A stretch of 54,919 nucleotides of DNA, counting the filler, from Sphacelaria rigidula (Eukaryota), in assembly GCA_964200075.2 (NCBI GenBank). It is 4 parts of 4 records of this genome, joined end to end, with 100 filler letters (N's around TTAATTAATTAA, not from the genome) between each part and the next. Parts side by side here need not be neighbours in the genome. Positions count along the whole stretch, not along the records: positions 13,760 to 27,415 come from CAXNAA020002741.1; 3 more parts are not named here. One strand, written 5' to 3'. The notes below the pieces were generated by a model. That model was not told the origin of the DNA and made no database searches. It worked only from the letters and a program-made list of their open reading frames with translations. Shown in pieces: positions 1-54,919 of this stretch (its first letter is position 1; each line of letters opens with the position of its first letter). Made by a program: the position numbers and the translations under genes.

Positions 1-326
1 TGGCATCCAACAGTCACTGTGATGAGCAGTGGCAAGCAAAACAAATTTAGACAATCTTTGAGAAACTACGAAATTGCGGATTCTGCATTCTTCTGACGCT
101 GACTACTGTATTTCGGTTGTAGTCAATACCATGTGTGCCTGAGCCCTTCTTACCTCATGCCAGGGTATCTTCTCAACTCTTGTGTAGCCTACAAATCACG
201 CAGCGCCCTTGCTGCGGCTTTGCGCTGGACGCACACGACTGGTCGCGGTGCACATCAAGTGCAAAGGCATGTGGTGCATCTACGATAATATGGCCCCAAA
301 ATAGCGGCGCAATATTTTTCCATATA

Positions 327-1388
327 CCGGCGCGACCTATCTGCAGGTGGGGTATGCAAAGAAGAGCGCACAGGTCGCGAACGCCTCCAGAAGCAACCCA
401 CGAAAAACGCAATTTCAAATCGAAATGCTGGACACACGAAACAACGGTCAGTCGCACTTCACCGCAGTCCACAGCAGGGCAGTGAAGAAAGAGTCTTGTC
501 GCAGGGCAGGAAACCACACACGCCTGCGGCGATGAGCTCTCTGCTCGATATTGACGAGCAAACAGTCGTCTTGTGTTCTTCGCCAGACGAGCACCGCGCA
601 TGATCGATTGTATGGGTGCTCTGACGACACGGACTGTACATACAGTATGCATCAGCTGCTTGCCATCAAGAATGCCGCCATATCATACTGATGTTGCACT
701 GCTGTTGTACAAGCTATCCAAGTGGAAGCACGAGTAGTGGTAATACTCCTGTATCGCACCACTTGTCGACTGTTCAGAGCACTAAAGGCTCTGCACAGTA
801 GTACTCCTGTACTACGGCTGTTGGCTGTCGTCCGCTGTTCATAGTGTACAGTCCGCACAGCAGACAGCAGACAACGGTACTTGTAGTACAATGATGGTGT
901 AATTTCACAAGTTTCCCTACTTGCGGGTATACGGCCGTGTATAGTACTCAGAGCATCCAAATGTCGCCAAGATACACTGTTCCTGCGCATGGACTGCGGC
1001 GGGTGTGAACGTTGTCATTACGAAATGCACACTCTCATGACAGGATTACACTCAAACACCCAACTCAAATCATGCTGTCCATGCCGTAGCAACTATCAAC
1101 TGTCAACATATTTTTGTTCAAGAAATTGCCTTGAAGAAGTGCCCCAAGAAAGAACGATTGATTTTACGATTCCCGGCAGTATGGAGTGAAGAACTCATCG
1201 CCGCCTACGTTTACAGCATCCTGCCCTACAAAAAAAAATGGGATCGGTGTTACAGCCGTGCTGTGTGCTACTGTGGACTACGCCTGTTGTTTCGTGTGAA
1301 ATTGGGTTTCTCGTGGGAGTGGGTCTGGAGGCGTTCGCGACCTGTACGCTCCAATTTGCATACCCCACCTGCAAATAGGTCGCGCCCC
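327..1388. mobile_element. Non-autonomous TIR DNA transposon (about 90-bp imperfect terminal inverted repeats)
   Basis: 329-418 (ggcgcgacctatctgcaggtggggtatgcaaa...gcaatttca) is the reverse complement of about 1297-1386 (tgaaattggg...ccccacctgcaaataggtcgcgcc). There is tata on both outer flanks, consistent with a TA target. No transposase ORF inside. Confidence 0.75.
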
Positions 1389-1424
1389 ATATACTCACCT
1401 ACACCAAATCCTAAACATGATACC

Positions 1425-4400
1425 TCATATTCCGACAGCCGCTAGCACCCAACCATAGACTTGCACTGAAGACGAAGGCACGAAACGTTTCTCCCCACAA
1501 ACGGGGAAGGGCGTAGGTACTCTGTCTCTATCTGCTTCGTTTGTGGAAATAAATTTTCCGCCGACAAAATGCCCATGTGTCTTCCGTGAATCAGCCTGCA
1601 GATACACACATCCCTCTCCTTGAATCGTGCAAAGAGCACCAACATGCCGAACGGTTTTCAGCAAATACATGGATAACATATTGTGGCGGGTCAAGCACGC
1701 GTCGTGATCACCTCAGGGACGTCAAATGCCAGGGTACTCCCTGTCTTTGCACATGCACTGTTATAAATTCTAGAAACAGAGACTGCTACAAAAAACATCC
1801 GCAGTAGATGCCAAATCAATCATCTATCACCCATCACCTATCACCTTCTCAGTGTCCGGCACCACGCTCTCGAGCAACACGCCCCTTCGCACAAGGTCCC
1901 TCAGGATGAGCAGCGTTTCTCCGACCGTAAGGAATGGGAAAATATTCATCCTGTCAGATGTTTTGTGGCGATTCCGATAGCAAGAATTTCATGACGATCA
2001 TGACGATCATACTAGCAGTCGTAAGGCCCACTTGGACACAGCCAATATCGCCGAGTATCCCCTTGCTCATGACACTATTAATAGATTGATAGTATGTGGT
2101 GGCCCTAACGTGTTTTCGACGTAAAGTCGGCAACAGCAGAAGCGAGACTGATCGTTGTTGGCCTACATCAACCTGAAAGTGGCGCACAACTTTCTTGATA
2201 TCGATCGTAAAGCAGCATCAAGCGTCAAGCACGAAATCAAGGCCATGGCGACAAGGGTGTCAATACGTTATCAAACATTTCCAGTGACCTAGCACCCCGG
2301 GAATACGGTCTACAAAGGCACACGCCCATCGTGTGGTAAACGAGGCCACAGGCCAAATTCAAAACTTAGACTACTCATTCTACGTGCGGCGAGTTCATGG
2401 CCGCCGGCAGTCACGTGAGAATTTTCGCAGGGTTGGTTTGGTAGGGGTATATCTACGCTAGATGGACATGGGCAAGTGGCACCGAGTAGTGGACAACTCT
2501 AACGTTTGGTCGATAGGCGTACAGCGGTCCTTATAGTGGTCGAGAGAGACGGGTTCACGTATTTATTTTTTCATGCATGACTCGGTCCAGTGTGTTGAGA
2601 TACCCTCACGTTCCCCGCACGCCGCACGAATAAATAATGATTCATCCCTATTCGATTTTTGCACGAAACAATCATGCGATTTGTACGAAAACTGTGATTC
2701 GTGCATCTTTTGAACTCATGGTTCGTGTCGCACTACACTGAACGTACACCCGCTCGCCTGTCATGCGGTACATCCACGAAGGTACATTCTTCCCATCTGT
2801 GATTCATACGGCATGAATCATGCGTACATGTTTTCCACTATTCATTTACGCGGCATGAACCAAGTTTACATATTCCCCGCCGTTCATTCGTGAGGCATGA
2901 ATCAAGTGGACATATTTCCCACAAGACAGTCGAACGGCATACATTCCTCCTACACATTTTTAACCTGTCATTCAAAGACATGAATCAAACGGACATTTTT
3001 TCTCGTCGACTCATTCGTGCGCCAGGAATCACATCTACATTATCCTACAGCCATTTCATGTGCTAGGAACCTTCCCTGTGGTACAAATTCCGTAATTGTC
3101 GTTCATTAACCACGATTCTCTGGTTCATTCTCAGCACTTGAAAATTTCGCGGCGCGACTTTTGCGCATTGCGACAAACCTAACCTGTGACTGGCGCGGGG
3201 TCTTATCGGAAGTGATGATCACTCTATAAAAATTAGCTTCTGGAGAAGTGATTATCCCCACAACGACCAGTGCTGAGTCTTATCAACAATCAGTTTGTCC
3301 AGATCGAAGCCCAGACCTGCGCACAGGTGCAAACATGCGGCGGTTTCAGATGTGGCAGTTAGTCCAATATATCTGTGCTGCTGCGGACGAGACGCAACGA
3401 GGTAACACAACGCGGATACACCGAGCTACGAAAACCCACGCACAGACACCTACCACTCACGCGCATTAGCTCAGGCGCTAGTTCTTAGTAATCTACACAC
3501 GGCAGTCTTTGCTTGATGCAAATCTATCGAGTATTGGATGAGAGGCGGTCGCGTGGGCGTCAAATTGCAACCGAAAACGTGCCGTTGCTGGCTGTTTGTG
3601 AGCGTGCTGCGCACGAGTCTCACGCAAATCATCATTTCTCACCGAATTCTGAACCGATTTGAGCAAGGTCACGCACAGCATGCTCAGCTGATGAGCAGCA
3701 ACGAATGGAGCGGTGTGTTTTGGTTTGCGAGGGCAGTGTTATCCTCAGCTGAGGTTCACGTTTGATTGTGTTGACTTGTCTGCCGAGCCTTTGGTTATGC
3801 CCCCGTCAACGGGACGTTTTATTTTCCCGTTCGAGGTGTCACACTATCACTCTCGCGACAGTGATTTCAGGAATGTTTTTTTTGTTTCACTTCCTGAAAA
3901 CGCTATTGAAATATTGATTTTTTGGCACCTTTTTGGGGGGGTGGTGTCGCAGCAACCAATCATCGGTCGAGTATTACAAGAGCGAGTTTTTCTATAGTGA
4001 TAATCACTACCGATAGGACCCCGCGTGATGATGCACATATACGATGCATCCACACGGAATTATTTACGGAAGACGGACTTGTTCGATCACTCGGGGCGAA
4101 TGAATGAGTTTGACTCTTTGACCGTCTTGATTGGCCCGACGATCGGTCGAGGCGACATTAGTAAAACATCAATGTAATTGAAAAGGGTAAATGATGTCAA
4201 GTCATCGGATCGCCTACCCTGGCGTTGGAGGGATAAGGCACGAAAGTTGGAATGTCAATCACGCGTAAAGTAAGCTATTGGTTGTTTGCACAAATCGAAT
4301 CATGCATTCTCCCATGAGGACGGGGATTCATTCTCGCTTTCCACCAGGGATTCATATGGCATAAATCGAACGTACATAGTTATCACCTGTTTTTCATGCG

Positions 4401-7400
4401 GCATGAATCAAACGCACACATTTCCCATCTGTCATCTACATGGGGTGAATCAAGCGTACATGTTCGTCGGCTGCCCTTCATTCGGCATGCATGATGCGTA
4501 CATATTTCTCACGCGCGATTTCTGCGGGATGAACCAAATTGTGGTTCCTCTCCAGTGATTTATCCAAGACCTCGTACACGTGCTATGTATCCCCATTCGA
4601 GTGACATGATTTGGAGCGTACATAATCCCTTCCACCATGCTTACGAAACCACCTCGAACGTATATATTTTCGTTCTGCGGTTCGTACATGATGACTCTTT
4701 GACACGTAAATCGTACTCCGCAGGCGTAGCAAGTCAACTCGTACGAATATTGGTTTCTCTGACGTGTGGAACATTCATCGCAACATGCACTGCTGCCGCG
4801 ATCACTGCCACGGCTAACCTGGAATCACCTGGAATCTGACGCCAACGTACTGACGGTCACAATAACAACTGTGACGTGCGGTATATACGTGACGACGGCG
4901 GTTTTCATGTAGGTTCAACTACAGCAACTTTCCCAACTCCCGCCGAAAACCCGCTCATCTCCTCTCGAATTTGGGACCCTAGTGGACAAGAAGGGGGGGG
5001 AAGGGATCTACCGGAAGTGACGGCGAGGAAAATACACGCAGCCGGAGACCTTCATGATGTTCTAGAATAGTGATGAAAACGCTCAGGACGTGCAACGACG
5101 GAACGCTACAGCCTAGCATGACTCACTCGCACTGACACAAAAAAAATACTCAATATATTCCCAGAAGCGTGTTCGATTCAGCTACGCAAACTGGCACGTC
5201 CACGCCCTTGATCCTTTCACCCCGAACCTATCCATTTTATTTGGAGAACAATTCACTACTCTGTGTTCATTTTTGTATGCGGTTTCTTCTGCGGTGAAGA
5301 TCTTCAACTTTCCACCTTGGACTACGTTGGACTACGTTGGAAGACTTCATAGCCAGTAACCTGAAATCGTTTGCTTGAGGACAGACCTATGCGAAACAAA
5401 ACAAAACCTATGTCCCCGTGCTTTGTTGTGAAGTCGATCTGTGTGCACGTCACAACCCTGCCAAATTACGATCGACCATCTTCCGTTGCGTTGTGACAGT
5501 AGCGCCCTTAAACGCTTGAGATCGCTCACCTTACGTCGTCAGCGCGGCAGCCGCAGTGATTCTTGACGTACAATATTGCTGCCTCTCGAATGCGGCACAG
5601 TACGCCGACATTAACCTCACCATCGAGATCCATCCACGGCATCCATGCACAAACCATCCCTTCGGCTTGTGCAGACTCGGCCTGTCCACGGGAGTATGGG
5701 TATCACAAAATGGCAAAGGCTACCGTTCAGACGATGCAGTTGTGCCAGGTAAAAGGTGCAGGTCCCCGACAGAGGTGGAGCAGCCAGCCTGTATAACCTC
5801 AGGGGGTTAACGTGTCACTCAAAGTGTACGCCGGACATCCAATGAACCAGTTTGCCCATGTGGGGTATAACGAGTCACTAGGAATCACGGATATATATCC
5901 CGTGCTTCGGTAGAGCGCTTAGTGCACCCAGCACACTTGCAAAGTATAGGCTAGAACTGGACAGCGGGACCGACAACACGCACTTTGGTAATCAACGACG
6001 CGGCAGGAGTGAAGACCCCCGGATTCTTCATCGCCTACACGTTGACAGAATGGAGCACGACGCACGAAAACATTGACTACAATCGGCTGCTCGCAAATCG
6101 CATATTATCTCGAAGCGCTCATCTCCGTCGGGCACACAGCGTTGCGATTCAAACATAAGGATGGATAATTCAGCCAACGAAACCTGGGATGCCGTTGCCT
6201 GTCGAGCCCCTCCTGGAGGTTCTGCGGCTGCAGCTCGTTTCTTCCCTTTCCAGGCTGATCCTCCATGACGATCGGTCACTAGCCCCTCGTCACCGGCTTC
6301 CACGTATTCAACATCCATGCTGTCCTCGATGCCGACGTTCACCGGTGCCAAGTTGTCGTTGATATTTTGGGGTGCGGAGCTGGGTCGCGTGATGGGCTCT
6401 GAGTTAATACCTGCCTTGCTAACACTGTCTGATGCAGGCACGATCCACAGCTTTGCAACCTCCTTGTGCATGTACCTGTCCGCGGAGTGTTAGGGTTATG
6501 GTTAGGAAATGGAGCGAGGTTACGAGAAAACCGCACAATCAAAGCGAGTCTCACGAGTTCTCATGTCCAAACGAGGTGGACCCTGTGGTTTGTTGGCAAC
6601 GTCCATCAGACGTGGCTATACCGTAGGACAAGCAGATGTGCAACGCAGAGACGGGAGAAGATATGACAATATCGCGCTTATGAAATCACCACAACTCTTG
6701 CCCGCCGCAGCATGTAGAGAGCAGCGAGCCGGGTCAAACGAGTTATCGGCACAAAGGCTACTAGAAGAAGGCACGTCGTGAGGGCAAAAGACGGGGCAAA
6801 TATTCCTTGACGCACTGTTCTGACATGCTTTCCATATACCTACCGTCTTGTACGTTCTGAACGAAACCATACGCAACATTAAAAGAATGACGTCTTCACA
6901 ACAGTACGTCTCATTGGGCATACAGTCAAATTCACCTGATGTTCTCAGCGCTGCAAACACACACAACCTCGCCAACGCGAAGGGCATGCCCCAACCCCGC
7001 CAGTAGCACGTTATCTTCTTCGTGCACTCCGTTGCCCGCATTTCCTAAACCTCGAAGGGCTTTCCTCAGCTCTGCCAACGATATCCCATTCTCTCCTGCA
7101 GCCCGCAGCGGCTCTACCACGGACTTCATGGTAATCCTCTCCTGACCGTCGGGGGTGTCCAGTCCCCACTCTATCTCGGGCCCGATCACTATTTTCACGT
7201 CACCTCCGTCCGATCTTTTACCGCGTGCCCTCGACACAGAGCCTCCGGTGATATGTCTCGGAGCGTCACGTGCAGGCATGTAATGTGTAGTCCGACCTGC
7301 TCCGCCTCCCGACGATCGCGTTGGCCAGGTAGGTTTGATGTCCGTAGCAATCGAGCTCATGATTGACGAGTCGACCCTGCTGAACGTGCGGTACTTGAAG

Positions 7401-10400
7401 GGGTTAAGCTTGCCTACATGGTTTTCCTCGCCTTGTGGGGCGGCGACAGACCTCCCGACATCTCCGTCGATGCGTGCTTGGTCACCTGCTGCTCTGTTAA
7501 TATCTAGCCTTTTGTCTGGATCAGGGCTTCGATCAGTACCTAGCCCCATACCCCGTGAAGCTGAGCCCCTCTGTCGACGATCCTCGCCCGTCCCTGCTGT
7601 TGTAGTAGTGGACGATAAGGAAGACTTTGCCTCACCATCGCCGCCTCCATCAACATCAACAGCATTGGTGTTGAGGCTAGCACCGCCGTTGTCGTCCTTC
7701 ACACTGCGTTCGACCACCAACGTCTCATGGGGTTTCACACAAAACTCGGCCCCGCCGGTAGCAATCGCTTCCAGCAGAGCTCCCATCAATCCTCGGTCCA
7801 CGCTGACCTCTCGCAAGTTTAAACGAGGGTGTGTCTGTCCTGCGTCTAACCCTGACGTGGGATTGACCGGCGGCAGGCTCGGTGATTCGCTAGCCCGGCG
7901 ATTAATTATCTCAAGCAAACGTGCTCGCTCATCTCGAAACAAGAGTTTCGGTGTTGCCCACGGTCCTGAGAATGCGTAGGACTGCAGTGCGTCCACGGCT
8001 GCAATGCCCCTGGTGACCATTTCCACCCCGTGCCTGCCAATCATCTTATAAACCTGGCACAGTTGTCCACAACAAGAAAGAAAGAAGGGATGAGCAATCT
8101 GCACTGTTCGCATTTCATAATTGTAGTCAGTATGTACGGCGACCTTCGAGCGCCGTTGTGTGTCAGGATGGGATGAAGAGAGCGCGTTCGATCAATTGAC
8201 TGCAAGACCTTTGGGATCTTCAACGTGAGAGAATTGGGAGCGTTTGTATATGAAAACGGGGTCACACTGTTCTTGCGGCAGGGAACAAGGACTCACAATG
8301 ACCACGTCGCAGTCGAAAGGGGTGGAGTGCAGCTACAAGCTGGACTCAAAAACAAAATGAATCGGCATCATTCGCGCCCTCCCCCGTGAGGTTTAAAGCT
8401 ATGGTCTCAGATCTTGCACATATCTTCGAGTGCACAGGATGAAAACACGCTTTGGGGGGAATTGCAAGCGTTGGATCGCACTGTGCCTGGACGTTCGATC
8501 ACCACAGAAAGGTACAGGCTTTACCTCAATAACCTAAATTAACGGTCATGTACTTCGCCAAACCTACCGCCCACCTGGTCGTCGCAGAAAGGTCACAAGT
8601 ACACGTGAATACTTGGTCCTTTCCGGAAAGCTATACTTTCACGTCGTGCTGATCCTAAGCCTGGTGGAATTCTGCCTGTTTGCGGTACACTCTCAATTGC
8701 TGAGATACTGATAGAACACTTGCACTTCTCCAAGAGTACGTCGTAGCAAAAAACGAGCCCGTACGCCAAGCTCTCTACACAAGTGCGCTTGCGAAAACAT
8801 CCGACACATGGACACATGTTCCGACGCCCGAACCAAGCCCGACGCTTGCGCGCGGAGCTTCGGCCACCAATTTTGAGGTTTTGCCCGCGACGCATCACTA
8901 AAACGCAGACAAGCAATCGTGGGTCACCTATGCAAAAACCAAAGACTGTGGGTCACCAATGCAAGCCGAAAAGTAGGCGGGGGAGTGGTACTGTGACCGT
9001 CATCGATGGCAAGCGCCTGTCCAGTGTACAGAGTACGTGTTCATCTACCAATAGTACAGCATCGTACATTGCCGTACTCGACAGCACACACACGGTCGCC
9101 CCGGTGGCTCAGCTGGCGACCTCGAGACCTTTTGATGGTTGGGTTGTGGGTTCGAATCTCGGTGCAGTCACACGATCTGGGATTTTTCCTCACACACTGC
9201 TCAACAGTGGAGAGCGACCATGTCGTCGGTACACAAATTTGGACTTCACGGTCGACGAGGGAAAGGGACTGCTGAGACCCTCTCTCGATAGAAACATGAG
9301 GCAAGCACCGCGAAAAAAAGTGGAGAACGAGAAAAAAGAAAAAAGAAAAAGACTCCAGTGCTGGCCTTCCTCCTGTGACTTCGGCTGGTGCGCCCGCATA
9401 TACCGAAAGGTGTAGACTGGCGTTCAGAGTAGATGTTAAGAAAACACACACAACACCCACTGCCGTCGGAAAGCCTGGAACAACATACGAACATTCAAAC
9501 TCCGTTGTCGTTTGCGGGTGATGAACGGATTAGCTTGGCAGCTGAGAAACTAGGCCGTAGCAGCAGCATGCTGTACAAAGACAGTTGGATATGAAGTCGG
9601 ACCAGCCATTTGTTTGTTTCTGTAGTCTTTGAGGTGTTGGCGCATGCCCACGCAACTCATATGGGCCGCCACTCTCCCGAGCACCGTTCTACCAGAAGAG
9701 TGGTAACATATACCTCGGTTGGGAAAACTAGTTCCGCAACTCTGTGGCAGACACTGTAAACCACCGAGAGAAGGGCATAATTTGACATGAAAACAGTTTT
9801 CAATCTTGCATTCAATACATATGTCCCACTCATCGCCGTTATAACTTCGCGTCACACTGGGTTGCACAGGATTGAACATCGGGAGATGACAACGGCGGGC
9901 TTCACACACTATGGGGAAAAATCCTACTCTTCTACGAATATGACATCTTTTTTTCTTGCTGTTTTCGAAATCGATACGTCACTGATTCTACTTCGCTGTT
10001 CGATCAGTCGTCAATCACTTTTTGTTTCCAAACGCCTCAGTTTTTGGGGAGAAAACGGATACTTCTTAGTCGATGTATACCGAACAATAATATGTTTTGG
10101 AATATTAGACAAGCTTCTCAGCTTTAAAATATGTTCAACATATATTTTCGTCGGTCGATTCCATGTTCCATCCTCGCTTGTATCTTGCACTGAACGTTCG
10201 CTTAATGAGTACCAGTACAGGGTAAAGCCCGCGCTCTGATCTGTAAAATGCGTATTTTTCCGTCGAAAGCGATTATTTTCAAGTTTTGCACGTCGAATCT
10301 TCTAAGGTTGGTGCTGTTGCTCAGGAACGTCACCCCCTTCTGAATATGGATCTAGAATGGGGTGAGTTTTGTCAATTTAGTTGTACACGTACTGGCACAA

Positions 10401-10904
10401 GAGTAAAAGTGTTCACCTTTCGTACGTCTATCTCATGACCACGGCTAATCCTAAATTTAAACACAGTGTGGCAATCGAAGCAAACCATGTCAAATCAATA
10501 ATGACTTATCTGACCAAAACGCGGCTCTCTTTACATCCAAATGCGGCGCTACGGTACATTTCAATCTTATGAAGAAATGACTTGGTCATGTTCTACTATT
10601 CAGTGATCTCGCATGGTATTTGTCAAAAAGCATCCAAGGGATACACTGCAAACAGGCGCTTGCATGGTCGGCTGTTAGTTGTGACTCCTGAAAAGCATGA
10701 CAATGACGACAAAAGAACCCCCACCTCATGATCCACACAGTCCTCCACCACATGCTCGTTTGCAGCCCACGACTCCTGGAGAATATTGACTTGCCTCAGC
10801 GACAATAACACCCTGTACGCCTTCTGCAGCATCGGCGGACTGAAGCCGTTCAGCCTTGTCAATGTGGCCGATGCGTCGAACCGATCATAAGGAACAAGCA
10901 GCAC
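1425..10904 (-). CDS. GTF3C1: TFIIIC B-block-binding subunit (general transcription factor 3C polypeptide 1 / Tfc3-like), 3' portion; 5' exons not identified
   Basis: Phase-consistent GT-AG exon chain: 10904-10725 (VLLVPYDRFDASATLTRLNGFSPPMLQKAYRVLLSL), 8053-6936 (...LRAAGENGISLAEL...LRVGEVVCVCSAENIR), 6475-6184, 5681-5530 (WMPWMDLDGEVNVGVLCRIREAAILYVKNHCGC), 1950-1845 (FPFLTVGETLLILRDLVRRGVL), 1595-1425 (stop). The motifs recall, in the correct order, the C-terminal blocks of plant/animal TFIIIC large subunits (AGDQGLS...KVNAYDSVR; PWINGDGTINK...LGIVMQNPG). Family call from memory, not from a search. Confidence 0.7.
1990..2190 (-). mobile_element. Degenerate Ty1/Copia RNase H fragment (intronic)
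   Basis: Minus-strand peptides QQRSVSL and KGILGDIGCVQVG resemble Copia RNase H (KQRSVALS...LLxELGxxQxGPT). Broken by frameshifts. Confidence 0.4.
2759..3070 (+). repeat. Degenerate 42-bp-period tandem array, copy 1 (about 7 units)
   Basis: The catgaa-like core recurs at 2812, 2854, 2896, 2938, 2979 and 3023. Approximate unit consensus CATTCATGCGGCATGAATCAAGCGTACATATTTCCCACCTGT. Confidence 0.8.
4349..4558 (+). repeat. Degenerate 42-bp-period tandem array, copy 2 (5 units)
   Basis: Core at 4360, 4402, 4444, 4486 and 4528 (exact 42-bp spacing). Same consensus and orientation as 2759-3070. Confidence 0.8.
9094..9350 (+). mobile_element. tRNA-derived SINE
   Basis: Pol III box A TGGCTCAGCTGG (9105-9116) and box B GGTTCGAATC (9149-9158) at tRNA-like spacing. 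These are followed by a body of about 150 bp and an A-rich tail. No intact cloverleaf. Confidence 0.65.
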
Positions 10905-11418
10905 CTACTCATATTCACAGTCCGGCGTACAGACATCAACAAGCGGAGTCGATTTGTAAACAGAGTTGTTTACGCTCTAGGCAGAGTACCAGCGGCGAAC
11001 GAGAGTCTTCAGATATGGTATAAAACAAGAGACAAGAGAGACTGACCCGGGAAGGATGCAGCATCTCACCATCACCCCACAAACCAGTACCACGAACTGG
11101 CTACCTTGGTTTACTGTCTGCTCTGAACCGGTACTGATCACTTCGTTCAACAATTGGGCACCATTTGAGTTCAATATTCAATGTGTTGTTACCAGACTGT
11201 CCTGTCTTACCCGAACAACTGGGTTATCGGGCAGTTGTCGCCGCTGGGCATTCGGCTCGACCGATCTGGCCCCACAGCACCGCCCCCGTGAAGTATCTTG
11301 TTTACTTATATGGGTCGCCTTATCAGCATAGTGAGGAATATACATCACGGTATACTTCAGCAATGAGCGTACAAAAGTGGCAATTCGCTCCCTCCCAGCG
11401 TACCGATACGGGCTCAAG

Positions 11419-12090
11419 TCATTGGGGCATTGACTCCTCTCGGAGCCGCTTGGTGAGGACGTCCGCCACTATTCGGTCATCGTCAAGTACACGTTCTCCG
11501 AGTCGAACAGCTTCCTTCCGATGGGCCTCATTGATACCTGAGGTCCATGTCCATGTATCGTCTACATTCGCTGAAAAATGTGATGTTCGCGACATAGATC
11601 GCACCGCGATTGCCTACGGGGATCCGTCGTATGGTGGAATGACACATCTTCCACTGCAGAGAACCGAAACAACTGTCCTCGCCCAGGTCTCACCAGTTGG
11701 TATCGTCCTCTGCCCAAATTGTTAATGTGATCACAGGTTCTACACTGCATTACCGTAACTTCGGAGCGTCCTGACGGAAAAATACCAACATTTTATGCGG
11801 TGGTCGAATAGCATGCGCAGACATTTCACGAACTATTTCAATTTCTCCAAAACGTCTCTTATTCACGCCATGGCCCCACGCTCACGAGTCATGTTGCCGG
11901 TGTAGGGTCTGGTAACACCAACAGCCGCAGCTTTGAATCGGAGTCCACTCACGTGCTCGTCTGGGCTGGCCTTGACCATTGAACGAGCACGTATTTCATG
12001 CTCATGATATTAGCATGGAACGACCTTCCAAAGTCAGAGTGTACGACCTCATTTGATGTTTGTATCTGCCATGACCCTAGCTGAGCGTCT
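11419..12090 (-). mobile_element. Highly degenerate Ty1/Copia LTR-retrotransposon pol relic
   Basis: In minus-strand order: EVVHSDFGRSF (integrase start, LVHSDLCGP-like), GNRGAIYVANITFFSECRRYMDMDLRY (RNase H, DNxxAIxxxxNxxFxxRTKHIDxRYH) and EAVRLGE...IVADVLTKRLREE (terminal ADxLTK motif). Confidence 0.65.
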
Positions 12091-13246
12091 CAGCCTAACA
12101 CTCCTTGCGGACCCTGCAGCACGTCTCGAAAGCGAATGCAGCAGCGCTTATAGAGGTTTTTGATAGCTTCCGGACTGATTATATATGTAATTGCTGCTTG
12201 TTGGCGTATGTGTACCGAGGTTTTTGGGTATTTGCGTATCTCTTCATCGTTCCAGTGTCAACAACGAGTCCCTCTCCACGACCCTGAGTATGGAGGCATC
12301 TTTCTTGTCTTGAAAAAGGCTGCCTTCACCTTCCGCCCCATGTTCAACATTTTTTCGGCAAACGCCACGAGTAGCGCCGGTGCTCGGGACCCGGCATAGT
12401 ACAGTAGTCCTGCAACATGCGATCAGCAGTCAGCCCTCGAGCACGACGGTCATGATGTGTACGTGTGCTGCCGAGTGGTCTTTCGCGCCAAGTCTTCAAT
12501 CGCCCATGTCCGAGGTTGGCCCTTGTTCTCAAACATTTAGTACTGGGCGCCTGAACGTTTTGTTCAGAACGGCTTTTCTCGCGACGACTCTTAGATAGAA
12601 CTCGAAAGTGCTAGCAACGGTAGATCTGGGTAAAATGAACAGATCCCCCGCCCCCCCGTCCCCCCTCAAGTGCCCAAGTTAGTGTTAGTTGGTTTTATCG
12701 GGTGATTCGAGTAGATACCCCGATTATTAGGAGGGTGCTATTGACCGTGAAGCACAATGTTTCGGCTCAAGTGGAATGATTAGGTGGAATAACTGAAAAA
12801 CAAAATGTAAATTTGTTCGCAAAAACGATCGGGACAGTGTCGATCGATCGAAACTATCCAACAGTCAGAATCTGAGCTGAAACGTCTCAGGACCCCCGAT
12901 GACCGATCAGCCCGTGAGTCACGCAATATTGAGTACAGATGATTCTTTTTTTTCGGAATGTGGATTAGATGCAAGTATCTTCAGATCTTTAATATGATGA
13001 GCGGTGGCAAGCGAAAAGGCCTGAGAGAATCGCCAACTACGAAGAAATTACTGAATGAACTGTTCAGGCGCCCAGAACTGTACATGTGTGTTTGACGGCG
13101 CACATCACCGTGAGGTCACAGCCACGGGGTCATGCGGGTATCGGCATCAGAGCCGCTCCAGATGGACATCGTCCTTCTCTTCAGCACACGTCGCTACGGT
13201 CGCCTGTTGCCGATCCCCCCCCCCCCCAGCCCCCCCATCACTAGCC

Positions 13247-13310
13247 ATGCTCCGTCTCGAAAGGGATGCGTGGTCAATGGTCAGACGACGAAGGCAAGCA
13301 ACACATGAGA
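13247..13310 (+). mobile_element. 5'-truncated 3' end of the poly(C)-tailed LINE family
   Basis: atgctccgtctcgaaagggatgcgtggtcaatggtcagacgacgaaggcaagcaacacatgagaac matches the reverse complement of 13841-13905. It is preceded by C-runs at about 13215-13237 but has no C tail of its own. Confidence 0.7.
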
Positions 13311-13659
13311 ACACTAACCTGTCCGGCGAGAACCCGGTGTGCTTCGTCCCGGCTTTGTAGGGGCGGACTCCCGATGGGGTTGGCATCGGTTGGCGATGGT
13401 GCTGTAAAACACGCCACTCACTGCGTAAGTTAGGCAACCAGGTCACCGATTTTTTCGCGCGCTATTTTTTTGCTTTGCGGTAAGCATGATGGTGGTCGAG
13501 CTAGATCATGTTGTGCGGCGTGGGAGCACCTCAACTCCGCACAATGGAGATGATCGTACTGCGTGGTGTTGAAATGGTGAGACACCCAGGAGGCAGTGTA
13601 TAAGCCGTGACCGTCTCTGGAAGTGGCGATACCAGAACATAAAGCAACTCATTGTAGGC

Positions 13660-13759
13660 NNNNNNNNNNNNNNNNNNNNNNNNNNNNNNNNNNNNNNNNN
13701 NNNTTAATTAATTAANNNNNNNNNNNNNNNNNNNNNNNNNNNNNNNNNNNNNNNNNNNN
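13660..13759. other. Artificial contig spacer N44-TTAATTAATTAA-N44
   Basis: 100-bp spacer whose core gives stops in all six frames. Identical copies at 27416 and 41170. Confidence 0.97.
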
Positions 13760-13827
13760 ATCTTGCATTTGGATGACAGCCTACAATGAGTCGCTTTATT
13801 TTCTGGTATCGCCACTTCCTGAGGGAA

Positions 13828-14085
13828 GGGGGGGGGGGGGTTCTCACTTGTCGCTTGCTTCAGTCGTTTGACTATTGACCACGCATCCCTTTTGAGACGG
13901 AGCACCGTTCCTACTCCTAATAGACACACCTCCAACATTTGGGTGCTCATTGCGTTTCTTCCACACGCTACACAAAAACCTTTTACATATCGTATCCCCG
14001 TCCTGTTTCGCCGTCTGTGGCCACCATCTATCTCCTAGTATAACCATAGTTTTCTCGCTACTGTCTAATGTCTCAAAGCATGTAC
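13828..14085 (-). mobile_element. LINE (non-LTR retrotransposon) 3' end: C-terminus of ORF2 followed by a C13 tail
   Basis: Open frame CFETLDSSEKTMVILGDRWWPQTAKQDGDTICKRFLCSVWKKRNEHPN...SQTTEASDK*, with the LxxxWxxR motif typical of LINE ORF2 ends. The TGA at 13846-13844 is followed by gaa and 13 C. Confidence 0.7.
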
Positions 14086-14241
14086 CGGGGGGGGGAAGCA
14101 GGTCAATCCCTCGAGACGACCAACTCGTCCTGTGGAAGCACGCCACTCCCTTCATGTGCCTAACCCCTCTACATATAATCTGGCTCATACCCCGCAGTCC
14201 GTGCCCCCGCCATGACACGCTTGTACCGCCCGTGTATGCAG

Positions 14242-17200
14242 GAGGGTTTGAAGGTCGACGTAGAGGCGTTGCGGGAGAGGATGGAGGAAATGTGCGGCAG
14301 GGCTAGAGAAGCGCAAAGGGCCGCGGACGAAAACAGGGAGAAGGCGCGAAGGTCAGGATGGGGAGTGGGGTGTGGGGGAGTCGTCCATCCCGTTCATCAA
14401 AGCTCGGTGTTATTCCTGGCTGCAGCGGATGATACAAATAAATTTTCACTGGACTCTAGTGCAGCGCTGGAAATTGTTGGCAACAGTTCACGGAAATGCC
14501 GAGCGCACGCGCCCGATACATTTTGTCCAACGGCACGAAAAAGCTTTGGGGTGCGTCGAAGTCATTCTCGGAGTGCGATGCCCACAAAAGTGGATCCCAA
14601 TGCCTTGTGTGCATGCACTACGGAGCGTTTTCGGTACCTGCTATTTTCCCCGCATCTCCGCTTCCACCAAGAAAGAAAGTCCTTGGTTGCTGAGTCTTTG
14701 TTGGTCCAACACTGCGTCGGTCAGCGCGGAAAGATCAACCCATTTTCGTGGATTTTGACCGGTAGATCGTTGAACCCAAGTGCTAGCATTTTGCGTTATT
14801 CGCTTACTTGGTTCGGAACTTGGTTTGGGATCACGTGTCTCCAGCGGAATGGGGCAGAGGCACTGGTTGGCACAATATGTCCGCCCAGAAATGTTGTACA
14901 CTGATTATACGACTTGTATGACTGTGTGTGTCCAATCCGCCATGGAGCGTCGATATCGCTGTTGTCCGAGTGGGTCGATAACCGGTGAGTCGCCAGTCTG
15001 GCCTCTCAATAGGTCGTTGTTGGCCAATGCAGTCCGGTTTGTGTCTGTCTAACAGGTTTGATGAAGTTGAGGCCCTACATAGAACCACAACTTTGGAGCT
15101 AGATGCCGCGCGAGCGCTGTCCAAGAACCAGGCGGAGGCTCTCGTCGAAATGGCAGAGGTCGAGAAGATCGCGACTCGAAACTCTCAGGTGATATGCTGC
15201 GCTTTGTCATGTCCCCCTGGCCGTGTAATACTGAGAAACGCGCGAGGCGTACATGCTATGCTTGGCCAGAAAGCGACCGTGCTCCGGAGCACTGCGGCAG
15301 CTTGGGTGGACCAGCTAACCACGTGTGCTTTCGTCTGAGTTTTTTGTATCAAATAGCCACTAGTCTCTACGAGCCAATCGTCCGTGGGGTGTTGCGAGAG
15401 CCTGGAGCGGTCAGCGCGAGCACTGAAAATCAGAGGATCCTGAAAAATGGGTTTGAATTGTCAAATGGGGCTGAACCCACCTTCCGGAAATTTATGTTTT
15501 TCCCCGGAAGCGTTTCGCAAAACCGACCGACTGAGGGTTTTGTTTGTCTGTTCAAACTACTCTCCGAGCTTGCCTTGTCGCACATCGTTGCTCCGGTGTC
15601 TGAAGCCGTATGCATCTCCTTTCGTACATTCGAAACGGCTCTCACCAGGCGAGGGAAACCGCTTTCATCAGGTTCTCTCATCTTTGAAGAACGTGACGCC
15701 GGAGTTTTAGTGGAGCCCTACAAAAACTCGCAAACGGCAGAGATTTTCCCAACTATGATTTTTTTTCTTACACCTTAAAGACGTATCCGGCAGCGGAATT
15801 TCTGTTCCGAGATACCAACAGCGGTATTTTACTTCTCATAAAAGTACTCCCTCGTTTCTCAAATCTAGAGGCGTTTGAAAAATACGGGAAAGTTTTTTTC
15901 ATCACAACCGAAGGAAGCCGACGAAAGCATTCTCGTCTTGGACTACCTGGTGAGAGTTGTTTCGAATGTACAAAAGGAGATACACAGACGATGGCTTTAG
16001 ACACCGGAGCAACAATGCGCGACAAAGCAAGCTAGCGGAAGTTTAAACAAACAACCAAACGCCTCAGTTGGTTATTTTCGCAAAACTGTTCGGGGGAAAA
16101 TGTGACTTTTTGGAGAGTGGGTTCAACCCTATTTGACATTTCAATCCCATTTTCCAGGGTCTTCCGTCAAGTAATCGTTTTTTGGCTCAGCGCCTCTGAC
16201 CTCAGCAAGTGGCAAAAATATCCCCCCAGCCACATCCGATCGTCCGAGATCGGAATACGCCCGGTTGTGTGAGACGGCTTGAACTACCGTACGATGGCAC
16301 CGCTGAAGCTTCTCTACCCGATGTTGCCCTTGGCGTGCGGCAGGAAGCCACACAAAGGGTCGCGATGCTAGAGATGGACAAGACCTACTTACAGCGGGAG
16401 GTGGGTCGAGAGAACTGATGCTATTATACTGTGAACCACAAACTTATGAAGAAGTTGTTTCGTCCTGTACAGACACTCGCAGGTATTACTCATTCCTGTG
16501 GGTATTCCCACCATCATCTCCATGCAATCCTATTATTCGAGCCTCTTTGCTATTTTGACAACCGATCATCGAAATTGAGGATGTAGTTTTTCATTGAGGA
16601 TGAGAACCTGGAGGATGAGGATTAAAATCTTCGTATCCACGCCAAATCTTCGAAATATGGTTCCATTCCTTCACTTACTAGTAGCTATTGACAACTGCTA
16701 CACGCCCTACAAAATTGGATTTCGACATCCGAAATGTTGGGGTTTTAGTTAAAACAACAATTTTGGGGAACTTAGATGATCCGATCGGATCGCCGAAACC
16801 TCAATCAATGATGGCTGTTCCATCAACCTGGATTACATTGCGAGCATCCGATATACCCAGCTGTGCATACTTTAGTATATCTCTCACCTCAGCATCTGAT
16901 TTTGGCTCACCTGCTGTCCAAAGTACCCAGCTTCTGTGGCGTGTGCAAGGAATCACCAGCAGAAACTATATCGAGCAATGCTACGGTAGCGGTGCACTTT
17001 TTGCGCGAAATCTTGTCTGGTTCAGGGGCTCCTGACGGTTCTAGGTGCACAAGAATATGGGTCAGGACATCCCCCTTTGCAAATCCATTCGGGATATCCC
17101 CAGCACATTGAAATAGTAATCCGGGCGTACTCTCACATATTTTCATCAGTCGTGTTTTGGGTGAGATAAAGGGCTCCTAACAATTCTAACCTTCGAGAAT

Positions 17201-20200
17201 ATTTTTGCACCCCTGCCGTAGCATCACTCTATCGACGACGAGAATACCGTGATTACAATCCAGCCTCCTCATTATCGCCCTTCCTTCGAGCTCATCTACC
17301 TCGTTCCCACACTTCGGATAATATTCCGCACCCTCTCTCAGGGTCTATTTTGAATTTCAATAGTCGATCAACCGCCCGCCTTACCCACTAAGACAAGAAA
17401 TAACAACCACATATCAAGAGTTTATTTTTATGTATCTTTTCCGCCAACATCAGATATGTTTTGTTTCTAGAGCGTATTCCCCGGCGGTAGCTGCCGCTTC
17501 CTTGTCCCTCTCCCACCCTATACGCTCCTAAACTGGCTGGGTTCTCACACTCTGTGGAAGCACGGCATCAATCCGTGTTTCCACCATAAGTAAGTGCGTT
17601 TTTCGGTAACCAACGCTATTTGATATACAATCCGCCAGTTGTCCGAGGCGCAATCGAAAGGAGATCGATTGGGACGAGAGGCGGACGCCGCTTCCGACCG
17701 CCTGAGAGAACTGGAGCGCGCCCGGGACAATTTCGCGGCAGAATTAGCGACGGTTCGAGAGCGATCGCGCACGGAGCACGAGGAAAGACTGGAGGCAGAA
17801 ATCGGGCGTATAAGGGAACAGAGCGCGCGGGAACTAGGGGAAATTAGGAATAATGGGCGGGAGGTTATTGAAAGGGAAAACAAGACCCTGAGGGAGGCCC
17901 GTTCGGACGCTCTGCAGGTGAGTGAGTATTTTGGCGTGGAGTGATAGAGTCGCAGGGTCGTGAACCAGATACGATCTTCCGTCGTCGGCAGATTTGTGTG
18001 GTATGCTGTGCATAGGGAGAGCATGTGCTTATCACTTTTTCATTTCACGAGGCGCCTCGTGGTGAACCTGTGTGGCAAAGCATGTACAGGTTGATGCGTC
18101 TTCGCCTCTATCCCACAAGTCTCATAGCAGCAACAATTCAGATGACACGGATCTTTAGACTTGCGGCGCGCATACACACATCATCGTGTCTTTGAGCCAT
18201 GTTTGAAAGTAGTCGGACCTCGAGGACGCGTCTGTCTGCTACACGCAAGTCTCGGCACACGAGTTCTCGGGGAAAGTCACGACGCGCGAAAAATTGCGTG
18301 GGATATCATCCTCGATCCAAATCCGCTCGTCGTGTCTATTACTATTTTTTTTAGCAGGAGTGTACCAGGGTACGGAGTGAGCTGACTGAGCTTCAGCGAG
18401 CACACGAGGATCTCGTCATGAGCATGGCCAAGGTAAGTGAGGGCTTATTTCGCTACATTTTTCATTGCGTAGATTTCGTGTGATGACACATATTATTACG
18501 AATGTTATACTCCGGAGAAGACGTCAAATAGTTTTGTTGCCACAATTGCGGCGCCTGCTGCATATACTCTATTCAAGGGCAGGAGACCAGGCGTTGTGGC
18601 ACGCGCACCATTCGTATGGCCGAAAAAAAGGAACGCTCGATATTTCACAAACACAAAACCCTTTACAGTTAGTTGTGATGGCCCGGCGCATTGTGGTCCT
18701 ACTTACTCTCCGCGCTGTGTCCTTGCAAAATAGTGCGGTAACGGTTAGCCTCTAGCCCATCTCGCCTTTCGTTCGCAAAAACTACAGTCCGACGCAGCCC
18801 ACGAGACTGCCCTGGGAGAGCTCCGAAGCGAACTGAGGCTTAAGGGGTTCGAGCTGAGTCAGTTGGGCGTTGCGCATGCCGACAAGTGCTCGGTGTATCG
18901 GCAGGTGACAATAGTGATGACGCTTGTAGAAGCCACATTGTAAATGAAACCGCATGAAATCCAGCAACGTGCCAGATTTTTTATTTCTCTGTTTTGCTTT
19001 GGAAGCAGTAGTTGGCGAGTGGTGTCGCCGCAGCCTCGTCGAGTTTTCAAACCGCTCAAGTATATGTATACGTAGGCCCGATATTGCAGCAAAGGTGAAT
19101 ATTGCCATGAACACGCTTTGTCACCAGGCGGAATTGGAGATAGATATGCTTCGAGAGCAGATCGACGTGCACCGCGGGGAGTTCAGCGCATTGGAGGCAT
19201 GTACAAGTAGGGAAACATCGGGGCTTCAGCTCTTGCTTGCGACCGAGCGCGATAAGGTACGCCGGTCAGCGAGCTGTACCTCCGATAGACAAAGGTCCGA
19301 GCACACACGCCAGGCCACTAACGTGCGATTAGCACCAGGATCAGCCGAAACTTCTACACACTTTTTTGTAGTGACAACTGATTCCTGAACGCGCGACGAG
19401 AGCAGATGTTCTGGTCGCGAGTCGACACCCAAGTCTTGCTTGCCATGTGTCATCTGACGTGACTACTAGCTGTATCTTAGGACACACCTTCGAACGTTCC
19501 TCGCGCTCATGCACAAGCCCCGGGAAAGGTCTTACCCGTATTTTACTCCCCCTCTCTCCCGCCCTCGTCATCGCGTGCAAAACACGCACACACACACACT
19601 ACACAAAACACCGCACTTTGAAAAACGAAAAAGGTTCGAGCATACGAAGACCTGGAACTAGAAGTTGACGGTGCCGTCATGCGGACGGGCCGCGAACTCC
19701 TCTCGGCAGAAAATGAGCTGGACCAGCACACAACCACCGCCACCGCCACCACCGACAACAACAATAACAACGATGATGATGATGGCAACGGTGGCGACAA
19801 CGGCGACAGCTCAGGCGATCCAGGCCCTTCCACGGTACACCCCGCCACCGCTGCTGTGGCCACGGGTGAAACGTTCGGAGCGGTCGCGGCGACTGGAGAA
19901 GCAGCAACGAGAGGGATTATCTCTGGCTCGGGAGGCTGTTTGTCCGTTGGCGAATCCGCCTTAGCTATCCCCGTGGCTCCACACCGCCGACTACGCCAGT
20001 CAGTATTGCTGGCACAGAAGTTGTTGAGAAAGGAAGGAGAGTTGGAAACGGCCAGGAAGGAGTTGGTCGATATTGAGCAGAGGTGAGGTGTGGGAACACG
20101 GGAGAGGGCGGGGGGAGCAAGGGGGAGGGGGAGAGTTCCGCGCCGGGGGGAGGGGCGCGTGTTTTCGGCTTGGTCTGGCTTGACCATCATTCGTTTTTGT

Positions 20201-20899
20201 TTTGAATTGGCGTACGCAGTGATGAGGGCATTGCGGGGGTGGGAGCGGGGGCTGTCAAAGTTATGCTGTGGTGTGTTGGGGTTATTGGGAATTTTTCTAG
20301 TCGCCTTTTCCAGCGTGAATTTTGGCAAAACAAGCGGGAAGAGCACGTGCGTTTGTCACGTAGAGTGGTATAGCGCACAAGACTCGGGGACTTCATATCA
20401 GAATAAATATACGAATGTAGCTTCCTCTGCTGCGCGGTGCAAGGGTAACAAGGTGCGCGCGGTCTATTTTGTACTTCTCCCTCAAGTTCCGAGCGGAAGC
20501 TCCACCACCGACCCGTAGCGAGAGTACCTTGAACAAACAACAAATGCAGAAATGCTCTCACCTAAAGCCATGGCAGGGGCCTCTCGTACTTTCTCCCGCG
20601 GATAGGTGCTAGTTTTCCGACTGGCGGATGTCAGTTAATTCACCTAGCTTTCTCCTGTTTTTTTATTCGTTTTCCGTCAGCGACTGCTCGAAGTATTTTC
20701 GTTGCGTACGTACATCTTGTGGTCACGGCTGGATTGGTAGCAGAAATCTCAAGGGATGGCTCGTCAATGTGCTAGAACCAAATCACTCAAGTCTCACAGG
20801 ATGGGTCAACACCTCCCTCCTCCTCTTGGCCCTTCTTTTGCACCGCCTCCGTACTTGTGCTGCGGCAATCCTTTGACCGTCTGAAGGGTTAGTTGTTGC

Positions 20900-20931
<32 letters not shown>

Positions 20932-23729
20932 TTGTTGTTAGACGGCGATAATCTCTTCTTCTCGTTGCCCTCCTTTGATTTCAACAGAGCACATCACGCG
21001 ATCGTTTGCCATATCTCACTCACAGGTGAAGGTGATGAAACACGACGATGCTTCTCATCCGTTGTCATCGAAATTGTTTCGAGGAGTGTGAGAGAGAGGA
21101 AGTACAGACACCGCTATCACTGACAACCGCTACTCGTTGCTGTTCTGTCGACATCCCTACATCGTACACAATTCACCGCCCCCCTTAGGTCGAAGATATT
21201 GGAGGCTCGGGCGACCCGCGCAGAGGGTTTGTTGTCAACCGTCGAGCAGCCGACCAAGTACATGGTAGATTCGATCCGTGACAAGGAGGGGGAAATAGAA
21301 AGTCTCAAGTCTACGCAAGGGATGCTGGTGGCGAAAGTTCAAGTGCTCGAGAAAGCATGCAGGTACTGTCTGTCATCGAAATAAAACAGAAAATAAGAGA
21401 ATCTCCTTGAAATTCAATGTTGAACATAAGAATGAAGTTCAACTCCAAAACAGTGCTTTCTCTGACCTAAAGTCGTGAGAAACTATTTTCGTTTTGAATG
21501 GTCTCATACCCCCCGACCTCTCCGAGAATGGTCCTGGGAGTTTCTTGTCTTCCGTTCCCCCAAATAGCATGTGCGAAAGCATCATTTTCGGGCTAAAAAC
21601 GGCTCTTTTTTCTTCACCCCGAAATCGGGGCAAAAACGTGCTTTCGCACATACCCTTTAGGGAACGGGAGACAGGGAATTCCCAGAAACAGTTTCAGGGG
21701 CGTTTGGAGACATGAGGTCGTGCATATGAAAGCCATTTGTGATGGCTTTAGGTTAGGGAAAGCCCTGTTCTTGAGTTGAACCTCGTGTCAATATTGAAAC
21801 TCATTTTCGAGGAGACTTTCTTGAATGAACGACGAGTGGTTCGACTTCCCTCATCATAATAATGGAACACCCTGCAGTGATCGACCGTGGGGTTCTCTTT
21901 CGATTCGCGTCGGCGTGATATTACTTGAGTCGTCGGGGTGGTTCCAAAAAGAGTGGTGTACGTGGATTTCCCTGGGGAAAATATCTAGATGAGGATCGCA
22001 CGTTTGGCGGTAATTTCTGGTCTTGTTCCACCGAATGAATTAATGGATGTATTCTACTTGCGGTGCTCTCTCAGCAGCCAGATGCCATTTTTCACCCATG
22101 AATGTCTTGGTCGGCCGAGGAGAGAGATCATGATATCGTGTCTACATGTATATTGCTCAGCGAGATAGGTAGATACTGCATGTCCCGTGGTGCAGTCCTC
22201 CTTGCGGTATTGACGAATTTTGGCGCCGGGGTGCGGAGGATGAGTAGAAAATTTCGTCCGCACCGGTGATCGCTGCCAGGGGGCGAGACCGAGTACAGAA
22301 AACCCGAAAATCTGCCTGTACGCGGAATCCTTCATCGTGCCCTTGTCTGACCGGAGCCTGCAGCAGCGGAGTAATCACCTTTTTGATGCGCTTCTCCACA
22401 CGCGCCTTAGCCCTCCGTTTCAAGTGCGGCTTCACGCCCAGCGTTCGGATGGCAGCGCGAGCGCGTTGTTGGGAGACAAGATCAAGACCCAGAATGCAGT
22501 GCCGTGATAGCTGTGTTCTACTCCTTTCTACGTGTCACAAGAAAGTGCTCAAGTTTAGTTTCGAATATAATAACTTTACACCTGTGCTGCTGTTCGTTTT
22601 CAAAGAACGCAGTGAGTAACGCTATGGTACGAAAATGGCTCATGTCTTGTTGTCCACAGGGAAACCGGAGAAGAGAAAGCTTGCCTAGAACAGGAATTGT
22701 CGGCGGCTAAAAATACTCATAGAGTCGATACCGAAGCGCGCAGCAGCAATGACGGGGATACAGGAGCTGGTGGCACGCCGACAGAGGTAGGATTTGTGTG
22801 TGTGTGTGTGTGTGTGGCCAGCTTGAGATATAAGAAAGAGGGGAAGAGGAGACACAGTTTGCTGGTGTTGAAGAGTAATTTCTGACGTGCTTGCAATATA
22901 ACGAAGGAAATTTGGGAGACGTTGTGACGCTTATATTAACCCAAAGCACCAATTAAGGGGCACGTGGGCACTGTATAGGGGAGAGATATTGATGCGATAT
23001 TTTCCCTTCCACGGGAAAAAAATGTGTAGGGAGGCCTCCTCCCGCGATGTAGTGGGATTCTGCTCCCAGACGATCACTGTCTAACGAGTGCCCGAGGCAA
23101 CGAAGTCGATGAAAAATTGCTGTGTTGCCCACCACCCTGTGGGGCTGACGGTGCTGTAACTCGGCTGTGTACCAAGTCGCGGTGTGCAAAGGAGAACACG
23201 CCCCGTCACTGGCGAAGAAGTTGCTGACAGAGCAGGGTCCACACGCTACGAGTTTGCCGAAAGCCGTGCGAGGTGTAAGGACGGTTATTGACGGGCTTTA
23301 TTTTTCATCCATTTCCATCAGTTTCCATCCATTTTGTAATGAAATCTGGATGAAAATGAGTTAAAATTGATGGAAAGTATGAAAAACAAAACCCCTTCAT
23401 AAGGGCCCTAAATGAAAGAAAAACAGCGCTTCGGAGGTGCAACTTGCGGAAGACTGTGCGAGCTTCCGAGGCCGGCTTGGTGCTGAGCGTAGTCACAGTT
23501 CTTTCTATGCGTTGGGTGCCACGGTGATTGATGCTCACGTGTGCTATGCATTTATTTCGTGTTCTCTTGCACTTAGGTACCGCTCGGGTTTCCACACTCT
23601 GACGAAGCCGTGTTAGCTTCCCGTGATCTGTCCGAAAAGCTCACCATGCACGGAGGAGGAAGGATGACGCAAGGAGGACCTCGCTGGTATTCTTACCGGC
23701 AACCCAAGCTTATCAGAGTACCGGTGTAG
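14242..23729 (+). CDS. PIBF1: Progesterone-induced-blocking factor 1 / CEP90 centriolar coiled-coil protein, 3' portion (11 exons; 5' end off contig)
   Basis: Phase-consistent GT-AG exons: 14242-14351, 15056-15188, 16344-16400, 17639-17917, 18358-18432, 18788-18904, 19128-19256, 19634-20082, 21189-21362, 22660-22786, 23640-23729 (TAG). Diagnostic PIBF1-like motifs in order: MLEMDKTYL, ERENKTLREAR, ELRLKGFE, YEDLELEVD, IPVAPHRRLRQSVLLAQKLL, LLSTVEQPTKYMVDSIRDKEGEI and C-terminal PRW. The last two exons are the least certain. Confidence 0.88.
15432..16165. mobile_element. Foldback/MITE-like element with about 220-bp inverted arms (PIBF1 intron)
   Basis: 15432-15650 (...ttgccttgtcgcacatcgttgctccggtgtctgaagcc...cattcgaaacggctctcaccagg) is the degenerate reverse complement of 15946-16165 (cctggtgagagttgtttcgaatg...ggctttagacaccggagcaacaatgcgcgacaaagcaa...). 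Confidence 0.75.
20891..20939 (+). repeat. (GTT)n microsatellite
   Basis: About 15 near-perfect GTT units in a PIBF1 intron. Confidence 0.9.
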
Positions 23730-24331
23730 AAGAATACTTGTACGTCGACCAGAAAACTACGATACTCCTCTATCAAACACTACGTTGCGGTCTACCAGTG
23801 TACGATACTTCGCAGATTGATTCGCGCTCGATCATCGTACTGGACATCAACTGCGGCATACCTCCGGGTTAGCTGGCGACTAGGCGGGTGATCCTTGGCG
23901 CATTTCGATGTAGATTTTGTAGCATGTCATTATCCACATTTTGTAGATGTGTTTATGCGTGTGTACAGTGCAGTGAGGCACTTGAAGCTAACGCGCCGGT
24001 TCGTACGTCCCTGTCGTGGTCGAGCAGCACATGTCACGCTTTTCTCGTCGCAAACAACAGCGCTTCACCCGTCAGGATGCCGTTCCGGTTGGGCGACGTG
24101 AAACTTTCCTTTTATCTGTTCAAAGTGTGGGTTGGACGTGACGAAGTGCCTGACGTATTTTCAGTGTGCACGTTGTGGAGCGGTAAGACGCCTACTGGCT
24201 GCTTTTGGCACCATTCCATGCACGCCCTCGACAGTGTCACCGCTGTGTTTCCCCACTTACTTTGTTGTTAGCCTGGACTGTGAACGTTCCGTCAATGCGT
24301 ACTGTACCGTGCTCTGTAACCATTTTCCTGC

Positions 24332-24379
24332 TTTCTTGTAGTGCTTTCTTGTAGTGCTTTCTTGTAGTGTAGTGTAGTG
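24332..24379 (+). repeat. Short tandem repeat, (ctttcttgtagtg)-like x3 plus (tagtg)n
   Basis: ctttcttgtagtgctttcttgtagtgctttcttgtagtgtagtgtagtg seen directly. Confidence 0.8.
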
Positions 24380-25194
24380 AACAAAAAGTAATGGGGACGA
24401 TTCCCGAAAGATCCACGAGAGGACGAGCCAGTGGGCGGTCAAACGAAGGTCGGTCTGCTGTAGGCATTGGATTGTGGTGCTTGTGGGGATCATTACCGCT
24501 CGAAGTTGTTCCTTCATCACAGTAGATCATAGGTATACTCATGTTATCATAATATATGAACTAGAATGGACCGTTCATTGGGTCACAGTCGAAGGCTTAT
24601 TATATCACTAAGCTCGGGCGGATTTTTAGTGCATTTGGTGACTTTTTCGTGTGAGCCGTTGGCGTTTGAAGGTGGTTGTGGCACGCGTTGGTCAGATCCG
24701 GAACCTGATAAGGCAAGTTAGACCCTCGCGTAGGGGAGGGGCTCGCCCACCCTCTCTCGTCACCGCGAGTGGCTCCGTATTTCTAGCAATTTATCGTGTC
24801 GGTGTGTGTTGCATCGTTTTCGGACCGAGCAGTTTGATGTCAGTATCCGTATGGCCTTGCTTGAGTGGTTATCCAGTGTATGACATACCTATTTGTCTTC
24901 GTTGGGGAATATGGCATTGACGTGGTGGCCCGAATATAAAGCTAATCTCCTTGTCAGCTTTTGCGCAGCATTTGTCTTTGTCGCACTTTGAACCCCTCCC
25001 CTTTGTCGGGATGGGTCCGTGGTTTCATGGGATCAACCCATCTCTCCCCCGGCACGCGCCTTGCATTTTGGTCTCGCGGATTGGGTTATGACTATCAGCA
25101 CTCCTTCACCGCGTCAACGCTCGTCACACAAACTCAGTCGACTACTTTGTTCACTCACGTTCTCACGCTTTCCGCGGTGGAAATCAGATGTCAC

Positions 25195-25280
25195 GAAGAA
25201 AAACTCCAACGCATCTGGAATCGAACCCTCGTTCTCTCCAACCTAGTGGCGACAGTCGGACCATTACACCATCGGAGCAT
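25195..25280 (-). mobile_element. tRNA-like head of a putative SINE
   Basis: Minus strand gctccgaTGGTGTAATGGtcc...gagGGTTCGATTCCag contains box A and box B but no proper anticodon arm. The extent of the body is not defined. Confidence 0.5.
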
Positions 25281-25560
25281 TGTTGGAACGAATAAAGCAA
25301 TGTCATGCGGCCGTGGCATTCGCATCTTGCGAGCTAGAGACTTGGGGGCAGATGCTGCTCCTTTTTACCACGTGTGATGAAGCAAGAATGTTTTACCTAG
25401 TTTCGTGCTAATACGCATGTAAGTCGTAAAATCTTGGGAAAAAGACAGTCCATCTGATGTAGCACGTGTTGTTCTGGAGGTCAAACAGGGTGTCTGGGTC
25501 GCGTGATGTTACCCTTGACCTCTGTCGGCGAGGCGTTCCTCCTCTCGTGACCCAATCTTG

Positions 25561-27415
25561 TGTGACATTGTCACTGAAGGTTGAACATAAGATGCGCGGG
25601 ATGATCGAATGCATGTTGCTCGAAAGCGTATCCCCCACCACCTCTTTCTCTTCCACCGAATAACTCACCTGTGGGCTACTTAAAAGCTGCATGATGAGAG
25701 CACCTTCTCGATTATTTTGTGTAAGTTTTAGTCCAACAACGACTTACAGCCTCTGCCAGACGATCTGGACAAGAGGACTATCCACGAGGGACTCCTCCAG
25801 TGACATTGGCCTCGTGCTCGACATGTCCTTTCTTCTCACTTGTTATTATCACGGAGTGATCCTCAACAGACCACATCAAGAGCCAGACAGCAAGGGGTCA
25901 CATAGATGAGGGTCACCAATCCAGGATCCCCTGTCCCCTGCAACTGCTCCAATCATGCGTGCGATTATACTGAAACCTACGGCTTGGTATCATTTGACTA
26001 CAGCACCCCCAAAGCGAGTTCAAGACAAACGAACGAGCTTGACAACCAACAAAAGACCAAGGCGGAATCGCATGGGCCAGATCACAAAGAAATACCATAC
26101 TCCGACGCTAATTTACTAGTTAGCGCCCGAGTCAACCGCATTTTACGCAGTTCCTTCAAAAAAATTCAGGCGCAGAAGAACGAATCTTGCGAAGAGACTC
26201 CCCTGTACGTTCTTCAGCACCGAACCCTTCCCAATCGACCAAAACAATGAATGACATCACCATTGTCGTCCTCAGCGACGTGCACCAAAGCATTCATCCG
26301 ACATCCACCTTGAGCATACGAATGCTGAAATACATGTTCTGGTTCCGCAGTGATGTGCAGCTGCGAGTCAGCATAGAAACGTAAACGAGCGACATGGGCC
26401 GTGTGCACGGCGCCAGAAACAATGTTCTGTACCAAATACACGTGAGCGTGATCGGCTCCGACCACTCGCCACGGACCTGTCCACGTGGACATCAAGTTTG
26501 GCGTCACAACTTTGCCTCCGAACACGGGCATACAACACGAAATCGCCAACTGCAAACTTGGGCAACACAGCCTGACCCTGAGCAAGCTTGCGTTTGGTTT
26601 CGCGAGACACCGCGGCAGCAGCTCGCACTTCGTTACAAAGCCGCACTTGCTCGTCAACCACGCCTCGAACCTTGTCACGCAACAAATCAGCATCCATGAC
26701 ATCGACGTTCTACTCGCCGCTAGTGATAGAAGCCAGCGCGGAAAACGCTGTACGCGGCGTACGCCCAAACATCACACAATACGGAGTGTTACGGTAGCGT
26801 TCACGAAAAGAAGTATTCAACACCCACTGAGCGGCTGGCAAAACATCAACCCATGCAGATACCGGCCGTCACTGTCCCGACGAAATAGACCGCAACGCAC
26901 GAATAACCTCTTTCACCATACGTTCACAAGCACCATTCGACCAAGGGGTATACGCCACAGCAAATTAGTGTTTCACCTTGAGCGCATCACTCAGCTGCGC
27001 GACCACTCAATTCTTGAAGTGCGTGGCGGTATCACTAACCCAAACACGCGGCACCCCCAAAGTTTTGCACCAATGGAGAAGGTGCTTAGCCGTAACCTCG
27101 GCGGTGCAAGCCTCGGTCGGCTCCAAGCGAACGAAATTGGACAAATCATCCATGATAATCAAAACCTAACGAAAAACGTCCTCCTCAGGCAAACCATTAG
27201 CACCTTAAGGTCCGCTACTTCCTGTGTACAGGAAATCAAAGTGAACAACTTCACCTGGCGCAGTGCCACGCACAGTATCGCCATACGGACGAAACCTCAC
27301 CAGCACGAGTGTCTACACAATGCAAACACTGGCGAACAAACTCGCGAACGTGGGAATCCATGTGAGGCCACACACAATGTTCTTTCAAACGAAGCAAAGT
27401 CGGCGACACACCACG
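25561..27415 (-). mobile_element. Ty3/Gypsy LTR retrotransposon 3' part: degenerate integrase, chromodomain-like tail and putative 3' LTR (26002-25561); cut by contig end
   Basis: Integrase C-terminal motifs STWTGPWRVVG and ARLRFYADSQL are shared with the 47704-52608 element. The same gctttgggggtgc|TGT junction precedes the LTR at 26002. Candidate LTR end tgtcaca at 25561. Confidence 0.8.
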
Positions 27416-27515
27416 NNNNNNNNNNNNNNNNNNNNNNNNNNNNNNNNNNNNNNNNNNNNTTAATTAATTAANNNNNNNNNNNNNNNNNNNNNNNNNNNNN
27501 NNNNNNNNNNNNNNN
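27416..27515. other. Artificial contig spacer N44-TTAATTAATTAA-N44
   Basis: Identical to the spacer at 13660. Confidence 0.97.
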
Positions 27516-28320
27516 GAGCGTTTTATCTTTCCTTTGCAGTCCCTCGTCCACGTTCATTGCGCCTCTGGCTTTGGTACTCTATCGTTCAGCGTCTTCATCC
27601 CGTTATGCTCGAGGAACTTGAGCATTTCTACCCCATTCGTGTTCTTCTCTTCCCCGTACTGCCCAATGATATCATCCGGTTGACCCGCTCTCCCTACCCT
27701 TGAATTATGATCTCCCGCTAAGATTACTTCTCCTTGCCTTTTGTACTTACGTATATCTGCTGCTATCTCTCCAAACCTACGCTGAATACCATCCACCGTA
27801 CTCTTCGATTCTCGGGGCATATATAGATGTTCCCTACGAAGAAGTCCTTCGTCCCCCGCTCTTCTGGTACCTTATCCATATGCTCTCGTCAAATTTCGTG
27901 TCATCGATCACTTCTATAATATCACACAGGTATTCCTTGACTAAAAACCCCACTCCCCCCGCTCCCCCGCTCCCCTGCTCTTGTCCTTCTGTCCCATTCG
28001 CTTTTTCCCTATCCATGCGTAGTCTTCAACTTTGCATCCTATTTCTACCCCCTCTTTCTCCAATGGTCACACGACTAAGGCAAGCAACAAATGAGTACGC
28101 CCCCCCCCTCTTTCTCCCATGACTCTTGGATTCCTACGATATCTAGGTCGTGTTTACTCACCTGTTGCGCTATCTCTCCTCGTTGGCGCTTGTCTGTGGC
28201 GAATCCACACACGCTCCACGATCCTACTCTCAGCTTCCTTTCCGAATCATCATCTGCTCTCTTGTTGTTTCCCATCCTCTTCCTGTGTCTTCTACATTCC
28301 CGTGCTTGATTGTTTTAACT
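27516..28320 (-). mobile_element. LINE ORF2 apurinic-like (EEP) endonuclease domain, disrupted; cut by contig end
   Basis: LRVGSWSVCGF...DLDIVGIQESW, GGVGFLVKEYL, ESIWIR, VILAGDHNSRVG and NTNGVEMLKFL...LNDR are canonical APE-type LINE endonuclease motifs. Frameshifts and a small insertion are present. Confidence 0.88.
28062..28103 (+). mobile_element. About 40-bp extreme 3' fragment of the poly(C)-tailed LINE inserted in the endonuclease ORF, with a 14-bp TSD
   Basis: aatggtcacacgactaaggcaagcaacaaatgagtacgcccc is flanked by exact direct repeats ccccctctttctcc (28048-28061 and 28104-28117). Removing the insert and one repeat restores QESWEKEGVEIGCKVEDYAWIGKKR. Confidence 0.8.
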
Positions 28321-29928
28321 ATAGCGATATAATACGGTAACATAGTGGATGTTGAAGCAACCAACGATGGTGACGATAACTGTGCGATGTCCCATGATAC
28401 AGTGACTACCGCGCGTGATGATAGGAATGCAATGCCGAGTACACTACTCTACTATATAATGACGCAACTAACGGCGATGGAGATCACGACGCACTCCTGT
28501 CCAACAATATAGTAGCCGCTGCTAACGTCGATGGGAATGCGCTTTCGAGCTCTCAGGCGACTATCTACGTTAGCAACAATCGCACGGGTACTTCTGAGGG
28601 TTCGGTGACTCACGCCGACTTTACTATTGATGTTGATATTGGTAGTGCACACCAGGGGATAAACTTGCTGCAAGGGCTGGACACATCACACATTGATGGT
28701 GTGGACACGCTTCTTCTCCCTCGCGATACTGGTGACTATCTGGCAGGATATCCGTCCGTTTGAAGACATACATCGGTATTGCTTATCCCTGTTCACCCGT
28801 AGCCATTGGGATCGAGACAATCAGCGGTATCTGGTTGATCATGCTGAAATACTTTCACCAGCTGGTACCTGGCAGGCTCCAACACAGGACAAAGCGATTA
28901 TAGGTGCTACCAAAGGAAAGCCGCACAATAATGATGATGGTGGGGTGACGACGATGATGATGATGATGATGATGGGATCGACCTGTTGGTTCGGCGCCGA
29001 ACTAAGGCACCTCGAATCGATAAACCGAGCGACATTTTTTCACGCTTGCTAGGAAAATAATCGAGAGGAATATATGTGTACGCCCCAATATTCCGTCGAC
29101 GTCGGGTATTCCAACTGTGTCATGCTATTACACTCACCCACCGTGGTATTTTGATCATTTGATGCCTGTACGATATATTCGGCGGTGGATCCGACACTAT
29201 TTTGCTCAGTAATAAATATCCCTCATTTTGTGAGCGGGGAACTACGGGATATACACAGGTCCATGAATATTATCTGGTAGCTTCTTGAACGTTGGAAAAC
29301 GGGCAATTGTGTCTTGTCCTAGAATTAAAAAATGTTGATTTATGGCTTGCGAATAGACCGCGGATTGTGGCTCCTGAGCGGACTGAAGATAATGTTTCCC
29401 GAGCAGTCGTGATAGGGTGGTTCAATGCCCACGCCTATTTAGTCCTTTCCTACTCCCGTGCCCACCTAATTTTCTCCGAGTGGAGATAAATAAATACTAT
29501 AACATAGACTTAACACACACCATCTTCATCTCCTTCAGATACACTGCAAGAGGGCAGCATTTTTATGGGGGTGTTGTCGCTGCATCGCCATCTGACCAAC
29601 ACGATCATTTGGAAATGTTTGGCATGCCAAGCTCGAAAAACGTGCAATCAAACTATCCGTTGATCGGTGGTCTCAATACCTTCACGGAGTGATTCTGGCG
29701 AGATTGTATCGCTGGGCTATTATAGACAAATGTGCCTCACCGATAGTGGTAACAGACATGCTTTGCTCTTTGCTAATACGTTCAGTTGACATACTGTCAT
29801 GGAAACCGTGTTGAAGGAGAATTTCATCGTGGTGCCACAGTGTTGCCCACTGCCAAAGCGTTGCTTCGAAAAGTTGCTGTCGGACAATGGCATGCAATTT
29901 TTGGGTAGCTTGCCAGTCGCTACCGGTA

Positions 29929-30013
29929 GAGGTATCTCAAACTCGAGGTTCCCAGTATATTTAACAGTAATTTACAGTCAAATATACCGGGAATCTCGAG
30001 TTTGAGATACCTC
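29929..30013. mobile_element. 85-bp hairpin MITE with TA target duplication (Tc1/mariner-type)
   Basis: TA|gaggtatctcaaactcgaggttcccagtatattt...aaatataccgggaatctcgagtttgagatacctc|TA is a near-perfect palindrome. Confidence 0.8.
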
Positions 30014-33000
30014 TAGTAAGCTGCCATGCACACTGAATAGTTTTGCTAATTTCCCTCATCCGATGACAAACGGTGGTGCGTAACGAGTAAACCATGTCGT
30101 GGGGCGAACACGATCTCCCGTGGTGACTGAAGGACGACCCGACCGGGCGGGATTCGCATGACTTGCAACTGCCATTCATTCAACCAAAGTACAACAACTC
30201 TAACAACTCTGCTAATACCGCCGCATGATTGCTCCCACATGAAGTTCACATTCATAGAACTCATCCTATTTTTGACCGGCAGAGCGTCAGCGGATATCAG
30301 AGCTATTCCAGAGTATCGTTCTGCTCTCAGCTTTTGGATGAGGATGGCGTATGAGTTGGTACGAAAACAGAGTAAGATAAACCTTGCCAAGGCGACCAGC
30401 GCCAAATCTGTAAGAGATACCGTAATGCACGAGTCACCGGCTCGGAACGCTGGGCAGGGAGTTTATATGTATTTTGAGGCTAGAGTTCTCCCTCGATGCG
30501 CCAGATCCAAGCCAGAATTTTGGGTATAGTAATGAAAGCGATACTCGCTATGAGTTGGACTAGACCGTGGGAAGTCTTTCCTGTCGAACCTTGTGCGATC
30601 ACCCTTGACGACTGATCAGTAGGTGAAGTACTCTCGTGTTTGCTCTTGTCCTCGGATATTCCGACCGATGAAGGCGGGCTCATGCTCAAGAGTAGGTTGA
30701 ATTTTTGTCGTTGTAAAGCTTAATTATAGCTCCGCATGATCTCCGCGACATGACGAGACAGTTGCCTCTAGGATTAAGCCAGTACATATGTTGACTGAGC
30801 ATGCGATCGAAACCTCACCATTCCACATAAGCAGGAAAACGTTAGCCCACCTGCAGAAGGTGTTGCGATAAAGAAGACTAACTATTTCTGGGTATCGATT
30901 GGTGCGGGGACGAGGAGGCAAATCAGCTGCGATATGTGAAATGCATTGGCCTGGTTTGACTGATGAAATATCGCACAGAGAGACAAATTTAGCCGGGTTT
31001 CGTTTTGATATCCTCATATATTGGATGAGATATTTCGCGCAGCATCATCTTATGAGTTAGCGCTACAGAACCATGTGCAAAGGTGGAGCGATTCGGGAAC
31101 TTGCTCGTTAGAAAGGTCGGTGTAACTCGTCAATAGTGGGTGTAGTCTGTTTTCCCGCGCACAGGGAGGAAAATCTTTCCACAGACAGGATTTGCCCAAG
31201 GGGGCACGATTTTTGGTGGAGAGCATTGCATGCTTTGTGGTGGTTGTGAAAAATCCATCTCGCAGACCCTGCGGCTGGACGTTCGTTTCACATACGACTT
31301 TTCAGGCCTTTGGCTGTCAGGATGGGTGATGTTGGTCTCATGGTCGTTCTTCAAGTGTATTCTTCAAATGGATTCTTCAAGCGGAGGTGATGCCGACTCA
31401 ATACAAGACCCACCCTGGCGATCAAAGGGTTGAGATGATTCTGGACAGATTCGACAACGATTACTTCAAAGAAGGAACTGAGGCGCGCATAGGGTCATGG
31501 TGTCATGGTGGCTTGAACGGTGAGAGGCCGAGACCATCGGCATAACTGCGCTGCGGAACGAGAATATGCGAGACCAGGAAACTGGGGCTACACGTAGCAC
31601 TGAACTGGAACCTTTTGATTCAATCGGATTTTACGTCCTCTTTTGTGCCACGTAGTTTCGCATCGCGAGTTGCTTGTTGGTGACCCTTGAAGTAGCGTGC
31701 GTTTTCTCCTAGAGGAGTGGATCACCTTCGTATACCATCATTTTCTGGACATCTGTAGTTGTGACGAGACGATTGAGGAAGAGTATGCCTTCACCGAGTG
31801 ATATACCTTTCAGTCTTGATTAGTAATTTCTGTTTTGACCATCGTTTTCTGCCTTTACCTTCTCCTTCGCAATTGCTTTTGTGTCTCTATGGTGACGTTG
31901 ATCATTTTTGTCCCCATTTCTCCTCTCCTGAGGCTGGATAAAGTGACACACCGGTTACTACTCACTACTTGAAAAACGAATCTCTCGTTTAGCCATGCCG
32001 GAATACATGTGCCACAGTACAACGCGCAATGACGTACGGATTTGTATTAAAACGCATCAGGAGTCAAAAACAGGAATTTCCGGTCAGCTTCTATGTTTTA
32101 CGTGACTGAAACGTGTATTCAGACAATCCAGGTGTATAATGTTTGACGTAGATCAACCGTTCGACGGAAAAAATCTTTCTTTCTGGTGACTAGCTAGTTA
32201 TTTAATCAACTAATGATATTCATTTCTTGTGCAGTCTTGTCATGTACAAAAAATGTTGAAGCTAGTGGGTGATGGTTAGGCCACAGTTGGATTTTCCGGT
32301 GTCGACAAGGCCACATCAATTGCCCATCGAGGATGACGTTCATCTGTGCCGCACCTATTGGTGATGGCTTTGTTGAGAGTATGTGGCTGTATGCACGGAT
32401 GAAGGCAAACGTACACCGCTCGTCACAAAACCCATGTGATGGGTGTCGTTGTTCATGTTCATGTCACCCTCGATAAATCACGGAACCACTGACCCAATTA
32501 TTCTACTCCGCATGCGCACATGAACGGAGCCCTTGGACCGCTTCTTGCGGAGTTTGAAAAGTACATTATCATAGTTCGAGGGGAAGGGGGAGGGGGAGGA
32601 GCGTCATTTTTTCACTTATTTTCCTTCTCAAAACTTGTTTTGTAATCTACTTGAAGCTTTGCACGCCCAATGGGCAGACGTGACTTTTCACGGACGGGAT
32701 TGTACTTGATCGTGGGACTACAGATTTGTAGATTGGACGCAACCTGAAAAGAAGGCAGAATAGAATACGCATCGTGTCGTGCAGAAGATTCCCTATTCTA
32801 GCCCCCCCCGCGTGCACATGGGGGCGTTTGATTGATTTTTTTTTTTCATTTTCGCACTCGAACTGACCCCCCAGGGATCCAGCTGTGTTCACATGCGTGT
32901 TCGGCTGTATCGTCTTCTCAATTTTCGATCCATTGTGAAAGTCGGGGGGATCCTCGAAGAGTTAGTTGGATGAGTCGACTTTCGTTGGGAAATTTCTCAA

Positions 33001-33199
33001 ATAGCTCCAAGTGTCAAACATGTTTCTTGGAAAAATTGTTGCACAAAAGTTGATGTCAGATAAATCTATCCGAAAACGACCAGAAGAAGGTCGTGCAAAC
33101 TGAATGTTGTCACGGCAAAAGTGCCGTCAACTTCCAGTTACAAAATTCATCGTTACAAATATATGTGCATCCATCCACATGCTCTGGCCATGCCAAACA

Positions 33200-33860
33200 C
33201 GGCCGGAATACGTATTGTTCAGAATTCTGTCACGACCCAAATGGTCTGGGGCCCCTTGCTACAACACCAGTTTCTCGAGTACGAAAATCAGGCATCGCAG
33301 GCACCAATAACCTACGGACAGTTGGAACCGAACGAGCAGCGCCGATTGCCGTGTCAGAAATCGCCAAAACGTAGCATAACACGCTTCAACACGCTAGCAA
33401 CTATAGCCCACATGCCGCGGTTGAATTGTACGAAATGCCGCCACACCACAAAATTCAGACGCGACAGATACGTAAAACCCGATAGTGTAGAAACAGTCAA
33501 CACCGTAGAGAGAGTAGTCACCCAGTCGGTTCAGTTCACATCACAGTACAGTAGCCCTGTCGTGATCTTGACCGTCAGGAGGCTTTTCGAAATCGGATCC
33601 TCAACACAGTACATCGTGGTGCAGCGGATTCAGCTAGTTACACTACATCCAACACGTCAGCTGCACTACCCGAAATTAAACTTACAGTGGACACGTGTGC
33701 GAGTATTCAACAAGGCGATATCTACATTGCTACTACACACAACGATCCACTACGCTTCCACGCGGCAGCAACTCGCTGATATCGAAACGAAATTCCTGAG
33801 CAAGAAGCATCACCGGTACCTCATTGATTGACAAAATCAAGAGTTTCGGTGTGATGAGAA
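33200..33860 (+). mobile_element. Degenerate Ty1/Copia RT-RNase H 3' end
   Basis: The frame ends TIHYASTRQQLADIETKFLSKKHHRYLI and continues, after a frameshift, as DKIKSFG. This is the Copia terminal IHYVxTxxQLADIxTK motif. A purine/G-rich tract follows (possible PPT). Confidence 0.65.
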
Positions 33861-34310
33861 TCTTGACCAAGAATCTTCGGCGTCAACCACGTCGTCATCA
33901 GACAAAATAAGGGGGGGGGGGGGGGGGCATCGGTTTTAACGGGGCCGGCAATTGGAAGTACTGAATTTCCACGCCATCAATCCGCGCCCGACNNNNNNNN
34001 NNACACACCTGTGTCGCCCAACACGGAAAGAGAAGAAGAAAAGGGGGGGGGGGGGGGGGGGAGCATCTGTGTTAACGGTGACGGCAATTGGAAGTACTGT
34101 ACTTCCACTGCATCAATCCGCGCTCGACTGTGAAAATGACGGTAATCACTACCCGTTGTGCAGTTCGTTTTTCGAAATGGATTTCAAATGTTTTCAGATT
34201 TGTTGCATGATCGCTGTCTTGATCCGGTTTTCGATAATCCTGTGTGACTTTCTAGCAGTATCGGCATTGCAAAGAGAGTACAAGTACGAGCTGGGCCGGC
34301 CGTGAAACGT

Positions 34311-34689
34311 CACACGCGGCCATTCGGCTACCCCAAAAATACTCTGTTCCGGTTGACTTTTCGAGCCTCCAGAGGAATTAAACGCCTCCAGAGGGCGCGC
34401 GGCCCTCCAGAGGGATAGGACCATACGCCTCCAGAGGCTTGTCTTGCCTCTGGAGGGCCGCGCATCCCTCCGGAGGAATCTGGAGAATGCGCGGCCCTCC
34501 AGAGCACCATCTTTTTGTTACTCTCGAGGAATTTAGAGCTTAGAAGTCACTGGAGCATCAGATGCCTTCCAGAGGATTTGTTTTCGACTGCACCTGGGAA
34601 TGAAATAGCCTCTAGGAGGCATTTTACCCTTGAGAGGATGAAGTTCGCGATATAGGGTTTTTATGGGAGTAGCCGAATGGCTGCGTGTG
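34311..34689. mobile_element. MITE with CAC-starting TIRs and a 2-bp (GT) TSD, EnSpm/CACTA-like
   Basis: Left end cacacgcggccattcggctacccc and right end ggagtagccgaatggctgcgtgtg are inverted repeats, with GT on both flanks. There are about 9-10 internal copies of quasi-palindromic CCTCCAGAGG/CCTCTGGAGG. Confidence 0.75.
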
Positions 34690-35064
34690 GTGCGTACCCC
34701 GAGCACACAATAATTTCTCAATTCCCAGCCTAATGTAAGTATATCGCTGTAAACTGCAGAACAACCTGGTCATGCACGCTCAGCCGCTAAAAAAATAAGA
34801 AAAAAATGTATCGTATAATATACGACCTGAACGACGGAACTAAATTCTGCGAAATAGAAACATAATATATATGTCGGTATTTGAGCTTGTCATCTCCACA
34901 ACTAAAGATTCCTGTATCACTTGGATCACTGGGGAAGAGCGGTGTCACACAAAAAATTCCACGCTGGGCCCGATTTTATGAGTTTTAGGCCGGCATTTCA
35001 CCAGGATCTCCTCCGCGAAAGAAAAAAACGCGACCGAGGATGCCGCCTTCATTTTTCCATGTGT

Positions 35065-35553
35065 TAGGCCGGATGTTATGACATGCAGGTTTTTGGCCGA
35101 CGGATTTTTCACTTTTGCGATGTTTGATCCAATTTTTGACCCCCAAACAGGGAAAATCGCCAACAAAAACGTCTTGGACACTTTGCATCACTCCACAGAG
35201 AGGAGCCCAACCCAATTTTCAGATTCTCTTGGCTCCAAGGTTTCCAGAGTGGCCGCTGAACAATATTCCGTGTGCAATAAAATCTACGGCGATCTCCACA
35301 GGTTATTCGGCAAACTGCCGTATGCTGGCAAGCACAGATTATTGCACGCGAATTATTGTTCAGCGGCCAATCTCGAAAGCCTCGGAGCCAAGCGAATCTG
35401 AAAAGTAGACGAGGCTCCTCTCTGTGGGGTGATGCAAAGTGTCCGATAAGCGTGTTGGCGATTTCCCCTGGTAGGGGATCAAAAAGTGAGTCAAACGTCC
35501 CGAAGTAAATATTCCGTGGGCCAAAAATCTGTTCGCCATAAAATCCGGCCTTA
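35065..35553. repeat. Long degenerate palindrome (foldback element), arms about 220 bp
   Basis: 35065-35290 (...ggacactttgcatcactccacagagaggagcc...ttttcagattctcttggctcc...ggccgctgaacaata...gtgcaataa) mirrors 35335-35553 (ttattgcac...tattgttcagcggcc...ggagccaagcgaatctgaaaa...ggctcctctctgtggggtgatgcaaagtgtcc...). Confidence 0.8.
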
Positions 35554-36159
35554 TGACAGTTTCTAGTTTTATTGTTGAAATTTCAAATCGCTCTTGTTCC
35601 CTGTTTTTTTTCTTGGCATCCCACAAATGCTGCGCGTGTCGACGATAAAGCTTCTCAAAAATTAACGCTTGACTTCTCGAATTGAGTCCGCCGAATCACT
35701 TGACAAAAAAACTGCCGGCTGGCCCACGTCGTAGTCTTCCTGAAGGTACAACATTCGCGTGCGATTTGTATTTCTCACAAGGCAATATTAACTCACACAG
35801 AATAGTATGCGAATTGTTCATCGACTAGCAATCAATCACTGTACTGTCGTGATAGAAATGAAATGGTTTGACACATGACAAGGATGTGGAAAAAAACTGT
35901 AACATCAATTGAAAAATTGTATGATCGCTATCGTGTCGACGCAAGTTCCAAAGCACGAAGCCCCATATCAAGATGGCATACTTGGAGGGAGTGGGAAAGG
36001 CAGTCATCGGGGTTGATTGGATGCAAGTGACAAACCAGCAGGCCACTTTAATTGAGGGGGGGGCGTTGAGGATCGGTTTTGGCTCAGACTATCCGGGCAA
36101 TGCTCAGTAGCAAAGCGCAGGTAGGACAAAGCGCAGGCAGGTACTGTATTTGAAGCATA

Positions 36160-37709
36160 CAGGCTGGTTCACGGTGATCACCCAAAATTGTGTCATCAGC
36201 AAATGTCTTCCGCAATACCCACTCAATAGTGGCATAAATGGTATCATACTGACTGACCGCAATGAAGAGGCGAAGAGGGTGACATAGCCGGGTTTTTGTT
36301 TAAGGTCGTAGCGGTGGCGCTATGGACGAAAATGTGTCTCAGTCAATCAGCGCCGCCCTTCAAACTGTTCCGAGATCTGAATTACGAATACCAAGCCCAA
36401 TTTTCACCCAATCTCTACATGCTTCAAATCGAACCGTCATCGACATGGGAATCTAACGAGAAAATCATGGTGTTCAAACGGTAACTACGGGGGTCGAATT
36501 ATACCGGAAACCGTGATGTTTCGGTGATGTCGGGTGTCGGCGTCGTCAAATTTCCACTAGTAATGATACGCACGAAAGGCCCAGGGAGCCTCGTGACGGT
36601 GTCCCCTATATCTGCTGTAGAAAAGCTCAGATCGCCGTCAAACTCGGCTGTTCCGTAGGTATTGATGCTCAAAATGGGAAACTTGTATTCTTGACAGTAT
36701 ATTATCATGTTTTCTCCGTTCTCTACCGGCTTCGGGGGCTCCCAGCATGAAGACCCCCCGGAAAGCGCTGCAGAATGCCCTGAAAGGAAAATAATGAAAT
36801 GCTGCGTCCCGGGAGAGTCCAAGGAAAAACATGTACAAAGTCTGGTGGAGAAACTCGAAAACCTCGTACAGTTTTTCTTGCCTTGAGGCCAAATTCACCC
36901 CAGAAGACGTTTTCATACTAAGACCAAGTAGTTAGGAGTTGCACGTTTCAAGCCCACGTCCTCCACAAACGCGCAAAATTTCACGCTGTAATTAGGAGTT
37001 AGATCCTGAAACTTCGCATACATATGCTATGTATCATTACGCAACTTTCTACGGACGATGTTTTTTGTACTTCTGGACTTTTTTTACCGTTTTTCGGGGT
37101 TCCGACGGGATCGCAGTCGTTTTTCGAAGTAGTCTCCATTCTGGGACTCCAGAAAAACGGTACTACGATATTTTTTTCTCATTTGTTCGCAAACTAACTG
37201 CCTCCGCAAAACCCAAGGATGGGCTCCCCAAATTTTCGTCGCAAAACTCGATCAGATGATGCTTGAATTTCCATGTTCACGTCAAACAAGGCCCAAAAAT
37301 GCTGTTTTGTTACTGAAACCAAGTAGTCTGCGGTTTCACCGCGGCACGGCAAAGTTCATCGCACAAAAGCGAAAAACCTCACGCCGTTTTAAGGAGTTAG
37401 ACACTGAAATTTTGTACAACAACTGTACTTTGGATCATTACGCAACTTCGGATGAATGTGGTTTTTATTTTTTCTTGTTACCGTTTTCCGGGGGTCCAGT
37501 TGGGTCGAGGTTTCCCCCCCCAAAAAGGGGACCCCCAAAAAAACGGCGAAAAAATTAAAAAAAATAGAAAAATAAGAAAACCCGACTTTCGAAAGTTGCG
37601 TAATTACCCATAATAAAGCATTCGCGCAGAATTTCAGGGTCTAACTCCCGAAAACGGCGTGAGGTTTTGCCGACGAGTATTATTTGGGTGATCACCGTGA
37701 ACCAGCCTG
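36160..37709. mobile_element. 1.55-kb non-autonomous Tc1/mariner-type DNA transposon
   Basis: Perfect 27-bp TIR caggctggttcacggtgatcacccaaa / tttgggtgatcaccgtgaaccagcctg with TA on both flanks. No transposase ORF. Confidence 0.85.
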
Positions 37710-37754
37710 TAGTAACTGTTGTGCTGCATTTACCGTACCGTTTGGCGTTTGGCG

Positions 37755-37857
37755 TCGTCTCTATATGCGGAGCAATCGCTGCCGGTTAAAGTTTTCACAC
37801 GCACTACACGGGTGTGAAAACTTTAACCGGCAGCGACTGCTCCGCATATAGAGACGA
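37755..37857. repeat. Near-perfect 103-bp hairpin (46-bp arms, 1 mismatch); probable MITE
   Basis: tcgtctctatatgcggagcaatcgctgccggttaaagttttcacac - 11-nt loop - gtgtgaaaactttaaccggcagcgactgctccgcatatagagacga. Confidence 0.85.
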
Positions 37858-38529
37858 GAGCTTTCGAGTTTGGTCTCGAACCGTGCAGACCGATCCGAGT
37901 AACAGTCCAGTATGATCGAATCGAACTTCGAGAAAAGTAGGGTACGACTTCTTGAGAAGACGAGCACAAGAAAACTCACGAGCACATCTCGAGTCCTACT
38001 CTTTCACTCTTCACTCTTTCAATTTCTCAACATAGACTGCAACAGTCCTTTGTTCTCTGCAAGTTTTTGTTGGCCATAAGCGACGATGTAACAACAACAT
38101 ATTTTTGTACAGTTGAGCGAGAGCTATATAGCTGGACAGCTAGCTCGGTAGCTCGACATCGAACACCGCCAGCCTACTGTAGCCATTTGTGGGTGTACAA
38201 GAAGATATCCATTACATGCTGCTACAATATAAACTCTTCGTTCAGTTCGTTGCGTACGTATGTGATTGTGGCGACTGACTTCATCTCATCCCAAAATATC
38301 TTTCAACCATCACTGGACGCTCCTCGTTGCATCCATCTTCATGAGGATGAACAGCCAATTGGAGTGATGCGGCAAATGATCCCGACGGTGAGCGGGCTAA
38401 GGGCTATTCTACGCGCGACAACCTCTCCCAAGATCGGTCTCTGCAGCGAACGGCATGCTCCCAAGAGATACAGTCTCAACGAACTTACGCGCGACGTAGC
38501 CAGAAACTTGTCCGCAAAGTTGTTACGTC

Positions 38530-38853
38530 TGGCCTAGCAACGAGAACACCAAGCACCGCAAGCACGGACACGCGGCCTTGCTCATCTCCGCCTCGCACGA
38601 ACGCTTGATGGAGATAATGTCTGCGGGTGTCGCACCTTCCGATAGGCCGAGGGGTTCGAAGATCTTGCCGTCACCGAACGGAACTCCAGGCAAAGTCGCA
38701 ACGTGGTCGGATCTCGCGCTCATGCTCAGGCCAGAGGACGAGGCGCTTGCAGGGCGGGCGGCCCGCAGGGTAGTCATAGGCGCGACGAAGGCGGCGGTGG
38801 GGGCCACCAGGACGGCGGCAGAGGCAAACAAACATCCGGGTAGAGGTCTTCAT
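38530..38853 (-). pseudogene. LHCX: LHCX/LI818-type light-harvesting protein pseudogene (exon 1 paralog)
   Basis: Aligns along its length with 40261-40572. It has a +1 frameshift after MKTSTRMF, a 9-nt insertion (DIISIKR), a further indel destroying EIKHGR, and loss of the GT donor. No downstream LHC exon was found. Confidence 0.82.
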
Positions 38854-40260
38854 ACTACTGTTGCTGGTATAAGTTGTGGTGGTGAAGACTTTGAAGAATT
38901 GAGAGGAAGAACGGTCTGAGAGTGACTGCGTTATGAGCGGGGGGGGGGGGGGGGGGCCACCCGACCCTGCGTGTGGCGAGACCACGCGTGCTGCGTGGTC
39001 AGAACTCAGTGCGTTGAAAAATCGGCAACAAAAGTTATGACAAGAGACAAAAGCGCGCTACTGCCATACCCTTTGACCAGCAACGACCGCTCACGCGTGA
39101 GCGGGAGCTGTGACACCCCCACTGTGTGGCAAAATTTGAATATTGAGAACGCCTCCAAACATTTATGCCGAAATGGCATGTTCCTCGCTGTCTTCAATGC
39201 AGGTTGCTGGGCTCACTTTGTTTGTGATATAAAAAGTTCGGACTAGCAGTTAGGGGTAAGACGTATTGCAGTTTAAGAGTGTAGAACTTACAAAAAGGGC
39301 AGGATGAAGGCGGAACGGCATACCAAAAATGCACAAGGCAAAATGCACGCCTGCGGAAATATCGACGACTTTATCATCATGATGATGAGTTCAGCCGAGG
39401 TTCAGTGCAATTGATATGATCGTCTTGTGTGATACCCTCCGGTTCAGCGCACGGTGCTGATTCCCAAACCTCACGGTTGACTGTACTTCGCCTTTATGTT
39501 TGAGAGTCAAACCTTCATGATGCCGCCCTATCCTGGACTCGAACTCGTCTGAAAACAGCGGGCAAGGGTGGTTGACAAGATGCACTAGGCAAGCTGTGCT
39601 CTAGTAGAGCTCAATTCAACGTCCCCAGCGCGCTGGGCGAGTACTCGGGAGTAGCTGTGTAAGAGAGACGCCGCATCAACCATCTCATTTTTTGGATAAA
39701 GGTGAAGGTTTAGGTAAGCTGAACTCTGTCGGAGGAACATATTTTCAGTGGGAGTTTGTTCCAGTTCGGGACCATGATGTTCATGGATGACACATGCTGG
39801 AAACGACGCTAACCCTAACCCCGACACCAACCCGAGGCATACCGAGAACCCGGGCAAGGGGTGTGAAACAAAGGCCACAAGCAAAGAGTATTGTGGCAGA
39901 CCTCAAATGACGCCGATTTGGACAAAACGAGATCTGCTTCAGACGGAAAGTACGTAGGAATGGCACGCCCACCAAAAGATCTGAATATCTCTATTTAGTG
40001 TTGTGCATTCAAATGAAGTGAAATATCAACCATGAATATGATGCCCCGACATGGGACAATTTCTACTGACAGTCACCGCCTGAGGGGTGATTTTAATTTT
40101 GCTCCACACCGTACGGTAGTTGTAGAAGAAAATCTTCGCACCCACTCACCCTCTCCCCACCAGAGCACCTTCCTTACAAGTGAATCTATCCCAGCTAATC
40201 CCACGCTTTATAGCCCCGAGTAAGGCGAGTAAGGAACCGTATTGACCTATTTGAATCACC

Positions 40261-40572
40261 ATGAAGACCTCTACCCAGATGTTCTTTGCCTCTGCCGCCG
40301 TCCTGGTGGCCTCCTCCACAGCGTTCGTTGCGCCTGCGACTGCCCTGCGCGCCACCCGCCCTACAATCGCCTCGTCGTCAAGCCTGAGCATGAGCGCGGG
40401 ATCCGACTACGTTGCGACTTTGCCTGGAGCTCCGTTCGGTGACGGCAAGGTCTTCGACCCCCTCGGTCTGTCTCAAGGTGCAGCTCCCGGAGACATCAAG
40501 CGTTGGCGCGAGGCGGAAATCAAGCATGGCCGCGTGTCCATGCTCGCGGCGGTTGGTGTTCTCGTTGCCGAG
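40261..40572 (+). CDS. LHCX: Fucoxanthin-chlorophyll a/c light-harvesting protein, LHCX/LI818-like; exon 1 only (rest beyond contig end)
   Basis: Signal peptide with ASAFAP-type cleavage site (SSTA-FVAP), Ser/Thr/Arg-rich transit peptide, FDPLGL carotenoid motif and helix 1 WREAEIKHGRVSMLA. Donor GAG|GTGATG at 40572. The LHC family is certain; the LHCX subfamily is a recall-based call. Confidence 0.88.
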
Positions 40573-41082
40573 GTGATGGCCGCTGTGTGTTGTATCCAGT
40601 TCACAATTATTCTCTGTGAGAGGCGCAGTGGCGGTACGAACAGCGCCGTCCGGCAATAAGTATCCATGTACCGTGCACTGATGATCAATTGCGAGCCCAT
40701 TCGCTGTCGCATTGCACCCAGTAGGCGCCTTGAATGGTTTCAGCAGAGTCAAGGTATCTCGCAGTTGAGGTTTAAGAGTGTACCGGGAACATCGAGTTCG
40801 AGACACCTCAAGTGACAATAGTTTCAATGTATATGTTGATATCAACTGCCGCGTGAGAATAGCGGGCGCGATTTATCATAGCGTTGTGAAGGATGAGACG
40901 TTTGTACCCGCTCTAAAGTGTTATGCTGCTGTACTTGGCAAGGTCGGGAAAGTGGGATATAGACTCCTCCTCTCGGTGCGGTGATTGATCGGTAGTATCC
41001 AGTTATGATGGTAGTATTCCCTGTTTGGGGGGCAGAAACCGTGTCAAAATGTCCCAGAAGTGAACAATATCCCCCCCCCACC

Positions 41083-41117
<35 letters not shown>

Positions 41118-41169
41118 TCGCCGCGCGGCGGGGCGGCGGGGGACCAGCGCCGGAGGAGCGAGCAACGGG

Positions 41170-41269
41170 NNNNNNNNNNNNNNNNNNNNNNNNNNNNNNN
41201 NNNNNNNNNNNNNTTAATTAATTAANNNNNNNNNNNNNNNNNNNNNNNNNNNNNNNNNNNNNNNNNNNN
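41170..41269. other. Artificial contig spacer N44-TTAATTAATTAA-N44
   Basis: Identical to the other two spacers. Confidence 0.97.
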
Positions 41270-42568
41270 CTCGTCCAGGCCCAATTCGACGAATTATGGG
41301 CTGAAATTTTACAGGAGTGCCCGGGACGCGATTGCCCACCACCTGGTTGAACGTACATTCGTTACTTTTAATTTAACACGGAGTTATGGCGATTTTACTG
41401 GTTTCGTATAAACTACAAGTCGCTCTAACTTATTTATTATTATATTTTTTCAAGTGTACAGACACTGGTCCTGTCCGGATTGGTGATGAAAGTGTTGGTG
41501 ATAAAAATGTTGTGTCAAATTTTCAGCGCCTAACGCTTCGAATTACCGCCTGCCGGCCTTTTCCGCTGTTTCGTTATCCTCACAGCTGGCCCAGCTCGTA
41601 TGAACGAACTAGTGCACAATCATGATGGTATATTTTCAATGTGCCCCTGCGTATTCAACATGGTATATTATATTGATCATCACGCATTTGTCTACGCATG
41701 ATTTGACTTGACTAGATGCTTGTTCGCTCTAGGGCATCGGCTCGCACAGTAGAGATACGCATGTTGTGGACAACTATGAACAGTCACTATTCTGTTTGTA
41801 ACAATAATACCTCGACTCTGCACATTCATTAGAAAAGGAAACGGTGTCAAACCTCGAACATGCACAAACTCAAATGTGAGCTCTTTTTTTCAACGTTTTT
41901 TACAACCAATCACAGGAAACGTCGGCAGCATGCGTCAAGTTTTAATTTTTGGACGCCATAAGATATATGTACACATTTGTATGTCACCAACCAAGAAGAA
42001 AAAACCACCAAGCTTGCAACAATTAGAATGTCCAGACTAATGGATGGAGGGGAAAATAAATCCAGCACTCGACTGCTGCCGAGATAGCAACCCTCCGAAC
42101 CGGCCAAAAACGTGCACGGGGGGTGATGGTCATAAATACCGTTAGAGCTGGTTGCGTGCTGCACGACGCGACTCATTTGGTCGTTATGGCTGATTTCGGA
42201 CTGCTACACGTCTCTCATGCGGGTGAAATTGCTGCGAACGAGCCCAATACTGGGATTGCAGCTGGTTTGTCGGACGGTCTCCAGTGCACTTTTTGTGGGG
42301 GGGTTATCTCGGCATTAGTCACTCGTCAAACATGAAGGAAAGGCGAAGCGACAGTACCACCTCCTCATACTCCGAAGGACAGCTGCGTTATCTACTGTCA
42401 TCTGCAGCTTTGCATTGACCGTGACCTCATACCTACTCCGCCACGCCACCCCTATGTTGCCGTTGGCAATCACCCCCGCTGAATCATACCACTAAACCCT
42501 AAACCCACGAGGCACCAGCGGTGTGTGGTGTGTGAAAGGTATCTTGTGGAGTGAGGGATGGGGGGGGG

Positions 42569-42824
42569 CGGGGTTGCACATCAAGTGGGGGTCTGTCCTT
42601 CGGGAAATACCACCCCTCTGCGTTTCCTGTTCCGACGGTTTCGAGAGATTGAGCTAATGTGACGAAAATAAACAAAAAATATCGAGCGTATCGATGTTCT
42701 ATCTTCGGTAGTCGATATTGATACATATGACATATATCGATTTTCTACGCTCCGATACCGATATGACATATCGCCGATATTTATCGAAATCTTATCGATT
42801 TTCGATATCCGATGTGCAACCCTG
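42569..42824. mobile_element. Putative hAT-like MITE remnant with ATCGAT/CGATAT-rich subterminal repeats
   Basis: Ends cggggttgcacatc and gatgtgcaaccctg are inverted repeats, with many atcgat/cgatat motifs at 42680-42812. No clear TSD. Confidence 0.5.
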
Positions 42825-43879
42825 GAAAATACATATATGACCCCCAAATTTTGTTTTTTAATCCTAAACTTGCATGGCGTGCAGTAATTGGCAATAGCTA
42901 CCGGCACGTGAAGGAATGCAGCCATATTTCGAAACACCGGTCCACAGATGAAGATTTTAATCATCTGACTTATCATCCTCAGTGAAAACCTCCGATCTCA
43001 ATTTTAATGATTCGGTTGTTATCCTTCATAACAAATATTCCCGGTGGTTCGCCCGCCGTGCAGGGCGCCATAGACGACGCCTCACGACTGGAGTCGACGC
43101 GCGTACGGTGGTCGTTTTGCACAGTTTTCTAAAAGGTTCACTGCTAGACCATGCCTTGATCCTGATTTTGTTGCATGAGTCATTCGATTAGTATAAAAAA
43201 GTATCCTAAGATACAACCTGCGACTCGCCCAAGGGCGTCGCCGGACTACCCGCCGTGGACGTCTGCACCCAAGGGCGCACTGCACCCAGCATTATACAAC
43301 AACCCACCGCACGGAATACAACTTCCGCCTACAGAAGATAGTTGCCAGGGTAATACATATACCTCCGCAACTCATTTGCAGGAAACATGTCTCCAACTTT
43401 CTTTTCAGGTTCAATCAAAACGCGAATTCATTGCCGTGGCCTTCGCCCGCTTCCAATGTCGAGTCCTCTCCCTCCGAGCCGCTACACTCAGAGTTTGAAT
43501 CTCCAACCCAGATCCCGGCTGAATGCTTCAATCCGCCCTCTGTGAGGCCATCTCGACCGCCGTCGCAACAATTGCGCCTGGTAGAATCTGGTCCCGGATC
43601 TGATTCCTCTCCCGCCATCCTCCCGCCGTCTCGCTGGAACGACTCTCCACCACGACTACCAACAGCTGCCATACCGTCCTCCGGTAGAGGCGAGCCGCGG
43701 CGGATGCCATATGTTGCACTTTACTGGGGGCGTCTGGTTGCATTGGTGGTATTGTGGCCGTGCCCAGCGCTCGTGCCGATGCTTCTGCGGGGTCCGATGC
43801 TGGTACTGTGGTGGCGCCCGGTGCTTGAGCGGCGTCGCTCGCCTCGGCTTCGGCGTTGGTGACCCCTATATCGGCGCCA

Positions 43880-46700
43880 TGCTCGGAGTAGTAGTATATG
43901 GCCACCATTTTACCCCACATTGCTTCGAGAACACGCTGGTGGTATGGTGTGCCATCCGGTAGTTGCTAGCCTCCGATGCGTTTGTTCCGTCCACACCAAG
44001 TGCCTCTGCGATGGACTCTACCCCTGCCCCCCCAATACCGGTTAAGGATCGCCCTCGCCATATGGCACAGAAGGTGTCAGTCACCCCCGTATAACCTGAG
44101 CCAGTGATGGTTGCCGGGGTTACTCTGGATGAGGTGGAACATGAAGCGAAATGTTTCGTCGTCGCCGGCAACCATACATGCCGCCGCCGCGCCCCTCTCA
44201 TCCACACGGCGTTTATCACCGAGACGGTCGATGGCGGCCTTCGAGTCGGACCAACTCTTCGTAGTGCCCAGTTGCATGAAGAGGTACTTGAACACCTGCG
44301 GATCCCTCTGCACCATCGGCATTGCCTAGTGAGGCAATTTGAGCATGAGACCAAACGAGGGCGGATTATGCGGGGTATACAATCTGTTAGGAATGTTTTG
44401 TCCTCACACCCTCAATTCATATCCTTTTGCGAGGTGGGCACATGGTGTCGTGGGACCACCCTGTATCTACCGCTGTACGCAACTTTCAATCTGACATCTC
44501 AATTAGGAGGAGCATTCCTGCATCCTCAAAAATGTTGCCACCTGGTATTCTTCTCCTACTTGATTACTCGTATTTTTTCACGATGGGGATAAAATACCGG
44601 ATAGGCAAAATACGAACGGCGGCTATAGGGATATTGAACCCGCAGCTTTCCAGACTACTTCGTACAAGTAAATTAAGTTGGATTATCCCGGCGCAGCGGC
44701 TGCGCGAATATATACATTTATACATATATATGTATACATCAGTACTGTAGAACACTAACCGATATGTAAACAACCTTAGGTTCAAGCGAGCTCAGCCCCA
44801 ACATCAAAATATGATCACGCCGCCGGGCCACACGCAGAGGCGCGTCATGTTGCCATGAAACTGGAGAAGAGTTCGAAAAGTTCGCGTAAACGTTCATACT
44901 TAGAGTACCCAAAAAAAGACTACTCTGTTCACCTGTCTGAGTTCGGTCTCCACGCAGGTGTCGATGTGGCCACCTTCACCTCCGATCCTTGCCACCGCGC
45001 AACGGAATACTGCATCGTCGAAGATGGAGAGGTAATGCTGCCACTGCTCGCCGTCCCGGTGCCAGAGGGGTCCCGTTGTCATTTCCGCGGCCGCCGGCCC
45101 ACCTTGCCGGCGGTGCACGTGCATGAGCGATAGATGCCCAGGCAGATTTCCACAGCCACGTAGGTGGCCGATACAGTACTCACATGTGCGCCGACCCCCG
45201 TAACACTCGTCGTCGGCCGAAAATCACAGTTGTCCCAACGAATCGCAGCAGCCGTCAATGCACGGGCCATGAGATGTTGTCCAACCTCGACTTCACGTAG
45301 AACTGCTGCCACTTGTAATGCATTGACTCTGTCATGCAAAGTTCGTGGGTGACGACATCGACAATAATAGCCCGCGTGTTCCGTGCGTTTTCAACATCTG
45401 CGCTAAATGGAAGTCATGCATTGCTCTGAATCCCCGGTCTAAAACAGTTTTCACGAGGTTTTGCGCGAGCATATACAGCCTCCCAACCTGCCTCTTCCTC
45501 GTCCTCATCTTATTGCACAACGCCTTTTCCCGCGGTGTCGACCCACGCGCTCTGATGTTGGCGACGGAGCCCCCTTGCCTAGCACTCCTTCCGTCCTCCA
45601 CGGTTGGAAAAAGCAAGTCTGGATCATCACTCAATACACTCAAATGGCACAGACGGCTCAGCAATGGCAACAGCGTCGGCGGCGTATCATCCTTCAGGAA
45701 CGGATTCATGGCTCGAATATTCCTCGATATGTCCGCTGCGTATTTTTGGTCCCTATTCCCGGATACGTTCCTCAGTTCTTGTGCACTCTCGACGTCCATC
45801 CTGCCCACTCGCGATCACTACAGCCCGTTTCTCCTCTGCCGAACCGGCAGCTGTCACCCGCTAGAGTGCACGCTCAACCGGTTGACCACTGTCGATCTGG
45901 GCGGTGAGGCAGGAGACGGAACGCTCCAGTTATCGTACCCTTGCACGCATGTTGCGAAGTTCAACGTCGGCCGCCATGGCTACCTCGGGCGTCACCACCG
46001 ATGGAACGAGGTAGATGAACTTGCGCCGTACATCGCATGCAGCCCCCTCGACCCGCTCATCTTCTCACGCTTGGCGTCGACTGCGCCGGCCGCAACCACC
46101 ACATCGAAACTTCTCAGCGCTCGCTCGCTGATGCGCTTGTCTAGAACAACCCGGGTGTTTGCTGAGGTTTGGCTTCGGTCAGCCAGAAGTGAACATCCTC
46201 GAGCCCCACCACGCGCCCCGCCTCAACGGGCGCAATGACTTCATGGTGTGCTCCTGCAACAAAGTCTGGCTCGGCAGGGGTAAGGAGGTAGTTCAACCAA
46301 CGGTCGCGGGTGTGCAGCAAAGCGGAGGGAGCGACTTTGCCGTCTGTCTATCACCTGTAACCCTGCGTCGGTCAAGGGAGCGCCACAAACAATCATGCCG
46401 GCTGCATGAGCAATCTGCAGTCGGTTGGTAGCATTGCAAAAGCGCAGCCGTTTGTACACCATCATCATCCGCACACGACTCCAGAAACAGCCGAGCCTCC
46501 GGTGATCGTGCCGCACCAAGATGACGCCAGGCATTGCCTTCGTGGGTCCCTGGTTGATGGCCGACGAAGCACAGTCGCGATCCCGTGTCGTGTATCTGAC
46601 CGCAAGAGGAGCACGTGTTGCATCCATTGTCGACGACGGAGAGCTGGATGCCACACATATCGCGACCGCAAACCCGTTTCCGTCCTCTACGCTCCTTCAT
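43880..46700 (-). mobile_element. Decayed Academ/DUF6589-like DNA transposase pseudogene
   Basis: In minus-strand order: Cys-rich N-terminal segments, HLAQMLKTHGTRGLLLSM, IRWDNCDFRPTTSVTG, MVAGDDETFRFMFHL...WLRLYGGD*HLL (TGG to TGA), and YWGAGVESIAEALG...SNYRMAHH. Stops and frameshifts are present, and an unrelated insert lies at about 44345-44830. Confidence 0.6.
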
Positions 46701-47703
46701 ACCACTAACCGGATTACACCCTGCCAACGCGGCATGATCCCTCGAGCAGCTGGCACGATCCCGGGGGGGACCTTGACAACTAGCGCGTCGCCTCGAAATC
46801 CTCCCTCTTTCACCACGCGCGCGATGTTCACTACCATCAGTGCCGGGGAGTGGTGTCTGGCGGTCGGGATGCCTCATCACCTGGCTGGCAGCCCCGTCCG
46901 TTGGCGCCGGCGCTACGTGCTCTTGTTCCGAATCCGCCAGTGATGAGCTGCCGACACGTTACATCCGGCCCGGGTCGACATTTAAAATTGTTACGTTATG
47001 TGTTCGGACCGTCGTTGCATCTCTCCAACCCCTGGTTTTCTACAGATGCGCCATCAGCGGACGCGATGGATGCCTCCGAGGCACTGGAACAGTACAGTCG
47101 CCGCATCGTTTCCGTACGAAACGGGGCTCGGCCACCTTGGCGCTGAGCCCCATTCGCCTGCGTAACCCCCGGCGATGTCCCATTTTCCACCGAAGCTGTT
47201 TGTTCGGAGTGCGTATGTGGAGATCTGCTTTCAATTTGTCGGATGGGATGTCGGCGGGAGTGGTGCAGGCACTTCACTACCTGTCCGGACGAGACGGGAT
47301 AACGATAGACAGGCCCAACGTGTCAACCGCGTGGTCTTTTTGATTTTGCGGTTGTAAGAGTCGGAGGTTCGTGTGACAGAGTTTCATCCCCACAGGTAGG
47401 CATCCGCATTTTTCATGCTAAAAAATCACAATCATCAGCAGGAACAAGGGGAAAGCAGTCAGGTGCGCGGGATCTGCAACACTTCTATTTCGCGCGGCAT
47501 TAGTGCATCAGGGGTGTTGTGGTACTCTTACCTCGAGATCGATTGTGGTGCCGAATCTCACGCTCGGCCTGCCGCGGCCGGCGTCGCAGGGTTGCTCCAG
47601 ATGTTGCGCCTCAACTGTGACTCTTCGGGATCTTCCACATCTGCGGTCAGCAAGTTTACCGGGGAGTGGGTGTGTGTAGCATTGTACGTCAATTACTTTG
47701 ATC

Positions 47704-47961
47704 GGTGACGAAAATAAGCCGTACGTTGAGTTGGTAGTGATAATATGGATAATGACCAGGGGCACGGAGATTCTGGAGGGTTATGGATAATGACCGGGGA
47801 CACGCAGATGGTAACTGCAGGTCCAGAAAACTGATGCCCTGGAAGGGCACTCCTGAGTAATGAGAATATTGTAAAGGCTGACAACTGAAACTGAGGCCAG
47901 TAAGACTGAGCAGTCCCTCAACAGCAGTGATCCGACAGTGCTTCCACTGGCTGGCGTCACA
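47704..47961 (+). repeat. 5' LTR
   Basis: Ungapped match to 52351-52608 with about 22 mismatches in 258 bp by manual count (about 91%). Ends in tcaca. Confidence 0.92.
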
Positions 47962-50900
47962 ATATCGATACTAGTGCTAGTGTTAGTGTTAGTACTAGAA
48001 ACCTGCTGGAAAGGATTTCGGTAAGAGCCTGGTAACTGTGGAAACCTGATACACCACGGACGCGTGGAGAGAGTTCCAGCTGAGGCAGCTGCAGAACGGC
48101 GACTGGCTTGTGATTGATCCAGACTGGAGACTTGCTGAAGCTGCGTGCAGCGGGAGTTTGGAGGCTCTTACGACTGTGTGGTGCGGCGACCAGGCGAGGA
48201 AGTTTGCAATTCGTGAAGGTCCGCTGGCCTGCAGAGGTTCGCAGGTAGCCGGTTACAGCAACAGCTATGGCTACCGGCTCACGAGGTACGTCCACCGCGA
48301 CACCTGTGGTCATGCAGGAAGAATTGCGACCTCCCCAATACGGGAACAGATACTCAGAGAGTGCTTCTCGCACTTTTTACACGAGGTATTTGGAATACAA
48401 GAAGCGTGTTGAGCACGCTAATGCAGGGGGTACCGTGTGGCATCAGGTGGTGACAATGGCTCAACACGTGCCGACTCATGTACAGAGAGTGTTCGCTCGT
48501 TTGGAACATAATGAGAGCACCATCACCTCGCCACAATTGATTGCGGCGATCAAAAAGCATGCTGGGCATGCGGCGGGCGCCGAGGTATATCTGACCCAAG
48601 CGTCCGCGGCCGTGGCGAAAGCTGTCGCCATGGATCTGTCGCCATGAATTCTCGGGGGAAAACGATGTTGGAGCGTGTGGAGCCCATCGTGACTAATTTG
48701 TAGAAGTACTTCACGGAAAATCTGAACGTAGAACTCGTATATCGTTCCCCCGATGGTGAGTTCATTCCCGGCCCGGCAGCTGTAATCACTAAGGCTTTGG
48801 TGGAGGGGTTGGCACCGGAAAATTTCAAGCAAGCCGTCCTTGTCAAGCTGCAGCACCAAACAGACTGGAAAGACGACCCGTACCTGGTGATGAGTATCAT
48901 CGTGGCCGAGGCCAAGGAGTGGCGGAAAATAGAGGTGTTCAGCCAGTCGTCCACCTCTTCGCCGAAATCTTTGCGCAACCATGGCTCGAAAGCGGCTGGT
49001 CGCGCCGCGAGTATTACTTGCCACCGCTGTGGCCAGGTCGGCCATTACGTGCGTGATTGCCCAACGTCTTCCGGTGGAGAGTCTGGGCAATCTAGTGCCG
49101 CGCACCATCAGCATCGTCAGCACAAGAGCAAAATACGACGTAATCGGGGTGGCGGCGGCGGATCCTCCGACGATGGAGGGTCGCAGGCGAGCCCTCAGCA
49201 GCAGCAGCCGCAGCAACAGAACCAGAAGAACCAGAACCAGCAGCAGCAGGGGCAGTGACGTCAGCATGGAACTGGCTCTGGGTCCGGCGCCGCCGTAGGT
49301 GCTGGTGCTCCGCAACGGGCGGTGCAGGTGGGCTCGACTTCTACAGAGTCGAACACTGCGCCGGCGCCGGTGGTAGCGCCGGCGGCGACACCGGTAGCAG
49401 GGCCAGGCGCAACGCCTGTTGACGCGCTCGTCGGAGGATCGCCAAAGTCTTGGTTTGCTGGCTGGAGGGCGTACCCGCCGGCGGTGCCGTTTGAACATGC
49501 CGGGGCGTCTTCGCCTGCACAGCGTGCGCAGCCGTGGCGTCGAGTAGGATTGGCGGCGCATAGGTCAGCGGAAGAAGTTTCCGTGGAGCTTGCCGACAGA
49601 TACATTCCGGTGGAATTATATCCTCCGAATTAACGGCAGCGTGGATCCATTGTGGTTCGATCTGTGTCGGGTTCTGGCGCCCATTTCACTAGTCTGCCGG
49701 TGCAGATGGTTGAGATGCTGGAGCGTCAACTCCCGGGTGTGCCGCTAAGTACCCCGTTTTCGCTCGGGGCGCGGCAGGTAGTCACTGCGTCGGGTCAGCA
49801 TGTTTCAGTCACGGAGCGTACTGTTCCGTTGCACCTAGCCTTCAAGACTGCTTGGGGGCTGACTCCGTTGCCTCCGATCTCGTTTGTGATTATATCAGGG
49901 TCGGATGGCGTTGTTCTTCTGGGGCTGCCGATGCTACAGGATCTGGGAGTCGATCCGTATGAGCGGCTGAAGGACTCTATGAAGACGCGGATGTCTCCGC
50001 CTGGTCCGCGGTTGGAGACGTCCGCCTTTTTGGGCAGTCGTCGCGTGAGCTTATTGGTGGACGATTTTTAGGAGGCTGGAGGGTAGGTGACCGAGGAGCG
50101 GGATGCGGCGGTGGAACGCTTAGTAGAGCGCGGCCCGGAGATATTAATGATTCCGGCGGAGGAGGAGTTCGCTCGGAAGGTCGCGCTGGAGGGGAGCGTG
50201 ACGGATGCTGGGGCGAAAAGCCTCAGCGTCACAAAAGCGGAGCGCCTGCGCGGCATATTGCATTGCCGAGTCAACGCGTTTCGTCGCGCGCTGCGGGTAA
50301 CCCCCCTGCGCGCGTGGAGCCCATGCGTGTTCAGCTCAAACCTGGGGAATCCGCGGTGAAGGCGAAGCCGCGGCGGTACGATCCAGTGAAGTCGAGTTCG
50401 TTGGCATTGTGCATTGCGGCTTGTTTGGCGGTTGGGTTGGTGTTACGGAATTTGCAGGCGGGGTGGTCCAGTCCAAATATGGCGTTTTCGGAGAAGGCTG
50501 CATCGTGGACGGAGGGCAGGCTGCAGGCGTAGGCGGCAGTGAAGGATCTGGTGGCTCATGCCGTGATGCTGTTCCACCCTCGTTCTGATTGTCAGGTGTT
50601 TATGTTTCCGGATGCATCTGAGTGCGATTGGGATAGTTTGGTCATGAAGGTGCCTACATTTGAAATTCAAATGGTTGTGCGCTGTGGCTGTGTATGGTCC
50701 GTGTGAACTTGATGACTCGATACCATCCAAATCTGTTGTCCGCCAAGCGCAACGAAAAGACTTTGGGGCTGAATATGCGGATGTGCAATCTTTCGAGTCG
50801 GACGTTGGTACTGCTATCTCGGACAATGAGGGTCTGTTTCGTGTGCATGTGCGTGGCCGAAACGTTTTGTGGATTCCGAGTTCTGACAAGTAGTTGCGGG

Positions 50901-52350
50901 TACGCCTGATGATTTGCGCGCACATGCGCGACGCCGGGAATCGTGGTGTGGCTGCGGCGCTCGTGCGCTTGCAAGACGTTTATGTCTGGCAGGGGACAGA
51001 ATCTCATGTGTGCGAATTTGTCCGCCAGTGTCTTCACTGTGCTGACTCGATGGCCGGCGATGTTGTTCCCCGCCCGCTCGGCGAAACGGTCCATGGGACC
51101 ATGCTGAATGAAGTCGTTCATTTTGATTTCTTGTACTTGGGCGAGAGGGGTCCACTCGCTTCCCAAGGTTTGTCGGAGGATGCTGGGTTTCCATACATTT
51201 TGGTAATCATGTATGATTTGAGCAATTTTCTGGCTCTGGAACCAGTAGCAATGTGCACTGCTGAATCGATCGCTGCATCTTTGCTGAATTGGTGCAAAAC
51301 TTTGGGGATGCCGCGTGTGTGGGTGAGTGATACCGCCACGCATTTAAAAAATGCGATCTCGGCCCGATTGCGAGAGGCTTTGCGCGTTGATCACCAATTT
51401 GCGGTGGCGTATTCTCCGTGGTCTAACGGTACGTGCCAACGCATGGTCAAGGGAGTAGTTCGTGATCCTTTCTCTATTCTTCTCGAGCAGCGCAGAGCGG
51501 TTTCCGAGTGGGTGGACATATTGCCGGCGGTGCGATGGGCGCTTTATACAGCGTAACATCGTCGTTACAACAGTACGCCATACCACGTGATGTTTGGTCG
51601 TGCCCCTCGGACGTCTTTCTCGGTGCTGGCGTCTTCATCGGCGGGGGAATGGAAGTGTGATGTTTTGGGCGATGTTCAAATTAAGAGTGCACTGCAAGGA
51701 GTCTTGGACTTGCACGAACGTTTCCACGTTCAAGTGCAGGAACTTGTTGCCGCTGAACGTGCGCGTAGACGTGAGGGGTCCTCGTCGGGGCTGAAATTGC
51801 CGAAGTTTGAGGTAGGTGACCATGGCTTGTATGCACGCGTGTGTCGTCCGGGTGTTACGCTCGAGTTGATGGCGACTTGGACTGGTCCATGGAGAGTGGT
51901 TGGTGCTCACCATCCGCACGTGTTTGAGACTCAGAACATTGTTTCGGGTCGCGTTCAGACCGCCCATGTAGCTCCTTTGCGTTTTTATGCAGACTCGCAG
52001 CTTAATGTTTTGGCCGACGTAAAGGACGTGTTCCAGCATGCTTTCAATCGGGGGCAATTTCAGATGTCTGGTATTGTCCGAGTGGCAGAAGCAGATGATC
52101 GTTCGTTGATCATGTTGGTCGACTGGGTTGGTTTCGAAGTTGAGGAGCGTACGTGGGAGCCTTTCAAGGGTATTTTTGAGGCCGCTCCGGAATTTCTTAC
52201 GAAGGATTTGCGTGAATTGCGCGTGACTCGTGCCGTTGCTGCTCGAATTACGAGTGAGTTTGCTATTCAATCGTGACTTACTTATCGTTTTGACGTCTTC
52301 TATGTTTCAAGCTTGTTGATTGATTATCATTCAACGCGCTTTGGGGGTGC

Positions 52351-52608
52351 TGTGACGAAAATAAGCCGTACGTTGAGTTGGTAGTGATGATATGGATGAT
52401 GACCAGGGGAACGGAGATTCTGGAGGGTTATGGATAATGACCGGGGACACGGAGGTGGTATCTGTAGGTCTAGGAAGCTGATGCCCTGGAAAGGCACTCC
52501 TGAATAATGAGATTGTTGTAAAGGTTGACAACTGATACTGAGGCCAGTAAGACTGGGGAGTCCCTCAACAGCAGTGATTCAACAGTGCTTCCACTGGCTG
52601 GTGTCACA
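52351..52608 (+). repeat. 3' LTR
   Basis: TGTGAC...GTCACA termini, preceded by the gggggtgc PPT-like tract. Confidence 0.92.
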
Positions 52609-53364
52609 GACCCCAAGTTTCTTCAGTCGTGCAGTTAATATGCTGTACCATCCAATGAAAACGCAGTTTTGTTTGCCGCGCCCATATCTCATGGTCGCTG
52701 CATGCGATCGTTGTACTGTTATACCGTCCAACTTCACAACTCGAACTCTGTGTCGACGTACACTCATATGATCTGGCTTTACGTAGGGGGTCGTTGGAAC
52801 CCGGATAAAGGTTCCCAACAAGCATTCGTTGCGCAAAAAATGGCACCAGATGGGATTCATATCATCCCTCAAAGACTACCTAACCGACAGAAGTTCGCAT
52901 CACCCACGGCCGCATGTCGCACATCGTGCATCTTGATGGTTCGGACATGATCGTGATACACGCACTACTGTAGTACTGTCCATATTGTTTCTTCTTGCAG
53001 TCGGCGCTGTTTATACCCGAGTAATAAAGTTCATAGAATGCACAACACTCTGAGCTGCTTTGTCTTCTGTGTCTCTCCTACGGGTGTTACGCGAGCGCCG
53101 TGCTCTCCCATGACACCGGAGGTCAGGTGTCGAAGGGGGGGGGGGTGGTGTTCACCCTGAGCTGCACGGATTCTGCCCTCCCTCGACGCATACAGCACTG
53201 TTTCCGTTGCAATTTGCAAGAGGAACTGCCCATCTGTACATCAACATACTACCTTGATCGTTCACGTGTGAGATTCTTCCACCTGGGCGACGCTGTCTGG
53301 GCCGCTGCTACATGCACGGCAGGTGCGGACCGTCGTCGCGAAATCGGGATACTCGAGATGGCAT

Positions 53365-54780
53365 AGATCAAGAGTTTCGAATACTTCACCCCTGCCGAGA
53401 GAGTCAATGGTTTCATTTATCTGGGAAGAAGGTAGACGTGCGATTTTGGTGACTGCGTTCAATCGTTGGTAATTGACTGTTAGTCTGATTTTACCGTTGT
53501 TCTTCCGGACGAAAACAACCGGCGAGGCCCACGGGGACGTGGAGTGCCGTATTCAACCGGCGGATAAGTATCCGTCGAGGAGTACCTGGATTTTGTCCGC
53601 CAGAGGGGGGTTGTACGTTACGAACGCGTAGCGATAGGTGGGGTGCCATCAGGAATTTTGATCTTGAACGGTGTAGTGGTGCAGCGGCCGAGATCTAGAG
53701 GCGCCTTGGAGAACCGTTTAGAATATTTGATCAAAATGGAGAGCAGCCTATCGATTACCGTGGGAGTTCAACCCTCACCAAATAGAGCAAAAGCAATGTG
53801 TCGCAAATGTGGGGGATATAATCCCATAAACGTTGAAAACCAACACGTTGCTCTGGCGATAATCTATCTAGTAATGCAGTTGTCCGTAGGAGGGGCGCCT
53901 GAAGATAACCCAACAACTGGCCAAAAAGTGTATCGAAACATGCAAAGGACGTGAGAGGGATGGATTGTCTACCTTCGTGAACGAATACTTCGGTCTGGTC
54001 AAAGGCGCCGACATCATCAGCCGACTGATTGAGGTTGACGAATTCGACCAAGTATTGTCCAGTGAGGGCAGAGGATCCGTTCCGTCTCACAAGGCTCTCA
54101 TGTATAAGTTGAGGTCCAGAAGATAAGGAGGCTACGTTTTCGCCGACATAGTACAGTCGGAAAGCATTACCTGTTTGTGTTGGATCATCGACATAAGCAT
54201 GAGCCCCCGGAGGAGTGTCGCGATATCCCAATTTTAATCTGCCAGTCTTGGGATAGTTGAAAGCACGTGTGTCCGACGTGTATGTACGAATTGAACACCG
54301 TACCCGAATATCATGCCCCAACAAAACATCAACCGACATGAAACCATCGGGCACTATGAGCGCCCACACGGATACTCGAGCAGACGGACTCGTTTCATCG
54401 AAAAATTGTACACTAAGTCTCACTAATCGATAAACCGTAAGTGAAGTGGAGGGACCACGCCCGCCAAAACCACGAGGGGAAACCGTAGAAACGCAATGCT
54501 GGTCCGCAGCCCCCGCATTGACCATTTGTTGTCAGCAGCTGGTGGTGATACACGTTTGAGGTGAGCCTGGATCGGGCAATGCAATAGCCAACAAAGGGCA
54601 TGTATACCTATTCTCGTTGTGAAGGAGGCATCTTCCACGATTGCAGTTCCGCTGACTAAATCCGGTCCAAAATCTGGCAAGAAATCTGTGGACAAGTCGT
54701 GCTTGTGATTGTGAGCGGCTGCGCTGAAATACACATAACAGGGGATTCTATAAAATGAGGTTGATCAATGAAATGAGATA
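53365..54780 (-). mobile_element. Second Ty3/Gypsy pol fragment (protease and N-terminal RT), degenerate
   Basis: VWALIVPDGFMSVDVLLGHD (aspartic protease C-terminal motif), then IRHSTSPWASPVVFVRKNNGKIRLTVNYQRLNAVT...IDSLGRGEVFETLDL (Gypsy RT start). Confidence 0.85.
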
Positions 54781-54851
54781 CGAGGAGGCTAGCGAGTATG
54801 CGACAAAAACCCGAGGGAAGTACCGTCCGCAAATGCCTACGATCATTTTCT

Positions 54852-54919
54852 GGGGGGGGGGGGGGGTAGTCATTTGTTCCTTGCCTTAGTCGTTTGACTA
54901 CTGACCTTTTGGGACGGGG
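54852..54919 (-). mobile_element. 3' end of the poly(C)-tailed LINE family (C15 tail), cut by contig end
   Basis: Minus strand ...gtcaaacgactaaggcaaggaacaaaTGActa followed by 15 C. Confidence 0.7.

What the first reader, a model, noticed from the sequence alone, without database searches (positions are those of the whole stretch)
13828..14085. LINE family ending in a poly(C) tail with essentially no 3' UTR
Seen: the same 3' terminus occurs once in each of the four independent contigs (13247-13310 +, 13828-14085 -, 28062-28108 +, 54852-54919 -). In three copies the ORF stop (...ASNK/ASDK-TGA) is followed by only 3-5 nt and then a C-run (C13, C9, C15). Copies with a visible 5' end are truncated at different points, as expected for retrotransposition. 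Known: LINE tails are normally poly(A) or A-rich short repeats. Inference: this is a very abundant non-LTR family that uses a C homopolymer tail. I do not recall such a family being described, but cannot check. The 13247 copy lacks the tail.
Basis: partly seen in the sequence, partly recalled or inferred. Interest (0 to 1): 0.72.

Follow-up and report, generated by a model that had tools for sequence, protein, structure and literature searches.

The report
C-tailed LINE of brown algae
These are broken ends of a very abundant seaweed jumping gene that ends in a run of C instead of the usual A and lands in C runs; the habit is already listed for a related seaweed, but most copies here are cut to the same ~66 bases.

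Summary
Confirmed, but largely known. The terminus ends a single-ORF endonuclease-RT LINE of a brown-alga-like genome: 4,462 exact termini, 3,214 with CCCC 6-9 nt after the stop, 1 with AAAA; RT-selected copies end the same way (17 of 21). Dinatale et al. 2025 (PMC12477816, Supplement 3) already list Ectocarpus RTEX-1/-2 as 'single EN-RT ORF; (C)n 3'', C-rich TSD; I could not compare their sequences. The C run is partly target: 60 of 80 5' junctions lie beside a C run (background 6 of 77). It is not only target: the 28062 copy sits in a site whose empty alleles have mostly C5, and it carries C9. Best model: G/C mirror of L1 priming. Not found in print: 51 of 80 copies are 55-67 nt, starting at the 5' strand of a helix that closes the last 66 nt; the same junction appears in four other runs. 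A ~570-nt non-autonomous partner shares the fold but not that hot spot. The scan had no look-alike on other DNA.

The parts
13841..14085 (-). 3' fragment of the LINE ORF (last ~80 codons, stop at 13846-13844) plus 3 nt of 3' UTR
   Evidence: 79% identical over 77 aa to the C-terminus of intact 1360-aa APE-RT protein P0001; 84% DNA identity to L193 and L200
13828..13840 (-). C13 tail
   Evidence: sequence
14087..14095 (-). C9 run at the 5' junction: likely the upstream remnant of the target C run
   Evidence: fits the 60 of 80 pattern (inferred; the downstream half of the TSD is displaced)
13760..13823 (-). internal piece of the non-autonomous partner family, directly behind the tail, cut by the contig end
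   Evidence: 83% to L301, 95% to L303
13215..13236 (+). C13-AG-C7 target run upstream of the short copy
13248..13312 (+). hot-spot-sized copy (61 nt to the stop), tail-less; an 8-nt near-duplication (7 of 8) flanks it
   Evidence: 92% to L200 3711-3775; duplication read by eye
13316..13659 (+). 5' part of a full-length non-autonomous partner element, cut by the contig end
   Evidence: 83% to L301 over 337 nt
27516..28314 (-). older copy of the same LINE (endonuclease-linker region), host of the 28062 insertion
   Evidence: 82-84% to L197 on both sides of the insertion
28048..28061 (+). left target-site duplication: C5 plus 9 nt
28062..28108 (+). 33-nt truncated copy, 5-nt UTR and C9 run (at most 5 C from the target, at least 4 added)
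   Evidence: empty alleles of this site have 5 or fewer C in 24 of 26 own-genome copies
28104..28117 (+). right target-site duplication (overlaps the C run)
54852..54866 (-). C15 tail
54867..54919 (-). decayed terminus, cut by the window end
   Evidence: 88% to L200 over 41 nt

Best explanation
A ~6-kb single-ORF APE-RT non-LTR retrotransposon, the local counterpart of Ectocarpus RTEX-1/-2, that works as a G/C mirror image of L1. Shown: the ORF runs to 5 nt before the end; copies sit in C runs with roughly 10-18-nt duplications that begin with C; tails can hold more C than the target had; new copies land in older tails. Inferred: the endonuclease nicks the G-rich strand, the freed G-ended primer pairs with C residues at the RNA 3' end (most simply transcribed from the donor's own genomic C run and lengthened by slippage), and the RT recognises a folded element in the last 66 nt, inside the coding sequence, which a ~570-nt non-autonomous partner has borrowed. 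Reverse transcription or 5' joining usually ends at the 5' edge of that fold, giving thousands of ~66-nt copies. Copies in this genome are old (about 84% alike); intact ORFs exist in other samples.
For: Domains: RVT_1 and Exo_endo_phos above cut-off on P0001 and L200; own-genome copies match P0001 from residue 1 to 1360 in broken pieces. Target: C4+ within 25 nt of the 5' junction in 60 of 80, G4+ 4 of 80, C4+ 200 nt further out 6 of 77; exact TSDs 22 of 80 against 1.3 in shuffles; 32 of 125 against 2-8 with a looser caller. One C5 site was hit twice independently, in the window and in L090. Added C: C9 against a C5 empty site; tail C count does not follow target C count (rho 0.07, n=32). Nesting in tails 10 of 83 against 0 of 80. 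RNA element: differences between LINE and partner avoid predicted stems, 41 of 42 paired positions kept against 14 of 25 unpaired, p=3e-5. Same end in intact metagenome copy L200; C-rich loose ends on both sides in 4 of 4 runs. Ectocarpus annotation.
Against: No RNA end was seen, so the source of the added C is not shown. Some copies carry 0-2 C (9 of 93 have no first run; L109, L189), and in 10 of 32 TSD calls the tail is shorter than the target run, so an RNA tail is not always copied. C runs mutate after insertion. About 5 of the 32 TSD calls are expected to be false. The 66-nt fold is no more stable than shuffles (z -0.32), the stem test rests on one pair of sequences, and the partner's unit alone folds without the closing helix. 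Nicking and priming were not tested.
Confidence: 0.75

Rival explanations
1. There is no tail: the element ends at the 5-nt UTR, targets C runs, and the 3' run is all target duplication plus later microsatellite growth.
For: Strong C-run targeting; tail-less and 2-C copies exist; tail shorter than or equal to the target run in 14 of 32 calls; partner-family tails look mostly target-sized by eye.
Against: C9 at a C5 site whose upstream duplicate stayed C5; targets of 3-5 C with tails of 7-14 C (L127, L135, L150, L152, L183); growth after insertion should hit both duplicates alike.
Confidence: 0.15
2. The C tail is added to the RNA without a template by a host nucleotidyltransferase acting on the tRNA-like closed fold, and the 66-nt copies come from a discrete RNA cut at the base of the closing helix.
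For: The hot spot (mode 61-62 nt) is the first base of a 6-bp helix with the last bases before G-C(n), pair probability 0.97-0.99 for the excised unit; same junction in 4 of 4 runs.
Against: The partner family has the same helix sequences but 0 of 21 copies longer than 62 nt stop at 63-75; no T-loop motif by eye; Rfam found nothing at E<=1 in six loci; junctions spread over 55-67 nt.
Confidence: 0.1
3. The ~66-nt copies are an independent micro-SINE with its own master genes rather than truncation products.
For: They are the majority (51 of 80; only 914 of 3,380 core matches continue upstream) and carry their own TSDs.
Against: No diagnostic substitution separates 54 short from 67 long copies (best unselected column p=0.002 of about 60 tests, and no difference against the 17 long copies picked the same way); no shared 5' head in 53 flanks apart from nested elements.
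Confidence: 0.12

Closest known systems
RTEX-1_Ec32 and RTEX-2_Ec32 of Ectocarpus sp. 7 (Dinatale et al. 2025, PMC12477816; supplement rows, passages and section 5 part 1 read)
   Same: Single EN-RT ORF, (C)n 3' end, C-rich TSDs, 5.5-5.9 kb; here about 6 kb; nearest named protein relatives are from Ectocarpus
   Different: Another genome, copies decayed; the paper gives no target geometry, empty-site test, RNA fold or truncation hot spot in what I read. Their FASTA files could not be read, so identity of families is inferred
RTEX-N1_Ec32 (same paper)
   Same: ~600-nt non-autonomous element, shares the last 60 bp with the LINE, weak 5' homology to the LINE, C-rich TSD, often tandem; the partner here is ~570 nt with the same three traits
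   Different: Sequences not compared; the partner here has a ~48-nt direct repeat near both ends
Human L1 / Alu target-primed reverse transcription (PMC3812793, passages read)
   Same: Homopolymer RNA tail pairs with a complementary primer at the nick; variable TSDs; tails seed microsatellites
   Different: A tail on T-rich primer there, C tail on G-rich primer here; L1 has ORF1 and a real 3' UTR
Zorro3 of Candida albicans (PMC3956500, passages read)
   Same: LINE flanked by the same homopolymer at both ends and integrating into it
   Different: Poly(A), L1 clade, two ORFs, no TSDs
Stringent-type LINE/SINE pairs such as UnaL2 (PMC3747384, passages read)
   Same: Structured 3' end shared with a non-autonomous partner; non-poly(A) repeat tail with template slippage
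   Different: There the element lies in a 3' UTR; here inside the last 20 codons, and the repeat is a C homopolymer
Chlamys Penelope-like elements (PMC8557442, passages read)
   Same: Targeted insertion at (C)n repeats in algae
   Different: Unrelated class with a GIY-YIG endonuclease

Membership tests
APE-type non-LTR retrotransposon (LINE) | RT of non-LTR type in the same element as the terminus | tested here: met
   RVT_1 E=7e-21 on L064; best PDB hits L1 ORF2p and R2; 17 of 21 RT-picked copies end in the C run
APE-type non-LTR retrotransposon (LINE) | N-terminal apurinic-type endonuclease | tested here: met
   PF03372 above cut-off on P0001 and L200; on own-genome L065 only PF14529 at E=0.028, but 63-68% identity to P0001
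APE-type non-LTR retrotransposon (LINE) | 5' truncation, fixed 3' end, variable-length TSDs | tested here: met
Ectocarpus RTEX-1/-2_Ec32 type | single EN-RT ORF, no ORF1 | tested here: met
   1,253-1,376-aa single ORFs in close relatives; the 820 nt before the ORF have no open stretch over 92 codons in any frame across 7 decayed copies, and further upstream lie ~63-bp tandem repeats; decay weakens this test
Ectocarpus RTEX-1/-2_Ec32 type | (C)n 3' end and C-rich TSD | tested here: met
Ectocarpus RTEX-1/-2_Ec32 type | sequence identity to the published consensus | not testable with these tools
   supplementary FASTA files not readable; indirect: own RT groups with Ectocarpus-named P0004 at SH-aLRT 100
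RTEX clade (Repbase) | RT groups with reference RTEX elements | not testable with these tools
   no named RTEX reference was available; the quick tree of 57 rows has none; the label rests on the paper's best blastp hits
SINE | for the 66-nt copies: own head or promoter and own subfamily substitutions | tested here: not met
   no shared head in 53 flanks and no diagnostic sites
tRNA-like or known ribozyme RNA | match to an Rfam model | tested here: not met
   0 matches at E<=1 in six loci holding 5' and 3' ends

The most novel reading that the evidence does not exclude
The last 66 nt of the LINE's coding sequence are a tRNA-like RNA module that is cut out at the base of its closing helix and C-tailed by a host enzyme; the LINE's RT then copies this mini-RNA more often than its own full RNA, so most insertions are a programmed by-product, and a G-run-cutting endonuclease makes the whole system a C/G mirror of L1 that seeds the C/G runs of brown algal genomes.
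Probability: 0.1. Interest if true: 0.78.

Novelty: new member of a known kind. Interest (0 to 1): 0.4.

Why it matters
The C tail itself is on record, though only in a supplementary table among the sources I could search. What remains open is worth a specialist's look: a LINE that primes with C on G would be a natural test of how tail and endonuclease preference change together, the more so as two distant relatives keep the no-UTR layout with A/T-rich tails. The sharp ~66-nt truncation point marks the RNA element that the RT must recognise, which makes it easy to test. In practice, repeat annotation that drops short hits will miss most copies.

Tried and rejected
Common 3' UTR or poly(A) beyond the run: rejected. 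The 45-nt match between the ends of contigs 1 and 2 first looked like a shared UTR; it is the partner family. Independent micro-SINE: no support. Hot spot explained by the fold alone: the partner lacks it. Rfam: nothing. phmmer of the endonuclease domain against the PDB gave no significant hit. Run search: no RNA holder listed; the four runs laid were contigs and cannot show RNA ends. The careful tree did not finish; only the quick tree is cited. Paper searches with no hit: non-LTR + 'poly C tail', 'poly C' + non-LTR + TPRT, LINE + truncation + hot spot + stem-loop + TPRT, brown algae + LINE + 'poly C' + intron; these phrase searches did not find the Ectocarpus table either, and Repbase and Dfam were not searchable, so absence from print is weakly supported. 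The scan's own notes had no look-alike sequence.

Full report
Setting. The window is four contigs joined by N spacers from a 244-Mb assembly in 27,214 contigs. A chlorophyll-binding protein gene lies in it and the nearest named relatives of the element's RT are Ectocarpus proteins, so the host is most likely a brown alga (inference).

The observation. Each contig holds one terminus; three have a C run 3-5 nt after the stop, the 13248 copy has none. The 18-mer ending in the stop occurs 4,462 times, reversed control 0; 3,214 of these have CCCC at +6..+9, 1 has AAAA. I fetched 95 of the first 100 listed sites (5 at contig starts left out). The usual end is stop, 5 nt, C run; 72 of 93 have at least 7 C in +6..+15, median first run 6, 1 of 90 has A8, and 66 of 86 downstream flanks are unique, the others being other repeats in varying register. 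There is no common UTR.

What it is. Walking upstream gave RT and endonuclease motifs. Copies picked by the RT region end in the C run in 17 of 21 cases. An intact relative, P0001, has 1,360 aa with APE and RT domains and the same last residues; own-genome copies cover it from end to end in broken pieces. Ahead of the ORF lie about 2 kb with ~63-bp tandem repeats and no long open frame in the 820 nt tested: about 6 kb in all. First-look candidates fall from 4,209 at the 3' end to 1,434 at RT and 449 at the endonuclease. Long copies are 84% alike on average (91 pairs, maximum 86%) and the longest open frame in 35 long loci was 432 codons, so the family looks old here. An intact ORF with the same end and C8 exists in metagenome contig L200.

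Known. The Ectocarpus TE paper (PMC12477816) lists RTEX-1a_Ec32 as 'single EN-RT ORF; (C)n 3'', 5,867 bp, C-rich TSD, RTEX-2 with '(C)n termini/TSD', and RTEX-N1, ~605 bp, sharing the last 60 bp; RTE-X has 16,418 copies there. I read passages, section 5 part 1 and these supplement rows; the FASTA files were not readable. The own RT groups with Ectocarpus-named P0004 at SH-aLRT 100 in a quick tree without named RTEX references. So this is very probably the same kind of element in another alga; the clade name is borrowed, not tested.

Tail or target. Of 80 copies with both flanks, 60 have C4 or more within 25 nt of the 5' junction, against 4 with G4 and 6 of 77 at 200 nt further out; exact TSDs were called in 22 of 80 against 1.3 in shuffled pairs, and 32 of 125 against 2-8 with a looser caller. 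The duplications begin with C. The window gives a direct test: the 28062 copy lies inside an older antisense copy of the same LINE, so empty alleles exist. They have C5 in 15 and at most C5 in 24 of 26 own-genome copies; the insertion left C5 upstream and has C9 downstream with a 14-nt duplication, and the same site was hit independently by the partner family in L090. So the element targets C runs, and at least some C are added. Across 32 calls the tail was longer than the target run in 18, equal in 4, shorter in 10, with no correlation; some copies have no C at all. Ten of 83 copies sit in another element's tail, 0 of 80 in a control position. The simplest mechanism is L1-type priming with the letters swapped: nick in the G strand, G primer on C-ended RNA, slippage. 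The L1 model is from PMC3812793 (passages), slippage on repeat tails from PMC3747384 (passages); homopolymer targeting is known for Zorro3 (PMC3956500, passages) and (C)n targeting for Chlamys (PMC8557442, passages). Nick and priming are inferred, and no RNA end was observed.

The 66-nt pile-up. 51 of 80 copies run 55-67 nt to the stop, mode 61-62; of 69 that reach 55 nt, 51 stop by 67. Genome-wide, 914 of 3,380 core matches keep four upstream bases; allowing for decay, about 60% stop there (my estimate). They have their own TSDs, no shared head and no diagnostic substitutions. In four public runs from four studies and four coded organisms, loose ends pile up at the same two places with C-rich flanks on both sides. 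The unit folds into a three-helix junction whose closing helix pairs the first bases of the short copies with the last bases before the tail. Against this: z is -0.32. For it: a non-autonomous family of ~570 nt, 2,710 exact termini, differs from the LINE end at 1 of 42 paired and 11 of 25 unpaired positions (one pair of sequences, and its own unit folds without the closing helix). That family has C tails (38 of 56) but no such hot spot: 0 of 21 copies longer than 62 nt stop at 63-75. The fold alone therefore does not explain the pile-up. I favour drop-off or early 5' joining once the RT leaves the element it holds; cutting of the RNA is the bolder reading.

The other window copies. Behind the 13248 copy begins a full-length partner element, and an 8-nt near-duplication without C flanks the copy, which would explain its missing tail (read by eye). 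Behind the 13828 tail lies a truncated partner piece.

Relatives. Of 27 metagenome ORFs printed with their ends, only L200 has a C tail; L204 and L206, in the same wider branch, also stop right at the end but continue with short A/T-rich repeats. With so few, this only suggests that the missing UTR is older than the C tail.

Verdict. Real, RT-linked, abundant, and already recorded for Ectocarpus. Target geometry, added C and the 66-nt pile-up were not found in four searches, which cover only part of the literature and not Repbase. New member of a known kind; interest 0.4.

Noticed in passing
window 13316-13659 (+), 13760-13823 (-); L301, L303, L278: Non-autonomous ~570-nt partner family, 2,710 exact termini, C-tailed, with a ~48-nt direct repeat near both ends; resembles RTEX-N1_Ec32.
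   Followed up: partly
L197, L196, L062, L301; window 13370-13415: The first ~100 nt of the full LINE and of the partner share a hairpin-like motif; no Rfam match.
   Followed up: partly
L277, L290, L109, L088: A ~300-bp element with terminal inverted repeats and a subterminal C run is a repeated target of both families.
   Followed up: no
L109 (G000:C35:2691-5708): The 5' junction carries about two units that look like a telomere repeat (label recalled) between TSD and element; single case.
   Followed up: no
L121, L166, L168, L174, L289, L299: Another repeat with a C run is hit repeatedly at the same place.
   Followed up: no
L194, L196, L197, L193: The 5' UTR holds 5-12 tandem copies of a ~63-bp unit, variable between copies.
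   Followed up: partly
P0014, P0018, P0022, P0032, P0036, P0052, P0176: Distant relatives of unknown hosts keep a similar motif in their last ~15 residues, the stretch that encodes the RNA element here; their DNA ends were not available.
   Followed up: partly
window 38500-38900 and 40255-40659: Two inverted, 84% alike light-harvesting protein gene fragments.
   Followed up: partly
window 26200-27400 and 47700-52600: Decayed LTR-retrotransposon pieces with integrase domains; 257-nt direct repeats at 47705 and 52352 look like LTRs.
   Followed up: partly
window 33911-34128: Two 82-nt repeats each beginning with G17-19, beside an assembly gap; not matched to either family.
   Followed up: no
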